DNA of 64,000 bases, taken from positions 5,874 through 69,873 of the forward strand of contig JBAZBP010000004.1 of NCBI GenBank assembly GCA_041671365.1, read 5' to 3'. The DNA is from Patescibacteria group bacterium (lineage in GTDB: Bacteria > Patescibacteriota > Patescibacteriia > Patescibacteriales > UBA12465). The translations under genes and the position numbers were made by a program. How positions within the stretch are numbered: position 1 is the stretch's first letter; every line of letters begins with the position of its first letter. A model generated the notes under the pieces. The model saw only the letters and a program-made list of their open reading frames with translations. It ran no database searches and had not been told where the DNA came from. Shown here in pieces: positions 1 to 64,000 of the stretch.

Positions 1-323
1 TATTGCCAAAAAATTTGGGCTTAATCGCTAAAAAAAATATCGACCTGAATGACTGTCTGGTAGTTATTCACGATGATCTGGATTTAAATTTTGGTGATTA
101 CAAAATAGCGACCGCTTCCGGCAGTGCCGGCCAACGCGGCGTTCAATCAATCATCGACCGTCTTAAAACCAAAAAATTTACTCGTTTACGACTGGGAATA
201 AAAAACGAACTGCTGCGAGTCCATATTCCGCCGGAAAAATTTGTTCTGGCTCCGTTCAGTAGCGAAGAACGGAAAAAATTAATCAGTTTACTAAGCAGCT
301 TAAATATAAAAAATCTAAAATAA
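1..323 (+). CDS. pth: Peptidyl-tRNA hydrolase, C-terminal part (5' end outside window)
   Basis: ORF 3..323 is open to the window edge. Pth-like C-terminal segments are present: VVIHDDLDL-FG, GSAGQRGVQSI (resembles the GHNGLKSI segment), RLRLGI and FVLAPFS. Confidence 0.75.
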   Translation, partial: LPKNLGLIAKKNIDLNDCLVVIHDDLDLNFGDYKIATASGSAGQRGVQSIIDRLKTKKFTRLRLGIKNELLRVHIPPEKFVLAPFSSEERKKLISLLSSLNIKNLK

Positions 324-327
324 ACAT

Positions 328-363
328 AAAATCCCTCTAAAAAATTTAGAGGGATTTTATTTT
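328..363 (+). terminator. Intrinsic terminator after pth
   Basis: Hairpin AAATCCCTCTAAA / TTTAGAGGGATTT followed by a T-run, immediately after the pth stop. Confidence 0.7.
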
Positions 364-373
364 ATGTAATTTT

Positions 374-1513
374 ATGTCTACTAATGAAAAAAATCGCCAA
401 TACCATGTCGGCTTTAGCTATTTTAACAAAATTGGTCCGATGAATTTACAAAAATTAGAAAATTATTTTCCGAATTTACTTGAAGCCTTTAAAGGAAGCT
501 CGTCTGATCTGGCGCAAGCCGGACTCCATCCTAATATAATCAGTGAATTCATCAATTGGCGACAATCTTTTGATTTAGAAAATATCCTCGATAAATTAAT
601 AAAAAAACAGATTAATTTTGTTACGTGGCACGATCAAGCCTACCCCGCAATACTTAAAGAAATTCCGGCGCCACCGCCAATTTTATACTTTAAAGGAAAT
701 CTCGGCGGAGAGGAAAGAAATCGTTTAGCCGTTGTCGGTTCCCGAGAACACAGCGCTTATGCTGAAAAAGTTATCGCTGAATTACTACCAACAATCATTA
801 AAGAAAAGATAGAAATCGTCAGCGGCCTGGCTTTAGGGGTCGATTCTTTGGCTCATCAGGCAACTCTAAATAATCAAGGAATAACACTAGCAATTTTAGG
901 ATCGGGCCTGGACTCAAATTATATTTACCCTCGCAGCAACTATCGTTTGGCGGAAAACATCATCAGCTCCGGGGGCGCTCTGATTTCTGAATTTCCTCCG
1001 ATAACACCGCCTTACAAACAAAATTTTCCGCAGCGCAATCGTATTATTTCCGGTTTAGCACAAGCCACTTTAGTTATTGAAGCCAAGGCTAAATCCGGCT
1101 CTCTGATCACGGCTAATTATGCTCTGGAGCAAAATCGCGAAGTGGCCGCCATTCCGGGAAGCATCTTTTCTGAATTCTCTATCGGACCTAATAATTTAAT
1201 TGCCGCCGGGGCAAAAACTGTCACCAATCCCAAAGATGTTTTAGAAATTTTTAAAATTAAAATACTAAATAACAAAACTCCTCTAAATAGTCAAAAAATA
1301 ATAAAAAAACACCTAGAATACCAAGCAGAAAACAAAATCGAAGCTCTGGTTTATGACTTTCTTCAAGAAGCTGAAAGACGCACAGAAAAAATTACCGCCG
1401 ACGAAATCATTAAAAAATCCAAACTTGACACGGCAATAATAAATAGTACACTAAGTATATTGGAAATTAAAGGGGTTGCTAAAAACGATGAATCCGGTTA
1501 TTATTTAAATTAA
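374..1513 (+). CDS. dprA: DNA processing protein DprA (Smf)
   Basis: 379-aa ORF with the DprA Rossmann-like core (VVGSREHS, SGLALGVDSLAH, PQRNRIISGL, VIEAKAKSGSLITA) and a C-terminal winged-helix-like tail. Confidence 0.85.
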   Translation: MSTNEKNRQYHVGFSYFNKIGPMNLQKLENYFPNLLEAFKGSSSDLAQAGLHPNIISEFINWRQSFDLENILDKLIKKQINFVTWHDQAYPAILKEIPAPPPILYFKGNLGGEERNRLAVVGSREHSAYAEKVIAELLPTIIKEKIEIVSGLALGVDSLAHQATLNNQGITLAILGSGLDSNYIYPRSNYRLAENIISSGGALISEFPPITPPYKQNFPQRNRIISGLAQATLVIEAKAKSGSLITANYALEQNREVAAIPGSIFSEFSIGPNNLIAAGAKTVTNPKDVLEIFKIKILNNKTPLNSQKIIKKHLEYQAENKIEALVYDFLQEAERRTEKITADEIIKKSKLDTAIINSTLSILEIKGVAKNDESGYYLN

Positions 1514-1524
1514 ATTATTTTTTT

Positions 1525-3756
1525 ATGAATTTAATTATTGTTGAATCGCCTACCAAAGCAAAAACCATCAGCAAATTTCTAGATAAAAAATATCAGGTGG
1601 AATCATCCTTCGGTCATATTCGCGATCTGCCTAAAAGTGAGATGGGAATTGATATTGCTAATGGTTTTACTCCAAAATATATCATCCCAACTAAAGCCAA
1701 AAAAACTGTTTCTGTTTTAAAGACAGCAGCCAAAAAAGCGGAGGAAATAATCCTCGCTTCCGACGAAGATCGCGAAGGAGAGGCAATTGCCTGGCATCTG
1801 GCTCAAGCTTTAAATCTTGATGAAACAAAAACTAAAAGAATTGTTTTCCACGAAATTACCAAGAATGCTATTTTAGAGGCTTTAAAAAAACCACGACAAA
1901 TTGACCATAATATGGTAGACGCCCAGCAAGCGCGTCGTATTTTAGATCGCTTAGTCGGTTACGAGTTGTCTCCGTTTTTATGGAAAAAAGTAGCCAGAGG
2001 ACTATCGGCCGGTCGAGTACAAAGCGTGGCCACCAAATTAATCGTCGAAAGAGAACGAGAAATTCAAGAATTCCAAGTAGAAGAATACTGGAGCCTGTCG
2101 GCAGATTTTACCGGCGACAAAACAGTTGATAAATTTACAGCTGATTTATATAAAATTAATAACAAAACTTTTAATAAATTAACGATAAAAAAAACCGAGG
2201 CTGAAGAATTAAAAACCAAACTAATCCAGGCCGAATATCATCTGGATAAAATTGAAAAAAAACAAATAACTAAAAATTCGGCCGCACCCTTCACTACCTC
2301 GACCTTACAGCAATCTGCTAATCGTCATTTAGGATTCAGCGCTAAACAAACCATGGCTGTCGCTCAAAAATTGTATGAACAAGGATACATCACCTACATG
2401 CGCACCGATTCATTAAACCTTTCTCCTAAATTTATCTCGGAAACACAAATTTGGCTAAAAGAAAATTTGGGAACAGAATATGTAGTGCCGGCCGGTAGAA
2501 TTTTTAAAAATAAAAGTAAAAATGCGCAAGAAGCACATGAGGCGGTCCGACCGAGCGAAGTAAACACTACGCCGGAAATGCTAATCGATAAATTAGATAA
2601 AAGCCAGGAACGCTTGTATCGTTTAATCTGGCAAAGAGCGGTGGCCAGTCAGATGCCAGCCGCCAAATTAGCAGCGACCACAATTGACATTAAAGCCTTA
2701 GTTAACAAAGAGACTTATATTTTTCGCGCTAACGGTCAAATCTTAATTTTTCCCGGCTACTTAAAGGTTTGGCCGGAGAAAACCAAGGAACAGGAACTAC
2801 CGACTTTAACGGAAAAACAATTATTAATTTTATTAGATCTACGAACCAGTCAACACTCTACAAATCCGCCGGCGCGCTACTCGGACGCCAGCCTAGTTAA
2901 AGAGTTGGAAAAACATAGTATTGGCCGTCCTTCAACCTACGCCCCCACCATTAATACTATTATTGTACGTAACTATGTAGAGCGTGATGAAAATAAAAAA
3001 TTAAAACCGACGACCATTGCCTTTGTTGTCGTCGATCTATTAATTAAACATTTCCCTAAAATAGTTGATTATGAATTCACTGCCAAAATGGAGGATGATT
3101 TAGACGCAATTGCCGAAGGAGAAAAAAAATGGCAACCGGTCATCGATGACTTCTATCAAGGGTTTCATGCCAATTTGCAAACTAAATACGAAGAAATTAA
3201 TAAAAATGACATTATGCCTGAAGAAAAATCTAACGAAATTTGTGATAAGTGCGGGGCGCTAATGATAGTAAAAACTGGACGCTACGGGAAATTCTTAGCC
3301 TGCAGCGCTTTTCCTGATTGTCGCAACATTAAAAAGGTAGCCGGTGAAAGCGGATCTTACACTAAAAAAGAACCTGATGCCAAAACTTTAGAATTAGAAA
3401 AAAAATATTCCGGTGAGGTCTGTGATAAGTGCGGGTCACCAATGAAAATCCGAGTTGGTAAATATGGACCGTTTCTAGCTTGTTCGGCTTATCCAAAATG
3501 TAAAAATATAAAAAATATCGCCGAAGCGAATACGAGCGGAAAAGAAATTGCTTGCCCGCTTTGCGGCGACGGCAAAATTGTAAAAAAATTCAGTAAACGC
3601 GGAGCTTTTTACGCCTGTAATAACTATCCAAAATGCAAAAATGCTTATTGGGGCGAGCCGACCGGTGAAAAATGTCCGGATTGTAACGCTCTTTTGATAA
3701 CCGACAAAACCGGAGAAATAAAATGCAGCAGCAAGGGTTGCGGATACCAAAAATAA
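1525..3756 (+). CDS. topA: DNA topoisomerase I
   Basis: 743-aa ORF. Toprim N-terminus (LIIVESPTKAKTI, ASDEDREGEAIAWH), catalytic Tyr context YITYMRTDS, and four C-terminal CxxC...CxxC zinc ribbons. Confidence 0.95.
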   Translation: MNLIIVESPTKAKTISKFLDKKYQVESSFGHIRDLPKSEMGIDIANGFTPKYIIPTKAKKTVSVLKTAAKKAEEIILASDEDREGEAIAWHLAQALNLDETKTKRIVFHEITKNAILEALKKPRQIDHNMVDAQQARRILDRLVGYELSPFLWKKVARGLSAGRVQSVATKLIVEREREIQEFQVEEYWSLSADFTGDKTVDKFTADLYKINNKTFNKLTIKKTEAEELKTKLIQAEYHLDKIEKKQITKNSAAPFTTSTLQQSANRHLGFSAKQTMAVAQKLYEQGYITYMRTDSLNLSPKFISETQIWLKENLGTEYVVPAGRIFKNKSKNAQEAHEAVRPSEVNTTPEMLIDKLDKSQERLYRLIWQRAVASQMPAAKLAATTIDIKALVNKETYIFRANGQILIFPGYLKVWPEKTKEQELPTLTEKQLLILLDLRTSQHSTNPPARYSDASLVKELEKHSIGRPSTYAPTINTIIVRNYVERDENKKLKPTTIAFVVVDLLIKHFPKIVDYEFTAKMEDDLDAIAEGEKKWQPVIDDFYQGFHANLQTKYEEINKNDIMPEEKSNEICDKCGALMIVKTGRYGKFLACSAFPDCRNIKKVAGESGSYTKKEPDAKTLELEKKYSGEVCDKCGSPMKIRVGKYGPFLACSAYPKCKNIKNIAEANTSGKEIACPLCGDGKIVKKFSKRGAFYACNNYPKCKNAYWGEPTGEKCPDCNALLITDKTGEIKCSSKGCGYQK

Positions 3757-3776
3757 ATTTGTCAGACAACAATAAT

Positions 3777-3807
3777 AAAAAACAGACCAATAGCGGTCTG
3801 TTTTTTT
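3777..3807. terminator. Bidirectional terminator between topA and the convergent small gene
   Basis: Hairpin AAAAACAGACC / GGTCTGTTTTT flanked by A-run and T-run, located between two convergent stops. Confidence 0.7.
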
Positions 3808-3824
3808 ATTATCAAGCAATTAAA

Positions 3825-4127
3825 CTATTTTTTTTTATTAACCGTTTTAGATTTTCTTTGTTCGCGCTTTTCCTCCACAAACGCTAAAGCTTTTTTAGCT
3901 ATTTCCCCCAAGATCATAAAGTAAGCAGCACTATTCTTCAGTTTACCGCGAGCAAGATCAATAACTTCTTCCGCTTTAGTTACTCCAACCTCCACTCGTT
4001 TGATTAATTTATGAATTTTCTGAATACTGGCCACAAAATAATAAATAGCCCAACAAATAAAAAAAGTTAAAACTATTAAGCAAACGGATAATATTAAATT
4101 CAAAACATCATAAGAAGTGGAAAACAT
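3825..4127 (-). CDS. Small membrane-anchored protein of unknown function
   Basis: 100-aa ORF with one N-terminal TM helix, then a charged helical region and a K-rich tail. Last gene of the valS-pheST minus-strand string. No family assigned. Confidence 0.5.
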   Translation of the reverse strand: MFSTSYDVLNLILSVCLIVLTFFICWAIYYFVASIQKIHKLIKRVEVGVTKAEEVIDLARGKLKNSAAYFMILGEIAKKALAFVEEKREQRKSKTVNKKK

Positions 4128-4145
4128 ATAATTTTATTTTAAATA

Positions 4146-6575
4146 TTAAAAATCTCTTAATTTGGCGGAAAATTTCTTAGCCAAGTGTTCAATTAACCCC
4201 TGCTGGATTATGTCAACCTCAGCCGCAACTAAAGTTTGCTTTTCCGATCGATAAGTTAAATGAAAAGCTAAGCTCTTTTGATTATTGGCTAATTTATTTC
4301 CATTATAAACATCGAAGAGTTCAGCCTCAACAATTAACGGATTAAACTTTACAATTTCCTGTCTTAAATCATTATATAATATTTCCGGCGCAACTACAAA
4401 AGACAGGTCTCTCACAACCGGCGGATATTTTGGCACTTCTTGAAAACAATTAGTCGGCAAACTAATAATTATATCAGCCAGATCTTTGAAATTAATTTCC
4501 GCCAGAACCACCGATTTTTTAAGATTAAAATTTAAGGCGATATCCGATCTAATTGCAGCGACTAAACCAATTTCTTTACCAAAAAGACTAATACTGGCTA
4601 CGGAATTTTTATCGGCCCAACCCGGAACTCTTTCTAAAACTGAAAATTCTGCAATAGCCTTATAGTTTATTAAGTTTTTAAATAAGCTGCCAATTATTCC
4701 CTTAAGACGATCAAATAAGCCATCCTCGCCTGCCAGGATCAACCCTAAGTGTTTTTCCTGATAAGGCAAGGTCTCGGCGGCGTTTAAATCTTTCGATAAA
4801 TTTCCCGGAGCCTTAAAAAAAACACTACCAATTTCTACAAAACCAAAAGTCTCTCTTTTGAATTGATTGGATTTAATATTAACAATTAAACCCGGCGCCA
4901 AAGATTGGCGCAACAACGTCTGAGCGTCCGACAAAGGGTTGACTAATTTTAAATATTGAGAAAAATCAATGTTTAGTTTTTTTAACTGCTCCTCGCCCAC
5001 AAATGAATAATTATAAACTTCATTTAAGGCATGCTCCAAGGTTAAAATATTTTTAACTTTTCTTTCCAACAATCTTTCTTGATTGACTTCCGGTAAATTT
5101 ACCGCCAGAATCGGTAGTTGCGAAACAATTTTTTCATAACCATAAAGACGTAATATTTCTTCCGCTAAATCTTCTTTAATGCTTATATCCTTGGTCGCTC
5201 TCCAAATAGGCACAGCTACTCCCAGGGAATCTATATTTTCATGAACTATCGTAAAACCTAATTTTTTTAAACTAATAATAATAAAGTCCCGAGGAATTTC
5301 TTGTCCTATTTTCGCAGTTAGCCAGGCCAAATTTAATTCAATAATTATTACCGGTTTCTCTTCTGAATGATAATCAACCAAGGAGCTAGCAATCTTCATT
5401 TGCGGACAAATATCTCTCAAAAGAGTTAAAAATCTTTTTAACGCAACTTCCGGCAACCGAACATCTAAGGATTTTTCAAAACGCACCGATGCTTCTGTCC
5501 TTAAACCCAAGCTCTGGGAGGTTTTTCTAATACTCGTGGCGGAAAAATTGGCTGACTCTAAAATTATAGATTTAGTTTCTGATTTAATTTCACTCTTTTT
5601 TCCTCCCATAACGCCGGCAATAGCGATAATATCCGGTCCATTAGTAATTACTAAATCATTAACATTCAACATCCGCTCTTTCTCATCCAATGTTTCTACG
5701 GACTCATGGTTTAAAGCGCGACGAACAATAATTTTTTCTACGTTGGCGGCATCAAAAGCGTGTAACGGCTGCCCGCAATCCAGCATAATATAATTAGTCA
5801 AATCTACAATATTGTTAAGCGGCCGCTGGTTAACAGCGATTAGCCTATTCTTAAGCCAATCCGGCGATTCTTTAATTTCAATATTATCAATTTTAATCGC
5901 CAAATATCGAGCACACTGCTCTTTCGCCTCGATGCGCACCTCTAATTTATTTTCTTTATCCGGAACAAAATCATGTTCTTGATCAAAAAATTTATCATAA
6001 CTTTTTAAAGACAAGTCGAAAATCGCCGAAGCCTCCCGAGCTAAACCATAATGATTTAACAAGTCCGGTCGATTAGACAGAGATTTATTATCTACTTCTA
6101 AAATTGTGTCGTCTACTTGTAAATATTTAGCAAACGATTCTCCCACCTTAGCGTTATCTTTTAAAACTAAAATCCCTTCATGATTTTTGCCTAAACCCAA
6201 TTCATCTTCGGCACAAATCATTCCGCTTGATTTTTCTCCGCGAATTAATGATTCTTTAATTTCTAAACCATTCGGTAGTTTAGCGCCGACAAGAGATACC
6301 GGAACTAATTGGCCGACCGCCAAATTAGGGGCGCCACAAACAATTTTTAATTTGGTTTTTTTAATATCTATCGTCGCCAGACGCAAACGATCGGCGTTGG
6401 GGTGTTTGCTTACTTCTAAAACACGCCCAACAACAACCTTATCAAATTGTTCTGCTTGACTGACTAAATTTTCAACTTCAACCGTATGACCGGTCAATCC
6501 GTCCGCGATATCTGAAGGTTTAATTTTGGCCGGTATTTTGACATAATCTTTCAGCCAATTAAAAGAAATATACAT
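4146..6575 (-). CDS. pheT: Phenylalanine--tRNA ligase beta subunit
   Basis: 809-aa ORF with an N-terminal tRNA-binding OB domain (VVGRVLEVSKHPNADRL), B3/4 and B5 regions and a C-terminal FDX-ACB-like domain. Directly downstream of pheS. Confidence 0.93.
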   Translation of the reverse strand: MYISFNWLKDYVKIPAKIKPSDIADGLTGHTVEVENLVSQAEQFDKVVVGRVLEVSKHPNADRLRLATIDIKKTKLKIVCGAPNLAVGQLVPVSLVGAKLPNGLEIKESLIRGEKSSGMICAEDELGLGKNHEGILVLKDNAKVGESFAKYLQVDDTILEVDNKSLSNRPDLLNHYGLAREASAIFDLSLKSYDKFFDQEHDFVPDKENKLEVRIEAKEQCARYLAIKIDNIEIKESPDWLKNRLIAVNQRPLNNIVDLTNYIMLDCGQPLHAFDAANVEKIIVRRALNHESVETLDEKERMLNVNDLVITNGPDIIAIAGVMGGKKSEIKSETKSIILESANFSATSIRKTSQSLGLRTEASVRFEKSLDVRLPEVALKRFLTLLRDICPQMKIASSLVDYHSEEKPVIIIELNLAWLTAKIGQEIPRDFIIISLKKLGFTIVHENIDSLGVAVPIWRATKDISIKEDLAEEILRLYGYEKIVSQLPILAVNLPEVNQERLLERKVKNILTLEHALNEVYNYSFVGEEQLKKLNIDFSQYLKLVNPLSDAQTLLRQSLAPGLIVNIKSNQFKRETFGFVEIGSVFFKAPGNLSKDLNAAETLPYQEKHLGLILAGEDGLFDRLKGIIGSLFKNLINYKAIAEFSVLERVPGWADKNSVASISLFGKEIGLVAAIRSDIALNFNLKKSVVLAEINFKDLADIIISLPTNCFQEVPKYPPVVRDLSFVVAPEILYNDLRQEIVKFNPLIVEAELFDVYNGNKLANNQKSLAFHLTYRSEKQTLVAAEVDIIQQGLIEHLAKKFSAKLRDF

Positions 6576-6579
6576 ATAA

Positions 6580-7608
6580 TTAAAATTGTTCTAAAAAATT
6601 AAGATCCCCGCCATTAAATAAACGAACATCTCCAATATTATACTTAAGCATCGCCAAACGATTTAAACCAAAACCGAAAGCTAACCCGGAATAAATTTCC
6701 GGGTCAAGGCCACCGGCACGCAAAACTTCCGGATGGACTAACCCGGCGCCGACGATTTCCAGCCAGCCGCTGTACTTACAAACCCGACAACCGCGACCGG
6801 CACACAAAAAACAAGTATATTCTCCATTATTGCCCGGCTCAACAAAAGGAAAAAATTTTGGACGCATTCTTAATTTAGTATTGGGCCCGAATAATCTTTG
6901 ACCAACGATTTCCAAGAAACTTTTTAAGTGGGCAAAATTAATATTTTTATCAATCAACAATCCTTCGACTTGATAAAAAGTATGATCATGCCGGGCGTCG
7001 GTCGCTTCGCTTCTAAAAACCCGCCCCGGAACAAGAACTTTCAATGGCGCCCCGTATTTTTGCATTGCCCGAATTTGCACCGGAGAAGTTTGCGTCCGCA
7101 TCAATAAATCATATTCTCCATTTTTATTCGGATAATCAACATAAAAAGTGTCTTGCATATCGCGCGCCGGATGGCTGGGCGGAACATTTAGAGCAGTAAA
7201 GTTAAAATAATCGCTTTCCAGTTCCGGTCCATCCAAAATCATAAAACCCATCGATATAAACAGATCCTCTAATTCGTTTTGCACCAAAGTAATCGGATTA
7301 AGATGGCCTTGAGGAAAATTAAATCCCGGTAAAGTAACGTCAATATCCGCTTCTTTCTTCTGAAAAGTATCTATGCTTTTTTTTGCTTCACTAAATTTAT
7401 GCTGTAACTCAATTTTAAGATTATTGGCCAATTCACCAATTTCCTGACGTAAATCCGCACTTAAGTCTTTTAGGCTATGCATGACTTCACTTAACTCTCC
7501 TTTGCGCGCTAAAAATCTAATTTCCAATTGACGGAGATGATCCTCGTTTTTAACTTGCGCTAATTGTTGTAAAAATTCGGCGCGTAATTTTTGTAATTTG
7601 TCTTTCAT
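6580..7608 (-). CDS. pheS: Phenylalanine--tRNA ligase alpha subunit
   Basis: 342-aa ORF with class II aaRS motifs (PGRVFRSEATDARHDHTFYQVEG, GLAFGFGLNRLAML) and a Cys-cluster insertion CFLCAGRGCRVC. Confidence 0.95.
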   Translation of the reverse strand: MKDKLQKLRAEFLQQLAQVKNEDHLRQLEIRFLARKGELSEVMHSLKDLSADLRQEIGELANNLKIELQHKFSEAKKSIDTFQKKEADIDVTLPGFNFPQGHLNPITLVQNELEDLFISMGFMILDGPELESDYFNFTALNVPPSHPARDMQDTFYVDYPNKNGEYDLLMRTQTSPVQIRAMQKYGAPLKVLVPGRVFRSEATDARHDHTFYQVEGLLIDKNINFAHLKSFLEIVGQRLFGPNTKLRMRPKFFPFVEPGNNGEYTCFLCAGRGCRVCKYSGWLEIVGAGLVHPEVLRAGGLDPEIYSGLAFGFGLNRLAMLKYNIGDVRLFNGGDLNFLEQF

Positions 7609-7612
7609 ATAG

Positions 7613-7993
7613 TTACCGGTTCTTTTTAAAACTAATCAAAACTAATTCTAAAATAGCAAAAATTATTACTAAAAGAGATAAATTTAACCAGTTGAATAAC
7701 TCTTGCGCTTGTAAAATTAAAATAATAATAACAAATAATGAAAATAAAAATGATTGACGAAAGGCCACTTTAACCGAATTAAATGCTAATTCTTTTTTTA
7801 GAGCCACGAAACGAATAAGAAAACCACTAAGCGCCGCCGTTCCAATTAAGGAAATAAAAAGAGCCAAATAAAACAGCAAGAATCCCAGCCAATTGGTGGC
7901 CAGCGGATCAACTAGGCTGGCGACAAACAAAAAAATACCCCAACAGACAAAACTTAGAATCGACATAACCCCCAGATAATTCTTTAAAGTCAT
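7613..7993 (-). CDS. Multi-pass membrane protein of unknown function
   Basis: 126-aa ORF with about four hydrophobic helices. Its ATG overlaps the valS TGA stop (ATGA), suggesting translational coupling. Confidence 0.55.
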   Translation of the reverse strand: MTLKNYLGVMSILSFVCWGIFLFVASLVDPLATNWLGFLLFYLALFISLIGTAALSGFLIRFVALKKELAFNSVKVAFRQSFLFSLFVIIILILQAQELFNWLNLSLLVIIFAILELVLISFKKNR

Positions 7994-10614
7994 AAACTTT
8001 TTAAGCTATTTTCTACCTTAAATAATTCTTTTTTATAGCTAGCTAATTTTTCTTTTTCGATATTAACTATGCTTTCCGGCGCCCGAACAATAAACTCTTT
8101 ATTTTGCAATTTTTTTTCTTGCAATCCAATGATTTTTTCTAAATTAGCTGTCTCCTTCTGCAAACGCTCTTTTTCTTTAACAACGTCTATCTCCCCGACT
8201 AGATAAATTTCTATTTCTCCAACAACAGCGGTTATTGCCTGTTCAACCTTCTCTCCACTTTCACATATTGTAACTTCCGACAAACCGGTTTTAAGATTTT
8301 TAATATTTTCTCTTTGACTCACCAATAGATCTAAATATTTATGACCATAAATAAAAGCTTTTAGTTTTTGGCTCGGCTCTATTTTGTTAACACTGCGAGC
8401 ATTTCTTATCGCTGTTACGACTTCTATTAAAACCTTAAAAGACCCAGATTCTTTATTTTCTTCGGAAGTGTTCTTTGGCCAAGCAGTTACCATTAACAAA
8501 TCGCTGCTTATACTCTGCCAAACGGTTTCAGTTACATAAGGAATAAAAGGGTGCCAAAGAATTAATAAATTTTTTAATAAATAAACCAATATTTCATCCT
8601 TATCTTTTTCTATTTTAGCAACTTCCAAATACCAATCCGCTAATTTACTCCAAGTAAATTCGCTTAGTTCGTCGGCGGCAAAAGAAAAATTTAAATCATC
8701 CAAATGTTTAGAGGCGCCAGCCACTAAATTGTTTAATTCTAAAAGAATCCACCGATCTGCTAGGGTTTTTGCTCTCGGACGAATGTTTAAATCTTGCTTT
8801 AAGGCACTTTCTGAAACCGATCCCAGAATATAACGAGATATATTCCAAAGCTTATTAATAAAATTACGTTTTATTTCCACCACTTCTTCATTATACCTAG
8901 AGTCATTACCGGGAGTCGAACCCATTAGCAGCGACAAACGTAAAGCGTCGGCGCCATATTTATCAATAATATCTAAAGGATCAACGCCATTACCCTTTGA
9001 TTTAGACATTTTTTTACCATTTTTATCTAAAACAGTGCCGTGTAGATATACTTTTTCAAAAGGAATCTCCTGAAGAGCAAAGAAAGACATCATAATCATT
9101 CTCGATACCCATAAAGTCAAAATGTCATAACCGGTTTCTATTACTTGCGTAGGGTGAAACCTGGATAGATCACCGCTTTTAATATTATTTTTATAATTAT
9201 CCGGCCAACCCAGCGTAGAAAACGTCCACATACCCGACGAAAACCAAGTGTCTAGCGTATCCTGATCATGTGTCCATCCGTCTCCCTCGGGAGTTTTTTC
9301 TCCGACATAAATTTCTTCTCCTTTGTACCAAACCGGAATTTCATGGCCATACCAAATCTGACGAGAAATACACCAATCGTGTAAATTAAACATCCAATCT
9401 TTAAAATTTTTACTAAATCTCTCCGGAAAAAATTGAATATCTTTTTTTTCAGCCGCCTCTAACGCTTTTTCTTTTAACGACTTTCCGCCCAGACGATCTA
9501 ATTTTTTATCAACACTTATAAACCATTGCTTAGAGGGAAGAGGCTCAATCGGAGTATCGCAGCGATAACAAACCGACAGGTTATTTATAATTTCTTCTTC
9601 TTTTTCCAATAAATTCTCCTTGATTAAAAAATTTACAATCATCTCGCGCGCTTCTTCAATTTTCAAACCTGAATAAGCGCCGAAGTCGTTTCTAATTAAA
9701 GCATCTTCATTAACAACTTTAATAATGGGCAGGTCATTAGCTTGCGCCATCTGCCAATCAATCATGGAATGTGCCGGCGTAACTCCCAACGCTCCAGTTC
9801 CAAACTCAGGTTCAACATTATAGTCGCTAATAATTTTAATTTTTAGTTTTTGGCCGCAAAAATCAACTTCATACTCTTGGCCGATATATTTTTTATAACG
9901 CTCATCCTTAGAATTAACAGCCACGGCCACGTCTCCCAACTTCGTTTCTGGACGAGTCGTTGAAATGGCTATGGGAAAATTTTGATCATATTTAAAGGTG
10001 TATAATTTGGCTTTTTGTTCTCGATGTTCTACCTCATCATCGGCCAGGGTAGAGTGGCATTTTGGGCACCAATTTACGATTCTTTCTCCGCGATAAATAA
10101 CTCCTTCGCGATACATGTCTAAAAACATAGTCTTTACCGCCCTTTTGCGCTCTTCATCCAGAGTAAAGGTAAGTCGGGACCAGTCCAAAGACGAGCCCAT
10201 TTTTTTGGTTTGGAGCAAAATCGTTGCCTGAGTTTCGTTAACAAACTTCCAAACTTCTTCTAAAAATTTCTCTCTTCCTAAATCATGACGAGTTTTTCCG
10301 CTGGTCATTAAAATTTTTTTTTCTACCACGTTTTGAGTCGCAATAGCGGCGTGATCGGTGCCCGGCAACCACAAAGTTCTTTCTCCTAGCATCCGATGAT
10401 ACCTGATTAATAAATCCTCAATCGCCAGCATGGCACTATGACCAATATGAAGCTTGGCTGTGATATTCGGGGGAGGGAGGACAATCGTATAATCTTTTGC
10501 GCTTTTTGGCAAATTTAAATTATCAGGGTTAAAAAGGCCTGATCTTTCCCATTTTTCATAAATTTTATCTTCATTTTCATTAGGACTATAAATTTTTTCT
10601 AATTCTTGTTTCAT
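7990..10614 (-). CDS. valS: Valine--tRNA ligase
   Basis: 874-aa ORF with class I motifs LHIGHS (HIGH) and KMSKSKGN (KMSKS), an editing-domain insertion and a C-terminal coiled coil. Confidence 0.95.
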   Translation of the reverse strand: MKQELEKIYSPNENEDKIYEKWERSGLFNPDNLNLPKSAKDYTIVLPPPNITAKLHIGHSAMLAIEDLLIRYHRMLGERTLWLPGTDHAAIATQNVVEKKILMTSGKTRHDLGREKFLEEVWKFVNETQATILLQTKKMGSSLDWSRLTFTLDEERKRAVKTMFLDMYREGVIYRGERIVNWCPKCHSTLADDEVEHREQKAKLYTFKYDQNFPIAISTTRPETKLGDVAVAVNSKDERYKKYIGQEYEVDFCGQKLKIKIISDYNVEPEFGTGALGVTPAHSMIDWQMAQANDLPIIKVVNEDALIRNDFGAYSGLKIEEAREMIVNFLIKENLLEKEEEIINNLSVCYRCDTPIEPLPSKQWFISVDKKLDRLGGKSLKEKALEAAEKKDIQFFPERFSKNFKDWMFNLHDWCISRQIWYGHEIPVWYKGEEIYVGEKTPEGDGWTHDQDTLDTWFSSGMWTFSTLGWPDNYKNNIKSGDLSRFHPTQVIETGYDILTLWVSRMIMMSFFALQEIPFEKVYLHGTVLDKNGKKMSKSKGNGVDPLDIIDKYGADALRLSLLMGSTPGNDSRYNEEVVEIKRNFINKLWNISRYILGSVSESALKQDLNIRPRAKTLADRWILLELNNLVAGASKHLDDLNFSFAADELSEFTWSKLADWYLEVAKIEKDKDEILVYLLKNLLILWHPFIPYVTETVWQSISSDLLMVTAWPKNTSEENKESGSFKVLIEVVTAIRNARSVNKIEPSQKLKAFIYGHKYLDLLVSQRENIKNLKTGLSEVTICESGEKVEQAITAVVGEIEIYLVGEIDVVKEKERLQKETANLEKIIGLQEKKLQNKEFIVRAPESIVNIEKEKLASYKKELFKVENSLKSL

Positions 10615-10746
10615 GATTTAAAATTACCAAAAAACAGCCCTTAAGTCAACTAAAATAAAAGAGAAATTAGCTTGACTTTAGCTCCTAATAATTATATATT
10701 TAAGGGTTGAGTTAATAAAAATCAGAACAATTCCTAAAATTAATTA

Positions 10747-11880
10747 ATGCTTAATCTAGAGCAACAAATTGTTAACCAATTAGAAAAATCTAAGAATATT
10801 CTCATTGTTTTTCCGATTGACGGAAGTGGTGATGCACTAGCTTCAGCCCTGGCACTTTTTTTATTTTTGAAAAAAACGGGAAAAGAGGTAGAAATAGCGA
10901 AATCCGAAACCATAGAAACACGCCAATCCCTATCTTTTTTACCGGCCTATTCAGAAATTAAAGACGATTTAAGCAATCTTCGGCGCTTTATTGTTTCGGT
11001 AAATATTCATGAATCAAAGATTAACCAAATTAAATACACCATCGATCAAGATCGACTTAACTTTATTATTTCTCCGGCCAGCGGCTGGTTTAAGCCGGAA
11101 GACGTTACAACTCGGGCCGGTGAATTTAAATACGATTTAATCGTCACTCTTGGAACAGCCGATTTAGAGTCTTTAGGCGAACTCTATGATACTAACGTCG
11201 AATTTTTTTATAAAACAACCATCATAAACATCGATCATCAAGCAAGCAACGAAGGATTTGGACAGATTAATTTAATCGATTTGAATGCCGTGGCAAATTC
11301 GGAAATTCTGTTCTATCTTTTAAAAAATCATAAACCGGAACTTATTACCGAGGATATCGCAACCTGCCTCCTAACTGGAATAATTCAACAAACTAAAAAT
11401 TTTAAAACCGCCAACCTAACTCCGCGCACCCTATTAATCACCTCTCAACTTATTACTCTGGGCGCACGACGCGAAGAAATAGTTAACCATCTTTATCGTT
11501 CGCGCGACATCTCCTCTCTTAAGCTCTGGGGAAAGGTATTAAATAATTTAGAAACTACAGAAAATAACGAATTATTATGGTCAAAGCTAAATAATTCTGA
11601 TTTTCAAGAGACCGGTACCAATAACAACGATTTAACGGAGGTGATTGACGAATTAATTGCCAGCGTTCCGAACGCTAAAATTATCGCTATTTTTTGTAAG
11701 GAAGAAACTGACAAAACTAAAATAATTATTTTTACTCTAAAAAACATAAACGCCTTAGAGCTAATGAAAGAATATGCCCCGTCGGGAACAATTCGACTTG
11801 CTCAAGCACTAGTTAATAGAAGTTTAAAAAAAACAATGGAGGAAATAATTCCTAAGCTCCAAAAAAGCTTGATAAATTAG
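10747..11880 (+). CDS. DHH-family phosphoesterase-like protein (NrnA-like architecture, degenerate motifs)
   Basis: 377-aa ORF with DHH/DHHA1-like layout. Motif I reads PIDGSGDALAS and motif III reads IDHQ rather than DHH. Confidence 0.65.
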   Translation: MLNLEQQIVNQLEKSKNILIVFPIDGSGDALASALALFLFLKKTGKEVEIAKSETIETRQSLSFLPAYSEIKDDLSNLRRFIVSVNIHESKINQIKYTIDQDRLNFIISPASGWFKPEDVTTRAGEFKYDLIVTLGTADLESLGELYDTNVEFFYKTTIINIDHQASNEGFGQINLIDLNAVANSEILFYLLKNHKPELITEDIATCLLTGIIQQTKNFKTANLTPRTLLITSQLITLGARREEIVNHLYRSRDISSLKLWGKVLNNLETTENNELLWSKLNNSDFQETGTNNNDLTEVIDELIASVPNAKIIAIFCKEETDKTKIIIFTLKNINALELMKEYAPSGTIRLAQALVNRSLKKTMEEIIPKLQKSLIN

Positions 11881-11959
11881 CCTTATAATGATATAAAATA
11901 ATTAATCCTGAAACAGCAACAAATGATACTTGCAATCTTCCGAGACGATTATTATAATA

Positions 11960-12033
11960 GGGCATATAGCTCAGTTGGTTAGAGCACCGCTCTTATAAAG
12001 CGGGGGTCGATGGTTCAAGTCCATCTATGCCCA
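11960..12033 (+). tRNA. tRNA-Ile, anticodon TAT (UAU)
   Basis: Hand-folded cloverleaf. Acceptor GGGCATA/TATGCCC, D arm GCTC-AGTTGGTTA-GAGC, anticodon stem CCGCT/AGCGG with loop CTTATAA, T arm GATGG-TTCAAGT-CCATC, discriminator A. Confidence 0.85.
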
Positions 12034-12060
12034 CCTAACAATTCAAAGACAATTTAAATC

Positions 12061-12134
12061 GGGCTCGTAGCTCAGTTGGTTAGAGCGTTACGTTGACATC
12101 GTAAAGGTCGCCCGTTCGAATCGGGCCGGGCCCA
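12061..12134 (+). tRNA. tRNA-Val, anticodon GAC
   Basis: Hand-folded cloverleaf. Acceptor GGGCTCG/CGGGCCC (one GU), anticodon stem TTACG/CGTAA with loop TTGACAT, T arm GCCCG-TTCGAAT-CGGGC. Confidence 0.9.
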
Positions 12135-12142
12135 CCGTCCAG

Positions 12143-12170
12143 AAACACATCGAACCATTGATGTGTTTTT
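12143..12170 (+). terminator. Intrinsic terminator after the tRNA-Ile/tRNA-Val pair
   Basis: Hairpin AAACACATC / GATGTGTTT running into a T-run. Confidence 0.7.
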
Positions 12171-12227
12171 GATTGGCGTATTTACTTTTTACTAAATTAT
12201 TGATAAATTATAAATGAAATATAAAAT

Positions 12228-12647
12228 ATGCTTTTCAATAAAAAAAATAAAAAAATTAATTTGCCGGCTAACAACATTTCCAAACCAGAAACCGACTGGT
12301 TTGATTATAAAGAAACAGAGATCGAAGGTCAATTAGCGATTGATGTTTATCAAACTACTAAAAAAATCTTTATAAAATCTACTATCGCCGGGGTTAAGCC
12401 GGAAAACTTAAAAATTGCCCTACAACACGACCTTTTAACGATAAATGGTACTCGCTCGTCCGGAGCCGACCTCAAAGAGGAAAATTATTTATATCGCGAA
12501 TGCTACTGGGGGGCGTTTTCTCGATCTATCATTCTTCCTGCCGAAGTTGACCCCAAACGAGTTGAAGCGGATCTCGAGAATGGTGTTTTAACAATAACTC
12601 TCTATAAAAATAATCCTGGACAAATCGAAGTTAAAGTAAAAGATTAG
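12228..12647 (+). CDS. Hsp20/alpha-crystallin family small heat-shock protein
   Basis: 139-aa ORF with the alpha-crystallin domain ending in the typical AEVDPKRVEADLENGVLTITL segment. Confidence 0.85.
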   Translation: MLFNKKNKKINLPANNISKPETDWFDYKETEIEGQLAIDVYQTTKKIFIKSTIAGVKPENLKIALQHDLLTINGTRSSGADLKEENYLYRECYWGAFSRSIILPAEVDPKRVEADLENGVLTITLYKNNPGQIEVKVKD

Positions 12648-12673
12648 AAAACGTGGCGATAACCGCCGGATGT

Positions 12674-14617
12674 ATGAAAACAAAAAATCGAATAATCATA
12701 ATCATAACCGTATTGGTGTTTTTTTTATTAACAGTTTTTTTTATTTATAATTATTGGAACTGGAAGAATAACTATAGCGACAAAATCTATCCGGGAATAA
12801 AAATAGGGGAACTAGATCTCGGCGGAAAATCGATAATCGAAGCCAAAAATCTGATTGACAATCAAATTAAAAAAATAAGAAATTCCGGATTACAGTTCCG
12901 ATATAACGCCAAAATCATAACTATTCCTATCGAAACAAACTCTTTCGATGCCGACCTGTCTTACTCGTTATTAACTTTCGACCAGCAAAAAACAATCTTG
13001 CTCGCCTACGGAGATGGGCCCAGCCGAACTTTCGGTTATTATTTATTAACTTATTTTAAACTAATTAGCCCGAAAACCATTAACGTTGCTTATCTTTTAG
13101 ACGAAGAAAAAATTAAAACACTCATTAATAATAATTTTCCCGAATTAAACATTGAGCCGGTAAATGCTTATTTTTCGGTGAGTGGCAATAATTCGTTAGA
13201 GTTTAAGCTGCAAAGCAATCGCGAACAACCGGGAAAAGAAATCGACTACCGACTGGTTCTGAGCAATCTTAATAATAATTTAAATAATTTAAAAAACGAC
13301 CAAATTATTATTAAAACAAGCTCGAAATATCCAACCGTCCGGCAGATCGATTTGCTTGGTTTAGATTCAAAAATTAAAGAAATCATTAATCGCGGCGACC
13401 TGACCCTACAACTAAATCCGGCTACGTCAACTATTAAAAATATCGAAGAAACCGCCACTTCAACTCAACTTTGGGAAATAAGCTCTTATAAGATAGCCGC
13501 CTGGATCAGTGCTCAAAACATTAATAATCAGCCAAGCATTTCTTTAGATCAAGATAAAATTAAACAATACTTAAAAACTTACGTCTCTCCGGCCATTGAT
13601 CAGGAGCCGGTCAGATCGCGCTTTAAAATCGTAAACGGCCGAATTTCTAGCTGGCAAAAAGGAAAAGACGGACAACAACTTGATTTAGAAGCGACCGCCG
13701 CCCAAATGACCAAGAATATTCTTAACGGCCAGACCAGCAGCGATTTAATAATTAAAATAATACCGGTCGAAAATCTAATTACCGACGACTATTCAAACAT
13801 TAAGGAGCTTATCGGCACGGGCAAGTCCGTTTTTACCGGCTCCCCGGCCAATCGTATCCATAATATCAATGTCGGGGCGGCCGCTCTGCACGGTTTATTA
13901 ATTAAACCAGGAGAAGAGTTTTCTTTAATTAAGGCTTTAGGTGAAATCGATGCTAAAAGCGGTTATCTACAAGAATTGGTAATCAAGGGCGATAAAACTG
14001 TGCCCGAATATGGCGGGGGTTTGTGCCAAATAGGAACGACAATTTTTCGCACCGCTCTGGCCTCCGGACTACCGATAACCATGCGACAAAACCATTCTTA
14101 TCGTGTTTCTTATTATGAGCCGGCCGGAACTGATGCTACTATTTACGATCCGAAACCGGACCTACGCTTTATTAACGATACGGGTAATTATATTTTAATT
14201 CAGACACGCATCATTAAAAACAATCTTTATTTCGATTTTTGGGGTACAAGCGACGGCCGGACAGTAACCACCACAACCCCAGTAATCTACAATATAGTAA
14301 AACCGGAACCTGCCAAAATAATAGAGACGGACTCCTTAAAGGCCGGCGAAAAAAAATGTACCGAAAGTTCTCATAACGGAGCTGACGCTTATTTCGACTA
14401 TACCGTCGTTTACCCGAAAAATTCAACAACCACTCCAATACAGAAGCGTCGATTTAGTTCACATTATATCCCTTGGCAAGCGGTCTGTTTGGTTGGCAAA
14501 ACTAACGACACGACCGCTACCTCTACCGTTTCTACTGCCAGCTCGACAATAAACGCTACTACCACTAATCAAAAAGCGCTCGAAACTTCGAACGCCTCCA
14601 GCACAACTAATCCTTAG
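12674..14617 (+). CDS. VanW domain-containing protein
   Basis: ORF 12653..14617 (GTG); ATG at 12674 gives MKTKNR + TM anchor. VanW core GGGLCQIGTTIFRTALASGLP and a C-terminal Thr/Ser-rich tail. Start choice is uncertain. Confidence 0.75.
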   Translation: MKTKNRIIIIITVLVFFLLTVFFIYNYWNWKNNYSDKIYPGIKIGELDLGGKSIIEAKNLIDNQIKKIRNSGLQFRYNAKIITIPIETNSFDADLSYSLLTFDQQKTILLAYGDGPSRTFGYYLLTYFKLISPKTINVAYLLDEEKIKTLINNNFPELNIEPVNAYFSVSGNNSLEFKLQSNREQPGKEIDYRLVLSNLNNNLNNLKNDQIIIKTSSKYPTVRQIDLLGLDSKIKEIINRGDLTLQLNPATSTIKNIEETATSTQLWEISSYKIAAWISAQNINNQPSISLDQDKIKQYLKTYVSPAIDQEPVRSRFKIVNGRISSWQKGKDGQQLDLEATAAQMTKNILNGQTSSDLIIKIIPVENLITDDYSNIKELIGTGKSVFTGSPANRIHNINVGAAALHGLLIKPGEEFSLIKALGEIDAKSGYLQELVIKGDKTVPEYGGGLCQIGTTIFRTALASGLPITMRQNHSYRVSYYEPAGTDATIYDPKPDLRFINDTGNYILIQTRIIKNNLYFDFWGTSDGRTVTTTTPVIYNIVKPEPAKIIETDSLKAGEKKCTESSHNGADAYFDYTVVYPKNSTTTPIQKRRFSSHYIPWQAVCLVGKTNDTTATSTVSTASSTINATTTNQKALETSNASSTTNP

Positions 14618-14618
14618 T

Positions 14619-15371
14619 TTATTTAACTATTTCTCCTTCAATCGTTTTGCTGGCATCATTCGTGTCAGTTTTTTTATTGAAAGTAATAAACTGTTGCAGG
14701 GCCGTTAATGTTGTTAGAACAAACCAATATAAGGTTAATCCGCCAGGCAAAGATACGCCGATAAAAATAGTAATCGCTGGCATAAAATACAGCATCTGTT
14801 TATTCATAATTGCCGCCATACTCTCATCTTTTGAGCCCGGCGTATTAACCGCTGGCTTAGTAGTAATCATCATTTTCGCTTGCCAAAATTGAGCCAGTCC
14901 CGCTAAAACCGCCAAAACAATATTTGGTTTTGCTAAATTAAGAAAACCAAAAGAAATTGTATTGATGGTTTCCGGCCGGCTAATGAAAGAATAAACTAAA
15001 TCCAATTTTCCGTTCATTCCGTCATTAAAAACTCGATAAACCGCGAATAAAAAAGGTAATTGAATTAACAAGGGAAGACAAGATGAGAAGGGATTAACAT
15101 GGTTGTTTTTATACAAATCCATAGTGGCCCGACTTAACTCCGCCTTGTTATCGCCATATTTCTTTTTTAACTCTTCCATTTTTGGCTGTAAATCTTGAAG
15201 AGCCTTCTGCGACTTAATCGCTGTCCGTCCGAGCGGCCAAAAAATAAATTTAATAGCTATCGTTAAAAGAATAATAGCCACCCCTAGATCTTTAAAGGAA
15301 ATAGTGTTATACAAAAAAACCAACAAATTCAAAATTGGTTGATAAAATACGACAGTAAACAAATTAGTCAT
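14619..15371 (-). CDS. yidC: Membrane protein insertase YidC (short form)
   Basis: 250-aa ORF with about 5 TM helices and YidC/Oxa1 motifs (KMEELKKKYGDNK, NPFSSCLPLLIQLPF). Sits in the conserved rpmH-rnpA-yidD-yidC order. Confidence 0.9.
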   Translation of the reverse strand: MTNLFTVVFYQPILNLLVFLYNTISFKDLGVAIILLTIAIKFIFWPLGRTAIKSQKALQDLQPKMEELKKKYGDNKAELSRATMDLYKNNHVNPFSSCLPLLIQLPFLFAVYRVFNDGMNGKLDLVYSFISRPETINTISFGFLNLAKPNIVLAVLAGLAQFWQAKMMITTKPAVNTPGSKDESMAAIMNKQMLYFMPAITIFIGVSLPGGLTLYWFVLTTLTALQQFITFNKKTDTNDASKTIEGEIVK

Positions 15372-15402
15372 AACATTAGGGTTTTAAAAATAAAATTACT
15401 TA

Positions 15403-15669
15403 TTATTTTACGGGATCATATCCGCCCTTGCTCCAAGGGTTACAACGCAAAATTCTCCAACTAGTTTTTAATCCTCCTCGAATTATACCATATTTCTCTA
15501 GCGCCTCTACTCCATATTGTGAACACGTAGGAGTAAAACGACAAAAACCGTGGGGATAAAAAATTTTCAATGGTCCGCTATCAAACGATAGGGTTTTTTG
15601 ATATATTTTTATTAAGGCGATAATTATTTTTCTTGGCCAATATTTAAAATAATTATACATAATAACCAA
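15403..15669 (-). CDS. yidD: Membrane protein insertion efficiency factor YidD
   Basis: 88-aa ORF with YidD signature [10 protein letters not shown]...RCNPW. Lies between rnpA and yidC. Confidence 0.85.
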
Positions 15670-15680
15670 TTATTTTAGAA

Positions 15681-16022
15681 TTATTTATACAGCCTTAGAT
15701 TCTTAAGGCTGTTTTTTAGAAAAAATTTAATTTCCTCAAATTTTTTATTTAATATTTGAGGAAAAACAATAATAACTAGATCTTTGCCGTCTTTTAATAA
15801 CGGCAATTCCGATTGGATTATTTCTCTAATTTGACGTTTAAAATGATTTCTTATTACTGCTTTTTTGCTAACTTTAGTGCTAATTAAAATTCCGAGTCGA
15901 CTCACTTTTAGATCATTATTAACGGCTTTAATCCCTAAAATTTTTCCATAAAAAGATTGACCAATCTTAAAAGCTCGGTCAAACTCCTTATTGCGCCCCA
16001 TTCTGTTAATTTTTTTTAACAT
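15681..16022 (-). CDS. rnpA: Ribonuclease P protein component
   Basis: 113-aa basic ORF immediately downstream of rpmH with an RnpA-like RNR-type segment (KKAVIRNHFKRQIRE). Confidence 0.85.
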   Translation of the reverse strand: MLKKINRMGRNKEFDRAFKIGQSFYGKILGIKAVNNDLKVSRLGILISTKVSKKAVIRNHFKRQIREIIQSELPLLKDGKDLVIIVFPQILNKKFEEIKFFLKNSLKNLRLYK

Positions 16023-16040
16023 GTATAGCCCCCAAAGTGT

Positions 16041-16178
16041 TTATTTTGATAGTTTTTTACGACCCTTCTGTCGTCGTCTCTTTAAAACTTTTCGTCCGTC
16101 TTTTGTTTCCATTCTATTAATAAAACCGTGTTTCTTTTTAGCTCGATGTTTATCCGGCTGATAGGTTCTTTTCGGCAT
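16041..16178 (-). CDS. rpmH: 50S ribosomal protein L34 (below the ORF-track size cutoff)
   Basis: Hand translation of the minus strand gives [45 protein letters not shown]. This is the L34 signature (KRTYQP...HGF..RM) in the expected position upstream of rnpA. Confidence 0.9.
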
Positions 16179-16393
16179 ATAAGCAAAATTTAATTTATTA
16201 TTATTTTATAACATAACATCTTTATTTACTCGAGTCAATAAATAAAAAAATGCGCCTCCAGAAGTTTTCCCCTAGTTATTAACACATTCTAAACAAGAAG
16301 CAAGCTTGTGATAAACTAATATATTTAATATAATAGAATTATTACAGACAATCAAAAAGGTTAATAAAAATCTAGCCCATCACCTCAACTATT

Positions 16394-17791
16394 ATGACTA
16401 ATGAACAAATTTGGCAGGCCGTCTTAGGAGAAATAGAGGTAAATTTGTCTCGAGCCAATTTTGTTACTTGGTTTAAAGATACTTTTATTTCTTCTTTTGA
16501 AAACGAACGAATTGTTATTTGCGTGCCTAACGCTTTTGTAAAAAAATGGTTAGAAGAAAAATACCATAAAAACATTGTCAGCGCTTTAGAAAATATTAGC
16601 AAACAAAAAATTAAAGAAATTATTTATAAAATTGAAATTCGCCACGGATCAAAAACTATTTTTCAAACAAACAAAATTGAAACAAAAGACGTTATAAGCT
16701 CTTCATCGGAAAAAAGGACGCCAGAAAATATGGTGCACGAAAATAATAGTGGCGGCGTTAATCAATATGGTCTGAATCCGCGTTATGTCTTTGAAAATTT
16801 TGTCGTCGGACGAGGAAATGAATTGGCTCATGCCGCCTGTTTGGCAGTGGTTGATAATTTAGGAAAGTCTTACAATCCTTTATTTATTTATGGTGGCGTT
16901 GGTTTAGGAAAAACCCATCTCCTCCAAGCTATTGGCAACGCCGTCGCTAAAAAAACTAACAAAATATTATATGCGACTAGCGAAAAATTCACTAATAACT
17001 ATATCCAGGCAGTAAAAGGCGGCAAAGGAAAAGAGTTTAAAAACTTATACCGTAATGTTGATCTCCTCTTAGTTGATGATGTCCAATTTATGGGAGGAAA
17101 GGATGGAACACAAGAAGAGTTTTTTCATACTTTCAATGAATTGCAGCAAAACGACAAACAAATTGTTTTAACCTCTGATCGTCCACCAAAATCGATCCCA
17201 GCCATTGAAAATCGATTAATTTCCAGATTCGAATCCGGAATGGTGGCTGATGTCGGTAAGCCGGACATTGAAACTAAAATAGCTATTTTAGAAAAAAAAT
17301 CTATTGAACGTGGGTATCCTTTAAACAAAGAAATTTTAACCTATATAGCCGACCGAGTTCAAAACAACATAAGAGAATTAGAGGGCGCGCTTATTAAGGT
17401 AATTGCCTCTCATCAATTTAAAGGAATTACGCCTGACATCAAAAGCGTCAAAGAAATTCTTAACGATTACGTTTCGAATATTAAAATAAAATCTCTGACA
17501 CCAAAAGAGATTATCGAGGCCACCGCCAGATTCTATAACGTTACCTACAAGGATTTAACCGGCCAGGGTCGAAAAAAAGAATTAGTCTGGCCCAGACAGG
17601 TAGCCGTTTTTTTAATCCGTGAAGACATTGGAACTTCCTATCCGTCAATTGGAGTAGAACTGGGCGGACGCGACCACACGACTGCCATGCATTCATATAA
17701 TAAGATAAATCAAGAAGTAAAGGAATTTAATAATGAAAAGGTGAAACAGGAAATTGCTTCAATTCGACAAACCCTTACTAGCGTCTACTAA
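16394..17791 (+). CDS. dnaA: Chromosomal replication initiator protein DnaA
   Basis: 465-aa ORF with AAA+ Walker A GGVGLGKTHLL, Walker B LLLVDDVQF and a C-terminal DnaA-box-binding domain (GGRDHTTAMHS). Confidence 0.95.
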   Translation: MTNEQIWQAVLGEIEVNLSRANFVTWFKDTFISSFENERIVICVPNAFVKKWLEEKYHKNIVSALENISKQKIKEIIYKIEIRHGSKTIFQTNKIETKDVISSSSEKRTPENMVHENNSGGVNQYGLNPRYVFENFVVGRGNELAHAACLAVVDNLGKSYNPLFIYGGVGLGKTHLLQAIGNAVAKKTNKILYATSEKFTNNYIQAVKGGKGKEFKNLYRNVDLLLVDDVQFMGGKDGTQEEFFHTFNELQQNDKQIVLTSDRPPKSIPAIENRLISRFESGMVADVGKPDIETKIAILEKKSIERGYPLNKEILTYIADRVQNNIRELEGALIKVIASHQFKGITPDIKSVKEILNDYVSNIKIKSLTPKEIIEATARFYNVTYKDLTGQGRKKELVWPRQVAVFLIREDIGTSYPSIGVELGGRDHTTAMHSYNKINQEVKEFNNEKVKQEIASIRQTLTSVY

Positions 17792-18055
17792 ATTCTCTGT
17801 GGTTTTTTTGTGGATAAGCTGGTTACTACTTGGTGAAAAAATTGTATAACCTGTTAATAATTGTAGACATTATAAATTTATCAACAAAACAAAAAAAATA
17901 ATTAACAAAATGATCAACCAAATATTAACAGAAAAAACAGCAAATAATTCCTTTAAATAAAAGAGTAAACATAAAAAAACAAAAGTTATCCTCGCCCTTA
18001 TTACTATTATTAATTTAATATATTAATTAATAATATAATAATACAACCCAACTAT
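17792..18055. promoter_or_regulatory. Candidate oriC (DnaA boxes plus AT-rich unwinding region)
   Basis: Perfect DnaA box TGTGGATAA at 17809-17817. TTATCAACA at 17878-17886 has 1 mismatch to TTATCCACA. TTATCCTCG at 17986-17994 has 2 mismatches. A nearly pure A/T stretch follows at 18001-18050. Confidence 0.6.
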
Positions 18056-19180
18056 ATGCACTTCATTAGTCTACAAGAAAACTTAAAAAAAGGATTAAAC
18101 ATCGTTGGACGTGTAACCGCTAAGAATGTCAACTTACCAATCCTTAATAATATCTTAATAAAAACGGATAGTGGCAACATTGAGCTGGTAAGCACAAATT
18201 TAGAGATAGGCATGGTTTACAAGCTTCGAGGTAAAATTGAAAATGACGGTCAGTTTACGGTCGATTCTAAATTAATAACGGAGTATGTTAATCTGCTCGG
18301 AGGAGGGGAAAAGGTAGAACTGGTTGAAAAAAACGGTGAACTTTTAGTTGAGAGCGGAAATTATAAAACAAAAATTAAGGGAGAATCCGCCAAGGAGTTT
18401 CCTTTAATTCCGGTAATTTCTAAAAATAGTTATTATAGCTGTAGTCCGGAAGAGTTAAGAAAATCTTTAAATAGTGTAGTTTTCTCGGTTTCAACCAGTG
18501 AAAACCGTGTCGAACTTACCGGGGTTCTTTTTTCTTTTAATAAGAATAAGCTAAGCCTGGCGGCCACCGATAGTTATCGCTTGGCCGAAAAAGAACTTCA
18601 GGTTAATTGCTTTGAAATAACCGAGGATCGAACGGCTATTGTTCCCGCTAAAACAGCCCAAGAACTTCTAAGGGTTTTAAATAGTTTTGACGAATCAGCT
18701 ATAGATGGTGATTTAGATATTAAAATCTATCTTACAGAAAATCAAATACTGTTTACGGTTGATTCTGTTAGTCTGATTTCTCGTTTAATAAATGGCCATT
18801 ATCCGGATTATAAACAAATTATACCAAGTAAGAATCAAACCGAGGTTCTGGTAGAGCGATCAGAGCTGATTAGAGCTGTTAAAGCGGCTGCGCTTTTTTC
18901 TAAAACAGGGATTAATGATGTTTCTTTGCAGTTTATAAAGAATAAGATTATTGTTTCCGCGTTTTCTGGGGCAAGCGGGGAGAGCCAGATAGAAGTTGAG
19001 GCTGAGATTAGTGGTGGAGATAATGAGATTACTATTAACTATCGATATTTGATTGATGGATTAAATAATATAGAGGGACAACTGGTTAGGCTTGGTGTTT
19101 TAAATAACAACACCCCATGCTTACTAAAGCCGGAAAAAGATGGTAGTTATTTGTATATTGTTATGCCGATCAGACAGTAA
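18056..19180 (+). CDS. dnaN: DNA polymerase III beta subunit (sliding clamp)
   Basis: 374-aa ORF directly after dnaA, with three-domain clamp length and motifs (LAATDSYRLA, INGHYPDY, MPIRQ C-terminus). Confidence 0.93.
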   Translation: MHFISLQENLKKGLNIVGRVTAKNVNLPILNNILIKTDSGNIELVSTNLEIGMVYKLRGKIENDGQFTVDSKLITEYVNLLGGGEKVELVEKNGELLVESGNYKTKIKGESAKEFPLIPVISKNSYYSCSPEELRKSLNSVVFSVSTSENRVELTGVLFSFNKNKLSLAATDSYRLAEKELQVNCFEITEDRTAIVPAKTAQELLRVLNSFDESAIDGDLDIKIYLTENQILFTVDSVSLISRLINGHYPDYKQIIPSKNQTEVLVERSELIRAVKAAALFSKTGINDVSLQFIKNKIIVSAFSGASGESQIEVEAEISGGDNEITINYRYLIDGLNNIEGQLVRLGVLNNNTPCLLKPEKDGSYLYIVMPIRQ

Positions 19181-19183
19181 AGG

Positions 19184-22051
19184 CTACTGTTCTGCGATTA
19201 CTAGAGCTTCGTTACTTTTTATTGTATCTCCGTTCCAGTTTTTTAATTCAGCATAAATAGTATAGTTACCAGCACTTGGTGCGGTGTTCCAGACTAACTG
19301 TATGTCGTTTTCGCTCGGATTATTAACACTATTAATGACCGTTGAGGTTCCGCTAATAGTGTTTTTTATTATCAAATTAACTTTAGCAATTTTTTGAGGA
19401 AAGGCTACGGTTAATTTTGCGTTTAAAGGAAAATTGGAAGCCTTAATCACGGCGCCAGATAGGGGGTAGTTTAGATTAATAGAGTTTTTTTCGGTTGTTA
19501 ACGGGTTGTTATTGATTAGTAAGTTAAAATTAACACTAGCCTCGGTACAATTTTCTACATCATCACAAGTTTTAACTTTCAGAGAGTGAAAACCATTGCT
19601 TAAAAAATTTATTGCCTCAGTAAAAACCAATGGAGCTCCCCAACGGGTTTGCCAAAGGTTATTGTTAATAAAATATTCTGTGCGGTTGATACCGCGTGGA
19701 GCCGCAGCTTCAATATTGACCTCGAGATTGCTGTCGTTAATTATCTGATTAACCAAGGGGCTATTAATTTTGATGGTTGGTTTATTTTCTGGGTTGTGCA
19801 GATTATCATAGGTTGTTGGTAGTGTCGATGTGCCAATTAGAGGAGAAGAGCTCCCATTTTTGGTCGCCCAGGCCAAAACAGCGCTTTCCCAGGAAGAAAA
19901 CTGAGGATCTTTAGTTGGATCTTTGGGGGCTGGACCTAGAGGGTTTGTTCGGTCAATATAATATAAAATGCTGTGATAAGCCGGAATGGTTTTTTCTTCT
20001 ATTAGTTCTGGCGGAGTTGAACTAGTAGCTAACAACTCTGAGCTTTTATCAATTTTTATTATTTCTGGCTGAAGCTGACCGTCTAGTATGGCCTTACCTG
20101 TTTTATAGTCGCCGGGAGACTGAAAGGTTTCTATTGGCGTGTTGCCTAAAACTTTTTGCATAAAATAGTGCCAGATTGGTGCGGCCACGACACTACCGTC
20201 CGCCCCGCCATTCATTTTTTTATTATCATTATTTCCAACCCAAACCCCGGCCACTAAAGAAGGAGTAAATCCAAGCGTCCAGGCATCATGGTAGTCGTTG
20301 GTTGTTCCAGTTTTTGCGCCTACCGGACGACTTCCTAAATTAAGAGAATTTTTAGTTCCAAAAATAAAAGAGCGAGCGTTGTTGTCGGTTAAAATAGAAA
20401 CAACCATTCGAACAATTTTGGAGTCTAGCGCCTTTTTGCTCGAGGGTTGATATTCTTCGAGGATTTTTCCTCCGCTGTCTTCTACTTTTAAGATGCCGAC
20501 AATAGGGCTGAGCTGCCCGTCACGAGCGAAAGCACTATAAGCGTTAACATGCTCTAATAATTTTACCTCCGCTCCACCCAGGACTAATGAGAGGCCAAAA
20601 CGATTACGCGGGTAGAGCGTAGTATAGCCCAAGTTATTGGCTAAATCTATAACATCGTTAACACCGGTTAAGTAAAGAGCCTTAACCGCCGGAATGTTTA
20701 ATGAACCGGCCAGAGCCTGTCTGATTGTAACCGGGCCGCGCTCTTTTAGATCGTAGTCGTGCGGAGTATAGGGGTTTTTAGGATCGGTTGAAAAGTTAGT
20801 ATTAACGTCATATAAAATTGTATCCGGGGTATAACCCTTTTCAAATAATGACGAATAAACAATTGGTTTCATTGATGATCCCGGTTGTCGAGGGCTGGTG
20901 GCCACATTAAATTGTCCTTCAATAGAATCATCAAAATAATCACGGGAACCGACCATGGCTAAAATTTGTCCATTTTTAGGATCAATCGCTACGAGAGAGG
21001 CGTTGTTAGCGTTAAATTTTTTAGGGTAATCTTTGGTAATGGTGGTGATCGCTTCTTCGGCGGCCTGTTGCTTGTATAGATCTAGGGTGGTATAAATTTT
21101 TAAACCGCCCTGTTCAATCATTTGTTCGCCGTATTTAGTCGTTAGAATGTCTTTAATATACATAACGAAATGAGGAGCGATGATATTTGTTCCCGGATTT
21201 TTAAATTTTATTTCTTCTTTTTTAGCTATATCGCGTTCAATTGTAGAAATATAACCCTGTTCGGCCATTAAATCTAAAACATAGTCTTTTCGGTCTAATA
21301 ATGTTTTTTTATTAGAGCCGTAAGGAGAATAATAGCTTGGTCTTTGAACAATCGCGGCCAAGACAGCCGCCTCAGCTAGAGAAATATTCTTAACATCTTT
21401 ACCGAAATAATTTTGGCTGGCCGCCTCGACGCCGTAAGCATTTGAACCATAAGGAATTTCATTCAGATACATTTGTAAAATATCGTCTTTTGAAAATTTC
21501 TGTTCTAGACGGTAAGCTAAAACCAACTCCTTAATTTTGCGGGAAAAAGTTTTCTCTGAAGTTAAAATAGCATTTTTAACAAATTGTTGAGTAAGTGTGG
21601 ATCCGCCAGCACTGCGCTGGAACAAAATATCAGTAACGGCCGTTCGGAACATTGACCACAGACTAAAAGCACCATGTTTATAAAAATCTTTATCTTCTAT
21701 GGCAATCGTCGCCTCCTTCACATAATTAGGAGTGTCTTTGAGGGCGACTAGCGTTCTTCTTTGGTTTCCGCTGATTTCATATAAGACGGTTTGTCCGGTG
21801 CGGTCATATATTTTAGTGCTTTGAGCCACTTCTCTATTAATGAGTTGGTTAGGATTAGGTAGATTTCGTGATATTAAAGCGATATAAATCAGGCCAACAA
21901 CTAAAGCAATAATTCCCAGCAAGAAAGCGGTTATTACTAGTTGTTTAATCAAGTGTTTTCTTTTTTTAGGTTTTTGCGACTTAATACCGCGAGATTTTTG
22001 ATAATCGCGCCAGGGAGCAGAAAGTTTTTTTTGTAAGACAGGTATGGGCAT
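19184..22051 (-). CDS. Class A penicillin-binding protein (PBP1A-type transglycosylase/transpeptidase) with long C-terminal extension
   Basis: 955-aa ORF with an N-terminal TM anchor. GT51 motifs: IAIEDKDFYKHGAF, GGSTLTQQ. Transpeptidase motifs: GSSMKP, SLN, KTGTT. About 370 further residues of beta-rich sequence follow. Confidence 0.9.
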   Translation of the reverse strand: MPIPVLQKKLSAPWRDYQKSRGIKSQKPKKRKHLIKQLVITAFLLGIIALVVGLIYIALISRNLPNPNQLINREVAQSTKIYDRTGQTVLYEISGNQRRTLVALKDTPNYVKEATIAIEDKDFYKHGAFSLWSMFRTAVTDILFQRSAGGSTLTQQFVKNAILTSEKTFSRKIKELVLAYRLEQKFSKDDILQMYLNEIPYGSNAYGVEAASQNYFGKDVKNISLAEAAVLAAIVQRPSYYSPYGSNKKTLLDRKDYVLDLMAEQGYISTIERDIAKKEEIKFKNPGTNIIAPHFVMYIKDILTTKYGEQMIEQGGLKIYTTLDLYKQQAAEEAITTITKDYPKKFNANNASLVAIDPKNGQILAMVGSRDYFDDSIEGQFNVATSPRQPGSSMKPIVYSSLFEKGYTPDTILYDVNTNFSTDPKNPYTPHDYDLKERGPVTIRQALAGSLNIPAVKALYLTGVNDVIDLANNLGYTTLYPRNRFGLSLVLGGAEVKLLEHVNAYSAFARDGQLSPIVGILKVEDSGGKILEEYQPSSKKALDSKIVRMVVSILTDNNARSFIFGTKNSLNLGSRPVGAKTGTTNDYHDAWTLGFTPSLVAGVWVGNNDNKKMNGGADGSVVAAPIWHYFMQKVLGNTPIETFQSPGDYKTGKAILDGQLQPEIIKIDKSSELLATSSTPPELIEEKTIPAYHSILYYIDRTNPLGPAPKDPTKDPQFSSWESAVLAWATKNGSSSPLIGTSTLPTTYDNLHNPENKPTIKINSPLVNQIINDSNLEVNIEAAAPRGINRTEYFINNNLWQTRWGAPLVFTEAINFLSNGFHSLKVKTCDDVENCTEASVNFNLLINNNPLTTEKNSINLNYPLSGAVIKASNFPLNAKLTVAFPQKIAKVNLIIKNTISGTSTVINSVNNPSENDIQLVWNTAPSAGNYTIYAELKNWNGDTIKSNEALVIAEQ

Positions 22052-22161
22052 ATAGTAATTGTTTAGGTAGTATTCATTATACCATAGTTAATGAATTATT
22101 TAGAATTTTAATATTTAAGGTAATTGGTATATAATAGAGTTGTTTTTATTAAAATTGTGTT

Positions 22162-22965
22162 ATGAAAATTATTAATAGTTTAAGTAACGTCGCGGTCAAG
22201 GATCTTGTCAGACTGAAAAAAACTGGCGAAAGAAAAAAAAGCGGCCTAATTATTGTTGATGGTTGGCGAGAAATTAAGCTGGCAATTGAATTTGGTTGGG
22301 AGGTTTTTGAAATATTTTATTGTTCTGGTTTTGATAAAAAAAACAAGAAAAATGAGGATGGTATTTTTTTTCAGAAAGAAATTAAAACAACCGAAGTTTC
22401 CAGAGAAGTTTTTATAAAAATTTGTTATAAAGACAAACCCGACGGCTTTTTGGCTATAATTAAATCACGCGAAAGTTATTTGAAAGACATTAAGTTGGTT
22501 GACGAATTGCCGGTAGTTGTCTTAGAAAATATTGAAAAACCTGGTAATCTTGGAGCAATCATTCGTACCTGTGCCGCCGTTGGCGTAGCGGCTATTATTA
22601 TTAATGATAACCAGACTGATGTCTACAATCCTAATGTTATTAGGGCCAGCGAGGGACAAATCTTTACCCAAACATTGATTAAGGCTTCGGCCGAAGAAAC
22701 GCGTAAATGGTTAAAGGCTAATAAGATTAAAAGTTTTGCCGCCGCTACTAGCGGCTCGCAAGCGTATACCAGTGTCGATTTAAGTGGCTTAGTAGCTATT
22801 GTTTTGGGGTCAGAAGCGAATGGTCTCAGCTCGGAATGGTTAAGCGGAGCTGATAAATTAATTAAAATTCCCATGCTTTCAGGCATTGACTCGTTAAATG
22901 TTTCGGTCGCGGCGGCAATTATTTTATTTGAGACATTAAGACAAAAAAGACTTAAATTAAAATAG
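22162..22965 (+). CDS. TrmH/SpoU-family RNA 2'-O-methyltransferase
   Basis: 267-aa ORF with SpoU motifs LENIEKPGNLGAIIRT, VLGSEANGLS and IPMLSGIDSLNVSVAAAI. Confidence 0.8.
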   Translation: MKIINSLSNVAVKDLVRLKKTGERKKSGLIIVDGWREIKLAIEFGWEVFEIFYCSGFDKKNKKNEDGIFFQKEIKTTEVSREVFIKICYKDKPDGFLAIIKSRESYLKDIKLVDELPVVVLENIEKPGNLGAIIRTCAAVGVAAIIINDNQTDVYNPNVIRASEGQIFTQTLIKASAEETRKWLKANKIKSFAAATSGSQAYTSVDLSGLVAIVLGSEANGLSSEWLSGADKLIKIPMLSGIDSLNVSVAAAIILFETLRQKRLKLK

Positions 22966-23055
22966 TGATTAATCCGTATTGTTTGACAATAAATAGTTTT
23001 TTTATTAATATTAACCTAAATTATTAGTTGGTTTTTATTAATTAATAATAAATTT

Positions 23056-23127
23056 GCGCCCGTAGTTCAGCGGATAGAACGGGAGCCTTCTAAGCTCTAG
23101 ACGCGGGTTCGCCGCCCCCCGGGCGTA
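23056..23127 (+). tRNA. tRNA-Arg, anticodon TCT (UCU), with an irregular T arm
   Basis: Hand fold. Acceptor GCGCCCG/CGGGCGT (G1-U72), D arm GTTC-AGCGGATA-GAAC, anticodon stem GGAGC/GCTCT with loop CTTCTAA. T arm is GCGGG-TTCGCCG-CCCCC, which has a C-C mismatch and no A at loop position 5. Confidence 0.65.
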
Positions 23128-23150
23128 CGTTTCTAAAAAGAAACAAGTAT

Positions 23151-23222
23151 GGTGCCTATGGTTTAATGGTAGAACGGCGGGTTGTGGTCCCGCTAGCCTG
23201 GGTCCGATTCCCAGTAGGCACC
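23151..23222 (+). tRNA. tRNA-His, anticodon GTG, with encoded G-1
   Basis: Hand fold. Extra 5' G (23151) opposite discriminator C, acceptor GTGCCTA/TAGGCAC, anticodon stem GCGGG/CCCGC with loop TTGTGGT, T arm CTGGG-TCCGATT-CCCAG. Confidence 0.9.
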
Positions 23223-23226
23223 CAAT

Positions 23227-23754
23227 ATGTTTTTCTCTGTTTTTTTAATTATAATAGTGGCAGCTCTGTTATCGTTTACGGTCGCTCAATTTTTTAACGT
23301 GATGGTCCGTGGACTGCCGCCGTTTTTATCCACTAAAGACAGTATCATCACTAAAGCCATAGAGGGAGTTAGTTTAAACTCAGAAGATGTGGTTTATGAG
23401 TTAGGCTGCGGTCGAGCTAAATTCCTGAGAAGTTTATATAAAAAATTTTCGGGAACCAAATATGTCGGGATGGAATATTCCTTTTTGCCGTATTTATTAG
23501 TTAGGCTAGAGCTTTGGCTTACTAATAGTCGAATCAAAATAATTAAGAATAATTTTTTTAAAATTAGCCTAGACGACGCCACTTTAATTTATTTTTATTT
23601 GTTACCGGAAATAATGACGAGGATGGGGCAAAAAATTAAAAACGAGTGTCGCCCGGGAACCAGAATAATTAGTTATCAGTTTTCTTTGCCGGGTCTACGC
23701 CCTGAAAAAATTATTATAAATAAAAATGATCGACTCTATTTTTATCAAGTTTAG
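23227..23754 (+). CDS. Putative class I SAM-dependent methyltransferase with N-terminal TM helix
   Basis: 175-aa ORF with motif I-like VYELGCGRAKF. Begins 5 nt after tRNA-His. Confidence 0.55.
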   Translation: MFFSVFLIIIVAALLSFTVAQFFNVMVRGLPPFLSTKDSIITKAIEGVSLNSEDVVYELGCGRAKFLRSLYKKFSGTKYVGMEYSFLPYLLVRLELWLTNSRIKIIKNNFFKISLDDATLIYFYLLPEIMTRMGQKIKNECRPGTRIISYQFSLPGLRPEKIIINKNDRLYFYQV

Positions 23755-23875
23755 ACAAACGGAATAATAAAAAATTTGACAAAAAAAGATAGTCTATGAT
23801 ATATTTTTTTATTAACTAATTGTTCATTTTGTTCATTAAAATTAAAACAAAAGAAATTATAAAATGGAGTAGATC

Positions 23876-24553
23876 ATGAAAGTCGTAAAAAATGTTCTCA
23901 GTCGGGCATGGCTAGTGCTCGTTGCCGCTTTATCTTATTGGCTGTTTAAAATACGAAACAAAGTAATAGTTTGCGGTAAAAACAATATTCCGAAGGATAT
24001 TGGCGGTGTATTATTTGTTTCTAATCATCAAACACTAATCGATTCGTTTCTAATCGGTATTAGCATCGTTTCGGTATTCGATATAATTTTTAATTATAAT
24101 CGGATACCATGGAACGTGCCCGATAGTAAAAATTTTTTCAGAAGCAGGTTTGGTAGGTTTTTGATGTCTCTGTCAAAAACCGTTCCGGCACATCGGCATA
24201 GCCTGAAAAAAGAAATAATCACTCAGGATATTAATAGATTTACAGATATTTTGAAAAAAAGTAATTTAGTTCTGTTTTTTGAGGGGACAAGGACGAGAAA
24301 TGGCGATATAGGAGACTGTAATTATGGAGTGGCGGAGACCATAAGGACGGCCAAACCCCGAAAAGTTATTCCGATTCGTCTTGAAGGCGTTCAGGCAATA
24401 ATGCCTATAGAATCGGGATTCAACTTCGCTAAAATATATGGCGGAAATAGAGGAAAAATAATTTTTGGTCCAGCTATTAAATTTAGCGATATAACTAATT
24501 TAGAAAAAATAAAAATTGAAGTCAAAGAGGCGGTAAAGAGGCTGAGCAGTTAG
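23876..24553 (+). CDS. plsC: 1-acyl-sn-glycerol-3-phosphate acyltransferase family protein
   Basis: 225-aa ORF with acyltransferase HX4D motif (SNHQTLID) and FFEGTRTRNG block. Confidence 0.75.
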   Translation: MKVVKNVLSRAWLVLVAALSYWLFKIRNKVIVCGKNNIPKDIGGVLFVSNHQTLIDSFLIGISIVSVFDIIFNYNRIPWNVPDSKNFFRSRFGRFLMSLSKTVPAHRHSLKKEIITQDINRFTDILKKSNLVLFFEGTRTRNGDIGDCNYGVAETIRTAKPRKVIPIRLEGVQAIMPIESGFNFAKIYGGNRGKIIFGPAIKFSDITNLEKIKIEVKEAVKRLSS

Positions 24554-24563
24554 CCTCTTTTTT
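24536..24563 (+). terminator. Intrinsic terminator overlapping the plsC stop
   Basis: Hairpin AAGAGGCT / AGCCTCTT followed by a T-run. Confidence 0.65.
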
Positions 24564-24625
24564 ATTTCGATGTTTTTCGGTCGCATGCTATAATTGAGAG
24601 GTCAGAAATAAAATCGGAATAATCT

Positions 24626-26305
24626 ATGAATGATAATAAAAATAAATTTATTGTAGCTTATTTTAGTTTAGAAATTGCCCTGGAAAATGGACTAAAAACC
24701 TATGCTGGCGGCCTGGGTGTTCTGGCCGGCGATTTATTAAGTTCGGCGGCCAATTTAAAATTTCCGATGGTTGGCCTGACCCTGCTTAATCGTCAGGGTT
24801 ATTTTAAACAAGTATTAACCGGTAGTGGAGAGCAAATTATTAAACCAGATTCGGATTACGATTTTTCGAAGTTAAAAAAACTGCCAATCAACGTGGTGGT
24901 TAATATCGGACAAGAGTCAGTTAAGGTCGGAGTTTGGCAGTATATAATTAAGGGGCGAGATGGTTTTAACGGTTCGGTTTATTTTTTAGATACTGATTTT
25001 CCGGAAAACAGTGAAGTTAATCGTCGTTTAACCGATAATCTTTATGGCGGTGATTTAGAATATCGTTTAAAGCAAGAAATAGTTTTTGGTCGAGCGGGAG
25101 TTAAAATGCTGCAGGCTTTAGGGTATAACAAGATTAAAAAATTTCACCTTAATGAAGGGCATGGAGCCTTGGCGGCAGTTGAGCTATTTTTGAGCTCCAA
25201 TAAAAAAAATAATACAGAAAAAGTGGCAGAGGTGCGCGGACGGATTGTTTTTACAACACACACTCCGCTTAAAAAAGAGCAGGATGTTTTTTCTTTGACC
25301 TACTTAAAAGGGTATCAACCGGACTTTCCGGACTATTTAAACGGACTGGTTGTTCAGGAAAACATTAATTTAACCGTGGTTGGTCTTTACTTTAGCGGTT
25401 ATACCAACGCGGTTTCCAATCTTCATCAGAGAGTGACTCAAAAAATGTTTCCGGATTATAAAATTCAGGCGATTACCAATGGAGTAAATTCTTTAAATTG
25501 GGCGTCTCCAGAATTTCAAAAATTGTATGATAAATATGTTCCCGGCTGGCGCACTTATAACCCCTTGCTTTTAAATGCTAGTCGAATTCCACTAGAGGAA
25601 ATATGGGCGAAGCATCAACAAATTAAAAAACGTTTGCTAGAATTTATTAATGGACGTTCGGCGGTTAAACTGGAAGAAGCGATTTTTACCCTGGGATTTG
25701 CTCGTCGCTTTACTTCGTATAAACGTCCAGAATTTTTATTTAATGATCTTAAAAGATTGTTAAGTCTGCAGCAATCAGGAGGGCGGATACAAATTATTTA
25801 TGCCGGGAAGGCTCATCCTCGAGACTTAGAAGGACAAGAATTAATTAAATTAATTTATCAATTTAAAAAAGAGTTAAGCTCTAAAATAAAAATAGTTTTT
25901 TTGGAAAACTATGATTTAGATCAAGCCAAATTGTTAACGAGCGGTGTTGATTTATGGCTTAATACCCCGTTACTTCCGAACGAAGCATCGGGTACGAGCG
26001 GAATGAAAGCAGCGCACAATGGAGTGCCACAGCTGAGTACACTAGACGGTTGGTGGCCGGAGGGTTATAAAAAAAATAAAACCGGCTGGGCAATTAAAGA
26101 AAGAAAAATGAGAAACGGAACGTCGGAAAATAATTTATATGAATTATTAGGAAACAATATTTTGCCGCTGTATTATAAAGATTCAGAGAAATGGAAAAAA
26201 ATTATGCGCTCGACGATTAGTCTTAATGCCTCTTATTTTAATACGGATCGAGCTTTGGAGCAGTATATTAAAGAGGCTTATAAATTAGAAAAATTAATAA
26301 AATAA
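24626..26305 (+). CDS. glgP: Alpha-glucan (glycogen/maltodextrin) phosphorylase, short GT35 form
   Basis: 559-aa ORF starting with the typical YFSLEIALE...GGLGVLAGD. PLP-lysine region is EASGTSGMKAAHNG. Confidence 0.85.
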   Translation: MNDNKNKFIVAYFSLEIALENGLKTYAGGLGVLAGDLLSSAANLKFPMVGLTLLNRQGYFKQVLTGSGEQIIKPDSDYDFSKLKKLPINVVVNIGQESVKVGVWQYIIKGRDGFNGSVYFLDTDFPENSEVNRRLTDNLYGGDLEYRLKQEIVFGRAGVKMLQALGYNKIKKFHLNEGHGALAAVELFLSSNKKNNTEKVAEVRGRIVFTTHTPLKKEQDVFSLTYLKGYQPDFPDYLNGLVVQENINLTVVGLYFSGYTNAVSNLHQRVTQKMFPDYKIQAITNGVNSLNWASPEFQKLYDKYVPGWRTYNPLLLNASRIPLEEIWAKHQQIKKRLLEFINGRSAVKLEEAIFTLGFARRFTSYKRPEFLFNDLKRLLSLQQSGGRIQIIYAGKAHPRDLEGQELIKLIYQFKKELSSKIKIVFLENYDLDQAKLLTSGVDLWLNTPLLPNEASGTSGMKAAHNGVPQLSTLDGWWPEGYKKNKTGWAIKERKMRNGTSENNLYELLGNNILPLYYKDSEKWKKIMRSTISLNASYFNTDRALEQYIKEAYKLEKLIK

Positions 26306-26306
26306 A

Positions 26307-26331
26307 AAAGGTCAACGTTGAGCTGACCTTT
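26307..26331. terminator. Hairpin between convergent glgP and the 162-aa gene
   Basis: AAAGGTCA / TGACCTTT stem. The T-run is present only in the minus-strand sense. Confidence 0.55.
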
Positions 26332-26342
26332 ACGAACATTTT

Positions 26343-26831
26343 TTATTGTCTTCGCTTAATAATAAATAGCGAAATTTCTCGTATTTCTTGTTTGGTATAT
26401 GTGCACGGAGTAGCAGTAAATAGTTTTAGAAATTTTTGTCGTGAATTTTTATAAAAAATTTTTTCAATAAAGTCTAATGTGTTCCGGGCTATTTCATCGC
26501 CCAGCATTGTCAGTCCCAAAATTTTTCTTACTTTATTAAAATACTCCTCCACGCTGTAGCGTTTTGGCATTTTAGCTTCTAAAATAGGAAAATAAAAGTG
26601 TTCCATATTTCCTAAGCTTCTTAGGTCATCGTAACAAACCGAAATCTTTTTTCCATTCAACACTTCTTTCAACACGTCTCTTTCTGAACTGGCGGTTAAT
26701 TTGCCGCAGAGTAGACATACTTTTGCTGGGTCGGGTTTTGACAAATAGTGTTGTTGGTTGCCAACACAACTGCCACTTTGATAACCTTTTCCAGTTTTTC
26801 TGGTAAGAGGTTTTTTATCATTTTTTTTCAT
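26343..26831 (-). CDS. Hypothetical protein with N-terminal Cys pairs (possible zinc ribbon)
   Basis: 162-aa ORF with a basic N-terminus and C...CLLCGK...C arrangement. No family recognised. Confidence 0.5.
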   Translation of the reverse strand: MKKNDKKPLTRKTGKGYQSGSCVGNQQHYLSKPDPAKVCLLCGKLTASSERDVLKEVLNGKKISVCYDDLRSLGNMEHFYFPILEAKMPKRYSVEEYFNKVRKILGLTMLGDEIARNTLDFIEKIFYKNSRQKFLKLFTATPCTYTKQEIREISLFIIKRRQ

Positions 26832-26958
26832 TTTTAACGATCCTTCTTTGTTTGTTAATGAATGTTTTTGTAAACATTATATTTACATAAAAATTATTTC
26901 TTGTCAATACGGCCTGCGTAGAGTATAATAAAAGAATAATTAATTAACTCGTTATTTT

Positions 26959-27225
26959 ATGCCTAAAAAAATTAAAAAAACTAAAACTGTTTCCGGTCAA
27001 GAACAATTTAAGGTTTATGGTCATGACGCCTTAAAGAAAGTGAAAGAGTTGGTTAAAGAAGGAAATGTTCGTCGAATAATTATTAAAGATGAAAAAGGGA
27101 AAGTTATGATGGAAATTCCGATGACGTTGGCGGTAGTTGGAACCGTCTTTGCTCCGGTTTTAGCGGCAGTTGGCGCGCTAGCGGCCTTGGTGAGTAAATG
27201 CACGATTGAAGTAGAAAGAAAATAA
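26959..27225 (+). CDS. DUF4342-like small protein
   Basis: 88-aa ORF. The EGNVRRIIIKDEKGKVMMEIPMTLAVVG...AAVGALAALVSKCTIEVER pattern matches my recollection of the DUF4342 family. Confidence 0.6.
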   Translation: MPKKIKKTKTVSGQEQFKVYGHDALKKVKELVKEGNVRRIIIKDEKGKVMMEIPMTLAVVGTVFAPVLAAVGALAALVSKCTIEVERK

Positions 27226-27250
27226 ATAACCATTGTTTAAACCAGTAATA

Positions 27251-27284
27251 AAAAAAGACCCTAAATAATAAGCGGTCTTTTTTT
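27251..27284. terminator. Bidirectional terminator between convergent genes
   Basis: AAAGACC ... GGTCTTT stem flanked by an A-run and a T-run. Confidence 0.6.
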
Positions 27285-27291
27285 ATATTTT

Positions 27292-28665
27292 TTAGCTAAT
27301 AAATTCTAAAACCTCATTTCTTTTGGCTTCCATTGTTTTTTGATCGACTGCTTCTAAATTTAGACGAATTAGCGGTTCAGTGTTTGAACCTCGGACATTA
27401 AACCAAAAATCGGGGTAAGTCACTGAAACGCCGTCAAGTTCGTTTAGTTGGCCATCGGCATATTTAGTTCTAATTTTTTGGAAAACGGTTTCTTTGTCAG
27501 CGACGGTTCGATTAATTTCGCCAGAAGAAAAATATTTTTTATATTGATTAACATAGTCAGCCACGCTTTGATTGGCCTTAGAAAAAAGAACTAATAATTT
27601 TAAAATCATAACGCCGGGATACTCGAAACAGCCGGCCTCGCCCTGAAGATAAAAATGTCCGGAAGATTCTCCGGCAAAATAAATATTCTCCTTGATCATT
27701 TGCTCCTTAATTAAAGAGTGGCCAACATGGGTAACGACCGGTTGTCCGCCGTTTTCTAGAATTAAATCAACAGTGATTTTTCCTGGTCGGACATCATAAC
27801 CAATTTTTGCTCCCGGTTTATCAATTAAAAATATTTTAGCCAGTAGGCCGCGAATGATAGCCGGGTTAATTGTTTCTCCGGTGTTATCAACAAAAAATAT
27901 ACGATCGCCGTCACCATCGGTAGCGATGCCCAGATCGGCCTTTTCTTGGAGAACCCTTAATTTAAGTTGCTGTAAATTTTCTTCTTTTAAGGGGTCGGCT
28001 TCGTGCGACGGAAATGATCCGTCTAATTTAAAATTAAGAGATAATAATTCTCCAGGCAATTTCGTGAACAAGGCCTCTAAATATGTCGCCCCCATGCCGT
28101 TGGCTGTATCGGCGATAATTTTAAAAGGTTTTATTTTATTAAAATCAACAGTAGAGAAGGTGTAGGTCATTTCTTCTTTTAATGTTTGATCGTTTTTAAT
28201 TATTTGACCGGGAGCAGAGGCAATTAAAAAATGATTGGTTAAAATTTTTTCTTTTAAAAAGCCTAGCCCGGTTTCGTAGCTGACCGGAGCACCCTGAGTG
28301 CGAACTATTTTAAAACCATTCCATTCTTTGGGATTGTGTGAAGCTGAAATCATAATCCCGCCGTCATAATGGTAATGGCCGACCGCAAAATAAAAAGTTG
28401 GAGTAGACACCGTTCCTAGATCAATTACATCTGCTCCTGCCGCTATTAGGCCGTTGATTAGATTATTTTTCAGGGCGGGTGAAGATAAACGCATATCACT
28501 CCCGACAGCTATTTGTAGTTTTTTTGTTGATAAATAATCTGGATCGACTTTTCTTAATTCAATATAAGCCAAGCCCAAAAGGTAGGCCAACTCATTATCA
28601 AAGTCTTGACCGTAAATTCCGCGAATGTCGTAAGCTTTAAAGATGTTTGAGTTGATAGGTAGCAT
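27292..28665 (-). CDS. Phosphomannomutase/phosphoglucomutase
   Basis: 457-aa ORF with N-terminal FKAYDIRG, catalytic-Ser loop SASHNP and metal loop DGDGDR. Confidence 0.9.
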   Translation of the reverse strand: MLPINSNIFKAYDIRGIYGQDFDNELAYLLGLAYIELRKVDPDYLSTKKLQIAVGSDMRLSSPALKNNLINGLIAAGADVIDLGTVSTPTFYFAVGHYHYDGGIMISASHNPKEWNGFKIVRTQGAPVSYETGLGFLKEKILTNHFLIASAPGQIIKNDQTLKEEMTYTFSTVDFNKIKPFKIIADTANGMGATYLEALFTKLPGELLSLNFKLDGSFPSHEADPLKEENLQQLKLRVLQEKADLGIATDGDGDRIFFVDNTGETINPAIIRGLLAKIFLIDKPGAKIGYDVRPGKITVDLILENGGQPVVTHVGHSLIKEQMIKENIYFAGESSGHFYLQGEAGCFEYPGVMILKLLVLFSKANQSVADYVNQYKKYFSSGEINRTVADKETVFQKIRTKYADGQLNELDGVSVTYPDFWFNVRGSNTEPLIRLNLEAVDQKTMEAKRNEVLEFIS

Positions 28666-29782
28666 AAGTCCAAATACCCCCCAAGCCCAAGCAAATAGCG
28701 ACTAAACTTATCAGCCAGCCGACCAGGGGAATAGAAAATATTAACCAACAAATAGTTACTCCTAAAATTAATGACCAAAATAAAGACGATTTACCCTTTT
28801 TGTTTAGAATTTTAATAATAGTTTGGCCTACTAAAATAGCGGTTAATATTTTAGCCACATAAATCATGACTAGCCACCAAGCGGTAATTATTAAGGCCAA
28901 AGATAAACCAATCATGGTAAAAACTAAAATCAGGGCGAGCGGCGGGAGAACAAGCATTAAAATCAGTCCCGGCAGAAGTAATTTAACCGGAGATTCGGCC
29001 ATATTGGATAAAATTTTGGTGCTAATATTTTTTCCAATAAATATTAAGACTAAACCGACAACTAGTGCTGAAAAAATAGCAAAAATCTCTCCCCACAACC
29101 AGACTATCCACCAATCAATTTTATTTATTGGGGGATTGTTTTGCTGCACTTTACCGGCAATACTGGCCTTGCTGGAAATGTCGGCCAGATTTTTAGAAGT
29201 ATAAATCACATCACCGCTGATTACAGCTTCCGGAGCTATAACCAAAAGTTTTTGACTGCTTTCTTTGTTGGATAATTTTAAATTAATGCTTTTTCCGATT
29301 TTACCGGCAATAAGTATTTGTCCGGCCTGACCGCTTAAATCGCCATCAATAATACCTCGCGTTTCGATATTTTGACCGGCCAGATAAACATCCCAACCGA
29401 CATGAGAATTAGCGCCTAGGATGATGCTGGCGCCAAAAGCATTTACATTACGAATGACGGTGCCGTTGATGGTTAAATTATTTCCGGCAATACGAATATT
29501 CCCGCCTACCGAACCATTAACCGTAACATTTTGCGCCAGGACAATAACGTCCCCGCCTACCGAACCATTAACCGTAACATTTTGCGCCAGAGCAATTAGA
29601 TCACCGCTGATTGTTCCGTCGACGGTAACAGTTTGTCCGGCCGTATAAAGATTCCCACTGATAATTTGTTCTTTGGTAACATAAACAGAATCTCCGACTT
29701 GGGCATCGGCCGCTTTAACTGCCGCTAAGGGGAAGAAGAAAAGGAGAAAAAAAAGAAAAAAACCTAAAATTTTATTGTTCAT
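28637..29782 (-). CDS. Secreted beta-helix-repeat (bactofilin-like) domain fused to a multi-pass membrane domain
   Basis: 381-aa ORF with signal peptide (FFFPLAAVKA). Repeats are of the type GD.I.LAQNVTVNGSVGG.V, followed by about 5 TM helices. The last 29 nt overlap the start of the PMM/PGM gene. Confidence 0.65.
   Translation of the reverse strand: MNNKILGFFLFFLLFFFPLAAVKAADAQVGDSVYVTKEQIISGNLYTAGQTVTVDGTISGDLIALAQNVTVNGSVGGDVIVLAQNVTVNGSVGGNIRIAGNNLTINGTVIRNVNAFGASIILGANSHVGWDVYLAGQNIETRGIIDGDLSGQAGQILIAGKIGKSINLKLSNKESSQKLLVIAPEAVISGDVIYTSKNLADISSKASIAGKVQQNNPPINKIDWWIVWLWGEIFAIFSALVVGLVLIFIGKNISTKILSNMAESPVKLLLPGLILMLVLPPLALILVFTMIGLSLALIITAWWLVMIYVAKILTAILVGQTIIKILNKKGKSSLFWSLILGVTICWLIFSIPLVGWLISLVAICLGLGGIWTYATYQLKHL
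29501..29590. repeat. Perfect 39-bp direct duplication (period 51 bp) inside the beta-helix gene
   Basis: CCCGCCTACCGAACCATTAACCGTAACATTTTGCGCCAG occurs at 29501-29539 and again at 29552-29590. It encodes the duplicated LAQNVTVNGSVGG rung. Confidence 0.9.
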
Positions 29783-29862
29783 AATGATATTGTTTAATCA
29801 AAAAAAATGTTATATTGTTAGATAATGACAAAATTTTGATATTTTAATTATAGCCTAAATAT

Positions 29863-31479
29863 ATGAGGGAAGCAATAAAAGAATTATTGGAAAATTATGC
29901 CAAGAATATAAAAAATCGGGAGGATCTAGAAGAAGCGAAAAGGATTATTTGTAAAAAATATCGCCTGGCCACTGTTTTGAATTCGGATATTTTAAAAGAA
30001 TATAACTATTTATTATTATCTGGTTTTCCGTCGTTAGAGTTATTGGAAACTAGTTTGCGTAAACGGACGATTAGAACTTTGTCCGGTATTGCGCCGATAG
30101 CGGTTTTAACTAAACCATACACTTGTCCCGGTACCTGTGCTTATTGTCCGCATGAAAAAAATGTTCCCGCCAGTTATTTATCAAACGAACCGGCGGTGAT
30201 GCGAGCGATTCGTTGCGGCTATGATCCGTATAGACAAGTCGCTTGGCGTTTAAAATCTTTAGAAAATAATGGTCATCAGCCGACCAAAATCGAATTAATT
30301 GTGATTGGCGGGACCTGGAGCTATCTGCCCACCGGTTATCAATATTGGTATATTTTAAATTGTTTTCGGGCAGCGAATGATTATCCGAGGGTAAAAGATA
30401 AAATTTTTAAACGTCCGACAAAGGAAGAAAAATTTACGACCGATCTGCCGTCGCCGTATAAAAAAAATTTAAGTCTAGACTATTTAAGACGAGCGTTAAA
30501 AGCCGAACAAAAGAAAAATGAAACGGCTGAGTATCAGATTATTGGCCTAACCCTAGAAACCCGTCCGGATTATATTAATCGGGAGGAATTATTGAAAATG
30601 CGTGACCTGGGTTGTACGCGAGTAGAAATCGGCGTCCAAGTAGTTGATGATGAAATTTTAAAATTAAATCGACGCGGACATGGTGTTAAAGAAATAGCCG
30701 AAGCTACTAAACTGTTAAAAGAATATGGCTTTAAAGTAACTTACCATTTAATGCCGGCTTTGCCGGGGGCAACTCCTGCTAAGGATTTATTTTTATTTAA
30801 AAAATTATTTAATGATGCCAGATTTCAACCGGATCAGATTAAATTTTATCCCACTGTAGTTACAAAAGGGAGCTTGCTCTACCGTTGGTATCAGGCTGGA
30901 AAATATAAACCCTATTCCGATCGAGTTTTGCAAGAATTGATTGTAAAGTGCAAGGCGGCGGTTCCTCCTTACGTCCGGATTATGCGTCTGATTCGAGATA
31001 TTCCGGGCGAATCGATTATCGCCGGCAATAAGATTACCAACCTAAGGCAGATTATGAAAGACCGCGGCGTTAAATGTAATTGTATCCGTTGTCGCGAAGC
31101 TAAGCATGAAAAAATTGTTTATTATAAAATAAATTTGCTTAAATATTCCGCTTCCGAGGGAATAGAGTATTTTATTAGCGCCGATAGCTTAGACGGGAAA
31201 ACTTTATACGGATTTTGTCGTTTACGGCTCGATAAAAACAGCCCGATAGCGCCGGCGATTATCCGCGAATTGCATGTTTATGGTGAATTAGTTTCCATCG
31301 GAAAAAGTAAAAAAATACAACACAGTGGCCTAGGGACGGAATTATTGGTTTTTGCTGAAAAAATCGCTAAAGAGAATAAATGTGCTAATATTTCAATAAT
31401 TTCTGGAGTAGGCGTTAGGGGGTATTATAAGAAATTTGGGTATAAATTACTAAAAAGTTACATGGTTAAAAAATTGTAA
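29863..31479 (+). CDS. elp3: Elp3-type radical SAM / GNAT acetyltransferase (tRNA U34 cm5 modification family)
   Basis: 538-aa ORF with radical SAM cluster CPGTCAYCP, TIM-barrel region (RVEIGVQ) and C-terminal GNAT block IRELHVYGE...QHSGLGTELL...SGVGVRGYYKKFGY. Confidence 0.85.
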   Translation: MREAIKELLENYAKNIKNREDLEEAKRIICKKYRLATVLNSDILKEYNYLLLSGFPSLELLETSLRKRTIRTLSGIAPIAVLTKPYTCPGTCAYCPHEKNVPASYLSNEPAVMRAIRCGYDPYRQVAWRLKSLENNGHQPTKIELIVIGGTWSYLPTGYQYWYILNCFRAANDYPRVKDKIFKRPTKEEKFTTDLPSPYKKNLSLDYLRRALKAEQKKNETAEYQIIGLTLETRPDYINREELLKMRDLGCTRVEIGVQVVDDEILKLNRRGHGVKEIAEATKLLKEYGFKVTYHLMPALPGATPAKDLFLFKKLFNDARFQPDQIKFYPTVVTKGSLLYRWYQAGKYKPYSDRVLQELIVKCKAAVPPYVRIMRLIRDIPGESIIAGNKITNLRQIMKDRGVKCNCIRCREAKHEKIVYYKINLLKYSASEGIEYFISADSLDGKTLYGFCRLRLDKNSPIAPAIIRELHVYGELVSIGKSKKIQHSGLGTELLVFAEKIAKENKCANISIISGVGVRGYYKKFGYKLLKSYMVKKL

Positions 31480-31557
31480 TCTATATTTTTGACAAAAGAG
31501 GGTAGCTAATTTAAGATTAAAATGGTAGACTGGGCTGCGAGTATAAAGAGAAAAAAT

Positions 31558-32802
31558 ATGAAATACGATCACTTAAAACAACAAGATCCGACCGTTTGGG
31601 CAATAATTGAAAAAGAAGAAAAGAGACAAAGCGAAGAATTAGAGCTTATCGCTTCGGAAAATTATGTTTCCCCAGCGGTTTTAGAAGCGATGGCCACGGT
31701 TTTGACTAATAAATATAGCGAGGGTTATGCCGGGCATCGGTATTATGGCGGTAATTATAATATTGATGACATTGAAACTTTAGCGATTGAGCGCGCCAAA
31801 AAATTATTTGATGCCGAACATGTTAATGTCCAGCCGCTTTCCGGTTCCCCGGCCAATGCGGCGGTTTATATGGCCCTCCTTAATCCTGGCGATAAAGTTT
31901 TGGGTTTGAAGTTAGATCATGGTGGACATCTATCGCATGGCCATAAAGTTAATTTTTCCGGTCGTTTATATAATTTTATTCAATATGGCGTTGATGAAAA
32001 AACAGGAATTATTGATATGAACGAGGTCCGAGAGATCGCTTTAAGAGAGAGGCCAAAAATGATTGTTGCCGGTTTTTCTGCTTATTCCCGGGAAATTGAT
32101 TGGCAGAAATTTAAAGATATTGCCGATGAAATCGGGGCTTATACTTTTGCGGATATTGCTCATATTGCCGGCTTAATTGCCGGTAAACAGTTAAAAAATC
32201 CGGTACCGATTTTTGATGTTGTTTCGACCACGACTCATAAAACTTTGCGTGGACCGCGTGGAGCGATAATAATGTGTAAGGAAAAATATGCCAAACAAAT
32301 AAATAGCGCGGTTTTTCCGGGCATGCAGGGCGGACCGCATGATCATATTACGGCAGCTAAAGCCGTAGCTTTCGGCGAGGCGTTGAAACCGGAATTTGTA
32401 GAATATTCTAGACAGATTATAAAAAATGCTCAGGCAATGGCGCAAGAATTTATTGATTGTAATTATGAAATTATTTCCGGCGGAACGGATAATCATTTAA
32501 TGGTTATTAACCTAAGCAATAAAGGTTTAGCGGGAAAAGAAGCGGAAAAGATTTTAGAGAAAATTGGGATTTCAGTTTCTCGTTCCACCATACCTAATAA
32601 TCCAAATTCGCCAATGAATCCGTCGGGCATAAGAATTGGCACCCCGGCCGTTACGACACGAGGGATGAAAGAAGAAGAAATGAAATTAATCGTTAAATTT
32701 ATTGATCAAGCTTTTAAAAGTAAAGACAATGAAATAGAATTAAATAATTTGAAGAGAAAGATTAAAGAACTGTGCGAAAAATTTGAAATTCCCACTAAAT
32801 AA
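31558..32802 (+). CDS. glyA: Serine hydroxymethyltransferase
   Basis: Track ORF 31522..32802; ATG at 31558 (MKYDHLKQQDP) matches the usual GlyA N-terminus. PLP-lysine region is TTTHKTLRGPRG. Confidence 0.93.
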   Translation: MKYDHLKQQDPTVWAIIEKEEKRQSEELELIASENYVSPAVLEAMATVLTNKYSEGYAGHRYYGGNYNIDDIETLAIERAKKLFDAEHVNVQPLSGSPANAAVYMALLNPGDKVLGLKLDHGGHLSHGHKVNFSGRLYNFIQYGVDEKTGIIDMNEVREIALRERPKMIVAGFSAYSREIDWQKFKDIADEIGAYTFADIAHIAGLIAGKQLKNPVPIFDVVSTTTHKTLRGPRGAIIMCKEKYAKQINSAVFPGMQGGPHDHITAAKAVAFGEALKPEFVEYSRQIIKNAQAMAQEFIDCNYEIISGGTDNHLMVINLSNKGLAGKEAEKILEKIGISVSRSTIPNNPNSPMNPSGIRIGTPAVTTRGMKEEEMKLIVKFIDQAFKSKDNEIELNNLKRKIKELCEKFEIPTK

Positions 32803-32818
32803 ATTTTGGTCAAATAAT

Positions 32819-33613
32819 ATGGTGCAAAAAATAGACGGTCGCGCGATTGCTGAGCGGATAAAAGGTAAAATCGCCAAAGAAATTTTTAGGCTCGATGGAC
32901 CAAGACCAAACTTGGCCATTATTTTAGTTGGGGAACGCGCGGACTCTCAACTGTATGTGAATTTAAAAGAAAAGGAGGGAAAAAAAATTGGGGTGGACAC
33001 TCATTTATATCGATTGGACGGCGACGTGTCGGAAGATAAACTATTGGAAGTTATTAATTTTTTAAATCAAGATGAAATAATTGACGGTATTTTGGTTCAG
33101 TTGCCGTTACCGGATAAATTTAATACAGATAAAATAATTTTAGCGCTTGATCCGGAGAAAGACGTCGACGGATTTCACCCCAACCATCCGGAATATTTAT
33201 TGTCGCCGGTTTTGGCTTCAATTTTAGCTTGTCTGGCAGAAATAAATTTTATGCCTAATGGGAAAGCCGCCTGTGTTTTATATAATTCCGATATTTTTGG
33301 ATTAAGTGTAAAAAAGGTTTTGGAAGATCAGGGAATGATAGTTAGCCTAAGAGATAACCCGGAAGGCGCCGATTTACTGGTTAGCGCTCTAGGGGAGCCG
33401 CATAAAATTAAAAAAGAAATGATCAAGAAAGACGCGGTCATTATTGATATTGGAATCACCGCCGTTGAGGGCAAGGTTCAGGGCGATGTTGATTATGAAG
33501 ATGTTCAAGAAAAGGCGGCCCTTTTGACTCCGGTTCCAGGAGGAATCGGACCGATGACCATTGCTTTTTTATTTAAAAATACCTGGGAAATTTTTAAACG
33601 ACGGAAAAAATAA
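32819..33613 (+). CDS. folD: Bifunctional methylenetetrahydrofolate dehydrogenase/cyclohydrolase
   Basis: Track ORF 32783..33613; ATG at 32819 (MVQKIDGRAIA) is the usual FolD start. Motifs: GILVQLPLP, PVPGGIGPMT. Confidence 0.92.
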   Translation: MVQKIDGRAIAERIKGKIAKEIFRLDGPRPNLAIILVGERADSQLYVNLKEKEGKKIGVDTHLYRLDGDVSEDKLLEVINFLNQDEIIDGILVQLPLPDKFNTDKIILALDPEKDVDGFHPNHPEYLLSPVLASILACLAEINFMPNGKAACVLYNSDIFGLSVKKVLEDQGMIVSLRDNPEGADLLVSALGEPHKIKKEMIKKDAVIIDIGITAVEGKVQGDVDYEDVQEKAALLTPVPGGIGPMTIAFLFKNTWEIFKRRKK

Positions 33614-33626
33614 AAAAACGAAAGAC

Positions 33627-35408
33627 ATGTTCCAAAAAAGAAAACAACAATTGCGTGAACTGCTAAAGATTCATTTTGGTTATGAGTCTTTTTTGCCTGG
33701 ACAAGAAGCGGCGATTGATAATATTTTAATCGGTCGAGATACGATTGTGGTTTTGCCGACCGGCGGCGGAAAATCTTTGATTTTTCAATTACCGGCTTTG
33801 ATTTTAGAAGGAATTACTATTGTCATTTCGCCACTCATTGCTTTAATGAAAGATCAAGTTGATTCTCTGGAGCGCGTGGGTATTCCCGCCACTTTTATCA
33901 ATTCATCTATTTCGCCACAGGAAACAGATAAGCGTTTAGAGCAGCTTAAGCAGCGTGTTTATAAAATCGTTTATATCGCCCCGGAACGTTTTTATAATCA
34001 TAATTTTTTAAGCCAGTTAAAACAGATAAAAGTTTCTTTATTTGCTATTGACGAAGCGCATTGTGTCAGTCAGTGGGGACATGATTTTCGACCTAGTTAT
34101 TTGCGTTTAAAAGAGGCTATTAAATTTGTGGGTTCACCGGTTGTAGTGGCATTAACGGCCACGGCGACGCCGGAAGCGCGCGATGATATTATAAAACAAT
34201 TAAATTTAAAAGATCCGGAGTTGGTGGTCAGTGGATTTGCCCGGCCGAATTTACAATTTGCGGTTGTTCCGACCGCCAATGGTCAGAAAATTGAGAATAT
34301 TCTTAATCTTTTTACGACTAATTCGGACATGGGATCCGGTATTATTTATGTCGGGACACGCGCCAAAGCCGATGAAATTTTAGAAGCGTTAACAGATAAT
34401 AATATTAAAGCGGTAGCTTATCATGCCGGGATGGACGCTAATAGCCGCGATTGGGTTCAAGAACAATTTATGAAAGGAAAAGCTCAGGTAGTCGTGGCGA
34501 CCAATGCTTTTGGGTTAGGAATTAATAAACGGGACATTCGTTTTGTGATTCATCACGATTTACCGGGAACAATCGAGGCTTATTATCAGGAGGCGGGACG
34601 AGCCGGTCGCGACGGTCAGCCTAGTTTTTGTCTGTTATTTTATCATCAGCAGGATCGTTATCTGCGGGAATTTTTTATTAAAGGGGATAACCCTGATCCG
34701 CAAATAATTCTAGAAATTTATGAATTTTTATTGCGGCGGGCGGAGCTGGAAATTGATCCGCAGGTTTCAATTTTAATTACCTATGCGGAAATCGCTCAAA
34801 ATTTATCCGAGACAACTCCGGAGATGGCCATCGGAACCGCTTTAAAAATTTTGGAAAAAGAAGGTTATATTACGCGGCCGAACGAAAAAAATTCTAATTC
34901 TTATTTAAAAATAAAAGCCAGTTGGGCGGAAATTGTCGCTTCGCTAGGTAAGCGTGCCAAGAGTCAACTGGAAATCATCGGCAAACTAGAAGAAAAATAT
35001 AAACAAAAATTAATTGACGGCTGGGATTTTAGTCCGGAAGAGGTAGCCGTGGTCTTGCAGGTTAAAAAAGATTCATTACTCAGAACGGTTAAGAAGTTAG
35101 CGGAGAAAGACTTGGTCGAATATCGACCGCCTTGGCGCGGAACCGAGATTAAAATTTTAAAAATAGTCCGCTCGGAAGATTTAAATTTAGACTTTAATGC
35201 CTTAAAAGCGAAAGCCGCTAGGGCCTATGAAAAATTGGACGAGATGGAAAATTATGTTTATCATTTAGGCTGCCGACAAGAATATATTTTAAAATATTTT
35301 GGCGATTTGCAAGCTAAGCCTTGCGAAAAGTGCGATAGTTGTTTGCGCTTACGTCGCGTTAAAGATCGTGGCGGGGACGACTACACTCATAAAGAGTATT
35401 TAGGATAA
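33627..35408 (+). CDS. recQ: ATP-dependent DNA helicase RecQ
   Basis: Track ORF 33561..35408; ATG at 33627 gives LLKIHFGYESF. Motifs: TGGGKS, DEAHCVSQWGHDFR, QEAGRAGRDG, and a C-terminal Cys cluster. Confidence 0.92.
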   Translation: MFQKRKQQLRELLKIHFGYESFLPGQEAAIDNILIGRDTIVVLPTGGGKSLIFQLPALILEGITIVISPLIALMKDQVDSLERVGIPATFINSSISPQETDKRLEQLKQRVYKIVYIAPERFYNHNFLSQLKQIKVSLFAIDEAHCVSQWGHDFRPSYLRLKEAIKFVGSPVVVALTATATPEARDDIIKQLNLKDPELVVSGFARPNLQFAVVPTANGQKIENILNLFTTNSDMGSGIIYVGTRAKADEILEALTDNNIKAVAYHAGMDANSRDWVQEQFMKGKAQVVVATNAFGLGINKRDIRFVIHHDLPGTIEAYYQEAGRAGRDGQPSFCLLFYHQQDRYLREFFIKGDNPDPQIILEIYEFLLRRAELEIDPQVSILITYAEIAQNLSETTPEMAIGTALKILEKEGYITRPNEKNSNSYLKIKASWAEIVASLGKRAKSQLEIIGKLEEKYKQKLIDGWDFSPEEVAVVLQVKKDSLLRTVKKLAEKDLVEYRPPWRGTEIKILKIVRSEDLNLDFNALKAKAARAYEKLDEMENYVYHLGCRQEYILKYFGDLQAKPCEKCDSCLRLRRVKDRGGDDYTHKEYLG

Positions 35409-35412
35409 ATCA

Positions 35413-36135
35413 TTGCCAATTTATAAATCTATGAAAAACGAAGTGGCTGAAAATTTATTAAATTTAGTTAAGCGTAATTATAAGGAAATTGCGGCCGAGT
35501 TTGATGCGACTCGAAAAAAAGAAATTTGGCCGGAGATTAAAAATTTAGTGGCCGACATTAGGGACGGTGATAAAATTTTGGATGTTGGTTGCGGCAATGG
35601 GCGCTTGCTGGAAACGCTAAAGGATAAAAATATTAGTTATCTGGGGGTAGACAATAGCGAAGAGTTAATAAAAATTGCTCGTCAAAACTATCCGGATTAT
35701 AAGTTTTTGGTTGGCGATATCTTAAGTCTTCAGACAATCACTAAAGATAGTTTTGATTATATTTTTTGTGTGGCGGTTTTACCCCACATTCCCAGCAAGA
35801 AATTACAGATCCAAGCCCTAGAGGAATTAAGAGGCCGATTGAATTTGGGCGGTGTAATTATTTTGAGCGTTTGGAATTTATGGAATCGGGCGGTTGGCAA
35901 AGAAAAATATCGGCGTTTAATTTTTAAGAACGGCCTGCTAAAACTTAGCGGTCGGAATAAATTAGATCTTGGTGATCTGGTTTTTCCCTGGAAAAATGCG
36001 GCCGGCGTGGCCGTCAGTGATCGTTATTACCACGCCTTTACCAAGTTAGAATTAAAAGATTTAGCGAAGAAAACTGGGCTGAGTGTAAAAAAAATAAAAA
36101 AAGATAAATTTAACTATTGGCTTATTTTGCAGTAA
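35413..36135 (+). CDS. Class I SAM-dependent methyltransferase
   Basis: 240-aa ORF (TTG at 35413, or ATG at 35431) with motif I ILDVGCGNGR. Confidence 0.7.
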   Translation: MPIYKSMKNEVAENLLNLVKRNYKEIAAEFDATRKKEIWPEIKNLVADIRDGDKILDVGCGNGRLLETLKDKNISYLGVDNSEELIKIARQNYPDYKFLVGDILSLQTITKDSFDYIFCVAVLPHIPSKKLQIQALEELRGRLNLGGVIILSVWNLWNRAVGKEKYRRLIFKNGLLKLSGRNKLDLGDLVFPWKNAAGVAVSDRYYHAFTKLELKDLAKKTGLSVKKIKKDKFNYWLILQ

Positions 36136-36217
36136 GAAGAAGCTGTTTTAACATTGCCTTGGCACCCCTTAAAGATGTATTATTAATTAATAATTAAAAT
36201 AATTAAAAAATAAATTT

Positions 36218-36547
36218 ATGTCTAATGTTTTAGAACTTACTAAGTCTAATTTTTCAGACCAAGTATTAAATAGTGATTTACCGGTTTTGGTAGATTTTTG
36301 GGCACCCTGGTGCATGCCTTGCAAGATGATGGCCCCAATTTTGGATGAGTTGTCGATTGATTTAATCGATAAACTTAAAGTTGCTAAGGTTAATACCGAA
36401 GATGTTAATAATCAAGAGCTAGCTATCCAATATCAGATTCAGAGTATACCTAATATGAAACTTTTTAAAGGCGGAAAAATAGTAGCCGAATTTATTGGTT
36501 TAAGAAATAAGGAAACGCTAAAAGGAGAGTTGGCCGCATTTTTATAA
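36218..36547 (+). CDS. trxA: Thioredoxin
   Basis: 109-aa ORF with active site WAPWCMPCK. Confidence 0.9.
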   Translation: MSNVLELTKSNFSDQVLNSDLPVLVDFWAPWCMPCKMMAPILDELSIDLIDKLKVAKVNTEDVNNQELAIQYQIQSIPNMKLFKGGKIVAEFIGLRNKETLKGELAAFL

Positions 36548-36568
36548 AGAATAATTGATTATTGTGTC

Positions 36569-36602
36569 AAAAAAGACGAACCGTCTGGTTCGTCTTTTTT
36601 GT
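36569..36602. terminator. Bidirectional terminator between trxA and the convergent gene
   Basis: 12-bp stem AAAAGACGAACC / GGTTCGTCTTTT with A- and T-runs on either side. Confidence 0.75.
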
Positions 36603-36618
36603 TTTGTTTCTGTAAAAT

Positions 36619-37635
36619 TTATTGTCCACAATCGGCGGCGTTAGTGCCGGCGGCTTGAGTACCGGAGCCGAAACCGGGAGCAGGAGAGGCGCTAGATAGT
36701 GCTGTTTGACATTCTTTCGGCTGAGTGCTGAAAGCGCTGCAGATTGTTTTTAAGAGTGAAGCAGAGTCGCGGTTACTGTCAATTTGTTCGCCGTTAATAA
36801 TTAAAGTAGGTGAACCGGCAACATTATATTTTTGATTATCGGCCTGGTCAATAGGGAAGCTAGGATAAGTACCCTGGTAATTAACGTTATTGGTGGCATT
36901 TTCCGTAACTTTGTATTGTTGATCGGTCGCGCTAACGCAGCTGCTCAGTTGAGCTTTGTTAATACCAGCGGTAGTCAGACAACCGGTCGAATCGCTGGCT
37001 TCCAGAAAACAACTTAAATATTTTTCTAGTTTTTGCGATTCATTTTTTCGGATACAGTACTGAGTTAAATTCTCTGTTAATTCTTTTTGACCATGCATGG
37101 CGTAGTTAACAAATTTTAATTGAAAATTGATTTTATTGCCTAAAGCCGATATGACCGGTAAAATGCCTTTTTCGATTTGCGTGCCATAAGGACAATAACT
37201 CATAACAAATAATTCCACGCTGGGCTTGGCGTTCTTACCGGTTACGGTAGCCGACGGAGTTGCTGCTGCCGCACTGCTCGGAGTTGAAGAGGCACTATTA
37301 CTGACTTGATCGATGTTTAAAGCTTGCGGAAAAAATAATTTTCCGTCTTTAGTCAGATAAGAGTCTACGGCACTAGTGACAATATCAATCTTTAACTTAT
37401 ATAGACCATATTCCGTAGTAATGTCTTTTACTGTCGCCTTATTGCCATTTTGCATCAAAAATTTATTAATAAAAGTTTCAGCCTGGGTTTTAGCTTGATC
37501 CGGAGTAAGGTCGACGATCGCCGGTTTTTTAAAGGAAAAAAACCCGATGATGGCCAGAATAATAACTAAAATAACGGGGAGAGTAATTCGCGTGAACCGC
37601 TCACGACTAAATAGATTGTCTATAATTTTTTTCAT
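36619..37635 (-). CDS. Membrane-anchored thioredoxin-fold protein, GILT/DsbA-like, monothiol variant
   Basis: 338-aa ORF with an N-terminal TM helix and an Ala/Ser/Thr linker. The C-terminal domain has SYCPYG where a CxxC is expected, and AMHGQKELTENLTQYC resembles the GILT signature. Confidence 0.5.
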   Translation of the reverse strand: MKKIIDNLFSRERFTRITLPVILVIILAIIGFFSFKKPAIVDLTPDQAKTQAETFINKFLMQNGNKATVKDITTEYGLYKLKIDIVTSAVDSYLTKDGKLFFPQALNIDQVSNSASSTPSSAAAATPSATVTGKNAKPSVELFVMSYCPYGTQIEKGILPVISALGNKINFQLKFVNYAMHGQKELTENLTQYCIRKNESQKLEKYLSCFLEASDSTGCLTTAGINKAQLSSCVSATDQQYKVTENATNNVNYQGTYPSFPIDQADNQKYNVAGSPTLIINGEQIDSNRDSASLLKTICSAFSTQPKECQTALSSASPAPGFGSGTQAAGTNAADCGQ

Positions 37636-37722
37636 AGTTTTTATAATTATAATTTTATTAAATTTATATTATTCTTGTATTATAGTTAAAATCAGGAGGG
37701 ACGTCAAAGTTAGCGATAAAAA

Positions 37723-38496
37723 TTAATGTCGAGGGAGAGCGACTGATAATTCATTTGGTAAATCTATTATAAAACTTTGAGTTTTTTCCTGCAAGTCTTG
37801 GAAACTTAAGCTGGTAGCGACCAAAAAAACTCGGCCGAGATTAAGTTTTTCGTTTTTGGTTTTAGTTTTTTTGGTACAATATAGATTATCGCCGACGAGC
37901 GGATAGCCATAAGCGAAAAAATGAACCCGAATTTGATGAGTGCGTCCGGTTTTGATAATTATTTTTAAGAGGGTATAGTTAATGAATCTTTTTAAAACAT
38001 TAAACTCGGTTAAAGCGGTGCGAGATTTGAACCAACCGGTAATATTTCCCTGGTCTCGTCCTTGTGGGTGGCGGCGACGAAGTAATTTTGTGGTATTGGC
38101 GGGCAGAGCGGCCATGCGATATCCGTCTTTAGATCGAGTAATAGGGAAATCGATTGTTCCGTCATCCTTCATTAGGCGGCCATGTACCAGGGCAGTATAT
38201 TCTTTAACAACCTCTCTGTTTTTAAATTGATTTTTTAAACTGGAAAAACTTTTATTATTTTTAGCCACAACCATTAAACCGCTGACATCTTTATCAAGAC
38301 GATGGACGAGTCCGGGACGGGACGGGTCGTCGCCGACAGTTTTTATTTTTGGGTAATTAACTATTAACCAATCAACTAGGGTTGGTTCTTGGAGATTACC
38401 TCCGCCATGGGCCGCTAGACCGGCCGGTTTGTTTATTACCAAGTAATCGGCAGTATCGGCAATTATTTGAGGAGTAAGTGAAGGAATATTTTTCAT
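37723..38496 (-). CDS. RluA/RluD-family pseudouridine synthase
   Basis: 257-aa ORF with catalytic-Asp motif VHRLDKDVSGLMVVAK and a GRTHQIRVH block. No S4 domain. Confidence 0.85.
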   Translation of the reverse strand: MKNIPSLTPQIIADTADYLVINKPAGLAAHGGGNLQEPTLVDWLIVNYPKIKTVGDDPSRPGLVHRLDKDVSGLMVVAKNNKSFSSLKNQFKNREVVKEYTALVHGRLMKDDGTIDFPITRSKDGYRMAALPANTTKLLRRRHPQGRDQGNITGWFKSRTALTEFNVLKRFINYTLLKIIIKTGRTHQIRVHFFAYGYPLVGDNLYCTKKTKTKNEKLNLGRVFLVATSLSFQDLQEKTQSFIIDLPNELSVALPRH

Positions 38497-38499
38497 ATT

Positions 38500-39975
38500 T
38501 TATAAGTTAGAACCGCCGTAGGTTGGTCCAATATTTTTGTTTTGACGTTTTATAATGGCAGCAATATCGGCTGATTTAATGCCGCCAATCAAGAAAAGTA
38601 TAACAAAATAAATTAAACTGGCAAGGACGAAGGTTGAAATTAAGCCGCCTAGAGTAGTTTGATCTGATCCGGCAAAAAAGTAAAGAAAGACACCCATAAT
38701 TAGGCCGCTTATTATTGATTTAATCATTGTTTTTAGATTAGGCAAAAAATTACTATATTTCCAGACGCAGTAGCCCGAAAAAACAGCGATCAGGGTTTCG
38801 CTGTAAATTGTTACTCCGGCGGCGCCAAAATAAGAAAAACGCGGGATAAAATATAAATAAGCCAGTAATGAACTAAAGCCGGTAAAGACATAAAAGCTAA
38901 TCATGGTTTTTTGTTTATCCAAGGCAACAACGGCATGAGAAAACATTGTGCCTAAAAAAATGGCGGCGACAGCAAAAATTAAAATTTGTAAAATTGCTCC
39001 GGAAGCGTAAAAATCCTGGCCGGCGACGAATGACATAATCGGCTGGCTAAGGAACTGAGCGCCGATAATGAGAGGAATAGCCAGAATAGTCATGAAATCA
39101 AAAGATTTTTGTAAAACTTTATGAAAATACTTGGGGTTGTTTTCCAGCCAAGCAGCGGTTAAAATTGGCAAGATTAAACCGGCAAACATAAAAGGAATGG
39201 ACGTTAAAACATCGATTATTCTATAAGTGGCTCCATAAAGACCAACTTCTGATTGGCTGTTGAAAATAGATAAAAGAAGGGTATCGGCTCGCAGATAGAT
39301 TAGATTTAAAACAATGGTAATAGCGAGCGGCCAGGATTTATGTATAATTTTTTTCCAAATAAACCAATTAAATTCTAATTTAATTACCGTAAATTTTAAG
39401 GAAAAAATATAATGAAATACGAAGCTGCCGGCCGCCGAAGCGGCGGTGCTTAATAAAATTCCGTTCAAACCGAGATTTAATTTTTTAGTTAGAATAATTC
39501 CCAGAAGCAGTATTAAGCGACTAAGCATTTCGGCGATAGCCGCTCGGCTCATACTCAACCTTTTTTGGAATAAACCGATTATAATCTGGTTTAATGCCGG
39601 AAATAGGAAAGAAATAAAAGTAATTATGACACCGAATTTTATCGTAGCACCATAAGGAAAAAAGGAGATGGTTAGCGGAGCGAGCAAAAGAAAAAGCAGG
39701 GCGGAAACTAGGCGCAGGCCAAAAAGATTGTTGAGAATCTTATTTTCTTCCGCGTCATGGCCGCTAATCATTTGAACGGTCACCAGGGTTAAACCAAAAT
39801 CAGCGGCAACGGCAAAAAAGGTGAGGAAAGTTATAACCGTGGTATATTCACCGAAACCATCGCGACCGAGATAGCGAGTTATTAGGGCGATGGCTAAAAG
39901 ACCCAAAAACGTAGAAATTATTTTTCCGACTATTTGGATAAAAGTATTATGGGCTACTTTCCTGGTTAAATTCAT
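38500..39975 (-). CDS. MOP-superfamily flippase (Wzx/MurJ-like polysaccharide or lipid-linked oligosaccharide exporter)
   Basis: 491-aa ORF with about 12-14 TM helices. Architecture and N-terminal NTFIQIVGKIIS pattern are typical of polysaccharide biosynthesis flippases. Confidence 0.7.
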   Translation of the reverse strand: MNLTRKVAHNTFIQIVGKIISTFLGLLAIALITRYLGRDGFGEYTTVITFLTFFAVAADFGLTLVTVQMISGHDAEENKILNNLFGLRLVSALLFLLLAPLTISFFPYGATIKFGVIITFISFLFPALNQIIIGLFQKRLSMSRAAIAEMLSRLILLLGIILTKKLNLGLNGILLSTAASAAGSFVFHYIFSLKFTVIKLEFNWFIWKKIIHKSWPLAITIVLNLIYLRADTLLLSIFNSQSEVGLYGATYRIIDVLTSIPFMFAGLILPILTAAWLENNPKYFHKVLQKSFDFMTILAIPLIIGAQFLSQPIMSFVAGQDFYASGAILQILIFAVAAIFLGTMFSHAVVALDKQKTMISFYVFTGFSSLLAYLYFIPRFSYFGAAGVTIYSETLIAVFSGYCVWKYSNFLPNLKTMIKSIISGLIMGVFLYFFAGSDQTTLGGLISTFVLASLIYFVILFLIGGIKSADIAAIIKRQNKNIGPTYGGSNL

Positions 39976-40038
39976 TTTCTTGTATTTTTAGATAGATTTT
40001 TATATAATATTAAAGTCTGATATAATTATACCATATAT

Positions 40039-40473
40039 ATGGGAATCTCTAAAAAGCACATCTTAAGTTTTATTTCTTTAACGATATTTAGTTTGTTGGT
40101 TTGTGTTACTTATCTACCTTTTAGAACAAATGTCCAGGCGGCTTCTGATTCTTTAATTAATAGCCAAGAGGGAATGACGGAAATCGGCAGCGTCTACGGC
40201 GGCAGCGAGCCGACTGATATTAGAGTTACAGTCGCCAAAATAATTGTTGTCAGCTTGCAGTTCATCGGAGTTATTTTTTTAGGTTTAATTATTTTTGCCG
40301 GTTTTAAGTATATGACCTCCGGTGGGAACGAAGAAAAAACCAAAGAGGCTGTTTCACTGCTTAGTAATGCGATTATCGGTTTAATAATTATTTTGATGGC
40401 CTGGGGAATTACGAGTTATGTTATTAATAGATTAAGCCGGGCGGCCAGCGGTGCGATTTGGCTTGGCCCCTAG
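40039..40473 (+). CDS. TrbC/VirB2-like (T4SS-pilin-like) small secreted membrane protein
   Basis: 144-aa ORF with a signal peptide, then two hydrophobic helices separated by YMTSGGNEEKTKEA. This is the layout common to the CPR pilin-like family. Confidence 0.6.
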   Translation: MGISKKHILSFISLTIFSLLVCVTYLPFRTNVQAASDSLINSQEGMTEIGSVYGGSEPTDIRVTVAKIIVVSLQFIGVIFLGLIIFAGFKYMTSGGNEEKTKEAVSLLSNAIIGLIIILMAWGITSYVINRLSRAASGAIWLGP

Positions 40474-40588
40474 AATGAAAACGGCTAGCTTTGACAAAGA
40501 TTAAAATTATGTTATCATGATAAGTAGAAAGCTAGTTGTTTATTACAATTAGCTTTTTGTCTTAATTAAGTTAAACAAGATTAAAAAT

Positions 40589-41959
40589 ATGTCGGAAATT
40601 AGCGCTGCCATTAAGCAGCTATGTGAAGAAAAAAATTTAGATTATACGTCGGTAATTGCTGCCGTTGAATTGGCGCTCGCCGCCGCCTACCGTAAGGATT
40701 ATGGGGAACGTAATCAAAATATCCATGTTAAATTCGATCCGGCGACCGGCAGTTCGCAAATTTTTGATGTTAAAACGGTGGTAGAAAATTTACCGGAACA
40801 AGAAGAAGCGGAAATGCTGCAGAATTTATATAATCCTAATATTCAAGAACTTCGTAAAGAAGAAATCCGCAATGAGTTTGCTCCGCAAACAAAAGGAGAA
40901 ATAAACGAAGAAGGAAAGAAAAAATTTAACCCCAAAACCGATATTCAGGTTAAAGAAGCGCAGATTTTAAAATTTGGTGTAAAGATTGGTGAAGAAATAA
41001 TGACTGATTTGCCGGTGCCGGAAAGCTACGGTCGCATGGCTGCGCAGACCGCTAAACAGGTTATTATTCAGAAACTTAGGGAAATGGAAAGAGATATGAT
41101 TTTCAGTGAATTTAAGGGTAAAGAGAGAGAAGTGGTTTCTGGTGTGGTCCAGAGACGGGAGGGACGTTTTGTTTTTGTAGATTTAGGCAAGGCCATTGGA
41201 CTATTGCCGGCGGAAGAACAAATATATACCGAACATTATAATGTCAATGATCGAGTTAAGGTCTTTATTAAAGAGGTTCGCGAGGGCCATAAGGGACCAG
41301 AAATTATTTTGTCTCGTCGGAGCGAAGAAATACTCCGAAAAATTTTTTATTTAGAAATTCCGGAGATTGCCAATGGTTTAGTAGAGATCAAGGCAGTGGC
41401 TCGTGAAGCCGGATCACGCTCTAAAGTGGCGATTTGGACGGATGCCGACAATGTCGATCCAGTCGGTTCTTGTGTTGGTCAACGCGGTTCGCGGGTCCAG
41501 ACAATTATTGGTGAACTCGGCGGGGAAAAAATTGATATTATTGAATATAACGAGGAGCCGGCGAGATTTATTGCTAATGCCCTAGCTCCAGCCAAAGTTA
41601 TTTCGATTGATTTGGATAATGTGGGACACAAAGCCATTGTTAAGGTCAGCCCGGATAAATTGTCTTTAGCTATCGGCAAGGCCGGACAAAATGTTCGTCT
41701 GGCGGCCCGTTTAACCGGTTGGAAAATTGATATTATCGAGGCGTCGGAAGCCGGAGAAAAAAAAGTTTTAGGCGTGGATGATGAAAATATAGAAATAAAT
41801 GAAGAAAACGAAATTATCAAAACTGAAGTTGGCGCCGAGGTTCAAAATTTAAACGAGAAGCAAGAAGCGGTGGAAGAAACCGGGGAAGAAATAAAAAAAG
41901 AAACCAAAAAAGAAGCTAAACCCAAAAAAGAAAAAAAAGAAAAGAAGAATAAAAAATAA
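40589..41959 (+). CDS. nusA: Transcription termination/antitermination factor NusA
   Basis: 456-aa ORF with NusA N-terminal, S1 and two KH domains (GSCVGQRGSRVQ, AIGKAGQNVRLA), plus a K/E-rich tail. Confidence 0.93.
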   Translation: MSEISAAIKQLCEEKNLDYTSVIAAVELALAAAYRKDYGERNQNIHVKFDPATGSSQIFDVKTVVENLPEQEEAEMLQNLYNPNIQELRKEEIRNEFAPQTKGEINEEGKKKFNPKTDIQVKEAQILKFGVKIGEEIMTDLPVPESYGRMAAQTAKQVIIQKLREMERDMIFSEFKGKEREVVSGVVQRREGRFVFVDLGKAIGLLPAEEQIYTEHYNVNDRVKVFIKEVREGHKGPEIILSRRSEEILRKIFYLEIPEIANGLVEIKAVAREAGSRSKVAIWTDADNVDPVGSCVGQRGSRVQTIIGELGGEKIDIIEYNEEPARFIANALAPAKVISIDLDNVGHKAIVKVSPDKLSLAIGKAGQNVRLAARLTGWKIDIIEASEAGEKKVLGVDDENIEINEENEIIKTEVGAEVQNLNEKQEAVEETGEEIKKETKKEAKPKKEKKEKKNKK

Positions 41960-42030
41960 TTAAATAAATTATAATTTTATCAAGTTAGAATTTTATTATT
42001 TTATAATTTTCTGACTTTCGATCTAAATTT

Positions 42031-44043
42031 ATGATCATCAACTTGTTTATTTTTGGCAGCGCTTTAGCCGCTCTTGTTTATGGAGTGATTGTTATCGGGT
42101 CTATTTTGCGCTTGCCGGAGGGCAACGACAAAATGAAAGAAATTGGAGCGGCCATTCAGGCCGGCGCCAAAGCCTTTTTGAATCGCCAGTATAAATCCGT
42201 AGCTCTCGTGGCCTTATTTCTGTTCTTGCTTATTGGTTTTATTCCTAGTTTAGGCTGGTTAACGGCCTTAGCTTTTTTAAGCGGCGCAGTTTTATCAGCC
42301 TTAACCGGTTATATTGGTATGTATGTTAGTGTTCGCGCCAATATTAGAACGACAGAAGCGGCGCGGGGCGGACTAGCGAAAGCTCTTAATGTGGCGGTTA
42401 AAGGGGGTAGCGTGACCGGCATGTTAGTAGTCGGTTTAGCCCTGCTCGGAACAACCAGTTTTTATTTTTTAAGCAATTATAATTTAGAGGCGCTTATTGG
42501 TTTTGCTTTTGGTGGATCATTAATTTCAATTTTTGCCCGTTTAGGAGGAGGAATTTATACTAAAGCAGCCGATGTCGGCGCTGATTTAGTTGGTAAGGTT
42601 GAAGCCAACATTCCGGAAGATGATCCTCGTAATCCCGCTGTGATTGCTGATAACGTTGGTGATAATGTCGGTGATTGCGCTGGGATGGCGGCAGATTTAT
42701 TTGAAACTTATGCCGTTACTTTAATTGCCACCATGGTTTTAGGCAGCCTAACTTTTACTGATAATTCGACGATTATTGTGTACCCCTTAGTTTTGGGAGC
42801 GGCTTCAATTTTAGCTTCCATTATCGGGATATTTTTTATTCGCTTAGGTAAGAATAATAATATCATGGCTGCCTTGTATAAAGGCTTAATCGCCGCCGGA
42901 GTTTTAGCGGCTCTAGCTTTTTACCCGATTACCAAATATTTAATCGTTGGCGGACTAAGCTCCAAAATTTATTTAGCTAGTTTAATTGGTTTAGTAGTCA
43001 CTGGTTTATTAGTGATTATCACGGAGTATTATACTTCAACGGCTTATAGTCCGGTTAAAAGTATTGCTGAGGCCTCTAAAACCGGTCATGGAACAAATGT
43101 GATTGCCGGTTTGGCGGTTTCGATGAAATCTACAGCTCTACCGATTATTGTAATTTGTTTGGCGATTCTAGGTGCTTATTCGCTTGCCGGTTTATATGGT
43201 ATTGCCGTAGCGGCTATGTCGATGCTGTCGATGGCCGGAATTATTGTGACGATTGACGCTTATGGTCCGATAACGGATAACGCCGGTGGAATCGCGGAAA
43301 TGGCTGAACTAGGTGAAGACGTTAGAAATATTACTGATCCTTTAGACGCTGTCGGCAACACCACTAAAGCGGTAACTAAAGGTTATGCTATTGGTTCGGC
43401 GGCCTTGGCAGCTTTAGTTCTTTTTGCGGATTTTACTTCTAAAATTAAAGCAGCCGGAGGAAGCGCGCAGTTTTTAATTGATAACCCTTATGTTCTAATC
43501 GGTTTATTTATTGGCGGACTACTTCCTTATTTGTTTGGAGCTATGGCCATGAAAGCGGTAGGTCGAGCGGCCGGAGCAGTGGTGGAAGATGTGCGCGCTC
43601 AGTTTAAGGAAAAAACCGGAATTATGAGTGGAGCGGAAAAGCCGGATTATGGACGGACAGTCGATATTGTAACTAAAGCGGCCATTAAGGAAATGATTAT
43701 TCCGGCGTTAATTCCAGTGGTTGCTCCGATAATTGTCGGTTTTGGTTTTAATTTTTTCGGAGCGGGTCATGGTTTAGAGGCTTTGGCCGGTTTGCTTGTG
43801 GGCTCTATCGTTACCGGAATCTTTGTGGCTATTTCTATGACTTCCGGCGGTGGCGCCTGGGATAACGCTAAAAAATATATTGAAGCTGGTAATTTTGGCG
43901 GTAAAGGTTCAGATGCTCATAAGGCAGCAGTTACCGGCGATACCGTCGGTGATCCTTATAAGGACACAGCCGGTCCGGCTATTAATCCGATGATTAAAGT
44001 TTTAAACATTGTGGCTCTGCTGATTGTCGGTTTGCTCTTATAA
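42031..44043 (+). CDS. hppA: Membrane-bound proton-translocating pyrophosphatase
   Basis: 670-aa ORF with about 16 TM helices. Motifs: [30 protein letters not shown] has Lys after GNTT, the variant reported for K+-independent H+-PPases. Confidence 0.93.
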
Positions 44044-44060
44044 AATTAAAACAGTTTATT

Positions 44061-45371
44061 ATGCAAGTTACAAAAAAAGATTTGGACAAATCACAAATAG
44101 AATTACTCGTGGAATTAACGCCGGAAGAATTTGCGCCTTATATTGTTAAGGGCGTGGAAAAAGTTTCTAAAGATGTAAAAATTGAAGGCTTTCGTCCCGG
44201 GAAAGTTCCGTTTGATATCTTAAAACAGAAAATCGGTGAGATGACGATTTTAGAGGAAGCGGCTCATATCGCCATTAATAAAACCATTGACGAAGTAATC
44301 ATGCAAAATACTATGGAGCGCCGAGCTATCGGCCAGCCTCAAGTTAATGTTACTAAATTAGCTCCCAATAATCCTCTAGAATATAAAATTATTTTATCTT
44401 TATTGCCAACAGTGGCCCTAGGAAAGTATAAAGATTTAGAACTAAAAACAGAAGAAGCTAAGATAGACAATAAGGAACTAGATAAGGCTTTAAACGATTT
44501 GCGAGAAATGCGAGCCAAGGAAGAAGTAGTAGAGCGAGCCGTCGAAGAAGGGGATAAGGTAACGGCGGATATAAAAATGTTTTTAGATAAAGTTCCGCTA
44601 GAAGACGGCCAACACAAAGATTTAGCAATTTTGTTGGGTAAAGATTATTTTGTCCCCGGGTTTGACCATAAATTAATTGGAGCTAAAAAAGATGAAATTC
44701 GGAAATTTTTATTGCCCTACCCCGACGATCATCATCAAAAAAATTTGGCCGGTAAGATGGTCGAGTTTGAAGTAAAAATAAAAGATGTTTATAGCCGAAC
44801 ACTACCGGGTCTGAATGATGAATTGGCGGTCATATTTCAGCTTAAAGATTTAGAAGAATTAAAAAAGAATTTGCGGGAAAGTTTATTACACGAAAAAAAA
44901 CATCAGGTTGACGCTAAAAACGAAGCAGCCCTGCTCACTAAAATAATTGAAGATACTAAGTTTGGGGAATTGCCGGAAATATTAATTAATGCCGAGTTAA
45001 AAAATATGTTGGAAGAATTGGAGCAGAATATTACTCGTCAGGGCGGAAAATTTGACGATTATCTCCAACACCTTAAAAAGGATCGCGCCGCGTTAATGTT
45101 AGAGCTAACCCCCAACGCTATCAAAAGAGTTAAGTCCGCTTTAGCCATCCGCGAAATGGCTCTAGTTGAAAAGATTTCCCCGACCGATAAAGAAATCCAT
45201 GAAAAGATTGAAGACCTGAAAAAACAATATGCTAATAATCAAGAGGTTTTAAAAATGCTGGAAGAGCCCGGTTATCACAGTTATTTAGAAAATATTTTAA
45301 CTAACGAAAAAGTTATTGCCAAGCTAAAAGACTGGAACTATGCCCCAACTGACTCAAAACAAAAAAGCTAA
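44061..45371 (+). CDS. tig: Trigger factor
   Basis: 436-aa ORF with the ribosome-binding signature GFRPGKVP, a central FKBP-like region and a C-terminal helical arm. Confidence 0.9.
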   Translation: MQVTKKDLDKSQIELLVELTPEEFAPYIVKGVEKVSKDVKIEGFRPGKVPFDILKQKIGEMTILEEAAHIAINKTIDEVIMQNTMERRAIGQPQVNVTKLAPNNPLEYKIILSLLPTVALGKYKDLELKTEEAKIDNKELDKALNDLREMRAKEEVVERAVEEGDKVTADIKMFLDKVPLEDGQHKDLAILLGKDYFVPGFDHKLIGAKKDEIRKFLLPYPDDHHQKNLAGKMVEFEVKIKDVYSRTLPGLNDELAVIFQLKDLEELKKNLRESLLHEKKHQVDAKNEAALLTKIIEDTKFGELPEILINAELKNMLEELEQNITRQGGKFDDYLQHLKKDRAALMLELTPNAIKRVKSALAIREMALVEKISPTDKEIHEKIEDLKKQYANNQEVLKMLEEPGYHSYLENILTNEKVIAKLKDWNYAPTDSKQKS

Positions 45372-45798
45372 TTTCGATTACGAACTCCTAGAAAAATATG
45401 AGGCGGGTTTAGTTTTATATGGACACGAAGTTAAAGCGATTCGCGCCGGTCAAATCAGTTTAAAGGGAAGTTTTATTTCCATTCGTACAAAAAATAATAA
45501 AACAGAATTATATTTAATCGGTTGTCAGGTCTCACCTTACAAAAATGCTGGACCACTTCCCGAGTACAATCAAACCAGAGAAAGAAAGTTGCTTTTAAAA
45601 CGTGAAGAAATTAAGCGTTTATTAGGGAAAAAACAAGTTGAGGGCTTGACACTAATCCCTCTCAAAATATATACTAATCATAGTTTTCTGAAGTTAGAAT
45701 TCGCCTTAGCTCGCGGTAAAAAACAATACGACAAGAGAGACACTATAAAGAAGCGAGAAGTTGAACGCAGTTTGCGGTCTTTAACAAAGAGACGTTAG
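45340..45798 (+). CDS. smpB: SsrA-binding protein SmpB
   Basis: 152-aa ORF with NKKANFDYELLEKYEAGLVLYGHEVKAIR and a basic C-terminal tail. Overlaps the tig end by 32 nt, and its stop overlaps tmRNA position 1. Confidence 0.9.
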   Translation: MPQLTQNKKANFDYELLEKYEAGLVLYGHEVKAIRAGQISLKGSFISIRTKNNKTELYLIGCQVSPYKNAGPLPEYNQTRERKLLLKREEIKRLLGKKQVEGLTLIPLKIYTNHSFLKLEFALARGKKQYDKRDTIKKREVERSLRSLTKRR

Positions 45799-46206
45799 GG
45801 GATGCCAGGCATCGACAGTCGGGACTTTGGCTAAATATTCGAGACGTGCTTAGCTGTCACGTTAAACCGGTTAAAAAAACACAAATGCCAAAACGGCAAG
45901 AGCATTCACTTGGTTAACTCCGAGTTATGCTCCAGTTATGGCCTAATAAATAAGGCTATAACCATCGAGGGTGATAATTTCTCATGGTCATTTTCTCGGT
46001 GTTATTCGCTCGCCTCGTTTCGGCGAAGCGGGTATGAGGATAAATGTTTTTTGCTCTTTCCGGAAAACATAGAAACAATAGGAAGATCGCTTTAATTGCT
46101 TTTTGTTCGGTTATTGATAGTTAAGGCTAAAAAAATAAATCGGACTATTCTTGTAAATGTATTTAGGCAAACCGATTGGACATGGGTTCAATTCCCATCA
46201 TCTCCA
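45798..46206 (+). ncRNA. ssrA: tmRNA (SsrA)
   Basis: 5' GGGGATG pairs with 3' CATCTCC (G3-U wobble, the Ala identity pair), preceded by T arm ATGGG-TTCAATT-CCCAT. Internal tag frame is GCC...GCC TAA TAA at 45887-45949. Adjacent to smpB. Confidence 0.85.
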
Positions 46207-46216
46207 CAAGTATAAG

Positions 46217-46300
46217 GCCGCGGTGGCGGAACTGGTAGACGCGCTGGACTTAAAATCCAGTTGTAGCGATGCAGTGCGGGTTCGATTCCCGCCCGCGGCA
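46217..46300 (+). tRNA. tRNA-Leu, anticodon TAA (UAA)
   Basis: Hand fold. Acceptor GCCGCGG/CCGCGGC, anticodon stem CTGGA/TCCAG with loop CTTAAAA, long variable arm, T arm GCGGG-TTCGATT-CCCGC. Confidence 0.92.
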
Positions 46301-46321
46301 CGTAAATTTAATTATAGAGAT

Positions 46322-46393
46322 GCGGGTATCGTATAGTGGCTATTATGCGACCTTGCCAAGGTCGAGAGACGGGTTCGATTCCCGTTACCCGCT
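46322..46393 (+). tRNA. tRNA-Gly, anticodon GCC
   Basis: Hand fold. Acceptor GCGGGTA/TACCCGC, anticodon stem CGACC/GGTCG with loop TTGCCAA, T arm ACGGG-TTCGATT-CCCGT, weak AT-rich D stem. Confidence 0.9.
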
Positions 46394-46401
46394 CTAAAAT
46401 A

Positions 46402-46434
46402 AAAACACAGGATTTTATCCTGTGTTTTTATTTT
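46402..46434. terminator. Bidirectional terminator after tRNA-Gly
   Basis: 11-bp stem AAAACACAGGA / TCCTGTGTTTT, with T-runs following the hairpin in both orientations. Confidence 0.75.
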
Positions 46435-46435
46435 C

Positions 46436-46592
46436 TGGTACGAGCCAGGGGATCGAACAGGTTGGAAGCGAGGCAAGCCCGAGCCGCCCTTCTGAGCGGC
46501 GAGGGCAAAGATTAGCGTCGGACGCCAACCCAGGACGAGTGAGTAACGCGGAAGCGGTGCGAGTGAGAAGTTACCGTTACCCGCCCAGACAC
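46436..46592. ncRNA. Unclassified GC-rich structured element (candidate ncRNA, or tRNA-derived/att-like remnant); strand uncertain
   Basis: About 62% G+C (98 of 157 by hand count) in an AT-rich intergenic region, bounded by terminator hairpins. The minus strand ends GTTCGATCCCCTGGCTCGTACCA. Internal helices include GGTTGG/CCAACC and GCCGC/GCGGC. No family assigned. Confidence 0.4.
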
Positions 46593-46707
46593 ATTAAATA
46601 TACTAATATTAGTATTTTTTTGTTATATAATTAGTAGCGGACCGGTAAAATGATGGTAAAATAGATAGTTGTGATGCTAGTGTGAAGAAAAATCAATATT
46701 TTTATGT

Positions 46708-46736
46708 ATTGACAAAAATTAGTAATAGTGATATAA
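46708..46736 (+). promoter_or_regulatory. Consensus sigma-70-type promoter upstream of the lipoprotein gene
   Basis: TTGACA (46708-46713), 17-nt spacer ending in TGA, then TATAAT (46731-46736). Lies about 125 nt upstream of the ATG at 46860. Confidence 0.55.
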
Positions 46737-46859
46737 TAGTTTCGTTAAAATAGTCCATTACCAAACAAGTTAAATTGGGTTAATTGTTAAATTTATCTGA
46801 GTTTCAGGTGTATTTAATAATTAACCTAAAATCGATTAACTTCAAAAAAGGATATAACA

Positions 46860-47279
46860 ATGAAACAATTATTTTTTTCTCTCATCTTCATTAGTCTTGC
46901 CTCCATGTTTTTCACCGCTTGCTCTAAAGAAGATCAAGTCGGCAAAAAAATTAGCATTAGTTCTAATTTTCCTGATTCATCGTCAGTATTATTTCAAGGC
47001 GCTGTAAAAAATGCCGAATCGGAAAATTATATGGGATCGGTGTTTGTAAGATGCCGATATAAAACAGAAATTGGACTCCCGGCAGGCATAGATGTCGTAG
47101 TTCCAAAATCAAGAGCGGCTAATCTATCCGTAGGCGATACTCTGTATTTTATAAGAGTCTCTGTAAGTTCAGAGGGCGGGATGGATCATGAGCCAAAATC
47201 GGCCTATATGGGTATGTTTTATTCTACTGACACCTTGGATTTATCTTTGTATGGTATAAAAACCGTGCATAAATTGTAG
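46860..47279 (+). CDS. Putative lipoprotein of unknown function
   Basis: 139-aa ORF with a signal peptide ending in the lipobox-like FFTAC|S. AAGGA lies 8 nt upstream of the ATG. No family recognised. Confidence 0.6.
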   Translation: MKQLFFSLIFISLASMFFTACSKEDQVGKKISISSNFPDSSSVLFQGAVKNAESENYMGSVFVRCRYKTEIGLPAGIDVVVPKSRAANLSVGDTLYFIRVSVSSEGGMDHEPKSAYMGMFYSTDTLDLSLYGIKTVHKL

Positions 47280-47330
47280 TTAGCAGTGAAAATTAATAAT
47301 TAATCATTTAACAAAAAAAAGGATAATTAC

Positions 47331-47810
47331 GTGAAAAAAATTATAAAAATATCATTATGGATATTATTGGATATTTTTCTTTTAGTTTGCCTGGTCGGTC
47401 TCTTGCTATTTGTAAATGACGAAAGCAAGATTGAGGTATTCAAAGTTGATATCTCTAAATTTTCCGGCAGAGTTATTAGTGCCGATAACATAAAGCCTGG
47501 AACTTTCACAATTAAAGTCCCCATGCTTGAAGCCCTAAAATTTGGCAAGGACGCCATATTGTCTTATGGAGTAAACGGAGTAAGAATCTGGAAGCCCGAT
47601 ACTTCTACAACGGGCGTATTTCTTTATTCATCAATAACGCCACGGAATATTAATGTGAAATATTATGACGCGTTTCTCGTGGGTAAAGAAATTATATTGA
47701 AAGGCCACCTAAAACCCTTTGCTTATTTTGTTTACACAATACTTTCTCTTATCTTTTTTGGACTCAATCTCGGTGGAGTTTTTTACACCAAACAGGCGTT
47801 TAAAAGATAA
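47331..47810 (+). CDS. Bitopic/two-TM membrane protein of unknown function
   Basis: 159-aa ORF (GTG start preceded by AAGGA) with N- and C-terminal TM helices flanking a beta-rich domain of about 100 aa. Confidence 0.55.
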   Translation: MKKIIKISLWILLDIFLLVCLVGLLLFVNDESKIEVFKVDISKFSGRVISADNIKPGTFTIKVPMLEALKFGKDAILSYGVNGVRIWKPDTSTTGVFLYSSITPRNINVKYYDAFLVGKEIILKGHLKPFAYFVYTILSLIFFGLNLGGVFYTKQAFKR

Positions 47811-47862
47811 TTTACATTAGTTCTTAGTGTTTCTCAGTTTTTAGTAAAAACCTAAAGAAACA

Positions 47863-47893
47863 AAAAGCCTAACGCTATTCGCTAGGCTTTTTT
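47863..47893 (+). terminator. Intrinsic terminator after the 46860-47810 gene pair
   Basis: Hairpin AAAAGCCTA / TAGGCTTTT followed by a T-run. Confidence 0.7.
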
Positions 47894-47971
47894 ATTACCG
47901 CCATACCCTCGTTGTCACTCTAAAAAATAAATTCTGATGTTATCGTGACTTAAAATTTTGATTCTATTATA

Positions 47972-48538
47972 TTATGCTCGGGACAACTCCCAATAGTCGT
48001 CTCGTTTAGAAGCAACTTCTCTGTATTTTGTAAACAATTCCGCGGACTTTTCGAGTGAAATATTTTTTTCGTCAATTTTTCCATTAAAAATAAATAACTC
48101 AGGATTTTTTTCTGGAGTCACCATAAAATATTCTTGATGGTCCCTTTCCCAGTCTTTGCCGGGAGTTACATCTATTTCTACTCGTTGGCCGTTAATGACG
48201 CCTTTTAAAATTAAACTGTCCGGTACATCTTTTTTCCCGAACCATTGGTGTATAAAATTAATATTTGTCTTTATTTCCTTCAGATATAAGCTAGCATGTT
48301 TTTGTTTTTCAAGTTTGCTTGCTAATTTTTCCTCCTCGTTCTGTAGTTGTTGTTTTTTTTCATTATCGCTATCTAAATTAGCTATTTCATTTCTTGTTTT
48401 TTCTAATTCTCTTTTAGTTTTTTCTTCTTCCTTAGCCTCCATTTGAGCGATCCTTTCGCCGGTATAGTGTTTATAGTCTTTAGGTCGACTGTCGCCCGAT
48501 ACGATATCCAATAAATCGGGGTTTAATTCCTTGGCCAT
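47972..48538 (-). CDS. Hypothetical cytoplasmic protein with N-terminal coiled coil
   Basis: 188-aa ORF. A K/E/Q-rich predicted coiled coil (residues ~30-90) is followed by a small globular domain. No family recognised. Confidence 0.5.
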   Translation of the reverse strand: MAKELNPDLLDIVSGDSRPKDYKHYTGERIAQMEAKEEEKTKRELEKTRNEIANLDSDNEKKQQLQNEEEKLASKLEKQKHASLYLKEIKTNINFIHQWFGKKDVPDSLILKGVINGQRVEIDVTPGKDWERDHQEYFMVTPEKNPELFIFNGKIDEKNISLEKSAELFTKYREVASKRDDYWELSRA

Positions 48539-48803
48539 TCCCGCTTAATGCTCAGTATAGACTTTTTCATTTTTTTTATGCTCTGGGGGGAACGGATTAG
48601 TATCGAGCACGTTTTCTTTTATCATATTATTAATTATTATAAAAAGTTGTATATATTATTTAATAATTATAACAGGTTTAGATTATTTAGTAAATTTTAT
48701 ATCATAACTCCAAAAAGAGTTCATAAAACATTAACAGACAGAGACGCCTGTTTTTGTTTGTCCTTTTGGTGGTATAATTAAGTTGTAATGATGCGTAAAA
48801 AAT

Positions 48804-49109
48804 ATGTTTTTATGCCCACCGGGCAAACCAATTAAACTAAAAAAGGTAATTTATTTGATTAGTTTTATAATTCTTGGTCTTTTGTTAAGTTTAAATCTAC
48901 ATGCCTTAATAGAAATGAGATATTTATCTTGGCTTTCAAGCCAAGGCCGAATAGCACTATTTTATGGAGGTTGTGCTCTTCCGCCACTCATTCAGTTTGC
49001 AATTTGGGCCTTAGGAATAATTAGCGGGTATTTTTTCGGACATTTTTTCTGGCAGAAGATTTATATAGAAAGATATTGGGAAAAAACTAAAGTTATAGAT
49101 AAAAAGTAA
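48804..49109 (+). CDS. Small two-TM membrane protein of unknown function
   Basis: 101-aa ORF with two hydrophobic helices. The start codon is uncertain. Confidence 0.45.
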   Translation: MFLCPPGKPIKLKKVIYLISFIILGLLLSLNLHALIEMRYLSWLSSQGRIALFYGGCALPPLIQFAIWALGIISGYFFGHFFWQKIYIERYWEKTKVIDKK

Positions 49110-49211
49110 TCGCCAAAATACCAAAATTATTTTTTGGCGCTACCCTGATAAGTGCATCTCCTAAAATAGAAATAGTTTAAAATGGCTATTTTTTTTGTTC
49201 TCTTTACGGGT

Positions 49212-49223
49212 GAACAAATGTTT
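49212..49223. promoter_or_regulatory. Cheo-box-like putative LexA operator next to a TATAAT
   Basis: GAACAAATGTTT fits the GAAC-RNRY-GTTY core and ends 2 nt before TATAAT (49226-49231). Additional half-sites: TGTTC at 49196 and GTTC at 49232. Confidence 0.5.
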
Positions 49224-49252
49224 ACTATAATGTTCTCTGTAAGTTAAACTCT

Positions 49253-49819
49253 ATGATAGAAAAATATAAAAAACAAATTTTGCGATTTTACCAAAGGAAT
49301 CGTCGGATGCCTAACTACGCCGAGATAATGATGCTTCTCGGTTTTAAATCCAAGAATTCTGTTTTTAAATTGGTGGATAAACTAAAGAAAGAAAACTTTT
49401 TAGGTAAAGATATAAAAGGTAAATTAATTCCTAAGAATATTTATGGCGAACTAAGAGTCTTGGGTCAAGTGGAGGCTGGTTTTCCTTCTCCAGCCGAAGA
49501 AGAGTTGTCTGACACGATGAGTATGGATGAATATCTAATTAAGAATAAAGAAGCAACCTATATGCTTAAGGTTAGTGGTGAGTCGATGATAGATGCTGGT
49601 ATTATGCCCGGCGACATGGTTTTGGTGGATCGTAGTTTAACCGCCGTCGATGGTAACATCGTTATCGCCGAAGTAGACAATCAATGGACTATAAAATACC
49701 TTAGGAAGAAAGGGAAAGACGTTTATCTGGAACCGGCTAATAAGAAATTTTCTATTATCCGACCGAAGGAAGAATTAAAGATCGCGGCAGTGGTCAAAGC
49801 GGTAGTCAGAAAGTATTAA
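49253..49819 (+). CDS. lexA: LexA-like repressor (wHTH plus S24 self-cleaving peptidase)
   Basis: 188-aa ORF with an N-terminal wHTH (MPNYAEIMMLLGFKSKNSVFKLVDKL), Ala-Gly cleavage context VEAGFP, catalytic Ser in VSGESM and Lys in WTIKYL. Confidence 0.85.
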   Translation: MIEKYKKQILRFYQRNRRMPNYAEIMMLLGFKSKNSVFKLVDKLKKENFLGKDIKGKLIPKNIYGELRVLGQVEAGFPSPAEEELSDTMSMDEYLIKNKEATYMLKVSGESMIDAGIMPGDMVLVDRSLTAVDGNIVIAEVDNQWTIKYLRKKGKDVYLEPANKKFSIIRPKEELKIAAVVKAVVRKY

Positions 49820-49822
49820 TAT

Positions 49823-51127
49823 ATGTCTTTCAATTTATTTTCTTTTCCGCAAGCGATTCTCCACGTCGACGGTGATTGTTTTTTCGCGTCCTGTGAAGTC
49901 GCCCGTCACCCCGAGCTCAAGGGTAGGCCGGTTATAACTGGTTTAGAGCGGGGAATTGTTTCTTCTTTGACCTATGAAGCTAAGGCTCGTGGCGTGAAAC
50001 GAGCAATGTCTTTATGTGACGTCAAGAAGATTTGTCCCGACGTGGTATTTCTACCATCGGATTATGAGACCTATAGTTTGTATTCTTTACGGATGTTTAA
50101 TATTGTTAGGCGCTTTACGCCAGATGTAGAAGAATATAGCATTGATGAATGTTTTGCCGATTTAACCGGACTCCAACGACCGCTCAACATGTCCTATGAG
50201 AAAATGGCCGAGAAGATTAAAGCTACTTTAGATAATGAATTAGGTTTTACCTTTTCCGTCGGATTAGCTCCAACCAAAGTCCTGGCTAAATTGGGTTCTA
50301 AATGGAAAAAACCTTCAGGCTTAACAATTATTCCCGGCCGGGATATTCATCTTTATCTTGATAAATTAAGTATTGATAAAGTTTGGGGTATCGGTCCACA
50401 AACCACCGCCTATTTAAATAAATATGGAATTAGAACTGCTCGGCAATTTGCTGAAAAGGATTTGGATTGGGTTCAAACCAGATTAACCAAACCGCATCAG
50501 GAGATTTGGCAGGAGTTAAGGGGGAATATGATTTATAAGGTTGACCCCGATAAAAAGAATAGTTATCAATCAATCAGTAAAACCAAAACATTTACTCCGC
50601 CGTCTAAGGAGAGAGAATATGTTTTTAGTCAGTTATCTAAAAATACTGAAAATTCCTGCATTAAATTGCGCCGCTATCAGTTAGCGACCAAGAAAGTGTT
50701 TTTTTTCTTGAAGACTCAAGACTTTCACTACCATGGGTATGAGTTTAAACTTATTAGGCCGACCGATAATCCGATTGAGATAATTAAAATGATTGATAAG
50801 TATTTTAATCAAGTATTTCTTCAAGATAAGTTATTTCGGGCGACGGGGATAATACTAGCAGATTTAGTCGAGAACACATCTCGTCAGGCCGACCTATTTA
50901 ATGAAGTAATAACCGCAGAAAAGATTTCCAAAATATTCGGCAGCGTTGATGGTATTTCTAAACGTTACGGTAAACATACTTTATTTCTTGGTTCCAGTTT
51001 CGAGGCGATGAACAAATCTCAACACGAAGGAGATAGACAGATAGCGGCCGAACGCAAAGAGGAATTGTTTAAAGGAGAAACATTCAGGAAAAGATTGGCT
51101 ATTCCTTTTTTGGGAGGGGCGGTATAG
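49823..51127 (+). CDS. Y-family (UmuC/DinB-like) translesion DNA polymerase
   Basis: 434-aa ORF starting 4 nt after lexA, with ILHVDGDCFFASCE, SIDECFADLTG and VWGIGPQT blocks. Confidence 0.88.
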   Translation: MSFNLFSFPQAILHVDGDCFFASCEVARHPELKGRPVITGLERGIVSSLTYEAKARGVKRAMSLCDVKKICPDVVFLPSDYETYSLYSLRMFNIVRRFTPDVEEYSIDECFADLTGLQRPLNMSYEKMAEKIKATLDNELGFTFSVGLAPTKVLAKLGSKWKKPSGLTIIPGRDIHLYLDKLSIDKVWGIGPQTTAYLNKYGIRTARQFAEKDLDWVQTRLTKPHQEIWQELRGNMIYKVDPDKKNSYQSISKTKTFTPPSKEREYVFSQLSKNTENSCIKLRRYQLATKKVFFFLKTQDFHYHGYEFKLIRPTDNPIEIIKMIDKYFNQVFLQDKLFRATGIILADLVENTSRQADLFNEVITAEKISKIFGSVDGISKRYGKHTLFLGSSFEAMNKSQHEGDRQIAAERKEELFKGETFRKRLAIPFLGGAV

Positions 51128-51182
51128 AGTTATTTCTATAGGAAAATATAAAGCCAATAAACATGAAGAGAGCCCTTATACT

Positions 51183-51920
51183 ATGGCTTTTTTAAGTTTA
51201 TTTTGGAGCGCTATTTTTTTTATACTAATCAGCCTAATGAAAAATAGTGCGTTTATTTTTAAACTTGCTTCTTTGCCCACTTTTTCTATTAGAGCGATTC
51301 TAGAAGTTATTCAGTTGTATGTTTCAATTTTCGCCGTTATAAAGGCTGATAGAACTACTTTTAGTTTCGTCAGAACAATCACCATCCCTCTTCTTTTGCT
51401 GGTTGATTTTATTGTTGGTTATAAAATAGGTACCGCCCCTTTAATTGGGATAACTTTAATAATCGTGGCTCTTTTGTTAGCTTCTTCTCAGAATGGTATA
51501 AAAAAGAAAGGTCTGAGGTTTGTTATTTTTTCGGCCGTTAATGCCGTGATAACCACTTCTTTATTTAAGTATAATATTATTCATTATAATTCAATTGTCG
51601 CCGAGCAATTAATAATAACGTTAATATTATTAATTTGTTCGGTATTTTTTATTCTGATTAAGGAAAAAGAAAACCCTTTTGCCTTCTTAACTAAACCCGT
51701 ATTTTTTTTACAATCTATAACCACCGGCCTCGCTGGAGTCATTGAAAGTTTTGCCTTTAATTTTAGTGTGCCCACAATTTTAATGGCGGCTAAGAGGTCC
51801 TCAGCTATATTTTGGTCAATTTTATCGGGCCAAGGATATTTTAAAGAAAAACATATTTTATTTAAATTCCTTATTTTTTCTATCATGCTTTTTGGTTTGG
51901 TTCTTTTATCGTTTAATTAG
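51183..51920 (+). CDS. Multi-pass membrane protein, DMT/EamA-like by architecture
   Basis: 245-aa ORF with about 8 TM helices arranged as two similar halves. Family assignment is from architecture only. Confidence 0.5.
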   Translation: MAFLSLFWSAIFFILISLMKNSAFIFKLASLPTFSIRAILEVIQLYVSIFAVIKADRTTFSFVRTITIPLLLLVDFIVGYKIGTAPLIGITLIIVALLLASSQNGIKKKGLRFVIFSAVNAVITTSLFKYNIIHYNSIVAEQLIITLILLICSVFFILIKEKENPFAFLTKPVFFLQSITTGLAGVIESFAFNFSVPTILMAAKRSSAIFWSILSGQGYFKEKHILFKFLIFSIMLFGLVLLSFN

Positions 51921-52086
51921 AAAATTATGGATTTTTAATTTGATATATAATCATATAGGCGCTGTGCTTACCCGCTGAACTCGCTTATCTGAAGTTGGAC
52001 GAGGGCACATTTATGTGTTACGCTTCTAGATCAAATATGAACATTAATAATTAAATAAATAAAAATAAAAAGGAGCATTGAAAGAG

Positions 52087-53571
52087 ATGAAAAAAGTGAA
52101 AAAAGAATCAGAAAACGAAGTGTTTGACAATAGTTCTGTAGTAGAACAAATAATTACTAGCGCACACGAAGGGATTATTGTTTATGGTCCCGACTTGCGC
52201 TATCAGTTTTGGAATCAATACATGGAAAATCTTACAGGCAAGTCGGCCGGTGAAGTGTTGGGTAAACATCCCTTAGAGGTGTTTCCTTTCTTACGGGAGG
52301 TCGGCATTGTTGAGCGCTTGCAAAAAGTTATTGTCGGAGGAAAAGTCAACTCTATTGATTTTTCTTATGATGATTTGAAGACTAACAAACGCCGTTGGTC
52401 TCTAGATTCCAATATTGCCTTGAAAAATAAAAAGGGTGAAATCGTTGGAATTCTAGGAACAGTTATCGATATTACTGATCGTAAATTGATGGAGCGACAA
52501 TGGCAAGAAAGCGAGGAAAAATATCATCAAGTTTTTTCTACGGTAAACGACGCGATAGTTCTTGTTGATTCGGCAACCGGGAAAATAATAGATGTAAATA
52601 TGTCGTTTTTAGATTTGTATGGATATTCTAGAGAAGAAATATTAAGCATGAATATTACGGATATCTCCGCGGAAGAAGAAAAAACTAAGGATAGTATAGC
52701 CGGAGTTATTACCGGTGAGGTTAAATTTGTTCCTGTGCGTTATCATAAGAAGAAGAATGGAATTATATTTCCGGTGGAGATATCCTCTTGTTTTTTTATA
52801 ACCAATGGCCAAGGTGTGGTTTGCGGGATGTACAGAGACATCTCTGAGCGTGAAAAAGTTAATCAAATGATAGCAGAAAAAAATAAAGAGTTGCTTAAAG
52901 TTAATGAAGAAAAAGATAAATTTTTTTCTATTATTGCTCATGATTTGCGAAGTCCTTTCGGCTATTTTCTTAACCTAACAGAAATCCTTGTAAAGGAAAC
53001 GCTTGACATGAAAAAAGACGAAATTGTTGAGATAGCCACTGGTCTTAATAACTCTGCTCGGGGCATCTATATTCTCCTAGAAAATTTATTGGAATGGTCA
53101 ATGATTAATCGAGGAGTCGTTGATTGTTATTCGGAAATATTTTCGCTTGGGCAGATAGTTAAAGAGTGCGTAGAGTTGGTTAAAGGGGCGGCGTTGATAA
53201 AAAAAATAGATATTGAAAACAAAATAGATCAAAATTTTCAAATTTATGGGGATCAACGTATGTTAAAATTGGTAGTTCGCAATCTACTTTCTAATGCTAT
53301 CAAATTTACACTACCGGGCGGTCGAGTAATTATTCGTGCGGAAAATTCAGTTGTTATGATAAGTGATTCCGGCATAGGAATGAATAAAAAAATGGTTGAC
53401 ACTCTTTTCCAGTTTGGAGCCAAAAATGGGCGGAGAGGGACCGATAACGAAACAAGCTCAGGATTGGGACTAGTCCTTTGTAAAGAATATGTCGAAAAAA
53501 ATGGTGGAAAACTTTGGGTAGAGAGCGAGGAAGGAAAAGGTGGTACCTTCTTCTTTACTATCAAGAAATAA
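52087..53571 (+). CDS. PAS-domain sensor histidine kinase (no adjacent response regulator)
   Basis: Track ORF from TTG 52078; ATG at 52087 sits behind AAGGAG. Two PAS-like modules, H-box FFSIIAHDLRSPF, N-box LLSNAIKFT, G-boxes DSGIGM and GLGLVLC. Confidence 0.85.
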   Translation: MKKVKKESENEVFDNSSVVEQIITSAHEGIIVYGPDLRYQFWNQYMENLTGKSAGEVLGKHPLEVFPFLREVGIVERLQKVIVGGKVNSIDFSYDDLKTNKRRWSLDSNIALKNKKGEIVGILGTVIDITDRKLMERQWQESEEKYHQVFSTVNDAIVLVDSATGKIIDVNMSFLDLYGYSREEILSMNITDISAEEEKTKDSIAGVITGEVKFVPVRYHKKKNGIIFPVEISSCFFITNGQGVVCGMYRDISEREKVNQMIAEKNKELLKVNEEKDKFFSIIAHDLRSPFGYFLNLTEILVKETLDMKKDEIVEIATGLNNSARGIYILLENLLEWSMINRGVVDCYSEIFSLGQIVKECVELVKGAALIKKIDIENKIDQNFQIYGDQRMLKLVVRNLLSNAIKFTLPGGRVIIRAENSVVMISDSGIGMNKKMVDTLFQFGAKNGRRGTDNETSSGLGLVLCKEYVEKNGGKLWVESEEGKGGTFFFTIKK

Positions 53572-53753
53572 ATATTTTATTAATTATTTTATATACCTCG
53601 CAGATAATGCAGGGTTTTTTATTTAGGTTTAAATTATTAAATAGAAATATTGCTGCTTTTTGCTGGCACCAGTATAATTAAGTTAGAGAAGTTTTTGGGT
53701 AAGATTTAATTAAGTTTATCGTCATAGATAGTATCAATAGGAGCGTCTATTAA

Positions 53754-54323
53754 ATGAAAGCTTATTTTCAGGAAAAACAGATTTTAGCTAAAATTAATCA
53801 AGGCGATGAGGATACATTTTTAAAAATGTATAATTATTATGCTCCTAGGTTGTTTAAGCATGCTTGTTTTCGTCTTGGTTCTCGAGAACAAGCCGAAGAC
53901 ATGGCTCAACAGGTTTTCTATAAAACCTGGCAATATATTATAAATTCCGAGCATAAAATTGATAATTTAAACGCTTTTCTCTATAAAACTCTAAATAATT
54001 TAATCGCCGATTATTATCGTAGACCGGGAAATGAAAATATTTCGCTTGATAATCCCAGTAATGGCCTGGAGGAAAAATTGTCTGTCGAGCCGTTATACGA
54101 AGAGGCTATCGATCAGGATTTAGAAAAAAATAAAGTGAGAGAATCATTAAAACAGCTAACGGTCGACCAACAAAAATTAATTATTTGGCGCTACTTTGAT
54201 GATTTATCGGTTTCTGAAATAGCCAAGGTTAGCGGAAAATCGTTTAATGCGGTTTATGTGGGAATTCACCGGTCCCTAAAAGAATTAAAAAAAGTAACGA
54301 ACGAAGTATATGAAAAAATTTAG
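53754..54323 (+). CDS. ECF-type sigma-70 family RNA polymerase sigma factor
   Basis: 189-aa ORF with region 2 (AEDMAQQVFYKTWQY...LYKTLNNLIADYYR) and region 4 HTH (LSVSEIAKVSGKSFNAVYVGIHRSLKEL). Confidence 0.85.
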   Translation: MKAYFQEKQILAKINQGDEDTFLKMYNYYAPRLFKHACFRLGSREQAEDMAQQVFYKTWQYIINSEHKIDNLNAFLYKTLNNLIADYYRRPGNENISLDNPSNGLEEKLSVEPLYEEAIDQDLEKNKVRESLKQLTVDQQKLIIWRYFDDLSVSEIAKVSGKSFNAVYVGIHRSLKELKKVTNEVYEKI

Positions 54324-55578
54324 AATAATCGAGAATATTAATAAATTGAAAGAAATTTCGGTTAATTCCGAGTGGATTAATAATGGTCAAAAGAATCTTC
54401 AAAACTTTATGGCGGAAAATCCGGTAAGAAATTTTGAGCCGGATCGTCATAATTGGCAGGAGGGAATATTTAAAAAACTAATTTTAAAACCTATGCCAAT
54501 CGCTATTATCGCCATTATCGCTAGTTTAATTACCGGCAGCGGAGTAGTAACCGCTTCACAAAACAGCTTACCAACCGACAGACTTTATCCTGTTAAATTA
54601 ATAATGGAAAAAGTCGAAGAAGCGACAACTTTTGATAAGATTAAAAAAGTTGAATTACAGACAAAGTTGGCGACGAATCGTTTAGAAGAAATAAAACAAC
54701 TGCAGCTTCAGGGTCGAGCGACCAAAATAATCGTCGAGAATAATTTGCAGAAATATCAAAGCAACTTAACTAAAGCTCAAGTATACCTAGCTAATATTAA
54801 TACGGATAAAGCAATTTCTTGGCCAAAAGTTATTGAGGTTTCAAAGAATTTAGAGAAGGATATTAATAGCCAGGGATCGTTTATTGCGACGATAGAAGCG
54901 GGGGCACCAGTTGAATATAAGACTGTTTTATCCCAGAAACGAGAAAGTGTTTTGGCCGGCTCACCAGCAATACCAATATTATCTGCTGTTTCAACTGTTC
55001 CCAGTGTAGTTTCAACTGTTATCAACACTTCGTCGATAACCGCAGAGACGCCAACAACCCTATCAATCCCAGCCATTTCTATACCGTTAACTGTTTCTTC
55101 AAGCTCTATTACGTCGGATCAATCTCGACTCGATGTTATCAGCAAAGATCAAGCCTTAGAAATTGCCAAGAAATCAGGTTTAGCTAAGGGAACAAAAGAG
55201 TGGACAGCCGGGTTATATTGGTATTATGGAAAAATAAATAATTATGTTTGGGCTATTTCTAATAATCTTTCGGAATTTAACGGACAAACAGTAATTATTA
55301 ATGCTAAATCGGGAGAAGTTTATCAGATCTCTGACTATCAAGTGATTAATAATTCGACAACCCCGAGTGTTAAACCGCCAATTACAGTTACACCAATAAT
55401 TACTTTGCCGCCGACGCAGACAAGTATCACGCCAAAACCGGATAATTGCCCTGAATATATTAATTGTATGCCCGGCATCATTAAGACATCGCTGGATATT
55501 AATGGGTCGGGAGAGGTAGCGACCAGTTCTTGTCAAATTCCGATCGGTTGCGAAAAAATTACTAAGATTGCTTATTAA
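54310..55578 (+). CDS. Membrane-anchored DUF5667-like protein with PepSY-like domain (candidate anti-sigma/partner of the ECF sigma)
   Basis: 422-aa ORF overlapping the sigma gene by 14 nt. It has one TM helix, a helical DUF5667-like region (LYPVKLIMEKVEE), a Ser/Thr/Pro linker, a PepSY-like block and a Cys-containing tail. Confidence 0.6.
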   Translation: MKKFRIIENINKLKEISVNSEWINNGQKNLQNFMAENPVRNFEPDRHNWQEGIFKKLILKPMPIAIIAIIASLITGSGVVTASQNSLPTDRLYPVKLIMEKVEEATTFDKIKKVELQTKLATNRLEEIKQLQLQGRATKIIVENNLQKYQSNLTKAQVYLANINTDKAISWPKVIEVSKNLEKDINSQGSFIATIEAGAPVEYKTVLSQKRESVLAGSPAIPILSAVSTVPSVVSTVINTSSITAETPTTLSIPAISIPLTVSSSSITSDQSRLDVISKDQALEIAKKSGLAKGTKEWTAGLYWYYGKINNYVWAISNNLSEFNGQTVIINAKSGEVYQISDYQVINNSTTPSVKPPITVTPIITLPPTQTSITPKPDNCPEYINCMPGIIKTSLDINGSGEVATSSCQIPIGCEKITKIAY

Positions 55579-55600
55579 AATATAAAAAAAGGTATTACTA

Positions 55601-55629
55601 AAACTCAGTGATCTTGTCACTGAGTTTTT
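55601..55629. terminator. Bidirectional terminator between convergent genes
   Basis: Stem AAACTCAGTGA / TCACTGAGTTT with flanking A/T runs. Confidence 0.7.
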
Positions 55630-55714
55630 GATTTTACATGATCTGAGTATGTATGATAATAATTTATGGCACCTAGAATTTAAGCTCTTTGATTTGAATA
55701 ATAAAAATTAATTT

Positions 55715-56512
55715 TTATTTAATTTCGTATTGGAGAGTAACGCTGACGCTTACTTCTTGCGAGCCGGGCTGGATAACTGGCGCCGGGGCCGACTCCGAAC
55801 CTGTCGCCGTCGTTTTCATCATCAAGCGATCATTATATACCGGATATTGAGATCCTTCCTGAATACCCAGAAGGCGTCCGACGCTGAAACCGCCGGTTTT
55901 AGCGATAGCTTCGGCTTTAGCTTTAGCTTTAATCATGGCTTCGGTGCGAGCTTGACCTTGGGCTATAGTCGGATCATCGATAGTAAAGGAAAGCGCGCCT
56001 ACTTGGTTAGCGCCATTTTTGACGACTCCGCCGACAATATCCCCGATTTTAGTAAAATCACGAACCTTAATATTAACCGATTGGGTGATGGTATAACCGA
56101 CGATAGACGGTGGCGGGCAAGACTTAATGGCCTGTCCTCCGATTACGCTATAAGGAATAATTCCGCAATTTGAAGTTTCGTAGCGCGGGTTAACGCTATA
56201 AGCTTCGGTTTTAATATCTCTATCTTCTACTCCTTTTGATTTTATGAAAGCGATGGCCTTATTAGTCGTGTCAGTATTTTTTGTTTGTAGAGACGTCATG
56301 TCATTTCCTCCTTCGGTGATTACTTGAAAATTAAATTCGGCGACATCGGGAATAGAAGTTACTTTAGCGTCGCTCGTGACCGAGAAACTTCTAAAAGAAG
56401 AAGGCTGGATCATTTTACTGTAAGAGTCGACGTAACTTAGAGCGGCGTAACCTAAAGCCAAAACGACGATAGCGGCGCTTACTCCTAATAAATCTTTGAT
56501 GATTTTAGTCAT
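55715..56512 (-). CDS. SIMPL (DUF541) domain-containing secreted protein
   Basis: 265-aa ORF with an N-terminal anchor/signal. Pattern typical of SIMPL: VTSDAKVTSIPDVAEFNFQV ... DIKTEAYSVNPRYE ... VSVSVTLQYEI. Confidence 0.75.
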   Translation of the reverse strand: MTKIIKDLLGVSAAIVVLALGYAALSYVDSYSKMIQPSSFRSFSVTSDAKVTSIPDVAEFNFQVITEGGNDMTSLQTKNTDTTNKAIAFIKSKGVEDRDIKTEAYSVNPRYETSNCGIIPYSVIGGQAIKSCPPPSIVGYTITQSVNIKVRDFTKIGDIVGGVVKNGANQVGALSFTIDDPTIAQGQARTEAMIKAKAKAEAIAKTGGFSVGRLLGIQEGSQYPVYNDRLMMKTTATGSESAPAPVIQPGSQEVSVSVTLQYEIK

Positions 56513-56776
56513 AAATTTAATGATTATTTTTTATATTTTATAGTATAGCATACTTAGTGGGTCAGGGTTAAATTTATACAAACTTAGACGATTGACAAAT
56601 TTTGATTTATCGTCTATTATTGTCATTATAAATTAATATCACCTTTAATAAAACTTACGGATTTAATAGCTTCTTTAAAACAAAGAAAGCTAAAGGTGGC
56701 CGTAAGGCTAGATGTTAAACGTCGGGCTAAGGAAGCTTTTTTTATTAAAATCGGTAAAAGGAGCAACCTCAAATAT

Positions 56777-58060
56777 ATGGAAGAGAAAAAAATAGAAGAG
56801 CTTAGCGAGTTTGAAAAATTATTAGCCAAAGACAATATTAAAATTCCTCAGGTTGGTGATATTGTCAAAGGTACTATTGTAGCCGCTTCTAAAGCGGAAG
56901 TGAAATTAGATGTGGATGGTGTTTTAATGGGTATCATTCGTGGACCGGAACTTTATAACGAAGTTGAGGAATTTTCTAGCTTAAAACCGGGCGATGAAAT
57001 TGAGGCCGCGGTTATTGATGCCGAAAACGAAAACGGAGAACTGGAACTATCCTTCCGTTTGGTCGGTCAAGAAAAAGCCTGGAAGAAATTACGAGAAGCT
57101 CTTAAAGATAAAACGACGGTTAAAGTTAAAATCATGGATGCCAATAAGGGCGGCCTGTTAAGTCGTTATTGTCAGATTGACGGATTTTTGCCGGTTTCTC
57201 AATTGGCCCCGGAAAATTATCCGAGAATATCCGGAGGCGATAAGAGTAAAATTTTAGAAAAATTAAAATCTTTTGTCGGACAGGAATTTGAAGTTACGGT
57301 TATTACTTTAAGCGAAGAAGATAATAAAATTATTTTCAGCGAAAAAGATGTTTGGAATAAAAAACAGAAACCGGCCCTAGATAAGTATAAATTAGGCATG
57401 GAAGTTGAGGGACGAATTACCGCCATTACTAATTTTGGAGTCTTTGTTTCTTTTGGAGAAAATATTGAAGGTTTAATTCATATATCCGAATTAGCTTGGC
57501 AGAGAATCGATTCGCCGAGTGAAATGTATAAAGTCGGTGATTCTATAAAAGCGGCCATTATTTCTATTGACGGCGCAAAAGTATTTTTGAGCGCTAAAAA
57601 ATTATTAAAAGATCCTTGGATGGAGGCCAGTGCTAAATATCATATCGGTCAAATCGTCAGCGGTACGATTTTAAAGATTAATCCTTTCGGTTTGTTTGTT
57701 AAACTGGACGAGGAAATTCACGGGTTAGCTCACATTAGTCAATTAAATTTAGATGCTAAGGAAAAAATTACGGATTTATTTAAAGCTGATGAAGTACTAG
57801 ATTTTGAGGTGGTGAGTATTTCTCCCAGTGAACATCGTTTGGGTTTGAAGTTAGGATTGGTCGGCTCTAAGAATAATAAATCAGAGAAAGAGACTAAAGT
57901 TAGTTTGGACGCTAAGAAAGAAAAAAAAGCGGATAAAGAAGAAAAACCAAAAAAAAGCGAGAAACTGGTAAAAATTAAAAATATTGAAAAAAAAGAAGAA
58001 ACTACTCCGATTGTCGAAGATAAAATAAAAAAAGTTAAAACAGTTAAAAAAAATAAATAA
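56777..58060 (+). CDS. rpsA: 30S ribosomal protein S1 (four S1 domains plus K-rich tail)
   Basis: Track ORF from GTG 56696; ATG at 56777 is preceded by AAAGGAG. Repeated S1 motifs (GDIVKGTIV, GFLPVSQL, GRITAITNFGVFV, GTILKINPFGLFV). Confidence 0.88.
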   Translation: MEEKKIEELSEFEKLLAKDNIKIPQVGDIVKGTIVAASKAEVKLDVDGVLMGIIRGPELYNEVEEFSSLKPGDEIEAAVIDAENENGELELSFRLVGQEKAWKKLREALKDKTTVKVKIMDANKGGLLSRYCQIDGFLPVSQLAPENYPRISGGDKSKILEKLKSFVGQEFEVTVITLSEEDNKIIFSEKDVWNKKQKPALDKYKLGMEVEGRITAITNFGVFVSFGENIEGLIHISELAWQRIDSPSEMYKVGDSIKAAIISIDGAKVFLSAKKLLKDPWMEASAKYHIGQIVSGTILKINPFGLFVKLDEEIHGLAHISQLNLDAKEKITDLFKADEVLDFEVVSISPSEHRLGLKLGLVGSKNNKSEKETKVSLDAKKEKKADKEEKPKKSEKLVKIKNIEKKEETTPIVEDKIKKVKTVKKNK

Positions 58061-58080
58061 TTTTTAAATCGTTTTGCTGA

Positions 58081-58105
58081 AAATGCCCAAAAATTGGGCA
58101 TTTTT
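58081..58105 (+). terminator. Intrinsic terminator after rpsA
   Basis: Hairpin AAATGCCCAA / TTGGGCATTT followed by Ts. Confidence 0.7.
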
Positions 58106-58183
58106 AGGATTTATTTAATTTTTAGCAATTGCCAAGCCGCTTATTCTGTTCTATAATAAAGATGCTTATTTAAGTTTAATTAC

Positions 58184-60010
58184 ATGAAAAAATTAATTAG
58201 AAATTTTTTATTATTTTTTATCGTTTTTTTGTTGATTGCGGCTATTTTTAGCTCTTTTTCCGGATCGGGTACACCACCGGAGACGGTTGGCGTTGAAGCT
58301 TTGATTAACCAAATTAATTCTGGACAGGTCTCGGAGTTAGTGGTTGTCGGCAACAAGATTAATGTGACCCTAAAAGACGGGAAGAAAGAAATTATTCAGA
58401 AAGAAGCTAGTGAGTCTTTATCGACGATGCTGAATAATTTTAAAGTTGATCCGGCTAAAACCGTGGGAGTAAAAATTTCCGTGGCCGACGAAAGCGGCTG
58501 GAATTATTGGTTGACTAACATTATTCCTTTCGTTGTACCATTTCTGCTGGTTGGAGTATTTTTATTTTTTATGATGCGCGGCTTACAAGGCGCTAATTCT
58601 AAGGCTATGAGTTTTGGCCAGTCAACCGCTAAAGATTTTAGTCCGGATGAAAAGAATCGAGTAACCTTTAAAGATGTGGCCGGAGCCAAGGAGGCTAAAG
58701 AAGAGCTGCAGGAAATTGTAGAATTCTTAAAATTTCCTAAAAAGTTTCATGATTTGGGAGCTAAAATTCCTCGGGGCGTCTTATTGTTGGGCGCACCGGG
58801 AACCGGAAAAACATTATTGGCTCGTTCTGTGGCCGGTGAAGCGCAAGTACCATTTTTTCATATGTCCGGCTCAGAATTTGTGGAAATGTTTGTAGGTGTC
58901 GGCGCCAGTCGGGTCCGATCTCTATTTCAAAAAGCCAAAAAAAGCGCTCCTTGTATTTTATTTATAGATGAAATTGATGCGGTCGGCCGTCGTCGCGGTT
59001 CCGGTTTAGGCGGCAGTCACGATGAACGTGAACAAACCTTGAATCAAATTTTAGTGGAGATGGACGGTTTTGAACCGACACAAAATATTATTGTTATTGC
59101 CGCGACCAATCGACCCGATGTTTTAGATCCCGCCCTGCTGCGCCCCGGACGCTTTGATCGACGAGTAACAATTGATTTGCCGGACCTAAAAGACCGTGAA
59201 GCGATTCTTCGGGTTCATGTGCTTAAGAAGCCGCTAGCTAAAAATGTTAATTTAAAAACTATTGCCGAAAGAACGGCTGGGTTTTCCGGAGCGGATCTGG
59301 CGAATATTTTAAATGAAGCGGCGATTCTGGCTGCTCGTAATACTCGTAAAGAAATTATTAATGAAGATCTTTTTGAGGCGATCGAGAAGGTGATGATCGG
59401 TCCGGAGCGTAAGAGTCGGGTCATTACCGATAAAGAAAAAAAGATTACCGCCTATCATGAGGCCGGGCACGCTCTGGTGGCGCACTTTTTATTCGACATG
59501 GATCCAGTTCATAAAATTTCCATTATTTCTCGGGGATCGGCTGGCGGCTATACTTTAAAAGTTCCTTCCGAAGACCATCACATGCATGCTAAATCGGAGT
59601 TTATTTCCGAAATTGCCGTGCTTCTAGGCGGTCATTTAGTAGAAAAAGAAATTTTTGGAGAAGTAACGACCGGAGCCACTTCGGATTTACGACGCGCCAC
59701 TGCCTTGGCTCGCAGTCTGGTGACAGACTATGGAATGAGCGATAATCTGGGTCCGCGTACTTACGGGGAGAAGGAAGAAATGATTTTCTTGGGCCGAGAA
59801 ATTCACGAACAACGAGATTATAGTGAAAAAATAGCCGAGAAGATTGACGAGGAGATCTCCGGTTTCATTAAACAAGGAGAAACTAAGGCGGCCGCCATTA
59901 TTAATGCTCAGAAAATTTCTCTGGAAAAAATTGTCGCGGTTCTCCTGGAGAAAGAAACCATTGAGAAAGCGGAGTTCGAAAGTATTGTCGGTCCCAAGCC
60001 TCTCATTTAA
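58184..60010 (+). CDS. ftsH: ATP-dependent zinc metalloprotease FtsH
   Basis: 608-aa ORF with two TM helices, Walker A GAPGTGKT, Walker [13 protein letters not shown] region and zinc site HEAGHA. Confidence 0.95.
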
Positions 60011-60152
60011 GCTTCCCAGTGTTTGAGTTTGACTAATACTCGTAATAAGTTATACTAAAAATATATTAATAATAAGAAGATTATAAATTTTTTTGGAATT
60101 ATAAATTGTTAAGATTTTAGAATTCTAATAATATTCATAACTCGAGACTAAT

Positions 60153-60350
60153 ATGGCTAATCCTAAAAAACGTAAGACCCATAGTTCGACCCATAAAGGT
60201 CGTTCTCACTTGGCCTTAAAGAAAATAGTTTTAAATAAATGCTCAAAATGTGGTAAAGCCGTAAAACCGCATACCGTTTGTGTTTCTTGTGGTTATTATA
60301 ACGGGAAAGAAGTTCTCAAGATCAAATTAAAAACCGCTAAGAAAAAATAG
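60153..60350 (+). CDS. rpmF: 50S ribosomal protein L32
   Basis: 65-aa ORF with MANPKKRKTHS N-terminus and CxxC...CxxC zinc ribbon (CSKCGK...CVSCG). Confidence 0.9.
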   Translation: MANPKKRKTHSSTHKGRSHLALKKIVLNKCSKCGKAVKPHTVCVSCGYYNGKEVLKIKLKTAKKK

Positions 60351-60375
60351 ATAATTTCTTAAATAAAAATAAATT

Positions 60376-60888
60376 ATGTCCAATCGTCATTTAGCCCGGA
60401 CAATCGCTCTGCAAACTCTGTTTGCCTGGGATTTTAATGGTCAAAAAAAGGGCGATATTGAAAGAATAATCGTAGATAATTTTGCTAATTTTGCTCCTAA
60501 TTTTGATGACGGTGGATTTGTAAAAAATTTAGTTATCGGCGTTAAAGATAATCTAGCGACGATTAATAAATATATTATTAAATATGCCACCGAGTGGCCG
60601 TTAGATCAGATTACTACTATTGATCGTAATATTTTGCGTATCGGTATTTATGAATTATTGTATACGGCTATCCCGCCGCGAGTAGCGATCAATGAGGCGA
60701 TTGAAGTTGCTAAAACTTTTGGTAGCGACGCTTCGGGGAAGTTTATTAATGGGGTTTTAGGTGCGCTATATAATGATGAACCGGAAATTCAAACTCGAGA
60801 TAACAAAGAAGAAGTTGAAGCGGCTAAACAGGAAGAAGAAAAAGCTGACGAATCAGCCTCCACGCCGCCGGGCGTGATCAGCAAATAA
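60376..60888 (+). CDS. nusB: Transcription antitermination factor NusB
   Basis: 170-aa ORF with [17 protein letters not shown] start and [12 protein letters not shown] block, plus an acidic tail. Confidence 0.85.
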
Positions 60889-60923
60889 TTGGAGTGCCTG
60901 ATTTTTAGGCCACCGAATTTTAT

Positions 60924-61622
60924 ATGAATACTAATGATTTAGTAAAACTACAGAAAAGATTGGGAGTAAAGTTTAAAAACGAAGGATTTTTAAAACAGTC
61001 TTTAGTCCATCGTTCTTATTTGAACGAGCATCCAGATTTCACTATCGGCCATAATGAAAGACTAGAATTTTTAGGCGATGCGGTTTTAGAAATTGTCGTG
61101 ACGGAATTTTTATATTTAAATTTTACCGAGACGCCGGAAGGAGATTTAACTAATTGGCGCGCCTCTCTGGTCAACGCTAAAATGCTGTATGAAATAGCGC
61201 GGGAATTAGGGATTGAAGAGTGTCTTTATTTGTCCAAAGGAGAATCGCGTGATAAAAATAAAAAATCACGTCAGTTTATTTTAGCCAATGCCGTGGAAGC
61301 GATTATCGGCGCGATGTATTTAGATCAAGGATTGGAAGTAGCTAAAAAATTTATTTTAAAAAATGTTGTTTCTAAACTTGACGATATCTTACGCAACCAG
61401 TCTTACCTTGATCCTAAATCTCGTTTTCAAGAAAAGGCTCAAGAAATTCGCGGCATCACCCCTCATTATCAGATTTTGGACGAGAAAGGTCCGGATCATG
61501 CGAAAATTTTTACCGTGGGGCTTTATATAGAAGAAGAACTGATTACGACTGGAGAAGGATCGTCCAAGCAGGAAGCCCAGGTTGATGCCGCCGCCAAAGG
61601 AATTAAAAAAATGAATTGGTAA
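60924..61622 (+). CDS. rnc: Ribonuclease III
   Basis: 232-aa ORF with RNase III signature NERLEFLGDAVLE and a C-terminal dsRBD. Confidence 0.92.
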   Translation: MNTNDLVKLQKRLGVKFKNEGFLKQSLVHRSYLNEHPDFTIGHNERLEFLGDAVLEIVVTEFLYLNFTETPEGDLTNWRASLVNAKMLYEIARELGIEECLYLSKGESRDKNKKSRQFILANAVEAIIGAMYLDQGLEVAKKFILKNVVSKLDDILRNQSYLDPKSRFQEKAQEIRGITPHYQILDEKGPDHAKIFTVGLYIEEELITTGEGSSKQEAQVDAAAKGIKKMNW

Positions 61623-61696
61623 TCGATATTCGATTGGCAATTAATACTGGATAAATAATAATTATTTATTATTATATTTTAATTTCTAATTAATCT

Positions 61697-62755
61697 ATGG
61701 ATATAAATAATCTTTTTAAACTAGCGGCTGAAAATAATGCTTCCGATATTCATCTGCTCTATGATCAGCCGCCGATTTTACGAATCGACGGAGAGCTTTT
61801 TGATATTAATAAAATTGTTTCCGGTACTATTTTTCCTCCCCTAACTCCTACCATGTTAGGGCTTTTCATTGATAAATTATTAACCAAAGAACAAAAGGTG
61901 CGTTTCTTAGATAAACGTGATTTAGACTTAAGCTATCAGGTAGATGATTATCGTTTTCGGGTTAACCTAGCCTATGAAAAGAACAATATTATGATTGTCG
62001 CTCGGGTAATTTCGGAAAAAAAACAGACCTTAGAAGAATTAGGTATGCCAACCGTAGTTAATGATTTATTAAATTTACCCCAGGGTTTTATTTTGGTGAC
62101 CGGACCGACGGGCTGCGGAAAGTCTACGACGCTTGCCGCTATGATTCATCTCATTAATAGTACACGCAGCTGTAACATTATTACTCTGGAGGATCCGATT
62201 GAATATGTTTTTACGTCCGAGAAAAGTATTATTTCTCAGAGACAACTCGGAACAGATATGTTAACTTTCGGCAGCGGATTAAAGCATGTTTTGCGCCAAG
62301 ATCCGAATGTTATTATGCTTGGAGAAATGCGTGATCTAGAAACAATTTCTACGGCTGTGACCTTGGCGGAAACTGGACATTTAGTTTTGGCGACCTTACA
62401 CACTTATAGCGCGGCTCAGACGATTGATCGAATTATTGATACTTTTCCGCCCTACCAACAAAATCAAATTAAATCACAATTATCGGCCGTTTTAACGGCG
62501 GTTATTTCTCAAAGGTTATTATCTAAGCAGGGTGGCGGCCGAGTAGCCGCTCATGAAGTTTTGATCAATAATAAGGCAGTGGCTAATTTAATCAGAGAAG
62601 GGAAACTAGCCCAGATCAAAAGTACCATTGAAACCAATTCCGGTATCGGTATGATTACTCTGGATCGCCATATCAAGCAGTTATATCAGGCGGGGGAAAT
62701 TAGCCGGGAAACGGCCGAAAGAAATATGGAAGACTCGCAGATGCTAAATGATTAA
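61697..62755 (+). CDS. pilT: Type IV pilus retraction ATPase PilT
   Basis: 352-aa ORF with Walker A GPTGCGKST, Asp box, Walker B VIMLGEMRD and His box GHLVLATLHT. Confidence 0.9.
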   Translation: MDINNLFKLAAENNASDIHLLYDQPPILRIDGELFDINKIVSGTIFPPLTPTMLGLFIDKLLTKEQKVRFLDKRDLDLSYQVDDYRFRVNLAYEKNNIMIVARVISEKKQTLEELGMPTVVNDLLNLPQGFILVTGPTGCGKSTTLAAMIHLINSTRSCNIITLEDPIEYVFTSEKSIISQRQLGTDMLTFGSGLKHVLRQDPNVIMLGEMRDLETISTAVTLAETGHLVLATLHTYSAAQTIDRIIDTFPPYQQNQIKSQLSAVLTAVISQRLLSKQGGGRVAAHEVLINNKAVANLIREGKLAQIKSTIETNSGIGMITLDRHIKQLYQAGEISRETAERNMEDSQMLND

Positions 62756-62789
62756 TCTGATGATGCAAAAAATATAATAAATTTTTTAT

Positions 62790-62815
62790 AAATGGCCAAA
62801 TTTTGGCCATTTTTT
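62790..62815 (+). terminator. Intrinsic terminator after pilT
   Basis: Palindrome AAATGGCCAAA / TTTGGCCATTT followed by a T-run. Confidence 0.7.
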
Positions 62816-62831
62816 GCACACTTTGTCCCCC

Positions 62832-62859
62832 TTGACATTCTTTTTAAAAAGGTTATAAT
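62832..62859 (+). promoter_or_regulatory. Consensus promoter ~300 nt upstream of the 23S rRNA
   Basis: TTGACA (62832-62837), 16-nt spacer, TATAAT (62854-62859). Confidence 0.6.
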
Positions 62860-62968
62860 TGTTAACAGTTTTAACAGGGCTGTAAAAGCTCAGAATAATA
62901 TGAAAAAACTCTTAAGTTTCCGGTCTAATAAGCGATTCTAATTAATTGGCTATTTTGCGATTACTTAG

Positions 62969-62991
62969 AACCGCCTAACAGCGGTTTTTTT
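62969..62991 (+). promoter_or_regulatory. Hairpin plus T-run in the 23S leader (terminator-like or boxB-like)
   Basis: AACCGC-CTAACA-GCGGTT stem-loop followed by 7 Ts. Sits just upstream of a boxA-like sequence. Confidence 0.45.
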
Positions 62992-62999
62992 GCGCCCTG

Positions 63000-63012
63000 T
63001 GTCCCTTAACAA
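63000..63012 (+). promoter_or_regulatory. boxA-like antitermination element
   Basis: TGTCCCTTAACAA matches the recalled E. coli rrn boxA TGCTCTTTAACAA at 10 of 13 positions. Located ~145 nt upstream of the 23S 5' end. Confidence 0.4.
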
Positions 63013-63157
63013 TTAATGTTAGAGTAAAGACATCAAAAATATAAAGTAAAACTAATATTTTATCCTTTGTATCTCAAATTTTTCGTCCGAGAAGCAAGGG
63101 GCTGTAATAAAATATTAAAAAACGCGCTTTTTGTAGCTTTAAAAATAAAAGCGTGGG

Positions 63158-64000
<843 letters not shown>

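Follow-up and report, generated by a model that had tools for sequence, protein, structure and literature searches.

A GC-rich folded element behind a tRNA-Gly gene of Patescibacteria and its relation to a family of gene-less, tRNA-associated units

Patescibacteria have tiny genomes in which few mobile elements have been recognised, and little is understood of the way in which they obtain accessory and defence genes. The window analysed here, a 64,000-nucleotide stretch of a Patescibacteria contig, has an overall GC content of 37%. Within it, a block of 157 nucleotides (46436–46592) containing 98 G or C residues (62.4%), to which an earlier note on this DNA had drawn attention, stands between flanks of 30% GC. 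What is this block, and how did it come to lie behind a tRNA gene? The earlier note proposed an undescribed structured ncRNA with a tRNA-like module or the decayed att-type remnant of a foreign, GC-richer element. All sequence details that it listed are present; it is their reading that changes. We consider the block, together with the hairpin at 46396–46434, to be one partly decayed unit of a family of gene-less cassettes that target tRNA and tmRNA genes (probability roughly 0.6). Apparently undescribed, this structured, gene-less family is widespread in Patescibacteria and seems to insert behind tRNA and tmRNA genes.

The element behind tRNA-Gly

The host gene of the element is tRNA-Gly(GCC), which closes the cluster smpB-tmRNA-tRNA-Leu-tRNA-Gly. 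The same cluster is found in Falkowbacteria-like relatives (L001–L041, those with contigs reaching far enough). The block is bounded by terminators on both sides, T1 on the left and T0 on the right, as previously described (Table 1). Comparisons of empty and occupied sites, in which the hairpin beside the tRNA arrives with the element, show that T1 is part of the inserted unit. T0 is probably the ancestral terminator of the tRNA operon, because the distal terminator is that of the empty site both in L001 versus L004 and L145 and in L118 versus L100.

Table 1. Features of the tRNA-Gly locus and its element (positions within the window)
Feature	Position	Strand	Basis or remarks
tRNA-Gly(GCC)	46322..46394	+	ARAGORN; Rfam RF00005, 57.8 bits
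tRNA-Gly nt 53–72, GTTCGATTCCCGTTACCCGC	46373..46392	+	Repeat analysis (D2, I9)
Hairpin T1, A-tract/stem/T-tract terminator	46396..46434		Perfect 18+18-nt palindrome (I1)
Spacer CTGGTACGAGCCA	46435..46447	+	Unconserved across copies
5' arm GGGGATCGAAC	46448..46458	+	Reverse complement of tRNA nt 53–63
P2 and enclosed domain	46460..46530	+	GGTTGG 46460–46465 pairs with CCAACC 46525–46530
H1	within 46473–46510	+	Tandem G·A pairs; seen in folds of 11 copies
H2 stump	46511–46524	+	H2 seen in folds of 11 copies
Joining strand CAGGACGAGTGAG	46531..46543	+	Conserved; family consensus CWGGACAAGTGAG
H3 hairpin	46544..46559	+	Pairing and covariation; GGAA tetraloop 46550–46553
Core 3' end CGAGTGAGAAG	46560..46570	+	Family consensus GCGAGCGCGRWA
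Mutated direct copy of tRNA-Gly nt ~59–73, TTACCGTTACCCGCCCA	46571..46587	+	Repeat D2
T0, AT hairpin (46596–46619) and T-run	46596..46626		Repeat I5

The tRNA sequence GTTCGATTCCCGTTACCCGC is copied at both ends of the element, inverted in the 5' arm and directly at the 3' end. The window arm carries a single A-to-G change that still permits a G·U pair. The direct repeat at 46571–46584 (TTACCGTTACCCGC) is identical to tRNA-Gly positions 46379–46392 at 13 of 14 nucleotides (D2); the earlier note had overlooked it.

On the minus strand, GTTCGATCCCCTGGCTCGTACCA (46458–46436) is unique in the window even when three mismatches are allowed. It had been read as a tRNA-like 3' end with a T-loop, an acceptor strand and an encoded ACCA. 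The supposed T-loop is the family's constant 5' arm: it corresponds to the reverse complement of the T-loop and 3' T-stem of the tRNA and differs from one neighbouring tRNA to the next. The supposed acceptor strand, GGCTCGTACCA, comes from the reverse complement of the spacer; since this spacer is unconserved between copies, the resemblance to an acceptor end is most likely coincidental. What the element does contain of a tRNA is the T-loop and 3' T-stem, copied in inverted form, and the acceptor 3' strand, copied directly; there is no cloverleaf. That this is not a canonical tRNA agrees with ARAGORN, which finds no tRNA at 46436–46592 on either strand, and with Rfam, where no tRNA-clan match appears there at E≤10. 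We also rejected a minus-strand tRNA, a piece of tmRNA and an intron-bearing tRNA: there is no complementary acceptor strand and no ARAGORN or Rfam match, and the strand statistics are the wrong ones.

The pairing that forms P2, the hairpin at 46478–46505, the CGC-GGAA-GCG hairpin and the direct repeat CGAGTGAG at 46536 and 46560 are all as reported before. Compared with L137 and L028, the window copy has about 22 nucleotides deleted from H2. The copy is partly decayed, with H2 lost and P1 mostly lost or weakened, and for this reason is probably inert. An open reading frame does run through the block (46422..46634). We take it for the by-product of composition that it had been suspected to be, its frame being unconserved in homologues, which differ by indels.

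Among known RNA families, the window copy matches nothing in Rfam 15 at the gathering threshold or at E≤10, which bears out the earlier observation. When intact copies at six loci were compared with Rfam at E≤1, only hairpin-like chance matches over the tRNA/terminator/arm palindrome were obtained. SRP RNA, 6S RNA, RNase P and riboswitches were rejected, with no match by eye or in permissive Rfam searches.

A recurrent folded core between partial copies of the tRNA

Homologues of the element were found at the same spot in nine related Falkowbacteria-like genomes. Those behind tRNA-Gly are in L004, L006, L007, L018, L022, L026, L028 and L033, and L034 and L155 retain remnants. A DNA pattern derived from the family and anchored on the joining strand, combined with a covariance model, recovered 93 further copies in 74 metagenome contigs. 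The core of about 170 nucleotides recurs more than 100 times at at least nine different tRNA or tmRNA targets. Copies lie 41–57 nucleotides downstream of tRNA-Gly, -Trp, -Glu, -Asp, -Ala and -Cys and about 60 nucleotides downstream of tmRNA, on the same strand as the gene. Near-identical cores are found at different tRNAs, beside unrelated hairpins, and the core 3' end is the limit of similarity between such copies. A terminator-like hairpin precedes 79 of 84 copies (94%), 6–23 nucleotides upstream of the element, and in 48 of 83 the 3' repeat is itself followed by a terminator. The helices account for the high GC content of all copies, whose hosts are AT-rich Patescibacteria. Nothing points to the foreign GC-rich origin suggested earlier. 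We rejected a phage, plasmid or viral source, as the family has no phage or plasmid matches and no convincing match to a viral contig; the single pattern match to a viral contig scores just 13 bits with the covariance model.

Every copy starts with a 5' arm, the reverse complement of nt 53–64 of its own tRNA (T-loop and 3' T-stem), continues with the folded core and ends in a direct copy of tRNA nt 58–73. No block of the family is better conserved than the arm, which tracks T-loop variants of the adjoining tRNA or tmRNA (for example GTCCAAT, GTTCAAT, GAGTCC and GACTCC). It also follows T-loop nt 53–57, a part that is missing from the element's own 3' repeat. In a comparison across copies, arm and target form Watson-Crick pairs throughout. 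The arm could have arisen by snap-back copying of the tRNA 3' end; against this, the complementarity is usually 11–14 nucleotides with a sharp edge and random sequence beyond, and reaches 18–20 nucleotides in three copies only (L018, L098 and L154). At the other end, nt 58–72 are copied perfectly (15/15) in 28 of 48 tRNA-adjacent copies, compared with at most 11/15 in controls, and the copies in L028 and L033 include CCA. Arm and 3' repeat, the latter 16–22 nucleotides long, are both derived from the target tRNA and form an inverted repeat of 7–9 base pairs. A MITE would have the terminal inverted repeats of a parent transposon and a short target duplication; no parent transposon was found.

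Tandem G·A pairs and GNRA loops abound in the core, which consists of P2, enclosing H1 and H2, followed by H3. Conservation and covariation in relatives had been named as a test of the element, and both are found: it is conserved in many genomes, and 90.4% of helix cells are paired compared with 72.8% in shuffles, none of 500 shuffles being as good. P2 is 96% paired, shows covariation in six of six pairs and holds the top mutual-information pairs. H3 is 92% paired with covariation likewise in six of six pairs, and its Watson-Crick pairs swap with tandem G·A pairs. A mutual-information scan for pseudoknots and additional long-range pairs gave P2 and H3 only. The plus strand, which is the strand of the tRNA, is the folded one: its helices contain G·U in 110 cells versus A·C in 14, and there are 84 GNRA hairpins on the plus strand compared with 12 on the minus strand. 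RNA would account for the G·U and tandem G·A pairs and the GNRA loops of the folds no less well than single-stranded DNA. What holds of the idea of a structured ncRNA is that the element is conserved, structured and outside Rfam; its proposed strand and tRNA-like end do not. Nor does the element look like a free-standing RNA gene, with a terminator-like hairpin before most copies and, in the window, an arm that starts 13 nucleotides behind the terminator hairpin, too close for a promoter to fit in between.

Units, arrays and cargo

Two comparisons of empty and occupied sites define the inserted unit. L001 is an empty site; L004 and L145 hold at least two identical units there, followed by the terminator of L001. 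Similarly, L118 is empty and L100 has two units before identical downstream sequence. In both cases the unit comprises the terminator, the arm, the core and the copy of the tRNA 3' end. This evidence is drawn from other members of the family because the nearest relatives of the window are rearranged at the element site. The junction is placed between tRNA nt 57 and 58, as read from the start of identity, and could fall anywhere in the shared 16–22 nucleotides.

Related genomes differ by entire units. The commonest form is the minimal, gene-less unit; truncated copies are frequent, and identical tandem copies occur. Tandem units with identical hairpins (L018, L098 and L135) could reflect an assembly artefact or unequal crossing-over and not repeated insertion. 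Units also stack in tandem and alternate with accessory genes (for example in L094, L086 and L126), the cargo behind the tRNA and tmRNA genes including Fic, NYN, restriction, PLD, patatin and arsenic-resistance genes. At the head of such arrays stands a tRNA or tmRNA gene that follows housekeeping genes such as smpB or tig. Some gene-carrying segments of arrays (L118, L082) are flanked by copies of the tRNA 3' end with no core, so the core may not be needed for every insertion.

We looked for an enzyme that might move these units. Pfam searches covered 126 neighbouring ORFs (8–14 kb around each copy) and 20 cargo ORFs: the 25 Pfam families best represented among the neighbouring ORFs include no recombinase, none was seen in the cargo ORFs read individually, and an all-against-all comparison of 252 neighbouring ORFs gave no recurrent partner. 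Within this scope no Phage_integrase, IS110, TnpB or IscB-type gene was seen near any copy. The sole matches related to mobile enzymes are a weak RT-like ORF in L007 and a small HNH protein in L086. On these searches we rejected a recombinase, transposase, TnpB/IscB or reverse transcriptase encoded alongside the element.

Proposed mechanism, rival explanations and known systems

The best reading is that the element is non-autonomous and resembles an integron cassette that targets the tRNA T-loop. Its layout is a terminator hairpin, a short spacer, an arm of 11–14 nucleotides, a folded core of 130–170 nucleotides and the copy of tRNA nt 58–73. Site-specific recombination would insert the unit with its junction at nt 57/58 of the T-loop. 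A fresh insert would supply a fresh tRNA 3' end and terminator, so that the tRNA stays intact, and the old 3' end would be displaced downstream as the direct repeat. The arm-plus-core module would be a cis-acting recombination or targeting site, comparable to the attC site of integrons and recognised as a folded single strand, its arm pairing with the target T-loop and T-stem across the junction. Since no gene for the enzyme was found beside the element, we infer that it is supplied in trans. Of the earlier candidates, the decayed att-type remnant is the nearest, being tied to the tRNA 3' end; its foreign GC-rich origin is the part that falls away. More tentatively, the arm-plus-core may be the guide of a nucleic-acid-guided recombination, as RNA or single-stranded DNA, that directs the trans-encoded enzyme to matching T-arms, so that cassettes, and accessory genes with them, would be placed behind any tRNA or tmRNA gene whose T-arm matches.

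The family marks sites at which accessory and defence genes accumulate, and its covariance model and DNA pattern provide a searchable signature for them. It also explains many assembly breaks right behind tRNA genes in CPR genome bins, and such blocks should not be annotated as tRNA fragments or ORFs. If the arm truly guides insertion, the module would be a compact, programmable integration device with no protein gene of its own, of interest to mobile-element biology and genome engineering. A guided system of this kind would constitute an integron-like gene-capture platform for reduced CPR genomes, and a new mechanistic type.

Several other explanations deserve comparison with the cassette reading. 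A plus-strand guide RNA, produced by read-through from the tRNA operon or from an excised form, might direct a trans-encoded recombinase or nuclease, its 5' arm pairing with T-arm DNA by a logic like that of IS110 bridge RNA or omega-RNA. The plus-strand-specific folding, the G·U pairs, GNRA tetraloops and tandem G·A pairs that swap with Watson-Crick pairs, the contiguous target complement that spans the junction and follows nt 53–57, and the terminator behind so many of the 3' repeats are what such an RNA would predict. We nevertheless find it doubtful: there is no promoter, a strong terminator lies just upstream of 94% of copies, no IS110, TnpB or IscB-type gene is nearby, and the bipartite internal-loop guides of bridge RNAs are lacking. 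The arm also recalls the internal guide sequence of a group I intron: its 3' half would pair with nt 53–57, the flank upstream, and its 5' half with nt 58–64, the flank downstream. This is exactly the P10 and P1 order of complementarity, and the arm opens the fold on its 5' side, immediately ahead of P2. Group I introns devoid of homing endonucleases are plentiful in Patescibacteria (PMC13011429). A minimal reverse-splicing ribozyme is very improbable even so. Intact copies give no group I match (RF00028) at E≤1, the nucleotide before the repeat is usually A, a terminal G is not conserved, the junction lacks a U·G pair, and the mutual-information scan shows no sign of a pseudoknotted P3–P9-like core. 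Moreover, the 'intron' would hold a terminator and sometimes entire genes, and the tRNA is already complete without splicing.

The direct repeats of the tRNA 3' end that flank the insert are also what the scar of a large integrative element (prophage, ICE or island) at tRNA-Gly would leave, the core then being leftover attP-arm DNA. Integrase-bearing islands do use tRNA-Gly in L019, L027 and L035, and the downstream region is hypervariable between relatives. However, L019- and L027-type integrases are absent from core-carrying loci, the same core recurs at many targets, gene-less minimal units are the commonest form, even as identical tandem copies, and phage, plasmid or convincing viral matches are lacking. 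Random scars would not covary as the core helices do, and we judge this origin improbable. Strong selection on the structure across diverged lineages could instead reflect a host function, such as that of an ncRNA gene with a tRNA-linked role (3'-end mimic or sponge, helper of processing or termination), inherited vertically with losses. The constant same-strand position behind tRNA genes and the 3' end that equals a tRNA 3' end, with CCA included in copies such as L028 and L033, would suit it; but the element is present at the tRNA-Gly locus in only about a quarter of related genomes, and close relatives differ in its presence. Near-identical cores at different tRNAs, identical tandem copies, frequent truncation and the missing promoter make a host gene improbable as well. 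The main proposal of the earlier note, a minus-strand ncRNA with a tRNA-like 3' module and encoded ACCA, could draw on GTTCGATCCCCTGGCTCGTACCA beside a bidirectional hairpin and on a weak promoter-like site (9/12) on the minus strand at 46626–46597. It is hardly credible, since its helices would contain 110 A·C mismatch cells and pyrimidine-pyrimidine tandems, GNRA loops are scarce on that strand, the fold of the window element has a z-score of only −1.7 there, the acceptor and ACCA lie in the unconserved spacer, and neither ARAGORN nor Rfam sees a tRNA-like gene.

Among known systems, integron cassettes and their attC sites (e.g., Vibrio VCRs) come close to the cassette family as we read it. 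Both form arrays of short units at a fixed site, each unit having a single gene or none, with the integrase outside the cassette and accessory genes as cargo. An attC site is likewise an imperfect palindrome of 60–170 nucleotides in which structure is conserved over sequence and one strand folds well. The family differs in that its targets are many tRNA and tmRNA genes, at their T-loop and 3' end, and not an attI beside intI, and no IntI-like gene or attI was found at the array head (8–14 kb flanks). Its site is a multi-helix fold with a junction in place of a simple hairpin with R and L boxes, includes 11–14 nucleotides complementary to its target and restores the gene into which it inserts. 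The attC core sites R'' (RYYYAAC) and R' (GTTRRRY) are also not matched: the arm ends in ATCGAAC, one mismatch from RYYYAAC, and the family 3' end (GCGCGRWA/ATTCCC, the slash marking the boundary) has no GTTRRRY.

To our knowledge, neither a conserved folded core nor an inverted T-loop copy is known for tRNA-targeting integrative elements. The family has an inverted T-loop copy and a core that covaries, in units of only about 200–260 bp with no integrase among neighbouring or cargo ORFs. In other respects it resembles such elements (phage and ICE att sites, CIMEs and the tycheposons of Prochlorococcus; bioRxiv 10.1101/2020.12.28.424599): insertion is into the 3' part of a tRNA, an element-borne copy keeps the gene intact, the displaced 3' end forms a direct repeat that flanks the insert, and variable islands are built from tandem, degraded arrays. 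The bridge (seek) RNAs of IS110/IS1111 elements are similarly structured non-coding modules of 150–200 nucleotides within a mobile element, in which about 11–14 nucleotides are the complement of the insertion target and span the crossover (PMC11208160). Unlike IS110, the family element has no adjoining DEDD recombinase or other Tnp gene. In the folds its guide is one contiguous 5' arm, whereas bridge RNAs have two internal loops with split target and donor guides, and its shared repeat is 16–22 nucleotides compared with the 2-nucleotide core of IS110.

The position of the element brings to mind a further group of mobile elements. In bacteria, group II introns of class C insert immediately behind intrinsic terminator hairpins. 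The family element, in a single orientation, similarly follows a terminator-like hairpin at a distance of a few nucleotides. It has no group II domains or reverse transcriptase, and group II introns have not been detected in Patescibacteria (PMC13011429). In the family, unlike in these introns, the hairpin arrives with the element.

A GC-rich cassette behind tRNA-Gly

The GC-rich block behind tRNA-Gly, in which an earlier note saw a tRNA-like end on the minus strand, is a decayed copy of a structured cassette without genes. The family to which it belongs spans the CPR, is apparently undescribed and targets the T-loops of tRNA and tmRNA genes. The finding is real, and of more interest than a lone odd hairpin. 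As the note had stated, the block is rich in G+C (98 of 157 nt, or 62.4%, versus 30% in the flanks and 37% in the whole window) and boxed in by hairpins. All of the pairings and repeats it listed were found, and its claim that no known family matches is borne out by Rfam, in which nothing matched the element at gathering scores across the whole window or at E<=10 across 46380-46680. ARAGORN placed no tRNA within the element. Its right end (46571-46584, TTACCGTTACCCGC), overlooked at that time, is a direct copy of the tRNA-Gly 3' end (46379-46392) at 13 of 14 positions.

Features of the window around the element
Feature	Position	Remark
smpB	45340-45798	cluster 5' of element
tmRNA	45798-46207	cluster 5' of element
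tRNA-Leu	46217-46301	cluster 5' of element
tRNA-Gly(GCC)	46322-46394	last gene of the cluster; element next
Left hairpin T1	46396-46434	perfect 18+18-nt A-tract/T-tract palindrome
Element	46436-46592	GC-rich block
Right AT hairpin	46596-46619 (46596-46626 with T-run)	T-run behind stem

The tmRNA of the window is 410 nt long, versus 380-390 nt in most relatives, and includes an additional GC-rich hairpin, roughly 24 nt long (CGCTCGCCTCGTTTCGGCGAAGCGGG, 46006-46034), that is missing from the tmRNA of L157, a locus whose SmpB is 98% identical. The variable region 3' of the element starts with a perfect TTGACA-17-TATAAT promoter with extended TG (46709-46737), located before a lipoprotein-like ORF (46860-47279). 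Judged from ORF translations, a lexA-like repressor gene and then a dinB-type (Pol IV) gene (49253-51127) lie 2.7 kb 3' of the element, past four small unannotated ORFs.

By its SmpB, the organism is a Falkowbacteria-like member of Patescibacteria. A genome scan with SmpB yielded about 44 relatives, in which the order smpB-tmRNA-tRNA-Leu-tRNA-Gly is the same wherever contigs are long enough. Most lack the element. Homologues lie directly behind the tRNA-Gly terminator in eight loci (L004, L006, L007, L018, L022, L026, L028 and L033), with a second, partial copy in L006 and a shortened copy in L034. A pattern of two conserved blocks regained precisely the eight full copies and then 74 metagenome contigs. 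A covariance model built on the eight copies gave 93 matches in these contigs, scoring 23 to 143 bits, and scores the window copy at 118.7 bits. Phage and plasmid collections held no match to the family; one pattern match in a viral contig reached a model score of only 13 bits. No description of the family turned up in full-text literature searches. The group I introns that have been reported from tRNA genes of Patescibacteria occupy anticodon-loop sites (PMC13011429). Many records labelled 'uncultured Gammaproteobacteria bacterium' (L003, L008, L009, L011 and other CAY*/CAZ* entries) appear to be mislabelled, judging by 76-82% SmpB identity and tmRNA-tRNA synteny with Patescibacteria.

We compared the window copy (46448-46587) with the intact relatives L137, L028 and L114. 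About 22 nt of hairpin H2 are gone, leaving GCGTCGGACG|CCAACC. The arm is altered to GGGGAT, and the 3' repeat is mutated at three positions (GTTACCGTTACCCGCC versus ATTCCCGTTACCCGCT), which leaves helix P1 weak. The window copy is an ageing unit and probably inactive. Close relatives already differ at this site: L155 (SmpB 89% identical) retains a 40-nt stump of the element, and L157 has no tRNA-Gly after tRNA-Leu.

Copied ends and a common core fold

Distance to the upstream gene was scored only where the contig includes that gene. The element lies on the same strand, 41-57 nt 3' of tRNAs for Gly (GCC, TCC, CCC), Trp, Glu (TTC, CTC), Asp, Ala and Cys, and about 60 nt 3' of tmRNA in L095 and L103. 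Its 3' end duplicates the part of that tRNA that runs from about T-loop nt 58 up to and including the discriminator (AATTCCCTCATCCCGTGC behind Trp, AATTCCCCTAGGGACTAC behind Glu, GAGTCCCCTCAAGTCCAC behind Ala, ACTCCCACTCGAGCCTC behind Cys). The 15 nucleotides 58-72 are copied perfectly in 28 of 48 tRNA-adjacent copies; elements compared with other isoacceptors as a control matched at 11 of 15 at most. At the other end, the 5' arm block reads GGGAATCGAAC and is reverse-complementary to tRNA nt 53-63/64. It becomes GGACTCGAAC at Ala and GGGAGTCGAAC at Cys, and reads ATTGGAC where the T-loop is GTCCAAT and ATTGAAC where it is GTTCAAT, tmRNA included. The perfect arm match covers 11-14 nt in nearly all copies and 18-20 nt in L018, L098 and L154. 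Because the arm is an inverted copy that varies with the tRNA, the minus-strand 'T-loop' described earlier is this arm, and the 'acceptor-like' GGCTCGTACCA beyond it is spacer, unconserved among copies.

Several copies depart from the usual ends. The inverted tRNA 3'-end copy is near full length (18-20 nt) in L018 (5122-5150), L154 (748-770) and L098, where tRNA end, terminator and arm form a single palindrome of about 100 nt. In the tmRNA-linked copies (L095 950-1119, L103 1-137, L154 26-195), arm and 3' repeat fit the T-arm/acceptor end of tmRNA (GTTCAATTCCCGCCATCTCCAC). In L007/L099, L110/L141 and L142/L105, directly behind tRNA, recurrent non-tRNA sequences (GAGGATGGGGATT... or GGGTTTTTGGTTTTTGGAC) replace the tRNA 3'-end repeat. 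A tRNA-Glu lineage (L118 3440-3475, L100, L082, L109, L116, L119) has in common a mini-hairpin GGCGTTAGCC, which separates terminator from arm, and a conserved terminator GCTCAGCGTTAGCTGGGC; the conserved part of its unit therefore reaches further 5'.

Minimum-energy folds of eleven copies give one architecture: P1 (arm and 3' repeat), a 6-bp P2 around H1 and H2, a conserved CWGGACAAGUGAG strand, H3 and GCGAGCGCGRWA. The helices are broken by tandem 5'-GA/GA-3' pairs, and many end in GGAA, GAAA or GCAA loops. Across an alignment of 93 sequences, 90.4% of cells hold standard pairs versus 72.8% in shuffles and 34-46% with slid partners, and none of 500 shuffles matched the observed values on any of five measures. 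P2 is 96% and H3 92% paired, and all pairs in both vary on both sides. Their pairs also rank first in a mutual-information scan, in which Watson-Crick pairs of H3 swap with tandem G·A; the scan found no further long-range helix.

Folding of the core's plus strand is under selection. G·U outnumbers A·C in the core helices (110 versus 14), and GNRA-tetraloop hairpins in 75 distinct full copies are commoner in the plus-strand reading (84) than in the minus-strand one (12), so the folding strand is that of the tRNA, as RNA or single-stranded DNA. The earlier idea of a minus-strand tRNA-like RNA gene is rejected in favour of the cassette family.

Gain of units, arrays and cargo

Units made up of hairpin, arm, core and tRNA nt 58-73 are gained behind tRNA and tmRNA genes, all of them in a single orientation; they leave the tRNA intact and accumulate there. 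Two pairs of empty and occupied sites, at tRNA-Gly and tRNA-Glu, show the insertion. In the empty locus L001, tRNA-Gly is followed by ACAAAACAAAGGCAGTCCGAAAGGGCTG...TATCACTTAGACTTGCAAA. In L004 and L145, the two sides of one assembly break, tRNA-Gly is followed by at least two identical units (hairpin-spacer-arm-core-ATTCCCGTTACCCGCTC) and then by the L001-type terminator and downstream sequence. Likewise, tRNA-Glu, terminator and NYN gene of empty L118 recur in L100, with two units separating the tRNA from the rest. The hairpin nearer the tRNA is therefore brought in by the element, and the ancestral terminator is the distal one. In the window, T1 would correspondingly be part of the unit, and the AT hairpin the old terminator.

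Mobility is indicated by several further signs. Near-identical cores occur at different tRNAs, such as L028 (Gly) and L090 (Glu), whose likeness runs from the arm to GCGCGRWA while their hairpins are unrelated. There are tandem arrays (L106, L134, L136, L154, L100, L135) and arrays interspersed with genes (L094, L086, L126, L082, L102, L113). In distal copies, a decayed tRNA 3' end is often still present 5' of the hairpin (a match of at least 10/11 in 7 of 26, versus about 4% of controls), and shortened copies are common (L034, L155 and the second copies of L006, L140 and L146).

Contig breaks often fall in or just past elements, as at the ends of L004, L022, L018, L098 and L136 and the start of L145; in one genome both sides of a break (L004, L145) were paired up. 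Because assemblies break at the elements, the family contributes to the fragmentation of CPR genome bins. In L007, the island behind the element (6108-8271) combines an HTH gene with an NYN-domain gene and an ORF that weakly resembles reverse transcriptases (YVDD motif, RVT_1 E=7e-5). It is a possible defence module of the retron or Abi type. L118 and L100 again have NYN genes as cargo.

Proposed mechanism and known systems

We propose that insertion proceeds by site-specific exchange, with a junction that would coincide with T-loop position 57/58 or fall just 3' of it, since the identity between element 3' end and tRNA begins there (A58 for Gly, Glu, Trp, Cys, Asp and tmRNA; C56 for Ala). In a circle, the order of parts would be arm-core-(nt 58-73)-hairpin(-cargo). 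Exchange would complete the tRNA with the element-borne 3' end and hairpin, leaving the old 3' end behind the core. The arm complements the unbroken target on both sides of the junction: its 3' half, CGAAC, would pair with nt 53-57 and its 5' half with nt 58-64. After insertion the 5' half would pair automatically with the repeat as P1. The 3' half has no partner within the element, yet tracks T-loop variants, which speaks for arm-target pairing being important in its own right.

In an all-against-all comparison of 252 neighbouring ORFs, the only recurrent neighbours were upstream housekeeping genes. The 25 best-represented Pfam families among 126 downstream or cargo ORFs included no recombinase, transposase, TnpB/IscB or reverse transcriptase; hits among these ORFs were ArsP/ArsR, Fic, NYN, CYTH, NUDIX, type ISP restriction, Z1, PLD, patatin and others. 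Twenty cargo ORFs taken one by one gave LRR, HNH, kinase, PMT_2, CARDB, Fic, CYTH, NYN and one weak RVT_1. Tyrosine integrases adjoin tRNA-Gly in L019, L027 and L035, and no relatives of these were found at core-bearing loci.

In 79 of 84 copies, a terminator-like hairpin ends 6-23 nt 5' of the point where the model begins; only 48 of 83 have one downstream. In the window, 13 nt separate hairpin and arm start, and a promoter scan found no plus-strand promoter in this gap. As to the active form, the upstream terminators and missing promoter point to DNA, the GNRA loops and G·U pairs to RNA.

Nearest in kind are integron cassettes and non-autonomous tRNA-site integrative elements, from both of which the family differs in its covarying multi-helix core and inverted target copy. 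The arrangement resembles that of an integron cassette with its attC site, to which the family would add a target-complementary guide; the enzyme would be supplied in trans.
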